A stretch of 64,000 nucleotides of DNA from Lama glama (Eukaryota), in contig CM052816.1 of NCBI GenBank assembly GCA_028534125.1, forward strand, positions 16,742,001 through 16,806,000, in the 5' to 3' direction. Within the stretch, counting starts at the first letter, position 1, and each line of letters begins with the position of its first letter. The notes under the pieces were generated by a model. It worked only from the letters and a program-made list of their open reading frames with translations, was not told where the DNA came from and searched no databases. Below, one piece after another: positions 1 to 64,000 of the stretch. The position numbers and the translations under genes are program-made.

Positions 1-439
1 AGTCTGACTTCTGAAGCCACAGCAGAAGCTGGGGCAGAGTGTGGGATAAAGGCTGGGTTCTGACAGGGGTCTGCTTACGTGGGGCCTAGTCTGCTTGGCA
101 CAGGAAGAGGACCCTAGGGGACAAGGAGGATGGGCCCCCAGGTTGAGAGGGAAAGGAACGGCTCAGTGGGGGCCTCTACAGAGGGCCCTGAGGGGTGAAG
201 GAGCCCAGCCCAGGGGCAGGACAGGAATGCAAGGAGGAGAGAAGAGAGGATGGAGGACAGAGGAAGAGGTGAGAGGCCCCTCAAAGCCCTATTCTCTTGT
301 GGGCTGGGATCCTCTGAGGCTCAGAGGGAGGGAGGGCTGAAAGGGGGAAAGGGCCAGCTGGCTGTGGGGCTGAAGGTGGGGGGAGATCAGTGCTGGAGGG
401 AAAGGCCTTTACTCAAAATCTCCCAGCCCTAGACTGAGA

Positions 440-488
440 AACACACACACACATAAACACACACACACACACACACGCACTCACACAC
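440..488. repeat. Imperfect (CA)n microsatellite in REEP2 3' UTR
   Basis: acacacacacacataaacacacacacacacacacgcactcacacac read directly. Confidence 0.95.
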
Positions 489-1081
489 TCCTGGAACCCC
501 ACCTCTTTTCAGTGGGCACATGCAGCACACAGCCCAACTCAACGCCCCCAGCTGCAGCTCTGGCCTGGCTCACCTAGTCATTGAAGCACACACTAAGCCC
601 TGTCCTCCATTCACAGCTTCAGCCGGAGCCCCTGCCCAGGTTCCCTGAGGCCTTCCCCACTCCCTCCCTCTTTCCGGTGCCTTCAGGCCTGTCTCTGGTC
701 AATCTGGGCTGTGACTGGCCCCTGGACCTGGACTCAGGGAGAGCAGTGGGGGCCACATTAGGACTTCAGGGAGTTCAGGGAGGGGGATGGCCATGGTCTT
801 CAGCAAGGCACTGGGTGGGCGGGGGCAGGGCTGGAGCGGGGAGAGTAGCGTTCAGGCTCTGAGGAGCCTGCATCTCCTTGGCTGGCCCAGTCCTCAGCTC
901 CTGGTCCAGCCTCTACCCTCAACCCCCACAGCAGGGCCTCCCTCCTCTTTTCCAAGCCCTTCCAGAGGAGTGGCCACTGGGCAGGCACCAGAAACAGCCA
1001 TCTGAGAGGTCCTGGGGCCTGAGGCGCGAGGGCTACTGGCACAGTGTGGAGCCGGGGCTCTGCAGCCTGGGGGCTGGGACC

Positions 1082-1150
1082 TCAAGCTGAGTCGCCCCCT
1101 GCAGAGGTCTTCTTCTTGGGCCGGGTCTTCAGCGTCTTGGAGGCCAGTGG
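1082..1150 (-). CDS. REEP2: REEP2 exon 8 (last coding exon)
   Basis: CAG acceptor; PLASKTLKTRPKKKTSAGGDSA then TGA at 1084-1082; 69 nt; total CDS 765 nt = 254 aa + stop. Confidence 0.95.
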   Translation of the reverse strand, partial: PLASKTLKTRPKKKTSAGGDSA

Positions 1151-1235
1151 CTGTGGGAAGGACAGAGGAAGACAGAGGGCTCAGCCTGGAGCCACAGTCC
1201 CTCCCCATTTCCCCATGCTCTGGCATGGCTCTCAC

Positions 1236-1366
1236 CTCAGCTTTGGGCACTTTTTTGATGGATTTGACCCTCTTGGTGGCTTTGTCTCCTGTATCATCCT
1301 CAGAGATCTCTGTCCGGGGGTCTCCCTGGTTTGTGCCTGACCTTAAACTCAGGGCAGGGTCATCTC
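1236..1366 (-). CDS. REEP2: REEP2 exon 7
   Basis: CAG/GTGAGA; 131 nt; DDPALSLRSGTNQGDPRTEISEDDTGDKATKRVKSIKKVPKAE. Confidence 0.95.
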
Positions 1367-1466
1367 CTGGTTGGGGGAAGAAAGGAGAACAGGGGTGTCT
1401 GGGTGTCTTTCTCACCTGGCCTCCTTGCCCTCATGCCCTTCTGCCCATCCCTGGGCCCATCTGTAC

Positions 1467-1614
1467 CTAAGTCCTCAATGGTGTCCAGAAGGCTGCCGGG
1501 GCTGGGTCTGAGGCGGCCGTCAGGACCCTGCAGGGGCAGGGCATCTTCATCCCGGATCAGGGTCAGGTCCTGCATGCTGAAGCTTCGGAGCTTCTCTGAC
1601 AGCACCCCCTGGCC
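1467..1614 (-). CDS. REEP2: REEP2 exon 6 (alternative acceptor at 1608)
   Basis: TAG/GTACAG; 148 nt; GQGVLSEKLRSFSMQDLTLIRDEDALPLQ... Confidence 0.93.
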
Positions 1615-1964
1615 CTAGGGTCACCACCACGCACCGGGAGAACCGGAGAAAGGGGCGGGGTGGAGATAGAGGTCACCGTGGGGCACTAGGCAGCCACTGG
1701 GCTCAGTGCTCTCCCTGCAGTGTCCTCACCCTGTCCTATGGGGTGACAGCCTGGGGCCATGCTTTCCCTTTGGACAGATGAGGAAACTGGCTCAGGGTGT
1801 AAGTCACTTAGTGGAGGGTGTTAGAGGCAAGACTGGAAGGAACCCCGAGCTCCACAAGCCCCCAAACTTCACAGACCCAAGGACAGGGTGGATGCTATGG
1901 GGCCTGGCCAGGGGGACAAGATGAGCCAGGTGGGGCCCTGGGAGCTGAGTCTGTACCATCTCAC

Positions 1965-2078
1965 CTTGGCAGCAGCCGTAACCGCGGCATTGGCAGCCAG
2001 GTTCAGACCCCTCTTGCCCACCCTCATCATGGTCTCATAGCTCTTGTCGCGGGCCTGTGTGATGTACTCATCGATTTC
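1965..2078 (-). CDS. REEP2: REEP2 exon 5
   Basis: CAG/GTGAGA; 114 nt; [38 protein letters not shown]. Confidence 0.96.
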
Positions 2079-2299
2079 CTGAGGGGTTGGAGGGGAAGGA
2101 GGAAGAGGTGAGGGGTAGGCCCTGCTGGCCAGGCCCTGCCCTGCTCTGGTTCATGCCTGGACAAAGGCACTGCCTGCCCCCAGGATGCCAGAGATCTGCT
2201 GGGTCACCCACAGGGCGAGCCATGAATGCACATGGCTGCAGGCATTGGGCTGCCTTGACCTGGGGCAGGTGGGAGGCGAACTTCCTTGTCCCAACAAAC

Positions 2300-2420
2300 C
2301 TTCTCCTTGTTGGACAGTGTTGGGTGCACGAACTTGCGGTAGAGCACACTGGAGCCCTTGGTATAAGGGGACAGCAGCCATATCACAAAGGCGATCTTGA
2401 GCTCAAAGTAGAAGGGGAAC
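2300..2420 (-). CDS. REEP2: REEP2 exon 4
   Basis: CAG/GTTTGT; 121 nt; [40 protein letters not shown] (TB2/DP1/HVA22 domain). Confidence 0.97.
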
Positions 2421-3611
2421 CTGTTGGGGGAAGAGAGGCAAGCGGCGGAGCTCGGGGCAGGGAGACAGGAGGTGTGCTGACCCTCTGACCTTGGCTGGCC
2501 CCCCACACATGAGAGGTCCCCATGTGGCTCAGGAGACTAGTCAAGGGGAGACTCAGCTGAGACTCCAAGTGGGAAGGTGAGAGGCAGCCCCGGCAGGAAC
2601 TCCCCGCAGCAGCGGCTCTCCTCACCCTCCTCTCTCTCCGAGTCCCAGCCCTCTCACACTGACAGAAGACCCCTACTCCTCTGTCCTGGGGTCAACACCA
2701 AGGTGAGCTCCCTAAACTTCTAGGTCCACTCTTGGGTCCTTACCCTCTTCCCTTGCACCCATGGAGAAGAGGTGGGCTTCTCTAGTTGTGCTCTGATCCA
2801 CCCCTTGCTGCCATGACATGCCCCTTACTTTTAAGGACCATTCTTCACTCCCCATGGCTTCTTCTCAGGCCACAGACTCCTTTTGGCCTCCTCCATCCTC
2901 ATGAAGCCTTCATCAAAGCTCCCTCCTTTGCTTGTGTCAAAAGGCATCTACACTCACTAGTCTCAATTTTTAACCCATTCCTCTTTCTTAAGCTGACCCC
3001 ACTCAACTTCCTTAGCTAAAACTATTTTTCTCAATGGCCATAGGCCCTTGTCATCTATAAAGGCAAGGATCTTTTGTCCTCTACCTCTCTGTAAAACTCT
3101 CTTCTGACCTCCAATGTACTGTGTTGTGTTAGTCCTCTCTTCCCAGAGGCATTTGCTCACTCAAACGTTTTGAGTGCCTGCTGTGAATATGTAGATGACT
3201 AGGACATTCTGTGTCCTGTGCATATACATAGTCTAGTAGTGCCTGGAAAATGCCTTTGCAATGTAAGCATCCAATGTTTGTAAGATTGACTCGTATGTCT
3301 ATTTTAAAAATAGGGAAACTGAGGCCTAGAGAACTATGACCTGCCCAAGGTCATAGTAAGTCTGGCAGCAGTTTTCCTGAATTCTATTTTGGTGCCTTGA
3401 CCGCCACAAGAAAGAAATGTGAGGGTTATGCCTGTTTTTATTCTGCTGATTAAGCCAGGCCTGGATGGGAGGTGGAGGAAGGGGACATCTAGAACCCCGT
3501 GTAACTGTTGGGGGATTCCACCCTGGATCTCAGTCTTCTGTTTTGCTGGCTGTGCAGAAAAAGTCAGAGGCTCTGGCCCCTGAGATGCAGGGAGAGGATG
3601 CTGGACCTCAC

Positions 3612-3688
3612 CAGGAGAGCACAATATCTGTGAGTGTCTCGGCCGTGGTGAAGAAGGCAAAGACGATCCAGTACATCATCCATTTCAC
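3612..3688 (-). CDS. REEP2: REEP2 exon 3
   Basis: CAG/GTGAGG; 77 nt; [25 protein letters not shown]. Confidence 0.97.
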
Positions 3689-3976
3689 CTGAAGGTACAG
3701 AAGGTGGTGTTGGCTGGGGCCTCTGTGGAACACCCAGGACCCCACCTCTGCCTGCCAAACATGCTGGAGGTGCCGCAGGGGACACTCAGGACCTCAGCTT
3801 TGCCTGCACATCACACCAGGGCTGGGGAAAAGGAACACACAGGAACCTCCCTTGAACCAGGTCTCATTAGTGCTGACAGTCTTAGTACAGAGTCACCCCC
3901 ATCTTTCATGTGACCCACTGTCCTCCCCAATCTCTACCGTGTGGGTTGGGTGGGAGATGGAGAGTCATACACTCAC

Positions 3977-4049
3977 ATATTCCTTCACGTTTTTTGTCTT
4001 CACCGCCTTGTAGGAAGAGTAGGCTGGGTACAGGGTGCCAAAGATGAGC
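3977..4049 (-). CDS. REEP2: REEP2 exon 2
   Basis: TAG/GTGAGT; 73 nt; [24 protein letters not shown]. Confidence 0.97.
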
Positions 4050-5839
4050 CTAGGAAGGCAGGCATGGTTACTGGGCCCCTCGGCCAAGAGCAGTGGCCTC
4101 TCCCTCCCAGCTCGTCATTAGTCCCTGAGTAGGTAAGGGGAGAATGGACAGAACTCCAGAGTGCCATATCAGCTGGACTGATGAACTCAGGTGAAAGCAG
4201 TCAAGCCTGAGGTGATACACATGCATGGAGACCCCAACCAGCTATGGTGATGCCCTATACCCCTTTATTGTTCAGTTTTCCTCCAGCCCCTGAGGTATAG
4301 AAAGACCCAGAGGCCAGAGGGTCCAATGTGGCCTCTTTAGCCCTGATCCTTAGTTACGCATAAACACATCATGGGAAATGGGGGGGGGGTTCCTGATCAC
4401 TGCATGGTGGGGTGTCTTCCTTCTCCAGACATCATGCCCATTTGTACCGATCTGCCCTTACCCTCTACCTCCCTGTCTCAGAGCCAAGCTGGGTAGGGCC
4501 AGGTCTGCAAGCGAAGCTGACACTGCCTAACAGGGCACTCTGCCTGGCAGTCAGAGGTACCATTGTAGCCCTGGGGACCTGGGGAGCAGAGGGCACAGGG
4601 GCAGGAGGCCCTGAGAGGGGCAAAGAGGTTCATTCCCCCATGTAAACACTCTTGGGACCAGGCTCAGGGGAGTGCCTTGGGCTTGAGGCCCTGGCTCAAG
4701 CCTGGAGTCTGGTGGTGGTCCTACTAGAGACCACAAGTGGGACACGAGGGAACGAGAGGACCGATGCCCCTCAGGAGCTCATCCAGACTACAGAGAAGCA
4801 GCCACTCTGAAGGCCACATGGAGGATTCCCTCTGGGGTAGAATGGTGGAGAGGCAGGAGGGAGACTCCTGTGGGTCTAGAGGAAGCCAGAACATAAGCAC
4901 ATGACAGCATTGAATGGGGAGATGACAGCAGGGAGGGGATTCTTTGGTGTCAGTTCCCTAGAGTGGAGGCTGAGGGGCAGAGGTTGGCTAGGGCCCATGT
5001 GGAGCCCCTGCCAGGCCCAGCCCCTTGACAATGTGTGGGTACTGCCTGTTGTCACATGGATTTGCCTCACTGAGGCAGGATACTTCTGGAACGGCCTGTG
5101 GAAACGGGGTGGAGGGTGGAATACTCAAGGACAAAGTCTGGGGTTGTGGGAGCAGGGTTTCCTCCTGGAGCCTGGGGAAGGTGGGAGGGACATAGCTAGT
5201 GGCCTGGAATGAAGGCCACCTAACACCCTCCCCTCTACAGATTTCACAGCTCCAGTCAGAGCACACACACCCCCTCCCAGTTACCTCCCACACTTCGTCC
5301 TCTAGGCATCTCAGCTGCAGATACCCTGTTTTCCTTGGGAGGCCTTCAGAGCATGTGCCCTTATCCCCAGTCTCCTGACAGTGGAAGACAGAGGGGAAAT
5401 CCACCCCTCTGGGGAGGCCAAGGCTGCCATGGCCCGAAGCTATGGAATGAAGAGGCCCTGCCTTGCTCACGGGCTCTTCCATTAGACCTCTCCCTCAGGG
5501 AGATGAGGGCCCAGGTCTAAGGAGCTCCTCCAGCACTGATCTGCTACGTGGGGGAAGGGACGTGCACCTCCCCTCATAAACCAAGCCATGCTGCCCAGTC
5601 CCTGGGATGAGGGAGGGAGAAGGAGCAGAGAATTAAAAATAAAAGGGGTGGGAAGCCAGGCCTGCCATGCTTCTCTAATATTCCCCTCTCCAGTCCTGGG
5701 TTCCACATCTCCATGGCTCTGGGGACCCCAAAGAGGGACCTTGTGGTTTAGGTGACTCTGCTGTATGAGGCCACAGAATGGTCCATCTGGGTTTCAATAC
5801 TTCTCACCCTTCATTCCTAACCCCCATCCCCCTCCCAAC

Positions 5840-6175
5840 CGGCCGCACCCCACCGTCGCCACACTCACACCACCAGGCGAGAGATGATCCAGGACACCAT
5901 GGCGGGGCCAGGCGGGGCGCGGGGCGGGGACCCGGCCCAGGGCCGAAGATGCAGCTGCTGGAGGTTGAGCGGCGGCGGCAGCAGGAGCCGCAGTAGCAGC
6001 AGCACCCGCAGCAGCAGCCGCCGCGGGGGCCGCGGAGCGCCGAGCCGCCGCCGTTAAAGGGGAGGTTCTTGCCGCAGCGGCGGGCCGTGGGCGGCGGCGG
6101 CTCTTAAAGGGGAGGCCGCGGCGGCGGCGGCGGCGCGCCCCCCTGCACCTGCTGTCGGGGCATGCGCCTTTGACC
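5840..6175 (-). promoter_or_regulatory. CpG island: REEP2 promoter and 5' UTR
   Basis: Dense CpG and GCC/GCA triplets, GC boxes (GGGGCGCGGGGCGGG), NRF1-like GGGCATGCGC at 6158-6167. Confidence 0.85.
5869..5900 (-). CDS. REEP2: REEP2 exon 1 coding part
   Basis: Kozak CCCGCCATGG; MVSWIISRLVV, the REEP1-4 N-terminus; GTGAGT donor; 32 nt. Confidence 0.97.
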
Positions 6176-6344
6176 CTCAGTACCCTACCTTCCTCTAATC
6201 GCTTGTTCACCTTTCTTGGGTTTGAAACCTTGGGCTGAGGTCCTCAGGAGCCCTACATGGTTTCATCCTGACACCCCAGCCCACATCCTAGCCCTCCTCC
6301 TACTTTGCCCACATCAGGCTGAAAGACTTAAACATCCAACGAGG

Positions 6345-6560
6345 AATAATAGCTAGGTCATATTGAGTACTTACTGCATGCCAGGCCCTCTGCTAAGAGC
6401 TTCACATGCGTTCACTCACCAATCTATAAGGCAGGGGTTATAATTATCCTCATTTTGAAGATAAGAAAATGGGAAGCTTAGAGAGGTTCAATAATTTGCC
6501 AAGGTCCACGAAACCACTAAGTCATGCTGCTAAGATATAAACTCAGGAAGTCTTACTTTA
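6345..6560 (-). mobile_element. MIR SINE
   Basis: MIR-like core (attatcctcattttgaagataagaaaatggg...gagaggttcaataatttgccaaggtc). Confidence 0.7.
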
Positions 6561-7293
6561 AACAGGGCTACGTCCACCAACTGCTAACTAGCAAACCCTC
6601 CTCCTTCATCGCAGGATGCCAAGACACCCACCTAGGAACTCCTGAAGCCAAAGGGTACAGGGGCATCTGCCATGCCACCCCATCTCAGCCGTCACTAATC
6701 ACTCCAGTTGGAAGAGGACCACACCCAATCTAATCTGCATTTTCAGATTGTCAGTTCCTAAGCTTTGTAGGGGAACAGCACTCTCAAGGTAGGTACCCTG
6801 TGGCAGGGGAATCATCCTCTTCCTAAGGAGGGGCTGCCTCGGGTCTAGGTAGGAGATGGATCCAGAGGCTCCAGTTTCACCCCCGTCAGCAAGCACTGGC
6901 GGCAGTGAATGCCCTAATTCTGAAGACATTTATATCCAGAATGTAGGCTAGCCTGCCTCCTGATTTTCACTGAAGCAACAAAACTCCAGCAATCTCTGCA
7001 ACCCCCCTCCCCCATCGCTTTCCTTTCCTGTCCCATTTCAAAGCTTCTGCATTCTTTATGTGGAGGTGTAATCCTCTGGTGATCACAGCATCCACCCGTG
7101 CCCATCCAGGCTGAAAGGACATGTTCAGAACTCTGTATTTCAGTTATGGTCCTATTCAAACTCAGTATCCTTGAACCACACAATGGTCTATTTCCATCCT
7201 GAAAATTGTATTTCCAAGCTCAAACACTTTGGAAGATGTTTTCCCAATAGGATTCAGGGAAGCAGCCTCTGATGACCCCTCTTGCTATTCTTT

Positions 7294-7353
7294 CTTTCTT
7301 TCTTTTTTAACATTTTTTATTGATTTATAATCATTTTACAATGTTGTGTCAAA
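7294..7353 (-). mobile_element. Very short L1 3' end with TSD
   Basis: T-tail plus cattttacaatgttgtgtcaa, flanked by ctattcttt at 7285 and 7354. Confidence 0.7.
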
Positions 7354-7994
7354 CTATTCTTTACAACTTCCTCTTCAAAAGGCCTTTCTTCTAATTGGAA
7401 CATAGCCTGTCCTTGCCCCTCAGGCCACTTTTAATCGCTTCTTGATAAACAAGAATAAATCTCATCTGGGTCTTCTTCCACTAACTCGGAGGCAGATCTA
7501 CAGCTACATTTTTTCATATGTAGCCAGGCCTCCTATTTTGAGGAACCTCACCAATGACTGCCCAAAACCTTGCTCAGGCCATTCCCCAAGGCTTTTTCCC
7601 CTCTGACGGCTCCAGGAAGGTAGGTACCCACCCACTTTCCTATCTATAGTGCATAAACTATAGAAAGCCCATCTTTGCTCCTACCCTCTGATACATGTAG
7701 TACCTTCCCCTCACCCCCAAGGCCTCAAACCACAATGACTTGGCACTTCCTTCTCCCATATGGGCACAAATTCAGGAAGCAAAGAATAAAAATTGGATGC
7801 AGCAATGTAACGATGATATGAAAATGAACCATTCTCCACCCTCAACCCCGCCTTAAACCTGGCCCTGCTTTTTAGAATGGCTGGCATAAGGAAGAATTTA
7901 CTCCACTCCAAACAGATTTGTTAGATTTTTAATAAGAACATGGAAATCCCAATCAGCCCTTCAACAAAATTAAAATACAGAAAGTGAAATTAAA

Positions 7995-9259
7995 AGTATT
8001 CTACAGTAAATGACTTTTATTAAAAAAAAAAAAAAGTAACTGTGAACATATAAACAAGCCTGCAGGGCACTACAGTACAGCCAGGAAGAAGATAGATACA
8101 TTTTCCAATGTACCCATGGGCCAATGAATCCCATCATTTTCAAATAAATTCTTAATAAAACTCCACTGAGTTGGAAAGTTTTGCTGAAAATATTTCTAGA
8201 CCAAAACCTCCCCAAAACAAAAAGCCTCATGTAGGAAAGAAAACTTTCCTTTGCGTTTGGAACTGTAAGAGGAGTCCCAAGGGAACGCTGGTAGTAGGTG
8301 AAAATGGTTCCTGGAGTCACCAGTGTGTGTATGCATGGAACACACCACAGCTCAGACATGACAAAGTTCTCAAGACAGCTGTTCCCTCAAGATAGGACTG
8401 AGATGGGAGGGGGAGAAATTAAAAGAATCCTAAAAAGCCAATCCTTTTAAATTCTGCTTTGGCTGATTTTTGTGCTATAATGGGCAGTTGATTTCTAAAA
8501 ATCTTATTTCTTCAAAGAGTTTTATCGAAAGGAAGACTAAATGTAATGTGCCTCTCCTCATAATCCAGGAAAACAACTGTGGTATTTCAAAAATTCTAAA
8601 AATATCTACTTTCATGAAATAGTAACTATTTCACTACAAACCTATTTTTCACTAAATACACACGTTTCCTAATCCTGGAGCCTCCTGGGAAAAGCAGTGG
8701 ATTCTCCCTGGGTCCCGCAAGACTCCAGTGCTCATGGGAGAGACGGTTGGGAATGGCTTCACCCTGCTCCCGGGATGGGCTGTGTCAGAGGTCGTGTGCA
8801 GAGACACTGTCAGGCTTCCACTAGGCATGTTTAAGCAATTAGCCTCCACTTGTACCAGTTATGTGATTCCCCCTACCTCCAAACACATTCCCACCTAACT
8901 AGGCACGAGAGAAAACAAAAAGAAAGGTGTGCCCACATTCCTGGTTTCCATGAATCTCAAATCACGAGAACGTGCAGGAAAGCCCAGCGATGTTCAGGCA
9001 ATTCAGAGTCCCAAAAGGCCACAGGATGGGGATGTGGCACCCTCGGCTTGGAGTCTGAAACTGTGTGTGAACAGTGCAACTTTCCTGTGTCAACCTTCAG
9101 TGTTGAGGCAGCATAGAAAAGAGTGACTGGAGAGTTTGTAATACTGACCACACTGGCTCCAAGTGAAGGACCTCTGCTCCAGCAGAGAACCCTGCCGTTC
9201 TCTGTATGTGTTGTGAGTAAAAGACCTGCTTCACAGGGGAGTTTGGAATTTCTCCACAC
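7995..9259 (-). other. KDM3B: KDM3B 3' UTR (end approximate)
   Basis: Lies between the stop codon (9260) and AATAAA (8021-8016); repeat-free. Confidence 0.75.
8016..8021 (-). terminator. KDM3B polyadenylation signal AATAAA
   Basis: tttatt on the + strand, preceded in the transcript by a U-run and followed by U-rich sequence; second candidate ATTAAA at 7933-7928. Confidence 0.75.
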
Positions 9260-9367
<108 letters not shown>

Positions 9368-9654
9368 TCATGGCAGCCACATACTGTGTTCTGCAATTGA
9401 AAATTATGTTCTACACTGACTAAAAACCTACTGATTAGTGAGGAAAGCCCTCAACCAGGACTGTGTGCTTCCCAAATCAATCCCAAAGATGGTTTACAAA
9501 GTCACACAGGATATGTAGTCTATATTTTAAAATGGATGATGAAATCATTTGAAAGGCTATATAATCACCATCCTCTGTGTGCTTACTATGTGCTGTGCAC
9601 TATTGCTAAGCTCTTTATGTGGATCTTTTTTTTAAAGCTTGGGAACATGATTAT

Positions 9655-10100
9655 ATTAAAATATTTTTTTTCATTTTTAAAAAATTGAAGTATAGTCATT
9701 TTACAATGTTGTGTCAACTTCTGGTGTACAGCATAACAGTTCAGTCATACATATTACATACATATATTTGTTTTCATATTCTTTTTCATTATAGGTTACT
9801 ACAAGATACTGAATATAGTTCCCTGTGCTATATAGTATAAACTTATTGTTTATTTTATATATAGTAGTTAGTATCTGTAAATCTCAAATCCAAATTTACC
9901 CCTTCCCACCCCAGTATCCATAAGTTTGTTTTCTATGTCTGTGAGTCTGTTTCTGTTTTGTAAATGAGTTCACTTGTCTTTTTCTTAGATTCCACACATA
10001 AATGATACCATATGGTAATTTTCTTTCTCTTTCTGGCTTATTTCACTTAGAATTGCAATCTCCAGGTCCATCCATGTTGCTGCAAATGGCATTATTTTAT
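9655..10100 (-). mobile_element. L1 3' end, inserted in a MIR
   Basis: ttgaagtatagtcattttacaatgttgtgtcaa...tccatccatgttgctgcaaatggcatt is a typical L1 3' UTR/ORF2 end; MIR-like flanks. Confidence 0.85.
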
Positions 10101-11631
10101 TTGGACTTTCATTCAATCCTTATGAGGAAGAAGATTCTATTATTATTCCCATTTTACAGATGAGAGGTGAGGTTCCATGGTTAAGAACCTTGCCTAAGGT
10201 CCTATAGCTAATAAGAATGCACTAAAACAACAGTGGCTGGGTCGGATTTATTGGGTATTTTTCTCTTTTGTGTTTATTTGTATTTTCTAATTTGTCTAAA
10301 AGAAACAAATATAGTGTGTGAAGTAGGAAGACACAATAAAGTTATTAAAATAAAGTGAAAACACTAAAAACAGTTTTAAACCAAGATGGTGATTATTTCT
10401 GAGGAGGTGGGATGGGAAGGTACATGCAGGCTTCAATCATATAGCTGCTGTACACATATATGTTGTATAGGCAGTATGTACATGCTGTTTTACTTCTTAA
10501 GCACACAAGCCCCTTTATACTATTCTCTATTACACTTTTCGTATTAATTCAACAAATACTTACTGAGTATCTACTATGTGTCAGATACTGTGCTAGGGAA
10601 AGGCAGTGAATAAAACAATAAAATCCCTGACTTCATGGAGCTTAAACAGTTTATATTCTAGTAGGGATGGAAACAGATGAAATACATGGTATGTTAGATG
10701 GTAAAAAATACTATAAAAAAAAAAAAGCAGTGACAGAGGATTGGGAGGTGACAGGTTACAAGTAGAGACCTAATGCAGGTGGGATCTGAAATATGTATGC
10801 CTGAATAGTTGCACTAGGACTAAATATCAATGTTATCTATTTATCAGTGTGACTGTACTTTGTATAAAAACTTTATGGTTGAAATGTTCCATAATTTTGA
10901 AAAAGGACAGCAAAACAGATCAGATTCAGGGTTACAGTTGATTAAAATCTACCAGCAACCAAGAAAAGTCTGCAATCTCATTGGTCACTGACCCAAGAAG
11001 ACACACTTGAGCCTCAGGCTTGATGGAGAAAAACAGGCCACACGTGAGAGGCTGGGAGAGTGCCTATTCAGGTTGCTGAAGTTCTGCCTGGGGAATGTTG
11101 GTTACTTATTCTTTGTTCTTTTTATATTACTAAAGCATCCAAGGGTATAAACGATGAAATTCTGCCCTTAAAGTTCCAATCCATTTCTGAGCAGAGGAAA
11201 ACCTAATCTGATTGTTTAGATCTACAAGGGGGAAATAACTGTTAGGGACATGGATTAAAGTCCTTAGCAGAGCTCTAAGGAATTGAGTCTACACAGAAAT
11301 TTGCTCTGAGAAGCAGCTTCCAGGAAACAGGTTTAGAACACACTGCCACAGTGGTTTTCCCATCTGACTAGGGTAGTCAGTCTAGTCAGTTACTAATACT
11401 GAAACACTGTTTATCTTCCAGGAGCAGAGAAATAGAAGACTGTCACACTGTAAGTGATGAGGTTAAAAGATCAGTATTCTCTAAAAGCAAACCTGAAGAG
11501 TACTGATTAAATACTTCCCGGTGGGAGGACTCCATATCCCAGACATGGTTCCCTTAATTATTTCTCTACAGTTACACTGCCTAGATAGTATCTTTAGGAA
11601 ACAGAAATGTGCTTCCTGTGTATGCAGCCTA

Positions 11632-11838
<207 letters not shown>

Positions 11839-12226
11839 TCAGTCATTAGATATTCAATGACACACGGAAACTTCCATCATAAAAAAATTTTACAAATACT
11901 TCTAATATTTCACTTGTATAAAAACAAACGCAGAAAAACTGTAAGTATAAATTTATAAATGAAAATGTTAGTACTGGCACAGAAATGGATCTAGAAAAAT
12001 ACACACCAAACTGTTAACAGTAGGCTCCTTCTGGGGAAGGCAGGATGAAGGGACTGAAAAGGGATATGGCATAGGTAGCTGAGCTGAGACTTTCACCCTT
12101 TCTTTAATAGTCTCCCTTATTTATTTAAACATTTTTAAGTGATCATTTAAAATTACATGGGAGAAAATTAAAAAGCAAAAACTAAGTTGCAGTTTAAGAG
12201 CAGTCTAATTCAGCCATTTATAGCTA

Positions 12227-12484
<258 letters not shown>

Positions 12485-12726
12485 TCATGACCAAAACCCA
12501 AAGATGTAAAAATCAATAAATACATAAAAATTATTAGTAGCATAAATCCAACTTGCTGTAGTAATGTCACTGGTGGGCCAAAGCTTTTACTTCATTCTAT
12601 TCAGTATCCTCTAAAGTGCAGATTCAGCCCTTTGGGTCATTTTGACAAAGGGCACAGGTCTTCAGTGCCATGGGACTCCACAGGAGAAACCCCTGGGCAG
12701 GCTGTCTCAGCATCCCTAGACCCTTA

Positions 12727-12993
<267 letters not shown>

Positions 12994-13804
12994 CTATTCT
13001 CCAATGCTCTGGAATAATATAATGTAGAACCAAAGAATCAAAACTCACATTGCCCTAAACTTCCTATACATAAGAAGAGTGATTCTAATCTTCCTTACTT
13101 AACAGAGACTCAGCATTTTTTGGAGGTATAGTTTTCCTTTAAAACATATCTCCTGCTCAAACTGTGTAGCCATACCTTATGTTCAAACTGCAGGTTATGT
13201 CCTGCTGTAAGTAGACTAACTGTACACTTTCTCAAGACCTCTTCAAACTCTAGGATCCTATGGATTTAAGGCCATGAAGAGTAAAGCTTCTCTGGCAAGT
13301 TAAGAGGGTTGGTTTCTAATCTTTATCTGTCGTAACCCATTAAAGGACAGTACAAGAGAAGGATCTTCAAGTGTGTAGCATCAAAAGCAAATGAGTGGCA
13401 GGAAATATACCAAAGTAATGATACTGATAATCCCTGAACCCTGAGATTTTGAGTTATTTATCTTTAAAAATTTTGTTTTTTAAAACTTTCATAATTAACA
13501 CACATTAATTTTACACTGAGACAGCAGACTGCAAATGCAGCAAAACATCACTTTAATGCTTCATTTTTCTGTGCAAGTGACCTGGCTTTTTCACCTGTCA
13601 CCCCACAGTTGAACTGGCTGATGGAACAAGTAGGCTGGTTTGCCCTTTCTTTTTTATTCCCCTTTGTGACGGTACATACTCAGTGTTAAAAGGCAGCATT
13701 CCCAAAAAGAGAGTAACTCTGGTCAAAGATACAGAAGTACCACTCATCTCTGCTACAATCATCCCTTTGGGCACCTACGACACATCAGTCCTTTGAGAGA
13801 TTTA

Positions 13805-14083
<279 letters not shown>

Positions 14084-14682
14084 TTATAGATCTTACAAGT
14101 GAAAACATACTCAAGGATGCTCTTAAATGGGTAACGCTGGGAAAATGAAGTATATGTGTTTATCAATAAACAATTGCCATCTCTTTTCTAGTGTTTTAAG
14201 ACTGATTTCAAGCTTAATTGATACTGTCATTAGCTTTGGCCACTGAATCAATTCTATCCCCCCAAATGATCTCTCCTTCAAAAACAAAGCAGATACAGGC
14301 ATTATAAATATTCAAATGAAGTGTGGCTTTCACAGTGATTTAGGATGATTTCGCAAAGAGGTAGTTGTATAGCACAGTACTCAGACTTTCATGCTTTTTT
14401 TTTCACTTTTATCTTATACAGTATCTTCAAAACTAAGAATTATCTCCTTGGATGGAATCTTTGAGAGGAAACTTTCTAACTACTGTATTTAACTTATGGA
14501 CTGGGCCTATCTGGCTGTTATGGAAATCAATGACAAAAGCAAACATATTAAAAACTATTCTGGATATTGTTAGTTTCTCCAGCACCTGCCACTTCACCGT
14601 GTATCACCTCTACACATAACCCTGACTACCAATCTCCCTCTATGGGTGAAATAGAAACAACAGTGTCCAAAAAGGTCAATTA

Positions 14683-14862
<180 letters not shown>

Positions 14863-14910
14863 TTAGAGGGTAGGGGAAGAAAAGAGGCAGAGTTCACTTT
14901 TCTGTGATTA

Positions 14911-15117
<207 letters not shown>

Positions 15118-15445
15118 CTAAAAGGTTTAGAGGACTAAGCTCTTACTTTCAGACTTGTAAACCCCCCTAATGGACTAGGTGGGCTTTGTTTTCCTCAGCC
15201 ACTGCTTTAGTACATACCACATTTTTCCATCTCGAACTGAAAGTGCTCCACACATCTTGTGTGATCATGTGCTTAAGTCCAGGTGTGCTCTAGGAGCCAT
15301 GTGATTGCCAAGTGACCGACCTGGCTAGCACCAGGATGGAACATTCCTCCCACCAAGAGGAGGTAACTTGTCATTTCTGGGGTAGGGCTGGGCATATAGA
15401 TGCTTACTTTCTAGTATGCCATTACTAAACCAGATATCAAAGCTA

Positions 15446-15655
<210 letters not shown>

Positions 15656-16309
15656 TTAAGAAATACGTTTAGCTCAGGGCTAAGGGAGAGAATAGGAGGG
15701 TTTTCTGTGGACAGCCTCTTCTTCTCCATGACGATTTACTGTTCCCTCCCAGTTTCAGAATCTATGGATTTCAACATGTCAGCTACAGCAAATGGAAACT
15801 ACTACTCCATTACTATACTTGATTCTCACTGCAGGGAGTCGGGGAGAACCCTCAAGAAATCACTTCTGTTGCTCTGGTATCTATCACTGTTTTGAGGTGA
15901 GAGGATGAAAAAGTGACAAATGCAACTCTGAGAATATGTCCTTGCACCTAGAATGAAAAATTGTCCAGACAATTCCATAATCTCCCCCTTCCTCAAGTAT
16001 CTGCTAAAGTATAAAAACCAGGAAGTGCTATTACACTATCACACAGACTTGTGTGGCCTTATAACATTTACCTAGCAAAGTACCACCCACTTGCAGCCAC
16101 CTTTGCCTCACTCCATATCACACTTTAGGATTTTCCTCTAAAGGTGTTATTAATGCCAGATCACAACCTCACAGGAATTTTAACTGCCCTTTTAAGAACA
16201 CAGAGCCACACAGCTGAAAATAAAAGGATCCACTATGTATTTTTAGGAACCTTCTGATTTTTAAAAATCCAAGAAAACTCGAAGTAGGAATAAACTTACT
16301 ATATGTCTA

Positions 16310-16747
<438 letters not shown>

Positions 16748-17789
16748 TCACGTTTGTATTCACAAGTTCTGATCTACCTGATTAAATTTCATAAAATTTA
16801 CATAAAGGTCTTTTGTAGTTGAAGGGGAGAATCTATTAAAGTCTATATTTTATAATTCTCTATCCTTCATATTTTGCTTTATATTTATGAAAGAGAAGCA
16901 CAGAAAGATTCCCTGTGCCACAAGAGATTTGAGACCTAAGAAATATCTTTGGTATTCAGCCCTGTTTTAAGCATATGCCTTCAGACTGCAGGGTTCACAA
17001 AATGCTGGAACTGAGTGGAAAAGAACATTTACTTTGAGGGTTATGAGTTTTTTCTGGCCAGCATGCCCATGGGATATAATACTTCAGTTAAGTAACTGAC
17101 TTATCAAGGCAGTGATTTTTTTTTTAAACCAGGGTGTGGACCCCAATAGAGGTCTGTACCAGAGTATGCAAGAAAACTATATATTCTCAATGTAGTCACC
17201 AACTCCTCAGTTCTTCCCCTACCAAGAATCTCTCATCTTTTTCAGCTGGTGGGAAAGCTCAGGCCCAAAGATGAAGGTGACGTACCTAATGTCACAGAAC
17301 TGAAGGAAGGGGAGGGCTTTTGTAAACTTAATAACCCAATGCCTGAAGTATCACTAATCATTATCTCTATAGAGTACATGTAATCATATAACATCCCAGG
17401 AAAATTAAAAAAGAAAAAGGATAACTGGGAGTTGGAACAAGTACAAATAAAACAGAGCTCAGAGTAATTTTTTTTAAACTTATTTATCTAAAAGAGAAAC
17501 AAATAACCCACATTGTATAGGGCTCAACCACCCACAGTTCATCAAATTTCAGTTATCACTCATAAAATAGAATGAGAATGTTTATGTACTTGTTTGAAAT
17601 CATCTCTGAGATATATTAACTGAAAACAGAAAAGCAATGTGTAAAAACATTTGTGTAAAAAAGGGGGAAAAAACTATATACATATGTTAATATCACTGAA
17701 AGGACACTCATGAAACAGTGGTCATCTACTGAAAGGAAGGCAATAGTGGGAAAGCGACTTTTCACTATAGCTTTTAAATTTTGTACCTT

Positions 17790-18740
17790 ATTAATTTATT
17801 CGTTCAGTAAGTGCTTACTAAATACGAATGAAACACTGTGGCACTAGGACTATAGTGGTGAATGAAACAGACAAAAATGCCTTCAATTGGAGGTGAAACA
17901 GACAATAAACAAAATATACAGAAAGTCAGATGGTAATTAGTGCCATGGAAAAAATAAGTGCAGAGGAAGCAGATGTGAGTGGAAGATGGGAATGATATGG
18001 ACTTTTAAAAAGGGTGATCTAAGAAGGCTTACTGAAGAGGTGACATTTCAGGAGGGAAGAAAGGAAGCTGATGATGAAGCAAGCCATGTGGTGGCATGAG
18101 AAAGAGAGTTGTAGATGGAGGAAAGGACAAGTGCAAAGATTCTGTAGAGGGAGAGTGCCTGGCCATATTCAAAGAACAGCAAGACGGTGGATATGGCCAG
18201 AACAGAGCGGACAAGTGGGAGAGTGGTAGTTAAGGCCAGGGAAGTGAGGGGAAGTTAGGGCTAGAACCTTATAGCCCACTGAAAGGACTCTGCTTATATT
18301 ATGAAATAGGAAGCCCTTGAAGGATTTCAGGCAGAGGTGACATGATCTGACTTATATCTTAAAAAGGGTGACTCTAGCTGCTGTGTTGAAACTAGACTAT
18401 AGAGTAGAAAGGGAAGAAATAAAGAGGACCTGTAAGGAGTTTACTGGAAAAATTCAGGCAAGAGAGGATGTTAATTCAAACCAGAGAGAAGGCAGTGGAG
18501 GTGATGAGAAATGCGTGGACTCTAAATACATTTTGAAGATCAAACTGAAAGGATCTGCTAACGGATTAGATATGAAAATGTGAGAAAAGGGAGTCCCAAA
18601 TGACTCCAAGACTTTTGGCCTAGGAACTGGAAGCCACTGATTGAGAGGCAAACTAAAGGAGGAGCAGGATAACAGGCAGATCAGGAGTGTGGTCTCAGAT
18701 GTATTAAGTTTGAGGCATCTTTTAGATATCCAAGAGAATA
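17790..18740 (-). mobile_element. L2 LINE fragment
   Basis: L2 3' terminus (atttattcgttcagtaagtgcttac...) followed by the purine-rich L2 body. Confidence 0.75.
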
Positions 18741-18999
18741 TGAATGTACTGCTCTGGTTACAAGAAAAAAATTTTTAATGTCTGTTACTGTCAAGAAGAT
18801 AAATTTCTGCTGATGACAAAAAAATTTCAACATCTCAATTTCTACTGACTTCCTAACATGGCACAAAAGGTTTGCTACTTAAAATGATCTCAAACATTTC
18901 CAAAATTTAATATAAAGGAAGATCTCGTCAGCTGGACAGATAATGTAGAGAACACAAATCACCCACATACTCTCTAAACCATCTCTAATGGTTCCTTCA

Positions 19000-19422
<423 letters not shown>

Positions 19423-19579
19423 CTACGTACGGTTTGTCTGGGCCAAGCCTGACGAGCTATGACTATGGCAGGTCTCATGGCCAAGGAGAAGCTCTCCTAC
19501 TTCTTCCTTTCTTTTCCAGATCTGGATTTCAAACTTCCTTTTGTTCCCATCCATCTTTCGTCTCCCTCACTTTCTAAGA

Positions 19580-19900
19580 GAGTGTTTCTTCAAGTGGGTC
19601 TCCAGAATACTTGTATTGGAATCACCTGGAGTGCTTGTTAAAAATGGAGATTCTTGGTCTTACTCTGAGAGATTCTCTCATTTAATATTTCTGGGGTGGG
19701 GGGGAGGGCACAGGAATCTGCATTTTTAACAATCCCCCAGGTGATTCTTGTGCCCATTGAAAAACAAATCTAGCCCTTAATCCTGGCTGAGTAACAGAAC
19801 CATCTGGGAGGCTTGTTAAAAATCTTAATATCAATTCTGACTAAAGAGGTCTGGGGTAGAGCCCAGGCACCTATGTGCCTTTTTTAAAAAAGCTCCACTT
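19580..19900. mobile_element. Two adjacent MER5-type hAT-Charlie fossils
   Basis: gaatcacctggagtgcttgttaaaaatggagattc and caggaatctgcatttttaacaa...ccaggtgattct are MER5A/B hallmarks. Confidence 0.7.
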
Positions 19901-20017
19901 CTAGAAAGAAGTTGAAAGAGATTCCCTCATTTTACGTGGTCAGCCAGAGAAAGCAAGTAGCATGTTTCATAAATGTGGATGGTAATGTGTTAGTCTGAAG
20001 AATCCCAGAATAATTCA

Positions 20018-20341
<324 letters not shown>

Positions 20342-20809
20342 CTAAAGCACAGAAAGCCAACATGATTAAAGTGCTGTCCTTGTGCAGAAAAAAACATAAT
20401 GCAAATAGTAATGGCTGCTGACACTAAATAGGTCTGGGAAAATAATTTGAAACTGTCCCGTAAACTGCTATCTCATTCATTCATTCATTTAACATATTTA
20501 CTGAGTCCTACAACGTGACAGTTTCTCTGGGAAGAGCAGTGAACAAGACTTGAAAATAAAACAGGGTTTTTGTTTAGCATGCCTGAGGCTCAGTTTCTGC
20601 AATGGCAAATTGGCGATTATAACTTGACCACATAGAGCGGTTCTGAGGATTAAATGAGATAGTATATGCAAAGAGCTCAGCACAGGGTCTGGCATACAAA
20701 AATGCTCAATAAAATGTTTATTATTCTATTATTGAATTTTCTAGATGGTTTGCTCTAATATGTCAACTCTACTGAAAATATATCTTGATAACTCTCAGCA
20801 TTAATTCTT

Positions 20810-20957
20810 TTTTTTTCAAATTGAAGTATAGGCAGTTACAATGTGTCAATTTCTGGTGTACAACATAAAATTTCAGTCATACCTATAAATACGTATATTC
20901 GTTTTCATATTCTTTTTAGCCATAAGTTACTACAAGATATTGAATATACTTCCCTGT
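20810..20957 (-). mobile_element. Short L1 3' end with TSD
   Basis: T-tail plus ttgaagtataggcagttacaatgtgtc; flanking tcagcatta(a/t)ttctt at 20795 and 20958. Confidence 0.8.
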
Positions 20958-21566
20958 TCAGCATTATTTCTTGTATATCTTATTGATCATGTGTTAGTGG
21001 CATTCCTGAAAAGCCATCTAAATGTAAGCAGTGTGTGTGGTTTTTATTTTCTTAAAATAGCCTCTTATTCAAAATAGTTACCATCAAACCGGAATGACCT
21101 CCACCTCTGACAGAGCAAGAGAAAAACCACTGCCTCTCTCTGGAGGCTCTGGATTGCTTTCAGGGTAGAATGATTCCAGATCAGCAGACCAATAGTCACA
21201 TTTTTGTCCTCAGTACCTAATACGACATGGCAGGGACCATGCACACAGACAGGACTATATTCCTTGTGACTGTTTCTATACTCTTCACCTACTCAAGGAT
21301 TCTGAGGTATAAATCTTGACATAATGCAAATACTCTGTGCTATTTATCAGCCAAGCCAGAATTGGTTTTGAGGACGAATGAAGAGAAAGTCATTCCAGTC
21401 AGGGAATTTAAATCCCCTGAATAACGTCTGGGGCTCTCTCTAGACAGGATTCCCTATCCCCTAAATCTGTAGGAGTCCTACAGCAGCCTGGGACAGTGGA
21501 GATGAAAATGGGACATTTCCTAGTCCTAAGAACTTAAGATTCTCTCAGTTGTTCCTGTACACACTA

Positions 21567-21970
<404 letters not shown>

Positions 21971-22676
21971 CATTCCCTCCCTCCTTTAGTAAACATTAAC
22001 AAGGTGTCCTCCAGCCAAAACTGTAGGGGAAGATTCCTTAATAGTTCAGCATGTCAACATTTTGAATTGTATACTTGAGATTCATGTACATTATTGTAAG
22101 TTATACCTCAAAAAAAAATACACCAATATAAACTTCACACAAACATTTAACTAATGCTTAGATCAGCAGGGAGCAGGCATCTAACCACTGCACTCAGGGA
22201 GCTCTTCTGCTTGAAAGCACTGGGGTATAAAGGATCCAGGGGGTACCTCCCCAAAGTGGAGGAGAATATGGGCAGTAGATTCACCAACTTCAATGTGTGT
22301 ATGTTAATGGAAGTATGAAGCTGGAAACAGACTTTCTGGAGGAATCACTAAAGTAAGCTACTGTTAAGCTGCCTTCTTCATGGATTCAAGAGGTTTGATT
22401 AGCTTTAGCTGGATTTTTACAAGCCTAAAACCAAAGGTCTTTCTAGAAGTGAGGGGACTGGCTTTTTCTATTCTGCCAACTATAGGAATGTAAAATGACA
22501 TCTGAAAAGCAACCAACCTCTTCCACTAGAAAGGTGAGGCAAAGTGTGTGCACTAGCTGCATACAATCTAACATTTCTAAAGATTCAAATTCTCAGAGAA
22601 ATCTGATGAGGCTTAAAAAAAGTCAGGCTGAGATAAACCATTTCACCAAATTTTATGGTAAATTATAGCTCAATTA

Positions 22677-22847
<171 letters not shown>

Positions 22848-23396
22848 TCACTTATTTTATAAGGGTCACAAGAGATGTATCCTCACTGAGTCATAGTTTC
22901 AGACTCTAAAGGCCAATTTTCTCATGGGTCAAAGAAGATAACAGCTAACACTTAAAAATGCTGCTTCACTGAGGTATAATTCACATAAAATTAATACAAC
23001 AATTTAAAAGTGTACACTTCAGTGAATTTCGACAAATGGAGTTGTAGAACATTATCACAATCATGACACTGAACATTTCCACCCCCCACCTGAAGTTCCC
23101 TTCAGCCCTTTGCAGTCAATATCCTTTCTTCAAACCCTGGCCACCAATGATAAACTTTCTAATACTTAGAAAACTGCGTTTTCTAGAATTTCATATAATT
23201 GGAAGCATATAGTATGTCACTTGTGTGGGCTTTTCTGATTTAGCATAATGATTTTGAGATTTATCCATATGATTGCATTATCAGTAATTCATTCCTTTTT
23301 ATGGCTGAGAGCTATTCCATATTATAGATGTACCACATTTTGTTCACCCATTCATCAGGTAGTGAATGGTTGGACTATTTCCAATTATTGGCTATT

Positions 23397-23694
23397 TTTT
23401 AAAACTTTTTTTTTTTTATGGAGTTATAGTCAGTTTACAACATTGTGTCAATTTCCAGTGTAGAGCACAATTTTTCAGTTATATATGAACATATATATAT
23501 TCATTGTCACATTCTTTTTTGCTGTGAGCTACCACAAGATCTTGCATATATTTCCCTGTGCTATACAGTATAATCTTGTTTATCTATTCTACATATGCCT
23601 GTCAGTATCTACAAATTTTGAACTCCCAGTCTGTCCCTTCCCACCCACCTCCCCTCTGGCAACCACAAGTTTGTATTCTGTATCTATAAGTCTG
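23397..23694 (-). mobile_element. Younger L1 3' end nested in the old L1
   Basis: TSD tccaattattg(g/c)ctatt at 23380 and 23695. Confidence 0.85.
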
Positions 23695-26183
23695 TCCAAT
23701 TATTGCCTATTATGATAAAGCTGCTACAAACGTTCAAGTACAAGCCTTTGTGTGGACATGTTTTCATTTCTTTTGTAAATACCTAGAAATGGGATGCTGG
23801 GTCATATGTTAAGTTTATGTTTACATTTATAAGAAATGGCCATACTGTTTTCCAAAGTGATGGTACCAATCTGCATTCCTACCACCAATGATTAATAAGT
23901 TTTAGTTGCTCCATGCCCTTGACAACACTTGGTACTGTCAGTTTTAAAACTTTTAGCTATCCTAGTGAGGACAGTGGTTGTGAGGATAGTTGTGAGTAAT
24001 GACAGTTTTTTCCCATCTGTTTATTTTCCATTGACCTACCTTCTTTAATGAAGTACCTGTTCAAATGTTTTGCCCATTTAAAAACTTGACCATTTGTCTT
24101 GTTATTGAGTTTAAGAGGTGTTTATTATGGATATAAGTCCTTCAGCAAATATGTGATCAGCAAATCTTTCTCCCAGTCTGTGGCTTGTCTTTTTATTTAC
24201 CTAATATATTTTGAAAAGCAGTTTTTAAATCTGATTTCTTTTGCTTTTTGTGTCTTATCTAAGAAATATTTATCTAACCCAAGGACACAAAGATCTCCTA
24301 ATTTTTTTCTAGAGGGTTAGAGTTTTAATTTTTATGTTTAGGTCTATGATTTACTAGAGTTATTTGTTTATAATATGAATAAAAACAGAAGTTCATTTGA
24401 TTTATTTGAATACGGATATACAGTAATTCCAGTACCCTTCGCTGAAAGGACTATATTTCCCCATTCAATTATCTTATCTTGGCACTTTTGTCAACTAATC
24501 AGTTAACTGTTTATGAGTGGGTTTACTTCTAGGATCCGTTCTGTCCATAGTGTCTTGATTACTATAGCTTTATAGAAAGTCTTAAAATGAATTAGTATAA
24601 ATCCTCCAGCTTCATTCTTTTTCAAAATTGTTTTGGTTAAGCTAGGTCTTTTGTATTTCATATAAATTTTAGAAACAGCTTGTCAATTTCTACAAAAAAG
24701 CCTTTTGGGATTTGGATTGTAATTGCATTTAACTGCAGATCAATTTGGAAGAACTGACATCTTAATATTCAGTCTTCTATCCATGAATATGGTACATATC
24801 TCCATTTATTTATTTGGTCTTTAATTTCTCTTAGCAATATGCTATAGTCTTCAGAATATATGTCTTCTACATATTTGCTAAATTTTCCCCTAATTGTTCA
24901 CTGACAGCAAAATAGAACTGAATTCTGTTATGTTGACTTCGTGTCCTGCAATCTTGCTAAACTTATTTACTAGTTTTGGTAGCTTTACTGTCAATTTCTT
25001 GGGATTTTCTACATAGATGATTAAGTCATCTGAGAATAAAACTACTCTTTCCAATCTAAATGCCTTTTAAAAAAATAAATGCTCTTCCTTGTCTTTTATT
25101 TCTTCATGCTGACTAATAACTTCAGTTCAATGTTTAAAAGAAGTTGTGAAGAGTCGACCTTCTTCCTTTGCTCCTTATTTTAAGTGGAAAAGTTCAATCT
25201 TTCACATTATGTAAGATGTTTCTATCTATATACCTAGTTTAGTGTTTTTTAACTTTTCTTTATCACCCCCCAAAAGAATCTTTTTAGACTTCTTTTTTGG
25301 TACTTGTGCTACCCACCACAAGAAATTTGAATACAAGATATACTGTGTATCTGTTTATTTGTACCATTTTATTTTTTTGGTTTCATTTTTCCTCATTCTT
25401 TTGAATTAGCTGAAAATTTTTAATAATATGATTTCATTTCCACTTTTGGCTTATTAGCTATTTCTCTTAGTTTTTCAGTGCTTGCTCTAGGGTTAGTAGT
25501 ATCTTAAACTTATCACAGTCTATCTTCAAATACTATACCACTTCACAAATAGTCTAAGATCCTTAACAAAATATTTTCATTTCCCCCTCCTTTCCTTTGT
25601 GCCATTAGTACAAATTTTAGTTTTACATACATTATAAACCCCATAATACATCATCACTACTTTTGCTTTAAACAATTACCTTTTCAAAAGATTAAAAATA
25701 AGAGAAGAATGAATTAACAAATGTTGGCAAGGATGTGGAGAAAAGGGAACTCTCACACACTGTTTGTGGAAATGTAAATTGGTGCGGCCACTGAAGAAAA
25801 TAGCATGTAGGGTTCTCAAAACACTAAAAATAGAACTGTATGATCTAGCAATTCCACTCTTGAGTATACATCCGAAAAAACCAAAAACACTAACTTGAAA
25901 AGATAGATGCACCCCAGTGTTCATAGCAGCATATTCACAACTGCCAAGATATGGAAGCAACCTAAGTGTCCATCAATTGATGAATGACTAAAGAAGATGT
26001 GGTATATATATATACAATGGAATTCTACTCAGCCATAAAAAAAGAACAAAATTTTGCCATGTGCAGCAACATGAATGGAGTTGGAGGGCATTATGCTAAG
26101 TGAAATTAGTCAGACAGAGAAAGACAAACACTGTATGATATCACCACGTGGAATCTAAAAAATAAAACAAATTAGTGAATATA

Positions 26184-26339
26184 GGGGGAAAGGTATAGCT
26201 CAACAGGTAGAGCACAAGCTCAATACCCCAGAGGTCCCGGGTTCATTGGTACCCGGGTACCAATCCCCGGTACCTCCTCCAAGCTGAAATCAATGAAGAA
26301 ATCTAGTTACGCCCCACTCAAGAAACAAACAATATCAGC
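26184..26339 (+). mobile_element. Vic-1-type tRNA-derived SINE (atypical copy)
   Basis: gggggaaaggtatagctcaacaggtagagc head; TSD acaaat(t/g)agtgaatata at 26167 and 26340. Confidence 0.8.
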
Positions 26340-26398
26340 ACAAATGAGTGAATATAACAGAAAAGAAGCAGACTCACAAATACAGAGAACAGTGAGTG

Positions 26399-26504
26399 GG
26401 GGGGTGAAATATAGTGGTTGGGGAGTCAGAGGTACAAACTATTGGGTATAAGGGGGGTGAAATATAGTGGTTGGGGAGTCAGAGGTACTAACTATTGGGT
26501 ATAA
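26399..26504. repeat. 53-bp tandem duplication (2 copies)
   Basis: ggggggtgaaatatagtggttggggagtcagaggtac(a/t)aactattgggtataa x2, 1 mismatch. Confidence 0.95.
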
Positions 26505-27645
26505 GATAGGCTCAAGGATGTACTGTACAACATGGAAAAGACAGCCAAATTTTGTAATAACTGTAAATGGAAAGTAACCTTAAAAATTGTATAAAAAATT
26601 TTAAAAATTTAAAAAATAACAAAAAATTGTCCTTTATATGTATCCACATATTTACCATGTAGAATGTTCTTCACTTCTTTGTGTAAATCCAAATTTCCGT
26701 AGCATATTTTCTTCTGCCTGAATAACTACCTTTAACTTTATAGCGTGTATCTGCTGGTGATGAATTCTATCAGCTTTTCTTGGTCTGAAAAACTAGTTCA
26801 CTCTTGAGAGATATTTTCACTAGGTATGATTTCTAGGTTAATGGGTTTATTTTCAGCACTTCAAGATGCTGTTCCACTGTCTCTGGTATATAGGTTTTCT
26901 GATCACTCTTCTCTCTGTTATTTTGTACATGATGTACCTTTTTTCCTTTAGTGCTTTTCAGATTTTCTTTTTATCATTGTTTTTCAGTAAGTTGATTATG
27001 ATGCATTTTGGTGTGGTTTTCTTAATGTTTCTTCTGTTTGCAGATTATTGTTGGGTTTGTGGTTTAATTTTTTTTTCATCAAATTTGGAAGTTTTTTGGA
27101 TTTATTTGTTCAAATATTTTTTCTGTGTCTGCCCTCCTGCCCTTTCTCTTTCTGGAATTCCAATTATATGTTTGTTAGACTGCCCAATACATCCTATAGC
27201 TCAACAAGGCACTCTTCAACTTTCTTTCTTCTCTCTGGGCTTAGTTCTGGATAGTTTCTATTGATATGTCTTCAAGTTCACTGTTTCTTCTGCAGTGTCT
27301 AATCCACTACTAATCCCACCTAGTATAATTTTGGGGGGAGATATTTTTCATCTTTAGAAGCTTCATTTGGGTCTTTTAGAATAAAAATATCTTCTATTTT
27401 TCTCCTCATCATTTCCTTTGTGTCCTCAAGCATATTTAAAAGATTTATAATAGCTGTTTTAAGGTCCTTTTATAATAGTTCCATCACCACTGTCATTTCT
27501 GGATTTTTCTATCATTTGGGTTGGTTTTTTCCCCCAGGTTACTGGTCATATTATTCTGCTTTTGTATACCTTATCATTCTTCATTGAATGCAGAGCTTTG
27601 TAATTTTGATGTTTCAGAGCACTGGATTTTCTTGTAGTCTTTTAA

Positions 27646-27727
27646 CACATTGATTGCTGATTGTGGATCAGGTGCCCCTGAGGAAGCACAATCATCCCCC
27701 ATATTTGTGGATGTGGTGATCAACATG
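27646..27727. mobile_element. Putative piggyBac-type MITE (82 bp, TTAA TSD)
   Basis: TTAA-CACATTGATTGC...GTGATCAACATG-TTAA; all four TIR mismatches are CpG-decay pairs. Confidence 0.7.
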
Positions 27728-28689
27728 TTAAAGAGTGTTTGGTTTTAGTCTGGTGTGTAACTAAGCAACTTGTAGATCAGTCTGAGCCTTCTGAGCTTGC
27801 TTTGCACTCTTTATGGTGGCTCCAGAGCAGCCTTTATTCTGGGACTACATTAGTCCCACTACTAAAGGTGTGACTTTTGGATTCTACCCAGTGTTTCTCC
27901 ACTGTGGCTGATGGGAATAGAAGCTGTGAGTTCAGTATATCATTCAGTTGATTGCCTTGAGGACAACTTCGTCTCATGCATGTGCAGATCTGTACATAAT
28001 CAAAAAACAGGTGATTTCTCTGCAGATCTCTGGTGTTCTCTCTGTGCAGCTCTGACTTCTTCAGTACATTGCCTCACTCTTCTTAGATTCTGATCTCTGC
28101 CTAAACTCAGTGAAACAGCCAAACTCTATGTTAGTTGTCTTTCCTTGTGCTAAAAACTAGAAACTGCCTCCAGGGAGTTAACTGGGACAATGATATGATT
28201 CACCTTGTTTCTTTCCATTTCTTAGGGTTCACAGACTCATGCTACCTGTTATCCAATATCTGAAACTGTGGTTTCACATATTTTGTCTGGTTTTCTAGTT
28301 GTTTATGGCAGGAGGGCAATTTGCATAAAAGCTCATCTTTCACAGGCAAAAATGAAAGATCTAATAACTACATAACATGTAGTACCTAGTGGATGTCAGG
28401 CCCTGTGCTAACCATTTTACATATATCTCATTTAATCCCACAACAATGTCGTGACAGAAGTACTCACATTATCTTTGCTTTATAGACAATGAAACTGAGG
28501 GTCTGAGGGCTTAAGAAACTAGCCCAAGTTACCATAGATAGTATAATAAGATATAGAAGTAGGATTCAGATCCCAGTAGCCTAAGCTCTAAATCACTATA
28601 TTACAATGGTTACACTGTATCTCAGAAGAGGGAAGAATGAGGAAGTCAAGGCGCAAGGAGGAGTCTTGGCATGTAATATAATACAGTAA

Positions 28690-29540
28690 GAACAAAGTGA
28701 AACAAAGGATTTGAATAGACATTTCTCCAAAGAAGGTAAACATAGGGCCAATAAGCACATGAAAAGATGCTCAACATCATTAGTCATCTTGGAAATGCAA
28801 ATCAAAACCACACAACGCCATACTACTTCAATAGCCAGTTTGATGACTATAATCAAAAAGACAGCTAATAACAAGTGCTGGCAAGGATGCAGAAAAAGTG
28901 GAATCCTCATACATCACTGGTGGGATTATAAAATGGTGCAGCTACTTTGGAGTACAGTTTGATGGTGCCTGAAAGGGTTAAACACAGAACTGCCACGTGC
29001 CCCATCAATTCTACTACTAGGTATAACCTCAAAAAACTGAAAACATATGTTCACACAAAAACTTGTACACAAATGTTCCTAGTGGTACTATTCATAATGG
29101 CCCAAAGTAGAAACAACCCAAATGTCCATCAACTGATGAATGGATAAAAAAAAAATGTAGTATATCCATAGAATGGAATATTATTTGGCAATACAAAGGA
29201 ATGAATTATGTGTTATAACACGGAAGAAACTTTAAAATAGTATGCTAAGTGAAAAAGGCCAGTCACAGAAGGCCAAATATCATATGATTCCATTTATACA
29301 ACACATACAAAATAGGCAAATCTATAGAGACAGTAAGTAGATTAGTGGTTACCGAAGCCTAAGGAAAGGCAGGGATGGGGAGTGAGGTTTGTTTTTGTAG
29401 TAATGAAAATGAAATTACATAGTGATGATGACTATGTAACCTTGAGAATATACTAAAAACCTTTAAACTGTACACTTTAAAGGGGTGAGTTTCACGGCAT
29501 ATGAATTACATCTCACTAAATATGTTAGCAAAAAAACAAA
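28690..29540 (+). mobile_element. L1M-type 3' fragment
   Basis: ORF2 C-terminus NRHFSKE...HMKRCSTSLVILEMQIKTT, then 3' UTR and A-tail. Confidence 0.88.
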
Positions 29541-29739
29541 GCAAGACAAGATGAAGAATAATCCTTCATGGCTTGTTTTAGTCTTCCTAGTTAGGCTGGA
29601 GTATTGGAACATGTGACAAAATATAAATGAAGCTCAATAGCTAAAGAAGGGGCACAAACCCATTTCTGCTTCAATTTCCAAGTCCCACACCTCCACTGAG
29701 AGTTTACCTTCAGAAATACACAGGACAATATTTGCTCAC

Positions 29740-29892
29740 CACTGCGTGGTCGGCTTTTCCTGAGCCTGTAACAGTCAAGGCAGACCCCAAATCCACATTT
29801 GCGACAAACCCAATGGATGTTGAACAGAGTTGTTTCACATACATCACACATCTCCCGTACACCACGCACTGCTCGCTTCCATGCCACTTTCT
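29740..29892 (-). CDS. KDM3B: KDM3B exon 11 (zinc finger)
   Basis: 153 nt; [50 protein letters not shown]. Confidence 0.97.
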
Positions 29893-30550
29893 CTGGTGGA
29901 AAAAGGAAGAGGAATATGTTGGCACTGGCCACCCTGAATAATAGCAAAAGATCCCAGATCCACTGATTCTTACTTAAGCATTTTGTCCAGCAATAAAACT
30001 CAAAGATTCATGAGGTTTGTTTTTCTGTAATTTTAAGAGATACAAAATACAGGGAATTTCTAATATTTCTGAACAAGTGACTATGAGCATGAATGCCACA
30101 TGCTGTCACTGAAGATACCATAAAATTTTCAATTTCGGGGAGTTTGGAATAAGAGGATTCTTAAAATACAGGGCATAATTTCATAGTATAATATTCCTTG
30201 GTCTAGAAATAGGGTACAGTATCTCACAAAAATGAAAATATCAAAAATGTCTGAATATCGTGGGTGCTAGGTGTGAAACACGGCAATCAGTAGCACTTCA
30301 TCTATTCACAAATCATAAAGTATAGCTTACTAATAAAAATTAGTTCAAAGCAAACTGAAAATATTCTGTAAATCAAACCCAAATAGGGATCAAAATATAA
30401 ATTATGACAACTATGCTACAAAAATGAGAGGCAATCAAGGAAGGAATTTTTAGTCTGTCAACTGCCAAAGACTAAAAGAATGAGGACGGCTGGATATAGG
30501 TATGGCTTCAGCCACTTAGTTTGCTACAAAAAGAAGTCTTATCAGTCTTA

Positions 30551-30946
<396 letters not shown>

Positions 30947-31289
30947 CTAGGACCTAAAAGATATTAAAAGACACTTAACAGGAATCAGGTTAAGAATTTT
31001 TGCCATATTTGACCAACACAGTATGCACTGTCTGCACTAACAGGAAGGCTTGTTAACAACTAGTAGGTCTGGGTTCTCTAAAAAGCTATCCCCAGAAATG
31101 CCTATCAGTTTCTCCAACCACTTGTTCGACACCAGCACCCACACCACTGAACATGACCAGAGGAAAAATACAGAGCTGTGCTTAGTGTTACACTTGAATT
31201 TCATATCTATTTATGTCAGGTGAGCCCTTGATATTGCCTGGCAGTCACAACAGTCTCCTGGTGTGCTTCCTCTCCTAGATGCCTATTTA

Positions 31290-33069
31290 ATATCTTCTCC
31301 TTTCTTTTCAAACCTCCAATTATTTTCCCCATGAGGACCTTGCTAGGTATTCCACTGAGAGCCAGAAGAGAATTCCAACAAGCTCCCACCACCACACTAC
31401 CATGCCTTCCTGCAACTGTACTCCATCTTATTTTCTGCTACTATGAATGAACTAGGTCCTAGTGAAGACCAATCTCTCCACCTATGCTCCACATCCTATC
31501 CTCTTGCACAGGCATCTCTCCACTAGTTTTCTCTTCTACCTCATCTATTTTCCTCTCTTCCAAATTATTCCCAGTGGTTCAACTTGCTGTCTCAAAAATC
31601 CTCTTAATCCCACCCACACCTACCTCCATCTATCTGTGTTTAAGAAGAAAAGTTTCTTAAGAGTTGTCTGTACTGACAGTCACCAGTTCTTTTCCATTTT
31701 ATTTTCTCTTAATCCACACCAATCAGCCTTTCCTCCACCAATCTACCAAAACTGTTTCTGACAAGGCCACTCCCCCTAGTGAAATCCAGTGGTCATTTTC
31801 AGTCCTTATCTGACTCAATCCAACTGCAGCATTTGCTACAGTTCATTATTCCTCGCTGGGAACACTTTCTTCAGTTGTCTTCCAGGATACCTCACTGGGT
31901 GCTCTTTCTCAGCCTCCTTTACTAGTTCCTCCTCATCTTTCCCATCTCTAAATGCTGGAGAGCTTCCGAACTCAGTTCTTGGACCGCTTCTCTTCTTTAC
32001 CTAGACTCTGACTCCTCAAGTGATCTCAATTAGACTCAGAGCTTCAAATAACTAGTGACATCTACATTTTTATCACCAGCCTGGACTCCTTCCTTCAATT
32101 CTAGAGCTGCCCTTTCAACATCTCTATTAGGAAATATAATAGGCGTCTCTAATTTTACACGCCTATATTAAAATTCCCCATTTTTTTTCCTCCCCAAACC
32201 TGCATTTCCCTGAGAAATCTCCTTACCAGTAAATGGCAATTCCATTCTCTCAGGTTTTAGGCCAGAAGCCATAGAATCATCTTTGATTCCTTTTCTTTCA
32301 TACCTCTCATCTAATCCATCAGAAAATCAAGTAACCCTAACTTCAAAATATACCCTTCAACCACTTCTTATCACCTCTATCAATACCTCCCTATACTAAA
32401 GCCACCATATTTTCTCACCTGGATAATGCCAACAGTCTACTAATTTCTCCTTGCTTTTGCTTCAATATAATCTACTCTCAAGAAGGTAATCACAGTGATC
32501 CTTAGAACACTTACCAGTGTCACTCATCAGCTCAAAACTGCCAGTGACTGCTTGCTTATTCAGCATAAATGTCAAGGCTCTTAAGAGTAGCCCTTTAAAA
32601 TCTTGATCCACCAGTAACTCTTTGAACACAATTCTTTTCCTCTCCGTTTGCTTAGTCTCTTTTACCCACCCTAGCTCCATGAACACACCAGCAATATTCC
32701 AGACTCAGAACAGTTGCTCTTGCTGTATCCTCTATCTGGAATACTTGTCTCCCAGAAAAATGCATGGCTCACTCCCTTAACTCCTTCAGTTCCTTACTCA
32801 AATCTCACTTTCTCAAATCATTCTATTTAAACTATAGTCTCTCTAGCCTCCCCACACTTCAATTCTCTTCCTCTTCTTTATTTTTCTCTTAGTTATTATC
32901 AACTGACATGCCATATATTGACTTTTTTTTTCTTATTTACTATCTGCATCCCCAACAAACCTCCTAAGGGCTAGAATTTGATGGCTTTGTGTACTGCTTA
33001 ATCCTCAATGCTCACAACAATGGCTGGCACACACTAAGAGCTCAATAAACATCTGCTGAATAAATGAAT
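31290..33069 (+). mobile_element. L2 LINE fragment
   Basis: Pyrimidine-rich L2 body ending ctggcacacactaagagctcaataaacatctgctgaataaatgaat. Confidence 0.8.
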
Positions 33070-33662
33070 CCACACTACATGGATAAACCACTTGGATTTC
33101 TTTATTTAAAAAATTGAAAACTCTTGAAAGATTGTTTAGAAGAAATTCCTTTTCTAAGCTGATCAAGCAGAATAAAAGTAACTAAACAGCTGCTGTTTGT
33201 TAAAAAGCAAAGGATATTTCTAGGATTTTCACCACTTATCTCTATTTCAAAGTCACTTCACATTATCTCCTAATCTTACTTCCCCTTCTCTCTAGGGAAC
33301 TCAAGTTACTCTAGCACTGAAGAGGAGTAAGTGGTCGGGTACATCCATAATAGAGAGTGGTGTCCTTCTGCTCACATCGCTGGTTTCAAATGGAACCCAA
33401 GTTAGGAATAACTCAGTGCAGCTCGGGGGTAGTAGTTGAGACTGCTCAATCTCAATTCTCTAAGGACAAAGTCACATATCATTTCACAATCCAAACAACT
33501 AAGTAGATACTCATGGCAGAGTCTTAGCACAGACTCTTGAGAGCAGTGGAGTTAAGGAAAATAAGTAAAAGATGGTGAGAGATGTTCACTGATTCAGAGG
33601 AAGAGTGGGAATTAGACATCACTAATAAAACTGGAAAGGAGAAAAAGAGAGGAGTTTGGTTA

Positions 33663-33896
<234 letters not shown>

Positions 33897-34630
33897 TTAT
33901 GAAAGGTATAAATGAGACTCAATAGCATAATCCTCTTGCAGACAGATACTTATCCTGACCTAAGTCACTTTTCCTTGCACTGTATGGGCATGTGCCCACC
34001 AGGTCCATCCCTGACAGAAAGGGAGTAGAGGGAACAAATTGGCTTCAACTAGGAGCTAAGGACCATGGAGGATTTGTGGTAAGTACCCACATGATAACAA
34101 AACAACTCTGGGCATGGGTAAGAAAACCCCAAAATGGCAGAAGGTAGCCACTTGCCACCAGCCCCTCTAGGGGCTCCAATGGGATACCAAATCCTAACAA
34201 GAATAGCGACTCTTACCATCAGATTCTTAGACACTTGCCCTTACACAACTTGGGACAATAACCTCACACCACAGGACTTAATGACTTTTGGAAGAGATGT
34301 AAAAACCTTATATATGTGAGGTATATATATGAGGGGTGGTTCTCTTTGCTTCATCAAGTCTATGAAAGGCCTCTATGTGAGAATGAAGACTAGTAGTGAG
34401 TAACCCCCCTAAAGTAAATTAAAGAAGAAGGGCCGAAGGGAAGAGAAATACATAAAGAAAGAGTTCGTGACCTTAAATAACAGACTATCAAGGAAGATCA
34501 AGGATCTTCCTTTCTGGGATTATCTTTATACAGGAGAGAGGCCCTCTTATAGTGCTGGTTTAGATCAATCCTGTCTCAAACTGGGTCTGATAAGAGACCA
34601 CTACTGGGCCCTTCTAGCTATGGAATTCTA

Positions 34631-35998
<1,368 letters not shown>

Positions 35999-36939
35999 TT
36001 AGTGATGCTGGCTTCTGCTGACAACCTTATGACATCCTTCTTGGACCTAGGCCAACATTTATTGTGGGTCAATCAACTTTTCTCTCCTATAATTCAAGGA
36101 AAACTGCTCTTTTAACTATTATTTCATGTATGAGGGAAGAAAACTGACCAAACAGAGGGAATCTTTAGCAAGATGAGCTAGAGATGGCAGGATGAATGAC
36201 ATATTACCACTCCCTTGGTTGTTAGCCAGTTGGTTGTGAGAGCACTAGGAGGCTGTGTAGGCTTCTAAGTATCTATTTAGAAATGAAGACTTTGCCAGAA
36301 TCTGCAGAAAAGAGTTCCTGAACAGACATTAGCTTTTACTTTGAAATAGTGAAGTATCACTAGTTACTAATCTACCTCAGTGACTTGAGGGGCTATGGAT
36401 TAAGTTTTGATTTATTTAAGCCACTGCAAATTGTCCATCTTACAGAAGTGACTTCAACTCCAAGACAAGCCTACTGTACATTAAGGAAAAGTATTTTCTT
36501 TATCAGTCTGAAACTCGCCAAGTTGGACCCTTTCGGAATTTGGCCATCTACTTATAGGTCCAAATCAACCTAAAAGTTAAGTTATCTGTTTCAATTAATG
36601 TTAGACCTAAAGGTGCTAAGTTAAAGAAGGTACACTGGTTACTGAACTCTTTTCTTATCATTAGGAATCTAACAAGTCTCCAAAGTGCAAAAGAGTAGAT
36701 ACTGATATACCCACCAAACAAAAGCATTCAGCATAACAAATTGGAGAATGAAAAAACTTTCTTCTTTTAACCTTAAAAATGTTAACTTCAGCATTTGAAT
36801 AAAGGATGTGTACGTAAAGAAGGGTAGGATCACTTTCATATGGTATATCACATACCCCTATATGTATACAGAGAAACATCCATAGGTAGGTACAAGCCCT
36901 TATGTGATACTTACAACCACTTTAAAATATTGGAAATAA

Positions 36940-37200
36940 AAATTATGCCAAGACTGCTTAAGATGGATATGGAGTTTCTTTTCGGGGTGATGAAAATTTC
37001 TGTAACTAGATAGTGGTGATGGTTGCACAAAACTGTGGATATATAGTATAAATGCCATAGTACTGTAACTTCAAATGTTTAAAATGGTAAATTTTATGTT
37101 ATGCGTTACTTTACAATTTAAAAAAATTTATGCCAAATAAATGAAAGGGCTATTGTTAAAAAAAAGGGGGGGACGGGAGTTTCAGTTTATCTAAGGCATT

Positions 37201-37247
<47 letters not shown>

Positions 37248-37820
37248 TTATTGAAGTACCATCAGTCACAATGTGTCCATTTCTGGTGTACAGCACAATG
37301 TCCCAGTCATGCATATACATACACATATTCATTTTCATATCTTTTTCATTAAAGGTTATTACAAGATATTGAACATAGTTCCCTGTGCTATACAGCAGAA
37401 ACTTTTTTAGAAAATCTATTTTTTTGTTGTTGTTGTTATCAATCGTAGGCAACTCTTTTTTAAAATTTTTATTCTTCTATTTTTTTTAATTTAAAAAATT
37501 CAAAAAAATTTTTTATTGAACTACAGTCAATTACAGTGTGTCAATTCCTGGTGTACAGCATAATGTCCCAGTCTTGCATATACATACATATATTCATTTT
37601 CATATTTTTTTCCATTAAAGGTTATTACAAGATAGTGAGCATAGTTCCCTGTGCTATACAAAAGAAACTATTTTTTAAAATCTGTTTTTATATATAGTGG
37701 CTAACATTTGTAAATCTCAAACTCCCAAATTTATCCCTTCCCACCTCCTTTCCCCATTAATAATAAGATTGTTTACTACATCTGTGAATCCGTTTCTGTT
37801 TTGTAGATGAGTTCATAGTG
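36940..37820. mobile_element. Cluster of L1 3' ends (one + at ~36940-37130; two - at ~37199-37430 and ~37455-37820)
   Basis: (TTTA)n tail; two near-duplicate ttgaa...ctggtgtacagca...gttccctgtgctataca units. Confidence 0.8.
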
Positions 37821-39697
37821 ACTTTAAGGTATTCTTTAAATATGCAAGAGGAATCTACATTTATGACTTTCTCAGAGGGTGGCAAAGAGGTAGAAGAACC
37901 AGGCAGGCCACCTATGGCTAGTCTCCAGCTGACATTTGCTCCAGAGACTGCTTCAGGGCATTTAACAGACAAAAACTTAGTTCATTATTCTTTCTTCCTT
38001 TCCTTCCCACTAACCAGCAACCATTGACTTAAACCTCCTTCAAATAAAAAAGAGGACAGACAGCTATAGCACTGAGGTTCTGCTGTTGTTTCACTGGCAG
38101 GATTTGGCCAGGAGCCTTGACACCTGTATGACTGCAAAGAATGAGCATAAGGATCTCAGGTTTCACTACTAAAGTTACTCTTTAAAAATAAATACGCACA
38201 TGAATGAAAAATAATTTGGATGTTCTTTCATTTTCTTTCAAACAATAAAATTCCAAATCCTTTCCTTATAAAAAAGTGATGACAAACTGATTTCAACCTA
38301 ATATTTAGGGTAAGGGTTTCCTGGAGAATCTGTCCCTATTTCAGGTTTTACATCATAATGGAAACATCCACTTCTGCACTTTTCAATCATATTCCAAGAG
38401 AATATCAAGGCTCACACATTAGCAAAGTAACTAAACTTTTCAAACCCATTTGGAAAAATGCCCTTTGAATCCACATTTCATCTATCTAGCTTTGCTACTC
38501 CAAGAACAACAGCATTTGGGGGAATCTCTTCTTACAGCATGTAATATTTGGTCTATTTTATAATCCCCATTTACAAACACATTGCCTTTGACATGGATTT
38601 GATTTTAACTGATTGGGGCAATATAATGACTTACACATAGTGAAGACCTAGTTGACTTGGGAATGCTGGTAAACTAACAGAGAACAAACCATGAAGAGCA
38701 TGAAATTTGCATTTACAAGCCTTCTCCTCTTTTGCCTCCTTTCCCATCCCTGCACACTAGAGATTAATAAACTGCATTTTCTAGAGAATGGAAGAAGTCA
38801 GATGAAATGTGTATGCCATGTTTTATCCAGCACTGTTATACTTAAAATGATTCCATTTTAGGATGTGAGCTCCTTCAAACTGGGATTTTCAATTCTTTAT
38901 TTATAATATACAGTACTTAGCACACAGTAGTTTCCTATAAATAATTTAAAACATCATTTGGTATTTTATTTGTATTTCATATTCCAGCTTGAGTTAAGAG
39001 CTACTTTGAAAAAATACGACTAGCATCATAAATCACACTTTGGTGATCAAGGTAACAGTCAAAAAACTGTAAGAACTGATTTTTATACTGCTTCAAATTT
39101 GAGTGGGCAGCCAACTTGATGTAAACTTGTATTTAACCAAAGTTCCATTTTAGCAACAATACATGCATTATCAGATAAAGAACATAGTAGACTGGATACT
39201 ACTGTGATTAATTCCATCAATTTTTCCAGGTAAGGCTTTAAAAGATTAAGTTAGGGGGAAAAAAAATTTCATGGTCATATCAAATTATGGAAAGAAGCCC
39301 AGCCTCAAAGGAAAATGTCATAGAAAATGATGAACTGAAAATAGGGGTTGGTAATAGTAGCTTTCACATAGCCTTAATTATAGCGTTCACTGTTACCAAC
39401 ACTGTAATTCATTAACCTCGCCTCTCACAGGCCTGGTGGAGGCTCAACCACTATGTGAATTAAATAGATAACTGAATTAAAAAGATTCCCCACCAGATTT
39501 ATTTTAACAACTCATTAAATTGGGTTGCATAGTAAGTTTTCGATTAGCCCAATTGTTCAGGACTTTTAAGAGCTGATAAAGTTATTAAAATATACACATT
39601 TGCCCAATGAGCAGTAAAGGACTATTCATAATACAATTTAAGCACATCCTAGAAATACTCCTTTCCTATGGCATTTGAAATGCTTTTTAATGTGTTA

Positions 39698-40360
<663 letters not shown>

Positions 40361-43032
40361 CTACAAAACAAAATTCAAAAAAGATTTATTACAAGGGACC
40401 TTCCACCCTGTGAAAACCATAAACCATTAGCTCTTTCCCATCTCTAGAAGCAGACAATCAAAGCAGGTATAGATTGCCAAATTCCAATGCCAGCTCTAAA
40501 ACATCCCCTTTGTTAAAAAGCTCCAATCTTCCTATGATTCAGTTTACAAACACACATATGCAAGATAACGGTTACTAGAGGTTAACTCACTTGGCAAACC
40601 TTCCCGTATATAAAATGCACTACTTCCTCAAATGGACTTTTTTCAGGATTTTAAACATTTGTGGAATTTCTTTTACAAAATAGACTGCTAAAGCTAGGCT
40701 GGGAACTCATTTGCCCCTTGATGAAAAAAAATCTGTTTTAATTTATATTTATCTCCTTGTTTGACAAAAATTGGCATTTCAAATACTGACATATAAAGTC
40801 TCCTATATCCAGAAGTCATTAAAAACTGGTGACAACTTAACAATAGGAAAATCAACATTTATAAGTCTGTGATCCAAGGAAAAGTCAGCCCAACAGGACA
40901 AGTTTGAATTGCTCTCTGGACACTATAAAGACACAATCTCCAGACCTTATTTCAAAGCATTAGACAGAGGAAAGCAAAAACGGCAGGCTACCAAAGACCA
41001 AACAAGCAAATCTTTTTAGCCCTTCCAGTAATTTCAGCCTATCTCATGAAATCTCATTTGTACCTTATTTGAGAGGTCAGACAACCTTAAAAGACACATG
41101 ACTAAAAGGGGCAATTCCTATCTCTGAATAAAATTTCTTTCCCAGAGAAGGACAAGAGGACAGGGGCTTTGGATACAGCTAACATTCTCTCCAGTAACTT
41201 ACATATGGACCATTCTTAGATTCGTATCCCAGAATGAAGCAAGTTTCCTTTTCAGCTTCATTTACATAACTTTCATATAGTTTTATTCAGATAACATGTG
41301 TTAGGATGGCAGTAAGCTAGTGACACACTGTTATTTGGCCATTAATATTTACCAACTTGATTAGTCTACTTTCAGTGCACTTGAATATTTATAGGTTCTT
41401 GGTGTAGATCTGTATCTTTGTTGTAATCATTATACAGCAGTTACAACAGAAACTTCTTCAAATTCTACATTTCTTCTTGCCAGTTCTAGTTTCTTTCTTT
41501 TCCTCTCCTTTTTTTTTTCTGCCTTCATTTCTATCTTTTCTCCATTAATTTCCTTCTGTAACTCTTAACCAAAGCTCAAGATTTATTTCTGTTTCTCCCA
41601 TACTCTTGGTAATATTAATCTAAGTTTCTAAATCTTTCATTCAAGAACTGTCTTTGCTAAGAACTGCTTTCATTTGATCCTTCTAAAACCTTTCAATCCT
41701 TTCTTCAACCTCTATCATCACCTGGTTTTCAGTGTTATGAACTATAGAAGAACGATCAGTGAAATCTCTTTTTTTTCTTGTTCACTCATTCAATGAGATG
41801 AGATAATCATGGATCTCTAAGAAGGGTTACTGTAAACTTGGCAGAATTGTCAGTTGTACTCCGCTAGATAAGAAAGAAAGTCACATCAAGGCAAAGCTGA
41901 AAAGGGAAGAATAAACATCTATTGCTGTAAACCATATATCTCACCTCTAACTCATCCAGCCAACTTGCAGAGCCTAGCTCACAGCAATCTTCATGAGCAA
42001 CAAGTTATACATATGTCCTACTTATGGTAAGGTATTCACATGTGAGTAGACAGCCTAGGACACAGAGACTAATACTCTCAGCTATATCTGTCCAGCTGAA
42101 CGGTACCTGGCATATAATAGATGCTTAATGAATGAATGAAATGAGGAAGGAAATAAAACAGAAGCAATGCGCCATAATAGTAAAAAGTGTTTTTCAGCCA
42201 TATAAATAGTCAAGAGACTTATATTATTGTGATAATATAATTTGAATTAAAGAGCTATTAAATTTAGCCCTGATTCTTCTTTTCCTACCCTAATCTTGTT
42301 TTATCAAGTCAAAAATGACTGGATAATTCTTCTGAAGAACTATACACTTAGCAAGAGCAGCCAAGAGAGAAATATTACACAGGTGCTAAGAGACTATGTG
42401 AAATATATGGACAGATGGCGGTCTTAGTCAACGTCCTACTGAAGGAAACATACAGGATTCATTGACTGGTTTTGGCACTGATTTATAATGTATCTTTTTA
42501 TGGCTTATGATGATTCTGAATGAACCAAAAGTTGGCTTGGTTCACAGTAATTATGGAGTAATCCACTGTGTGCTGAGCACTGAACTTGGCACCAGTTTGA
42601 TATGATTCTTCTTGGGCTATGGAATTTCAGATTTCCTTGGAGCTCACTACCACCTAATGGAAAGAAAAAGAGGATGTAGCTTCTCCTCCACTTATTACTG
42701 GGTATGTCATAAATATTACTACTGCTTATTACACTTTTAACTGTCTACTGTATCTTTCAAATATACCTGTCCCGAAAAGATGTAAGAAGAAATAGTTAGG
42801 CCATGGATTTTAAAACAGCCAGGCAGCATTGCCATGATGAAAAGGGTCAAAGACTAGGTCTCTTTCTTGAGATTATACTCCCTTAACTAGGTAAGATTGT
42901 GGAGAGCAAAAAATGTACAGTGGCCAGAGCTGAAACCCAAAGGGTATCCATGGATAACACACATATAAGGAATGTATATAAGAAGATAATGCAAGCTCAT
43001 GAGTCTGCTCTGGACTCAGTCCATAACTATAC

Positions 43033-43107
43033 CTCGTTCTGAGGCGTTGAATTATCCACCAGCATCACATGGATCAGTCTGGGATCTACGGACTTGATCT
43101 CACCACT
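43033..43107 (-). CDS. KDM3B: KDM3B exon 6
   Basis: 75 nt; SGEIKSVDPRLIHVMLVDNSTPQNE. Confidence 0.95.
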
Positions 43108-44503
43108 CTACAGTAGGAGCAGGATAAGAGATAGGAGGAAAAATAAAAAAAAGGGGGGGAAGATTTAATGCCTTGTTCATAAATAATTATGTATTTTTCT
43201 AATAAATGTAATTATCTCTATTTGTTTCTATTCCCCTACTAGAATGAAAGCTTCATGAGAGCAGGGGTGGCTACTATTTCATTCACTGCCAGGATAACAA
43301 CAACTGAAACAAGGTATAAAATATGGTAAGCCCTCAAAATACTTGTTAAAACAAATGGATAAAATAATTGAGTTCAATTCTCAAGTGTCTCTTATAGGGA
43401 TGCTGATTTCAAATTCTGCATCTCTAAAATCTTCTTACTCTGTAATTCATAAAGAAACAAAAAACTTTCAGAATAATCATTAAAAGCACCACTCTACAAT
43501 AAAAAAATAAAAGCTTTTGGGAGGAGCCAACTTGATGGACATTGTCAGATTTAATGTACGTATCCTCTGACCCAGTAGTTACATACTTAGGAATTTATTC
43601 CAATAAATAATGTAGAACTGTAAAATGATATATGCTCAAAGAAACTTACTGCAGCATTATTTGTATTAGTGAAAATACTGACAATAATTTAAATGTCCAT
43701 CAATTTAAGATTAAATTAGTTATAATACATCCATTCAGTAAATAGTATCCATTTTTAAAAGGATGAGGCAGATTTCTACATATATTTACAAAGAGGTTGA
43801 CAATTTAAAATTTAAAAAGGTAAATTATAGAAGTATATTATTGTATGATCTCATTTGTAAATAAACTGTGATTTATATAGTTATCACATAAATAGACAAT
43901 ATATAAATATTATACAAACACACAGAAGATACTTGGAAGCATATAAAATATACACCAAGCTGTTAATGGTGGTTACCACTGGGGGAGTAATATTTGCCGA
44001 GGGGAAGTTACGGGTTTCAACCTCTGTTTTACATATATGTGCCTCATTTGAAGTTTTAAAATTGAAATTAATTGCATAATTGAATAATCAAAAAATTCAA
44101 GAAAGAAATAACTAAAATCATTTATGCTTACATGTGACTGCTAAGGGCTAGTCTGAAACCAATTCAAGATATCATAAATACATAGTTGTTTGCCTCAAAA
44201 TACTCTTGTTCTTCCTAGACAATTCACCAGGTAGCTCTAGATGCTATGCTTTTCTATTTATTTCATTAGAAACAATTCATTTTTTTCAGCATCTAAGTCA
44301 GAGTGGCATTAGTATTACAGAAGCAAAAGCTAACTGATTATAGATTTTTAAACACTAGCCTTTATGAATATAACTATATAATAATTCCACTTCACATTTG
44401 TAAACTGTTTTATAGATTTCAAAGCACTTTCAAATACATTATCTCAGTTTCCAAAACAGATGCTGTCAGGTCAGGGAGTGGCTACCTCTAATTTACAGAT
44501 GAG

Positions 44504-44630
44504 GGAGGTGGTGGGTATAGCTCAGTGGTAGAGCACATGCTTAGCATGCACAAAGTGCTGCTTTGAATTCTCAGTTCCTCCATTAACAAAATAGTATTAA
44601 TAAAAATTTTTAAAAATAAATAAAAAATAA
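44504..44630 (+). mobile_element. Vic-1-type SINE inserted in a MIR
   Basis: ggtatagctcagtggtagagcacatgcttagcatgcac; perfect 15-bp TSD taatttacagatgag at 44489 and 44631. Confidence 0.88.
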
Positions 44631-44794
44631 TAATTTACAGATGAGAACTCTAAGGTTAAGGTCATATAATCATTAAATGATAAAGCCAGAGATGAAACCC
44701 AAGTCTTCATACATGCAATGAAGTGCTCCCTTTCTCTGCATCACCCTCTTTAAGGGGATGGGTGGACCTCAGACAAAATAACACAAAGCCTCAC

Positions 44795-44919
44795 CTCAGT
44801 TACAGACACCTCCATAAGACGGGTGATGGAGTCTTGATGGCTTACAACACCACAGAGCCAACTTTCTTCTCCCTCTGGCTGATAGACTTTGACCCTGTGA
44901 CCTTGAACACTGTAGGGAC
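44795..44919 (-). CDS. KDM3B: KDM3B exon 5
   Basis: 125 nt; [41 protein letters not shown]. Confidence 0.96.
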
Positions 44920-46454
44920 CTAGGAGAAATCAGGCAGGATTGAGTATTTTTGGCTAAACTGTATTTCACTATTGTTTCTAAAAACAGAAGGAAAACTATA
45001 TAGTGTAAATGTGTGGCATGTTCAATCCTCTCATATGGAGCTGAATAAATAAGTAATTTCAGAGTTACCACATACAGCAACTTAAAAACAAAACATAAAT
45101 AGTTTTTCCCAGTGACTTTTGTAAATTGTTTATTTGGAGATTTCTTAGACTCTCCCAGGCCTCTAATTCTACCTTATCTCAATCTTCTAATTCTAGAAGT
45201 AATACAGAAAGGAAATTTATAAATCAAAAACTATAGGTAGTATGAAAATGTACTTGTGTATCTGACACATGCATAAAAAAAGTGAGAGGCCAGTAAGTTG
45301 AACACACTATTTTGTTAGTTACCACAGGAATGACACATAACCATTTACACTCTGCTATCTGACTTTCCATACAGGAGGTGGAGAGTTCAATTTATGAGGT
45401 TTCCAGCCTCTGCACTAATAATAGTCTGAACAAATACAGCACTTGTCTTCCTAGGAACACAGGGTTTCAAAGATATTACTTTATCAGCAGGTAATGTTAC
45501 ACTGCAATTTCAGCTGGTCCTCCAAGAAGGACAGTTTCTCTCTCTCTTGCATATTTTATACACTTGAGACTATACAGCTAAACCATTGCTTACATTATCT
45601 TTCAGAGCTACAATTAAGCTTCCTGAATTTTTCCATATATATTCATATACATCTCCACGTCTCATTCTGTCCACTCAATTTTCTTCTTTCTGCTATCAGT
45701 TTTTCCTCACATTCTTTCCTCCTCCATACCTTTCCTTGATTATTAAACATTACTTTATCCTGATACTCTCCTTCCCCAAATAGGCCAGTTTTCCTACCTT
45801 TACTATTTAGATTTAGTTTGACAAAAGAGAACCAAGGACCCTATTTCACTGAAAATCATGATTATCATGGGGGTCAGAAAGGAAGAAGAGTGGAGTATGA
45901 CATGAAAGGAAGGATAAATGAAGCAAAAGTCTGCCCTTTGGGTAGAATCTTAAGCAAAATCTGTATCTGAACTGGAAAAAGATAACAAAAGCTAATAATT
46001 TTTTTAATTCTTAAAAATTAATATGCTGTTAATGTGAATGAGTCTGTGGACAACTTCCTTTATGAATATACTTTATACTCTAACTTGTGATCTGTTAGTG
46101 TTAACAGTCTTGAGTCCTTAGGAACCTTACAGATAGTACATTTAACAAGGGTAGAGACTTTCTAGCTCATGGTTATATCCCCAGTACCTTAAAACTGTGT
46201 CTAGTACAAGTTAGTCCTTAATAAATATTTAAGACATGAAAAAAAAAATATATTTTCATATTATGAAATGTAATATAAAAAGGAAACAGTGGTCTGAGTG
46301 AGATCCTTTTTTTCCAATCTATTTTTTTTAGAGATCCAACTAATTGGAGATACTCTTGACACTACCCACAAAAAGAAGACAAGCATACATGTTTAGAGTT
46401 GCATGGCGTCCCTACCATTCTATCACTTTCAACACTGCCCATACACTTGATTCA

Positions 46455-47658
<1,204 letters not shown>

Positions 47659-48115
47659 TCCTTGGCTGCCTCAGTAAGATAACAAAACTCTTGGAAGTTA
47701 TAAGGAGAGTCTTAGAAGTCTCCTAATCTTTAATCTTTAGACAGTAACTCTCACAAGTGAGAAACAAATATTACCATCTATAAATTCTGAAACTAACTCA
47801 AATGGTAGTTTGTTTAAACTATTAACATCCCTTTTTTTGGTAATGAAAAATATAACTAAGCTCTTCAATATTTAATGTTGTTCAGAACCAGCCAATTCTC
47901 AGCCTCCCTGCCACTGGCCTAGGTGTAGGCTCTCTCAGATTCAAGTTATAGAAGCAGCCACCTCTGGTAAACAACCCTTTCTGAAGAAATCCTTACAGCT
48001 GTGGTCTTAAGTGGTTTTGGGGGTGGGGGGAGGGTGTGTAGAGGAGGAAAGAAGCCTCAGCTACCAAATGTACTTCTCAAAGGAGCAGAGAAACTTGAAA
48101 AGGCACAGGCAATTA

Positions 48116-48367
<252 letters not shown>

Positions 48368-49331
48368 TTAGAACTTGGAAAAGAAAATAAATAACAATTC
48401 AACTGAATATGTAACTTCAGAGAAAACAGCCATTATTAGTATCCTTCCCTCAGTAAATAAAAATAAGCTAAAATTAAGTCCTTGGAAACATTCTCAACCC
48501 AGCATCTGCCCCTCAAATAATCATAGGAAGCAAACTAGAGCAGAAAGTCAGCCCAATACTCTTATTTACAGATAAAATGGACAAGAAGAACAAGAAATTC
48601 CTCACTCTCTCTAGGAATCTGACTAATCTTGCCAGGCTTCAAGACGGCTAAATTACAGTAAATTCCCAGAATAAAGAGTTACAGCATTATCATCTCTAGA
48701 ACTCCTGATACCTTTGTGAGATGTCTAAAATACTCAGTGGTATAAATATGTGTGGGTGAATTCACATGACTGTTTCATAAATAAATTGCCTACAAAGTCA
48801 CCCAGGGGACTAGATCCATTTAAGTTCAACTGGAAGGTGGCCTTAAATACAAATGAGAAAAGACAGTTCAGTAAGTGATGACATGTATAATAGGTTAAAA
48901 AAATTGTTTTCAATATTGCTTAATTCGAGTAACCATGGGGAGAATTAGATTTTTTAGAAAAAAATCTAACTCTTTATGCCTATATTTTGATAAAAAGACA
49001 GATAGAAAAAATGGACACTCTCAGAATTAAATTTTATTGCATTATTTAGTCTGACTTCAAAACTTACTAATTCAAAAACCCTTTAAACATCAGCAACAAA
49101 AGCGAAAATAAACAAGTGGGACTACATAAAACTTAAAAGCTTCTGCACAGCAAAAGAAATGATCAACAAATGAAAAGACAATGTAAAGAATGGGAGAAAA
49201 TATTTACAAATCACTTATCTGATAATGGGTTAACACTTTAAAAAAAAAACCCTCATACAACTCAAGTGCAAAAAAACAAAAACAGAAAAACAACCCCCCC
49301 TCCAAATAATCTGATTTAAAAATGGACAAAT

Positions 49332-49482
49332 TGCAGGGAGGATATAGCTCAAGTGGTAGGGCACATCCATAGCATGCATGAAGTTCTGGGTTCAATCCCC
49401 AGTCCCTCCTCTAAGAATAAATAAATAAATAAACCTAATCTGCCCCTGACCAATCAATCAATCAATCAATCAATCAATAATG
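49332..49482 (+). mobile_element. Vic-1-type SINE with (CAAT)n tail
   Basis: TSD tttaaaaatggacaaat at 49315 and 49483. Confidence 0.88.
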
Positions 49483-49874
49483 TTTAAAAATGGACAAATC
49501 ACCTGATTAGACATTTTTCCCAAAGACAATGAATGGCCAAGAGGTACATGAAAAGGGGCTCAACTGCACTAATTATCAGGGAAATGCAAATCAAAACCAC
49601 AATGAGTAATTAGACGCACACTTGTTAGAATTATTATCAGCAAAGACAAAGATAATAAGTGCTGGCAAGGATGCAGAGAAGGCAGAACCCCTGTGCACCA
49701 TCAGCAGAAATGTAAATTGGTACAGTCACTCTAGAAAATAGTATATATATGTATATATGACTACCATAAGATCTGGCAATTCCACTTTTGAGTATATATC
49801 TGAAGGAAATGAAATCATTGTCTTGAAAAGATGACTGTACCCCCATGTTCACTGCAGCATTATTTATAATAGCC

Positions 49875-49960
49875 TTCTTAGAGGAGGTACTGGGATTGAA
49901 CCCAGAACCTCATGCATGCTACAGATGTGCTCTACCACTTGAGCTATATCCTCCGTGCAA
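49875..49960 (-). mobile_element. Tail-less inverted copy of the neighbouring SINE head
   Basis: Reverse complement aligns to 49331-49417 with 6 substitutions and 1 indel. Confidence 0.85.
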
Positions 49961-50707
49961 GAGATGGAAACAACCTAAGCGTCTGGTGATAAATGAACAG
50001 ATAAAGAAAATGGGTATACACACGTGTACACAAATACCGTACATAAATGAAATATTATTCAGCCATTAAAAAACAGGAAATCCTGCCATTTACAACAACA
50101 TGGCTAAATCTTGAGGGCATTATGCTAACTGAAATAAGTCAGACAGAAAAAGACAAATATGGAATGATTTCACTTACATGTGGAATCTAAAACAACTGAA
50201 CTCACAGACACAGAAATATACTGGTGGTTGCCAGGGGTAGGGGGAGTGAGGGAAATAGGTGAAAGTGGTCAAAGGGAATAAACTGAAGTTAGAAGATGAG
50301 TAAATTCTGGAGATCTAATGTACAGCATGGTGACTATAGTTAATAATGCTGTATTGTATACTTGAAAGTTGCTAAGACAGCAAATCTTAAAAGTTTTTAC
50401 CACATACACAATAAGGTAACTATGTGAACCAATGAATGTGTTAACTAACCTTACTGTGATAATCATTTCAGTACGTGTATATATAAAGTCATCATGCTGT
50501 ACATATACACAATGTTATATGTCAATTTTGTATCAATAAAGCTGGAAAAAAATAGTTTCTATGAGAAAAAGGCTTTAAGGATTACAAAGATTGTTTCATA
50601 ACCTTACTATGAGAAAAGAAAGGTGAATAAATTATTTAAAAACAAAGTATCATTATCTAATGTAAAAAGTTTCAGAATATACAGGAGAAAAGATCTCTCC
50701 AATTTTT

Positions 50708-53302
50708 TTTACACGTTTTGATGATTTATTTTATTATTATTTTTTAACAGCAACATTATTTATAATTGCCAAGATATGGGAGAATCCTAAAGGCACATCA
50801 GCAGATAAATGGGTAAAAATGTAGCATATGTATATGTGTGTGTGTGTATATATAGATATGTGTATACACACACACACACACACACACTAGAATACAACTC
50901 ACCCATAAAAAAGAAGGATATTCTGCCATTTGCAGCCCTTCATTCACTTTTTTTTCACTTCAAAAACTAGAATTTTATAACTGGCATAAACATTTCCATT
51001 GCACCAAAAACAACAAAATACCTAGCAATAAACTTAACCAAGGAGGTTACCTATACTTTGAAAACTGTAAAACACTGATGAAGGAAATTGAAGATGATAT
51101 AAAGAAATGGAAAGATATCTTGTGCTCTTGGATTGGAAGAATCAACATTATCAAAATGGCCGTATTACCCAAAGCAATCTATAGAGCCAATGCAGCCCCA
51201 TCAAAATACTCACGACATTTTTCACAGAACTAGAACAATTCCAAAATTTATATGGGACCATAAAAGACCCCGAATTGCCAAAGCAATCTTTTGTAGGTCT
51301 TTTTTTCCCTCTTGATTCTTTTTGTTCTCTTTTTTTATGGTTTGATGACTAGAGAAGTTCTTTTAACATCTGTTGTAAAGCTAGTTTGGTGGTGCTGAAT
51401 TCTTTTGTTTATCTGTGAAACTTTTGGTTTTTCCATCAAATCTGAACGACAGCTTTGCTGGATAGAATATTCTTGGTTCTAAGTTTTTCCCTTTCATCAC
51501 TTTAAGTATATTGTGCCACTCCCTTCTGGTCTGTAGAGTTCCTGCTGAAAAATCAGCTGATAACCTTATGGGAGTTCCCTTGTATGTTATTTGTTGCTTT
51601 TCTCTCGCTAATTTTAGTATTTTCTCCTCATCCTTAACTTTTGTCAGTTTGATTACTACTATGTGCCTTGGTGTGTTCGTCTTTGGATTGATCCTGTGTG
51701 GAACTCTCTGTGCCTCTGGACTTGGGTGGCTGTTTCCTTTTCCAAGTTGGGGAAGTTTTTCAGTTATTATCTCTTCAAAAATTGTCTCAGGTCTTTTCTC
51801 TCTCTTCTCTTTCTGGGACTCCTATAATGTGAATATTAGTGTGTTTCACGTTGTCCCCAAGTTCTCTTAAACTATCCTCATTTCTTTTCATTCTTTTTTC
51901 CTTTTTCTTTTCTGCAGTAGTGATTTTCACTAATCTGTCTTCTAGCTCCCTGATCCATTCTTCTGCCTCATTTAGTCTATTCTCGGTTCCTTCTAGTCTG
52001 TTACCCATTTCAGTGATTTTATTCAACTCTGTTTGGGTATTCTTTATATTTTCCAACTCTTTGCTAAAAACTTGGCTCTGTGCATCTATACTCCTCTTGA
52101 GTTCTCTGAACATCTTTGCCATCATTACTTTAAACTCTTTCTCAGATAAATTGCCTATCTCCTCATCACTTACTTCTTTTTCTGGGATTTTATCTTGTGT
52201 CTTGGTTAGGAAGATATTCCTCTGCTGCCTCATAGTGTCTATCTTTCTATTTGTATTTTTAAGTAGGTTAGTTACATTTCTTGACCTTGGAGAAGTGGCC
52301 CTCTGTGGGAGACGCCCTATGTGTCCCAGCAGTACACTCCTCTCTTGTCACTCAAGGACCAGGGTCCAGGTGGTCCCAGTATAGAGTCTGGCCTGTGTTT
52401 GTAGAGTCCTTCCAGAGGCTTTGGGATTACTGTTTCCTTATTTCTGGTATCTGTGCCCTGGTGGATGAGGCTGGACTAGAGGCTTATGCAGGATTCCTGG
52501 CAGGAGGAGTCAGTGTCTGCCCACTGCTGGGTGAAGACTGGTCCTGGACCTCTGGTGGGTAGGGTTGTGTGCAGGGGCATCTGTGGCTCAGAAAGTCTGC
52601 TTATAGATATGTTGTCTGGCCTGAGGCTTCCTAGCCCTTAAGCCTACAGGTTGTTGAGTGGGGCTAGGTGTTGGTGCTAATGATCCAATCAAGATGTCAG
52701 CCTCCAGGAAAACTCATGTAGATGAACACTCCTGGAATGTCCCCCACCAGCTTTTATGTCCCCTGGGCATGCCACAATGGTTCCTTATCTCCCCAGGAGA
52801 CCCTCCAAAACCAGGCAGGTCTGGCCCAGGTTCCTTTGAAATCACTGCCTCTGCCCTTGGACGTGGCACACATGAGATTCCATGTATGCTTGCCAAGAGA
52901 ATGAAGTCTGTTTCCCCCAGTCCTATGGGGCTCCAGGAGTTAAGCCCAACTGGTCTTCAAAACCAGATGTCCGGGGTCTCTTCCTCTTCCCAATGCCAGA
53001 ACCCCAGGCTGGGTAGCCTAACATGGGGCTCAGAACTCACTCCTGTGGGAGAGCCTCTGTGATTTAATTATTCCTCAGCTTGTGGTTCACCCACCCAGGG
53101 GGGTAATGGGGCCCGATTATATCGCAAGCATGCCCCTCCTACCATCCCACTGTTTCCAGTTGAAGCAGATCTTTTTTGGTAGGTTCCAGTCTTTTTTATT
53201 TTCAATAGTTGTTTAGCAGTCAGTTGTGGTTTTGTTGTAGTCACAAGGAGAGGTGAGCTCATGGTCCTACTACTCTGCCATCTTGACTGGAAATCTCTTT
53301 TC
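50708..53302 (-). mobile_element. L1-derived insertion: 5' UTR + ORF1, inverted ORF2 pieces, A-tail
   Basis: CAAGATGGCAGAGTAG 5' start; ORF1p-like MRQQRN...EFKVMMAKMFREL...NIHIIGVPEREERE (51787-52233); TSD aagatctctc(c/t)aattttt at 50690 and 53303. Confidence 0.85.
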
Positions 53303-53441
53303 AAGATCTCTCTAATTTTTGCTTTGGTTACTTCAGACTAAAAGTGTGTTAAGGACAGAGTACTGGAGTTCTGGGAATTCTCAAGAGTTCAGCTATAGGA
53401 TAAGTACCATATAGTATAGGAGTAAAGCCCAAACCTGTTCA

Positions 53442-53875
<434 letters not shown>

Positions 53876-56337
53876 AACCTTGATTCACATTTGGGAAAAT
53901 CCCATGCTATAATATAGAAACAAGTACAGACCTCCTGTTATGAAAAACTGACTAGGTAAAATCCTACTAATTTGTTTTTAATTTCTTTTAATAAGTTTCA
54001 ATAAAAACTAATCTTACTTTGAAGCCAGGAAGCTGGTCTCATTCTCACTCTGAAAAGGGGATACAGAGTTAAGGGGGCATGAGTTATCCACAGTTAGTAA
54101 TTTTTCACTGTGATCCTATTTTGCAATTCTGAGTTTCCAATTCACATCTAAGCACACTAGCTGGGGACTTAACTGTGTATTCTTATAGTGTGCTAGGTTC
54201 AGGAATACAGAGAGAAATCTAGCACATTTCTTGGTTTCAAAGGATTTAAAGTCTAATAGATAGGAAATTTTTTACACTTCTACTGAAAATAACCGTGAGC
54301 CTCTTTAATTCTGAATAAGTTATATACACTCATGGTACAAAATTCAAAAGGATAAACACTAAAAATAAAAAAAATTGTCCTCCCAGTCTCACATGTGGGT
54401 TTTAAAGTACCACTGCCAGAAGTGATCTCATATCTGCTAGCAGAGGCATGCTGTCGTCACAATGCTTTGCTTCATCCCAGAAGAGACACTCCACTTTTTG
54501 AGATACACTTAAGTAGATTCTGTAAGGAGTTTCTGAAAGCAGTTCATATTAAATGAAACTACATTTTTCTGATAAATGGTATGTTTAGGTTTGACTTTTC
54601 CACATAAATTCTGACATCTGAGCATGCTTAACACAGCATAAAAAGCAAGTCATATGTATAGGTATCAATATTTAGAACAGGTATGTCCAATGCCTAAGAC
54701 ATAGCTGGTCACAAAAGAAAGGCTAGAGTATTTATATTCCATTTCATTTTCAAAGAGTTTTAGTTGGCTTTGGGAAACATGCAATAAAATGATAAAATAT
54801 AAGTTAAAAAATCAGGGCTAAGCAAACTGCAACAGGAAGTCATATCAAAGTATAAAAAGAGGGAAAACTTAAGCAGGCAATAAGGATCTACGCAGCTGTA
54901 TGACTGAGTGATATATGATATATGATTGACTGATCAACTGATTTGGCTCTGAGCTTCCTAAATGCCAGTCTGAAAATGGAGAGAAGGTCAGTTGCCATAG
55001 TCCTCACTGTCTAAAAGGAATACATAAAGCAATTACTCAGGGAAGCAACACTTTTCCAACTATGTGGCTCTCCAAGAGGTTTCTCATGTGACGCTTCCTA
55101 AGGCAATAATGAGTGACGTAGGACAATGTCAGAATTCCCAAAGCATTCACTTCCAACTAGGAACTGCAGATTTATCAGGAAGATTTGTAAGTACTAGGGG
55201 TACCAAGCATTTCCTATAGACTGAATACTAGAGGTCTGGTACATGTATCACTCTTATTTTTTAAATATATATAGATGATATAATGAATAAAATTCAAATC
55301 CATTAAAATTGTTACTGAATTCCTAAGAGCTTTTGTCAGTATATTAGTTCTCATTCAGTCAACCTAAAAATTATAGTTAGAACTATATGAAAATTCAGGA
55401 TACTTATAGAGAAACCATTGCTCAGTAGCCTAGCATTAGGCTTAATCTCCTCAAGGCAATAAATACTTGTGAATTGAAGTACACTGCTAAAAACTTATCC
55501 CAGAAATTAAATTCATTATACAAAGCTCTAGTTTTATTATTTAGAATATACCAACTAAGCTTCACAGTTGCTTTAAAAAAAAAAAAGATGGGAAAATAAG
55601 GCTCAGAAAGGGGAAGCATGATTTTTACAGAGAAAGAACACTAAACTGCATATAAAATATGAATCAGCTCACTCATATATACACACATGTTCAAGGGGCA
55701 TGAAATATAACTTCAAGTAACTTGCAGATAACTGGAAACAGATGTATTAAAAAAAACTTACATTTAAGTGCAGACTCTGGCACCAAGAAAGGTAGTAATG
55801 AACAAAGCTTGGGGGTTATGTCGCAGGAGGCTTGGATTTGAACCTTAGACCCACTCACTTTTAACTGCAAAACTTGGGCAAGTCACTCGTTCTTCCTCAA
55901 GTCTTGGTTTCCTCCCTTGTGATAAGATACACCTGTCTTACCTCACAGACCGGTTATGAAAATTAAATAAAGTAATGGCTTCAAAAGCACTTTGGTCAAT
56001 TGCAAAGCACTAATTGGGCAATAATGTCATAAGATAAACACAGATAAAATAAAGTATAGGGAATGTTCAGAGGCAGGAGAGATCACCTTTTAGGTGTGCA
56101 AAGGGACTGATAAAGGTTGAGGACAAAAAAAAAATGTCCCTCAAGTTCTAGGATGGCCAGGAGCTATATAGCACACTGTGGGAAGGAAGTGGGAGATGAG
56201 ACTAGAAAGACTAAGTCAGTGTGGAAGATCCTGAATATTGGGATAAAATCTGGACTTCTTCCAGCTGCCGATGGGAGATGTGTATGTATGGGTGTGAGTG
56301 TGCATATGTGCAACTGCTATTAAAAGATATGAGGTCA

Positions 56338-56478
56338 TGGCGGGAGTATATAGCTCAGTGGTAAAGTGCATGCTTAGCATGCACAAGATCCTTGGTTCAA
56401 TCCCCAGTATCTCCGATAAAAAATAAAACAAATATAAACCTATTTACCCCCCCAAACAAACAAAGTGCAAAAAAAAAA
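56338..56478 (+). mobile_element. Vic-1-type SINE
   Basis: A-box tagctcagtggt, B-box ggttcaatccc, A-tail; TSD aaaagata(t/a)gaggtca. Confidence 0.88.
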
Positions 56479-59400
56479 AAAAGATAAGAGGTCAAGATAT
56501 GAATAGAATAGTTGGTTTTAGGAAAACTCAGTTAGCTAAAGCTAGCTAGCTGTGGATATAGATGGATTAGAGTTGGGGGTAGGGTGGGGAATAGGGTGTG
56601 TTCTTACCAGACCTAGAGTAGGAGCAGTGAGACTAGGAAAGGAAGTGACTAGTGCTCATGAGAATCAATGAGTCCTATCATCAAGCATGATGACTGGCTG
56701 GATATAAGGGTAAGGAAAATTCAAAAATGACTTGGATTTTGATCCAGAAACTAGAACAGTGGTGTCATAAATGATGTTAGGAGGAGGCAAGGGCTGAAGG
56801 ACAGACAAAACCTTGCAAGCCATCAAATGGAGCGTGGAATGATCACCCAGGCTGAGCCTAACCTTGAGTGACACAGTCTTCTACAGGGTAACACTTAGAA
56901 AACCAGAGAATGAGGCCCCATGGGGCCTGACGTCTAGGTGCCACGTTATAGTTCTAATCTGCCAACCATTTTAAAAACGACGTGACTCACAAAATTCTAA
57001 GTCATACCAACACACAACACTAAAAGAAGTCATTGTACTAAAGCTGTAATGATTTTAACTCTTTGTATGTAAGAACTTGAACATTTAAAAAGTTAATATT
57101 CAGGAATCCTATCAATCACACATCGGAAAACATCATGGAAAAGTTGAAATATTTGAAAGCCAAATTTCTCCTAATTTAAGGCCAATTATCTCTTAACCTG
57201 CCTAAGCAAAGGAATAAAGTGTTGAACTTGACAACAACCACAGTGCTATACATTCTGGGATCAGGTGACAGCTCTAATCTAACAATATGAATTTGTTTTG
57301 AAAGCAATATGGAATGTGAATATATGTAAACATGTTCTACCAGCATTAAGGCTTATTTCTGACCCTAGCACTGTACTTCACCTCCTAGCTAAAGATGGAA
57401 GGAGTTAGAACATATAAGGTGAAGAATCATATCAGATCAACATATGGAACATGAACTCTTAAAATGGTAGTGGCCAGGTCACAGGACAGGAAGAAGGGGT
57501 ATAAACTAACAAAACTCAATGACAGTGGCTGGACTGAGTCAGAGATGGCCAAGGCAGGCTGATAATCTGAATGGGACTCAGTTTGAGTTGATTTTTTCAA
57601 AAGTCTTTTTAAAATTTCTACTATTTGTAAAAGTAACAAACACAAATTTCTTTTTATAAACAAATACAAACTACATTCTGTTGACTCTTATTTTGTGGTT
57701 GGCTATATTCTTTTGATACCTATGTAAGTTTAAAAAGCTAAAGCTCTAATCTGTTCTTAGAAACAATGATCAGTATACATATGTAAACTAAAAAAAATGT
57801 GCAGTATATTGTATATATGTATTTACATGCAATTTAATGTATATGTGCAGTCAAACTGTAATAATTCTACCTAATAAAACTGAAAAAACAAAAAAACCAA
57901 AAACACTGTACAGCTAAAACCCAAGGACCAGAAGTGTAAAATACTTTGTTAGTTAAGGAGAGTTAGTGGAAAAACTCTTGCTTTCATTTCAAAATCCCTT
58001 TTATGGTCTATATGTGATTTACACTCACTTTGTTGACATTAAAATCAAATAAATTCTTTAAAGAATCAAATAAGTTAACTGAAGTTTGATAATATCAGAT
58101 GGTAGTAATCTGAGGACTACAGGCCTTCAGGTTTATCACATAATCATATAATCATCAGTTTGGATTCTGGTTTTCCCTAAGGCCATTCTTACTACAATTA
58201 ATGAAATAATTTATTCATGCACTCAACAAAAATAGAATGCCTCATAAACATATACACGTGTATGTCTGTGTGCGAATCATATCTTAAATGAGCCAACTGA
58301 GAGGTACATAAATTATTACAGTGCTATGTAATAAAGGCAATAATAAAGACTGAACATGCTAGAGTAGACATCTGCCTTGGGAAACTAGAATGGTTTCACA
58401 GAAGAGGTAGTGGTATATAAGCTGGATCTCAAAGGCCAAGCTGCATTCTTCTGGTAAAGAAGAGAGAGAAACTTTCCTGAAGGTGCAAAGGCAGAGAACA
58501 TAACAGCAGATTGTTGGAGGAGGAGGAGGATGCAACAGCTAGTAAGTAAGCTGTAAAGTGCTCTGTTGGCATGTTAATGGATGATAAATTGAAACGTGGT
58601 GGCAAAGATTCTTGTTTCGTTAGCAGAGTAGTTTTTTCTTGGTTGTTTGTTTTTAATGTGAATTTGAAAATCTTTAGGCACTCTCCAGTACTCAGTCTCC
58701 CCTACACCCTTTAGTCTGTCACCCAGCTATTTCTCGCAAGCCTGGTTCCTGGACACATGTGAGTTATGTTGTCTGCTATACGCCATGGGGAGCCACTGAT
58801 AGTTTTAAATGGTGGGGGAAGGGGGGAGACACACACAACACGACACCTACCAAAACAGAAATTACAAAATATTCTATAATTAGGTGAATGGCTACACACA
58901 ATTTATTCATATTATGGAATAACATAAGGAAGTTTTAAAAATGAGATTTGTCTAATAGACTAACATGAAAGACCTCTAAGATATATTATATCGAAAAAAG
59001 CAAGCTGCAGATTATTTTTTAGGGGGTGGAGGGACAGGAGAAAGACTGGGACAGAAGATGTAATAGTATTTTAGCCTTATCAGTAAATGTTCCCTCTTTT
59101 TTTTCCCTGAAAATAGGTATTCAGATATTATTTATACAATTAACTTTTCTAAGGAAAGAATTAACTTTGGGATCAGGTTGGAAGAGAATTTATAGAGAGA
59201 AGAAACTGGAGAAAGGGAGATCAACTATAAAGTAGTGAAAACCCAGGTAAGAGATGAAAAAGGCCTAAACCAATATGGCTGTATGACTGAAAAGCATATT
59301 TGAGAGAGAGAAAAATAACAGGATATGATGACGATTGTGAGAGGGAAAGGAAAATGGAAGACTAACTTCCAAGATGCCTAAACTTTCTTTTCCAGTTTTC

Positions 59401-59664
59401 CTACTTACATTCTGAACAAAATAAGAATTCTGTTACAAATGATTTTTATAAAACTGGGATTATTTTGACAGCTATGGTGGGGAATGATGCATGTCTACAA
59501 CACTGCTGTTTTAGAACAAAAAATAATTTTCTCTCTATGGTTCTTTTGATAAAGAAATCTATTTCTAACAATTATTCTCATTTTTTCTACTTTTTAACAT
59601 TCTCAATAAATTAAATGTTAAGTACTTGAGTACCATAGGAATAACCTAAATAAAACTCAAGTGT

Positions 59665-59780
59665 GGGGGGAAATACAGCTTCGTGGTAGAGGATGTGCTT
59701 AGCATGCACAAGGTCCTGAGTTCAATCCCCAGTACTTCCATTAAAAAACAAAACAAAAACAAAAACACACACACACACAT
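59665..59780 (+). mobile_element. Vic-1-type SINE with A/CA tail
   Basis: ggggggaaatacagcttcgtggtagagg...gagttcaatccccagtacttcc. Confidence 0.8.
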
Positions 59781-62700
59781 GTTCTTAGGGGCAGTGGAGC
59801 TGCAAAGATCTGGATTTGCATCCCAACATCCCCATTAGTTAGCTGTGTAGCAGGGAGCAAGTTACTTTAGCCTCTTTGAGCCTCACTTCCTTTGCCTATT
59901 AATAGGGACAGTAAGTACCTCAAAGGATTGTGCTAGGATTAAATGAAGTAAAAACATAAAACTCCTAGCAGAACTTGGACTCCAGATAAACATACATTCC
60001 TTAAGCAAATTCATACTACTGGTCAGAATATAAACTGGTTTGATTTAAAAAAGAAAAAAAAATCTGCCATGTATCAAGATCTTAAGTACATGTATACATA
60101 TTTTAAGAATCTTAAATTAAGAATGTTTCCATAATACCACTCCTGGCAATGAACCCTAGGAAATCACCCTAAACACTGGAAAGTCTTAGTCACAAAAATG
60201 TTCATCACAGCATTATTGATAAAGCCTAAAATCTGAAACAGTTTCAATATCCAGTGAAAGGGGAACAGTTAAATAAATTATCCAGTCAATAAAAATTATA
60301 AGATTTTCTTAGAGAGCATTTATTGTTTTCCTTTCAGTTATAAAAGCAATACATGTTACCTGTGGAAATACAGAAAAGCACAAAGGAAATTAAAATCACC
60401 TATAATACAAAAGTTTTTGGTAATACAAGAAAATAATTGCCACATTAAGTTGAAAAATACAGCTGAATTGAACATTGAAAATACAGTATGAATTCAACTT
60501 TTAACAATTCTAAAAAAAGATCAGAATATATATCAAAACATTGACAGCAGTTTCTAATGAGTTGTGACACTTCAGGGGCTATTTTTTTAACTTATTTTTA
60601 TTAAAATAATTTCTTCAGTTTATATAACAGGTACGTATTGAGAATTATAAAAAAAAAAAACAAACCTCATGCTTCTAAATCTAACAACCCAGATATAAAT
60701 CGGAAGGACCAATGGGAAATGTATCTTGGATCGGGGTCCCAAATATAATTCCAATAATGTAAAGACAAAAGATTAGTAGTGAGTCAATATCAATAAAAAT
60801 ACATGAAATAAAAAAGCTTAAAGATCAAGTATAAATACTTATAACACGGGGCCACAGAGTTAAAAATCCATTATAAATCAGAAGGGAAAGTTAATCAAAT
60901 ACTGGCTTCTAAATATTGTACTTGTTAAGATAGGGTGGGCAGAGGCCTTTTAAAACAATAGAAAAATTCATATGTTCTCTGTTCATGAACTTTCATTCTA
61001 GCAGAGGAGATAAGCTACCTATCTTGTTATGTATCTATACCAAGAAAAACTGTGATAATATTGCAAAAGAGGTATCCACAAAGTGATAAAGGAGCAAAGA
61101 AAAAAAACACACTGGGGATTTAGAAAGGCTTTATAGAGGTGATAGAACCTAGAATGTACAGGTTTCCCTCCCCGCCGTTTATAGGATTTTGATGGATGAC
61201 AAAATCAAAAGCAAAGAGTAAAGGGGGAACAAAGCAATGGAAACCAGAAAGTACTAGGACAGTGGAGGATCACCAAATCGGACTGCTTGCTGCAAATATC
61301 CTTTTGGCAACACTCTATTTTCCTTGTCTGATTCTTTGCATGCTAAGGCTCCTTCTTATCTGTAATTTGGCCTCTTGAGTAGACCAGGAGGGGGCTCTCT
61401 GCAGATCTCTGGTTAGGTTTATTTCCCATTGTAAAATAACCTTTCATGTGGATTTATAAATCAGTCTCCAGAGTTTGGTTAGTGATAATCAGTCCCCTAG
61501 GGCCTGATTACCCCTGAAGACACACACAAAAAACCTGGAGCTCCTGCCCTTGCAAAACTGAGAGAAGTCACTGTATGAGTCACTACTGAACAATCAGGCG
61601 GGTATTACCCATTTACAGAACTAGGGTAAAAGACACTTTGGCAGTAGGGGTAGTGAGGTGGGGAGGGCTTAAAAACCACCCACCTGTCAAAGGCAGTGGA
61701 AAACTGAGAAGCCGCAACAGGTGTTATGTTCCCCAGGCCTCGTGGAAGCAAAGCCTACAGAAACCCACTCCAGCTGTTGTGGAGAAAATCACTAAGAGAA
61801 AGCACCATGTTACTTACCCACCATTTAGGCGGGTGGAGGGGAAACTAAATCCAAACCTGAATAAAGTGGAGAATAGAACCAGGCAAGTGAGTATTCAAGG
61901 AGGGAATGAACCCTTGTCAGGTGGAGAGTAAATAAAGCAACTCTTAGAAGAAAACGCAAAATTAACAGAAAAGATCTGATTGTGCAGTAAAGGGAGAGGA
62001 TGCTGGACAAAACAACCAGTGTATAGTGATCACTGGTGGACATATTACACATCCTTGAAATAAAGAGAATTCAAAGAAAATAAGATAGAGGCGTTTAAAA
62101 TTATGCACACACATAAGACAAACTTATATAAAGCACCTGAGTGCCTGAAAAACTCAACAGTGGCTCAATGTTTCAAAAACAGACCTCCTGTTCTAAGAGG
62201 AGAGTTAGGATGAAGAGGCGCTTAGAGGGCCTCACACATAAACATTATGTATTCTTTTGTACCACCTTATTCTTATTTAAAGTTCTCTAAACTGTACACT
62301 GATCCACAATAACACATTCTACTTACTTTGATAAACAGAGCATATGATATCACAGTATTATTCAGATTTTTATTTAATTTTTGGAATTATAGGAAAAAAA
62401 GTAAGGATAATCATTAAAAGCCATTAACTCCCACTTCAATTAGGGCTGAAGTTCTATGTCTGAATACAGGTTAAGAATAAATAATGTTGGATTGTACATA
62501 AGAAACATGGTACCATCCTGGACCTGACTATTATTATTACATTATCTAGAAACAAAGTAGAGAGGTATTTTAAAGCTAACCTGAGACAAAAAGAAAAGGT
62601 TGGAGGAGGACTTTTTTAAAAAAAAAAAAGGCAGATATGCTTTCACTCTTCTGGGAAATTTATCATATTATTCCAAATCAAAGGAAAGAAGTATTTTAGA

Positions 62701-62839
62701 TATATTTAGCCCACCTTTCCCCCAAATAAGGATTAAGATTAAGGGATTTAAAAAAAAACACACAAAAACAAGGCAGATATGTTTTCACTCCTCTTGCAAG
62801 TTCTTAACAGCTGAGATTGCTAAGGTACACATTTAAAAT

Positions 62840-64000
62840 AAATCAGTGATACTAAAAGCATCATTTAATTCTACCATACAGCAAGAATGGCTTATTCAAT
62901 AAAATTAGTGCTGCCACAAATAGTTACTACTCAGTAGGAAAAGTTAGATCCTTCACCACACACAGCATTTATAAAAGTATTCCAGATGGATCAGAGATCT
63001 AAAGTTAAAAAAAAAAATTAGACAGAAAATTTGAAGAATATTTGTATAGGCTCAAGGTCTTTTCCCAAGCAAGTAAACCCAGAACCAATTAAGAATAGTT
63101 TAAGGGATCTGATGATATAAACATTTTGTTTTTCTGTGTAGCAAAGCACCCAAATACAAAGTTAAAAGACAAACAAGAGGGGGAAGGGTATAGCTCAGTT
63201 GTAGAGCACACGCCTAGCATGCACGAGGTCCTGAAGTCAATCCCCAGTACCTCCTCTAAAAATAAGTAAACCTAATTACCCCCCACAAAACTTAAATAAT
63301 ACAGTAACAAATTAAAATATTTTAAAAAGGACAAATTACAGAAAATACACACTTGACAGGTAAAGGGGTTAATATGCCTAACTGCACAGAACTTGTACAG
63401 AGTAAGAGAGCTCCTGCTTTTTTCAAATAGGCAAAAGATTGGCATAAATAACCCATAAAAAAATAAAAGGCCAATAAACAGAAAAAGATTAGTAGTCATG
63501 GAAATGCTAGATAGTATTTTTTACCCATCAGATCGCCAAAAATGACAAAGACTGACGACACCAGTGACAGCAAGGGTAAAGGGAAACAAGCACCACCTGC
63601 ATACACTGCTGGTAGGAGTATGAAATACTATAATCTCATAAGAAAATAACCTGGCATTACCTAATAAAATAATACATACATGTACTTCCTTAACCCAACA
63701 ATCCCGCTCCTAGATGGCTAAACTACAGAAATGAAACCATGATTACAAAGATACAAGTACAAGTATATTAGCTGCAGCATTTGTTGTAAGTGCCAAAAAT
63801 TTTTAAATAACTTGAATGCCCATCATAAGGGGAAACGACTTAATAAATTATGGTACATCCATGCTATGGAATATAATATAGTTACCTAAAAAGATGAGTA
63901 AGATCTTTAGGTATTGATGCCCATGGTCGAATGTTAAACAGAAAACAGAAAAACAGAGCAGGTTGCAGATACTGTGCAGTATGATACTACTTGCTAAAAA
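62840..64000 (+). mobile_element. Old L1M ORF2 3' fragment
   Basis: ttattcaataaa...aagttagatcc...atgcccatcataagggga...taaattatggtacatccatgctatggaata. Confidence 0.7.
63179..63325 (+). mobile_element. Vic-1-type SINE nested in L1
   Basis: ggggaagggtatagctcagttgtagagcacacgcctagcatgcacgaggtcc...taaacctaattacccccc. Confidence 0.85.

What the first reader, a model, noticed from the sequence alone, without database searches (positions are those of the whole stretch)
27642..27731. 82-bp piggyBac-like MITE with TTAA target duplication inside an old L1
Seen: TTAA (27642-45), CACATTGATTGC...GTGATCAACATG, TTAA (27728-31). The left end and the reverse complement of the right end (CATGTTGATCAC) differ only at two CA/TG pairs, the signature of CpG deamination on opposite strands. 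This reconstructs a perfect 12-bp TIR, CACGTTGATCGC. A subterminal ttgtggat occurs twice (27661, 27705). Removing the element and one TTAA leaves cttgtagtcttttaaagagtgtttgg, which reads as continuous L1M sequence. Knowledge: TTAA TSDs with CCC/CAC-initiated TIRs are diagnostic of piggyBac; from memory, the Myotis piggyBat TIR begins CACTTGGATTGC. Inference: a non-autonomous piggyBac that moved after this L1 inserted, possibly evidence for a little-described piggyBac wave in the camelid/cetartiodactyl lineage.
Basis: partly seen in the sequence, partly recalled or inferred. Interest (0 to 1): 0.72.

Follow-up and report, generated by a model that had tools for sequence, protein, structure and literature searches.

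The report
Tiny dead piggyBac transposon, camelid-like genome
This 82-base insert in a gene intron is one decayed copy of a real, dispersed family of miniature piggyBac-type jumping elements in a camel-family-like genome; the kind of element is well known, but I found no description of such a family in camels or their relatives.

Summary
The element is real. TTAA, 82 bases, TTAA lie where stated. The tips match at only 8 of 12 bases, which is chance level. All four differences fit CpG decay, which 1 of 1000 shuffled windows reproduced.

The decisive test was laying genome contigs of four coded organisms on the site. In each run 23-27 other contigs matched the element only. They began at the TTAA with unrelated flanks and showed both tip CpGs intact. 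Sister copies carry a 20-base palindrome 16-35 bases from one tip, where the T. ni piggyBac transposase binds its palindrome.

Best reading: a dead, gene-less piggyBac MITE, fixed here in a KDM3B intron, probably tens of millions of years old. It is not piggyBat-derived.

Untested: the empty site, the autonomous partner, presence outside these four organisms, and Dfam/Repbase. The camelid host and the L1 host are recalled identifications. The scan's notes held no earlier record of it. Verdict: new member of a known kind.

The parts
27642..27645 (.). TTAA target-site copy, left
   Evidence: Sequence. Sister contigs begin to align at 27639-27642 (table 8).
27646..27727 (-). 82-base non-coding piggyBac-type MITE, decayed, no CpG left. 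Strand is given by analogy: the palindrome-bearing end, equal to the piggyBac left end, is at 27727.
   Evidence: 0 CG in 82 bases. 23-27 other contigs per run align to this stretch only. Orientation is inferred from PMC7351741.
27646..27658 (+). Terminal inverted repeat, 12-14 bases; family reading CACGTTGAYCGCC
   Evidence: (I2). The family reading is my reading of the loose ends, table 7.
27694..27712 (.). Decayed remains of a 20-base palindrome (8-base arms GTCACCCA and its reverse complement around a 4-base centre) that lies 16-35 bases from this tip in sister copies; likely binding site of the transposase's cysteine-rich domains
   Evidence: Whole palindrome in the loose-end consensus of 4 contigs of run X13 at 27691 (agreement 0.86); its second arm in the consensus of 6 contigs at 27707 in all four runs; T>G at 27702 in 6 contigs. 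It is not detectable in the window copy alone. The role is inferred.
27715..27727 (-). Terminal inverted repeat at the palindrome-bearing end
   Evidence: Sister copies end in an intact CG-bearing tip followed by TTAA (table 7).
27728..27731 (.). TTAA target-site copy, right
   Evidence: Sequence. The furthest sister piece ends at 27733.
26620..28350 (-). Host sequence: an old, decayed L1 5' region with ORF1 remnants (identification recalled; limits approximate)
   Evidence: Sequence and recall. Pfam scan of 14 frame fragments and PDB searches of 2 gave no L1 hit.
22830..29739 (-). Intron of KDM3B that holds the L1 and the element (limits approximate)
   Evidence: An open frame at 16310-16744 matches human KDM3B structures at E 2e-20. 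Open exon frames at 22719-22829 and about 29740-29896 are assigned to the same gene by recall.

Best explanation
It is one copy of a dispersed, now dead family of about 82-base non-autonomous piggyBac elements (MITEs). Shown: the family has TTAA on both sides, 12-14-base TIRs starting CAC, a palindrome 16-35 bases from one tip only, no coding capacity, and many unrelated insertion sites. Inferred from piggyBac biochemistry: a transposase made by a longer autonomous element bound both TIRs with its core and the palindrome with its two cysteine-rich domains. It cut the element out through TTAA hairpins and inserted it into a TTAA inside an already old L1, duplicating the TTAA. The family is little more than the two transposase-binding ends, probably left by an internal deletion of the autonomous element. 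After the transposase died out, methylated CpGs decayed to TG or CA independently at the two ends. The copy is now a fixed, probably neutral passenger in a KDM3B intron.
For:: 28, 24, 26 and 28 contigs laid in four runs. All cover lies at 27639-27733 except one contig per run at 27811-27865. Left flanks of copies starting at 27640-27642 agree at 0.52-0.59, the level simulated for unrelated sequences (0.51-0.57). Displayed rows give 9-11 left-flank contigs per run. Tips with intact CG and terminal TTAA are seen in sister copies. CpG-type match in 1 of 1000 shuffled windows. PMC5381638 (passages): TTAA duplication, TIRs of 14 +/- 2 bases, and a first-six-base motif that CACGTT fits. PMC7351741 (passages): the domain dimer binds a palindrome at bp 17-33 of one end. 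PMC11707139 (passages): piggyBat also has palindromes on one end only; unrelated metagenome MITEs with the same tip class carry palindromes at bp 14-35 of one end (L006, L007, L012, L018); 19 of 20 holders have at least 0.95 of the sampled words, above the roughly 0.93 expected without the insertion.
Against: No transposase or autonomous partner was found, so the superfamily rests on ends alone. No empty site was seen: no contig or window paralogue spans the junction. The contig of this very locus was not among the laid pieces, and the tool says a filter drops some records. Only 32 of 110 piece rows and 24 of 70 loose-end rows were shown. Contigs are not loci, so counts are neither exact nor a copy number. 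The palindrome was read by eye from consensus strings, without its own null, and is not significant in the window copy. Only 5 of 19 distinct metagenome elements have a palindrome that 8 or fewer of 300 shuffles reach. Three of the four laid runs are marked as possible sources of the window.
Confidence: 0.9

Rival explanations
1. Same mechanism, but not lineage-specific or not new: an older family shared across cetartiodactyls or Laurasiatheria, or one already in Dfam/Repbase under some name. This rival concerns novelty, not mechanism.
For: The copy has lost every CpG. It differs from its closest listed sisters by 15% (58 of 385 letters, run X1), a figure biased low by the 80% floor. PMC8605555 Table 8 lists 4 unnamed piggyBac-class MITE families in each of four camelid genomes, assigned by Repbase similarity; its supplements were unreadable. 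The bat family npiggyBac-1_EF has a 90-base consensus, the length of this element plus both TTAA; I did not see its sequence.
Against: The human Repbase list has only Looper, MER75/A/B and MER85 as piggyBac (PMC5753468), which from recall start with CCC. Searches listed no paper describing such a family. npiggyBac-1_EF copies are only 4-5% diverged in bats.
Confidence: 0.5
2. A MITE of another cut-and-paste superfamily with CAC...GTG ends (Chapaev/CMC) or TTAA targets (Kolobok, Sola3).
For: Chapaev elements have invariant CAC and GTG termini and 3-4-base duplications (PMC4079192, passages). No transposase links this family to piggyBac.
Against: Chapaev3 makes a 3-base TWA duplication between A and T; here the three flanking bases differ (TAA against TTA) and the four-base TTAA is repeated. 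The single-copy ends and right-end consensuses displayed carry TTAA; one three-contig left-end consensus reads TAAA instead. From recall, Kolobok ends start with two purines and Sola3 with GAG. The one-sided palindrome sits at the piggyBac position.
Confidence: 0.06
3. A chance inverted repeat between two TTAA in AT-rich L1 sequence, or a normal part of the L1.
For: Plain 8/12 identity between TTAA pairs is common.
Against: 23-27 other contigs per genome match the element and stop at its TTAA, with zero cover on both adjoining flanks.
Confidence: 0.01
4. A retrocopy of a small structured RNA, or a functional hairpin RNA gene.
For: The 90 bases fold somewhat better than shuffles (z -2.15 and -2.64).
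Against: No Rfam match at gathering score; best E-value 1.7. No poly(A) tail or long duplication. The fold follows from the TIRs.
Confidence: 0.02

Closest known systems
Non-autonomous piggyBac elements of bats and lemurs (npiggy1-3_Mm, npiggy_156/239/165_ML, npiggyBac-1/2_EF, nPiggyBac_MNa; PMC2997546, PMC10162687, PMC4971623)
   Same: TTAA duplication, short TIRs, no ORF, dispersed copies in a mammal. Length is at the short end of the listed range; npiggyBac-1_EF is 90 bases.
   Different: Host order. Copies here appear more decayed than most of those families (1.4-9.1% for the non-autonomous ones). The npiggy1_Mm TIR starts CCCTTT. I could not see the other consensus sequences.
piggyBat (Myotis lucifugus)
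   Same: CAC-initiated tip, TTAA, palindrome on one end only.
   Different: Two mismatches in the first 11 bases against the closer window tip. No GCGGGA motif at bp 11-16. Palindrome sequence unrelated. piggyBat is autonomous and active.
Trichoplusia ni piggyBac
   Same: 13-base TIR followed by a palindromic repeat bound at bp 17-33 of one end; here bp 16-35.
   Different: Different tip and palindrome sequence. T. ni has the palindrome on both ends at different distances; here only one was seen.
Human piggyBac fossils Looper, MER75, MER85
   Same: Old TTAA-flanked non-autonomous copies in a placental genome.
   Different: From recall they start with CCC and are longer; not compared by a tool.
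Unnamed metagenome MITEs L006 and L005/L007/L012/L018
   Same: TTAA, CAYRTTGA tips, 74-88 bases, one-sided palindrome at bp 14-35. L012 and L018 have 13-base or longer TIRs of the same reading as the sister copies' left end.
   Different: No internal similarity. Their transposase is unknown too.

Membership tests
piggyBac superfamily, non-autonomous (MITE) | TTAA target-site duplication | tested here: met
   Window copy. Sister ends displayed carry TTAA; one left-end consensus reads TAAA.
piggyBac superfamily, non-autonomous (MITE) | TIRs of about 12-19 bases starting C[C/A/T][C/A/T][T/G/A][T/A/G][T/G/A] | tested here: met
   12-14 bases, family tip CACGTT, against PMC5381638.
piggyBac superfamily, non-autonomous (MITE) | Dispersed copies with shared boundaries and unrelated flanks | tested here: met
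piggyBac superfamily, non-autonomous (MITE) | Subterminal palindrome near bp 17-33 of one end (seen in the two solved systems, not universal) | tested here: met
   Sister copies, bp 16-35 (read by eye); decayed in the window copy.
piggyBac superfamily, non-autonomous (MITE) | Empty orthologous or paralogous site with a single TTAA | tested here: inconclusive
   No contig or window paralogue spans the site; no outgroup run was returned.
piggyBac superfamily, non-autonomous (MITE) | Autonomous partner with the same ends and a DDD transposase | not testable with these tools
   No genome held. 16 single-end hits in viral contigs had no partner end.
piggyBat family | Tip match over bases 1-11 with at most one mismatch (Repbase's superfamily rule, used as a yardstick) and GCGGGA motif at bp 11-16 | tested here: not met
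   Two mismatches against the left end printed in PMC13405395 Table 1; motif absent (for the motif).
Chapaev3 (CMC) | 3-base TWA duplication between A and T | tested here: not met
   Flanking triplets differ and TTAA is repeated against PMC4079192.
Any catalogued Dfam/Repbase family | Consensus match over most of the length | not testable with these tools
   No repeat library on hand; supplements with consensus sequences or TIR tables were unreadable.

The most novel reading that the evidence does not exclude
The family marks an undescribed horizontal invasion of the camelid germ line, after camelids split from other cetartiodactyls, by a piggyBac clade with CACGTTGA tips that is also found in unrelated eukaryote-like metagenome contigs. 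It may be the same clade or family that invaded vesper bats (90-base npiggyBac-1_EF). It would add a herbivore lineage to the short list of mammals with piggyBac activity, and its 82 bases would define a natural minimal pair of piggyBac ends.
Probability: 0.35. Interest if true: 0.58.

Novelty: new member of a known kind. Interest (0 to 1): 0.4.

Why it matters
In the papers I read, mammalian piggyBac activity is documented in the human lineage, lemurs and bats, and recent DNA transposons are reported as about 20 times scarcer in other artiodactyls than in cetaceans (10.1101/2022.12.28.522108, passages). A camelid-restricted family would be a further independent horizontal transfer and a datable marker for camelid history. 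Its ends would also guide the search for the fossil transposase. The single intronic copy itself shows no sign of function.

Tried and rejected
No whole genome was held. A metagenome scan for both ends gave 28 loci, 19 distinct elements, none similar inside. A viral-contig scan for one end gave 16 hits, none with a partner end in the fetched locus, so I treat them as chance. Rfam gave nothing at the element. Pfam (14 fragments) and PDB (2 fragments) did not confirm L1 ORF1. No L1 paralogue spans the site in the window or among contigs at 80%; the missing flank cover reflects a filter and proves nothing about the locus. Runs X21-X24 held next to none of the words and were not used. Paper searches for a camelid or cetartiodactyl piggyBac family or for the tip motif found no description. 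The supplement of PMC4971623 held no sequences, and that of PMC6598621 had no piggyBac repeat row. Supplements of PMC2997546, PMC8605555 and PMC5381638 were unreadable and may hold matching consensus sequences or TIRs. Earlier notes of this scan gave no look-alike. Rejected: the subterminal direct repeat as a family feature, descent from piggyBat, Chapaev3, and a small-RNA retrocopy.

Full report
1. Observation. The window has TTAA at 27642-27645, 82 bases, and TTAA at 27728-27731. The two tips agree at 8 of 12 positions. The four differences lie at tip positions 3-4 and 10-11, each a CA/TG pair, and positions 13-14 form a third such pair (extends the match to 14 with transitions allowed). Plain identity at this level is chance: 17 of 1989 TTAA pairs in the window reach it, against 13.0 in shuffles. 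A match whose differences are all of CpG-decay type is unique in the window and appeared in 1 of 1000 shuffled windows. That criterion was chosen after the fact, so on the window alone the case was suggestive only. No second copy lies in the window. Rfam has no match.

2. Setting. An open frame at 16310-16744 on the minus strand matches human KDM3B structures (E 2e-20). Further open exon frames flank the element at 22719-22829 and about 29740-29896, so it lies in a KDM3B intron; assigning those two exons to the gene is recalled. The flanks look like the 5' region and ORF1 remnants of an old L1 on the minus strand. That is recall: Pfam (14 fragments) and PDB (2 fragments) did not confirm it. 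The host looks camelid. The window has short tRNA-like SINEs that resemble the camelid vic-1 type from recall; SINEBase names vic-1 as a simple camel SINE (PMC3531059, passage). The holders' contig sets are about 2.0-2.1 Gb. No tool named the species.

3. The family exists. A search with the 1631 bases around the element listed 24 runs; 20 hold it, under 4 organism labels and 7 studies. Without the insertion a run would lose about 12 of 164 sampled words, a share of about 0.93. 19 of 20 holders have 0.95 or more. Leaving out the 10 rows marked as possible sources, labels A, C and D still reach 0.95-1.00; label B has only such rows. I laid 4 of the 24 runs, one per label, on 27450-27929 at 80% likeness; three are marked as possible sources of the window. 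28, 24, 26 and 28 contigs were laid. Depth is zero outside the element except at 27811-27865, where it equals that of one contig per run, so 27, 23, 25 and 27 contigs match the element only. Of 110 piece rows 32 were shown: 28 lie within 27639-27733 and 4 at 27811-27865. Loose ends before 27640-27642 agree at 0.52-0.59, within the range simulated for unrelated flanks (means 0.51-0.57 for 3-5 sequences). The displayed rows (24 of 70) give 9-11 left-flank contigs per run. Five of the 7 listed element contigs of run X1 stop 8-14 letters past 27691; I read this as an assembly-graph branch caused by further copies, so the family is probably larger. The contig of this locus itself was not listed, and the tool states that a filter drops records. 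Contigs are not loci, so these numbers are not a copy count.

4. Anatomy from sister copies (table 7, read by eye). At the right end the consensus of 6 contigs in each run ends CAACGTG then TTAA, with the CpG at tip positions 3-4 intact. At the left end a consensus of 3 contigs shows CG at positions 10-11 in runs X3 and X5 (CA in X1), preceded by TAAA; a single copy shows TTAA. The family TIR reads CACGTTGAYCGCC, 13 bases. Four contigs of run X13 show a 20-base palindrome with perfect 8-base arms, lying 16-35 bases from the right tip. A scan of metagenome contigs for both ends gave 28 loci, 19 distinct elements, none similar inside. Four from one assembly form a family (elements 62-87% alike, flanks 45-53%). 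Five of the 19 have a palindrome reached by at most 8 of 300 shuffles, and in four (L006, L007, L012, L018) it lies at bp 14-35 of one end. So this tip class with a one-sided palindrome is a real, recurring transposon end; no transposase was linked to any of them.

5. Mechanism. In T. ni piggyBac the transposase core holds the first 16 bases, a dimer of cysteine-rich domains binds a palindrome at bp 17-33 of one end, excision goes through TTAA hairpins and insertion duplicates TTAA (PMC7351741, passages). piggyBat also has palindromes on one end only (PMC11707139, passages). The family fits the general rules for the superfamily (PMC5381638, passages). I infer mobilisation in trans by an extinct autonomous piggyBac, insertion into the L1, then CpG decay. 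Shown: ends, target, dispersal, fixation, decay. Inferred: the enzyme, the role of the palindrome, origin by internal deletion, insertion after the L1, neutrality. Confidence 0.9. Chapaev shares CAC...GTG ends, but its Chapaev3 target rule is not met (PMC4079192, passages).

6. Age. The window copy has no CG left and differs from its 7 listed sisters in run X1 by 15% (58 of 385 letters). CpG sites inflate this and the 80% floor deflates it. For scale, the lemur family npiggy3_Mm at 9.1% non-CpG divergence was dated 35-38 My (PMC2997546, passages). Tens of millions of years is the most that can be said. This does not separate a camelid-specific wave from an older one.

7. Comparison and novelty. 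It works like, and passes the testable end criteria of, a non-autonomous piggyBac. It is not piggyBat: the tip printed in PMC13405395 Table 1 (passage) differs at 2 of the first 11 bases and its core motif is missing. Human Repbase lists only Looper, MER75/A/B and MER85 (PMC5753468, passages). The bat transfer study compared against cow and horse and does not mention camels in its main text (PMC10162687, passages and supplement rows); it lists a 90-base bat family whose sequence I did not see. The camelid TE survey lists 4 unnamed piggyBac-class MITE families per genome (PMC8605555, passages), which may or may not include this one; its supplements could not be read. The alpaca genome paper's repeat table has no piggyBac row (PMC6598621, passages and supplement search). 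From PMC4971623 I read passages, part of the Results and a supplement search; from PMC10813416, PMC4455052 and 10.1101/2022.12.28.522108 passages only. Searches listed no description of this family; most subscription papers and Repbase Reports are outside that library. The scan's own notes held no look-alike.

8. Verdict. A real family and an ordinary kind of element: new member of a known kind, interest 0.40. The bolder reading, an undescribed camelid-specific horizontal invasion, is not excluded (probability 0.35, interest 0.58 if true). It needs orthologous empty sites and a library check.

Noticed in passing
records 7, 15, 23, 31 (laid on window 27671-27733): One sister copy sits on a contig with about 7-10 times the depth of the others in all four runs, so it lies in an amplified or collapsed segment.
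   Followed up: no
window 19638-19729: A second TTAA-flanked 12-base inverted repeat (11 of 12 alike, 84 bases between the TTAA). From recall it looks like the internal hairpin of an old hAT MITE of the MER5/MER3 type, not a piggyBac.
   Followed up: partly
L005, L007, L012, L018 (matches at 601-684, 601-682, 601-682, 124-205): A 74-76-base multi-copy TTAA MITE family in one metagenome assembly, with TIRs of the same reading as this family and a strong one-sided palindrome in three of four.
   Followed up: partly
L006 601-696 and L003 601-681: Single TTAA-flanked elements with the same tip class and palindromes that 0 of 300 shuffles reach; L006 has a perfect 14-base TIR.
   Followed up: partly
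window 26184-26300: A tRNA-like SINE inside a younger L1 3' end, with an internal inverted duplication of about 46 bases.
   Followed up: no
window 26400-26500: An almost exact 54-base tandem duplication in the same L1 3' end.
   Followed up: no
window 49882-49953 (-), 59669-59740 (+), about 63179 (+): Further short tRNA-derived SINE copies; two score as tRNA in Rfam.
   Followed up: partly
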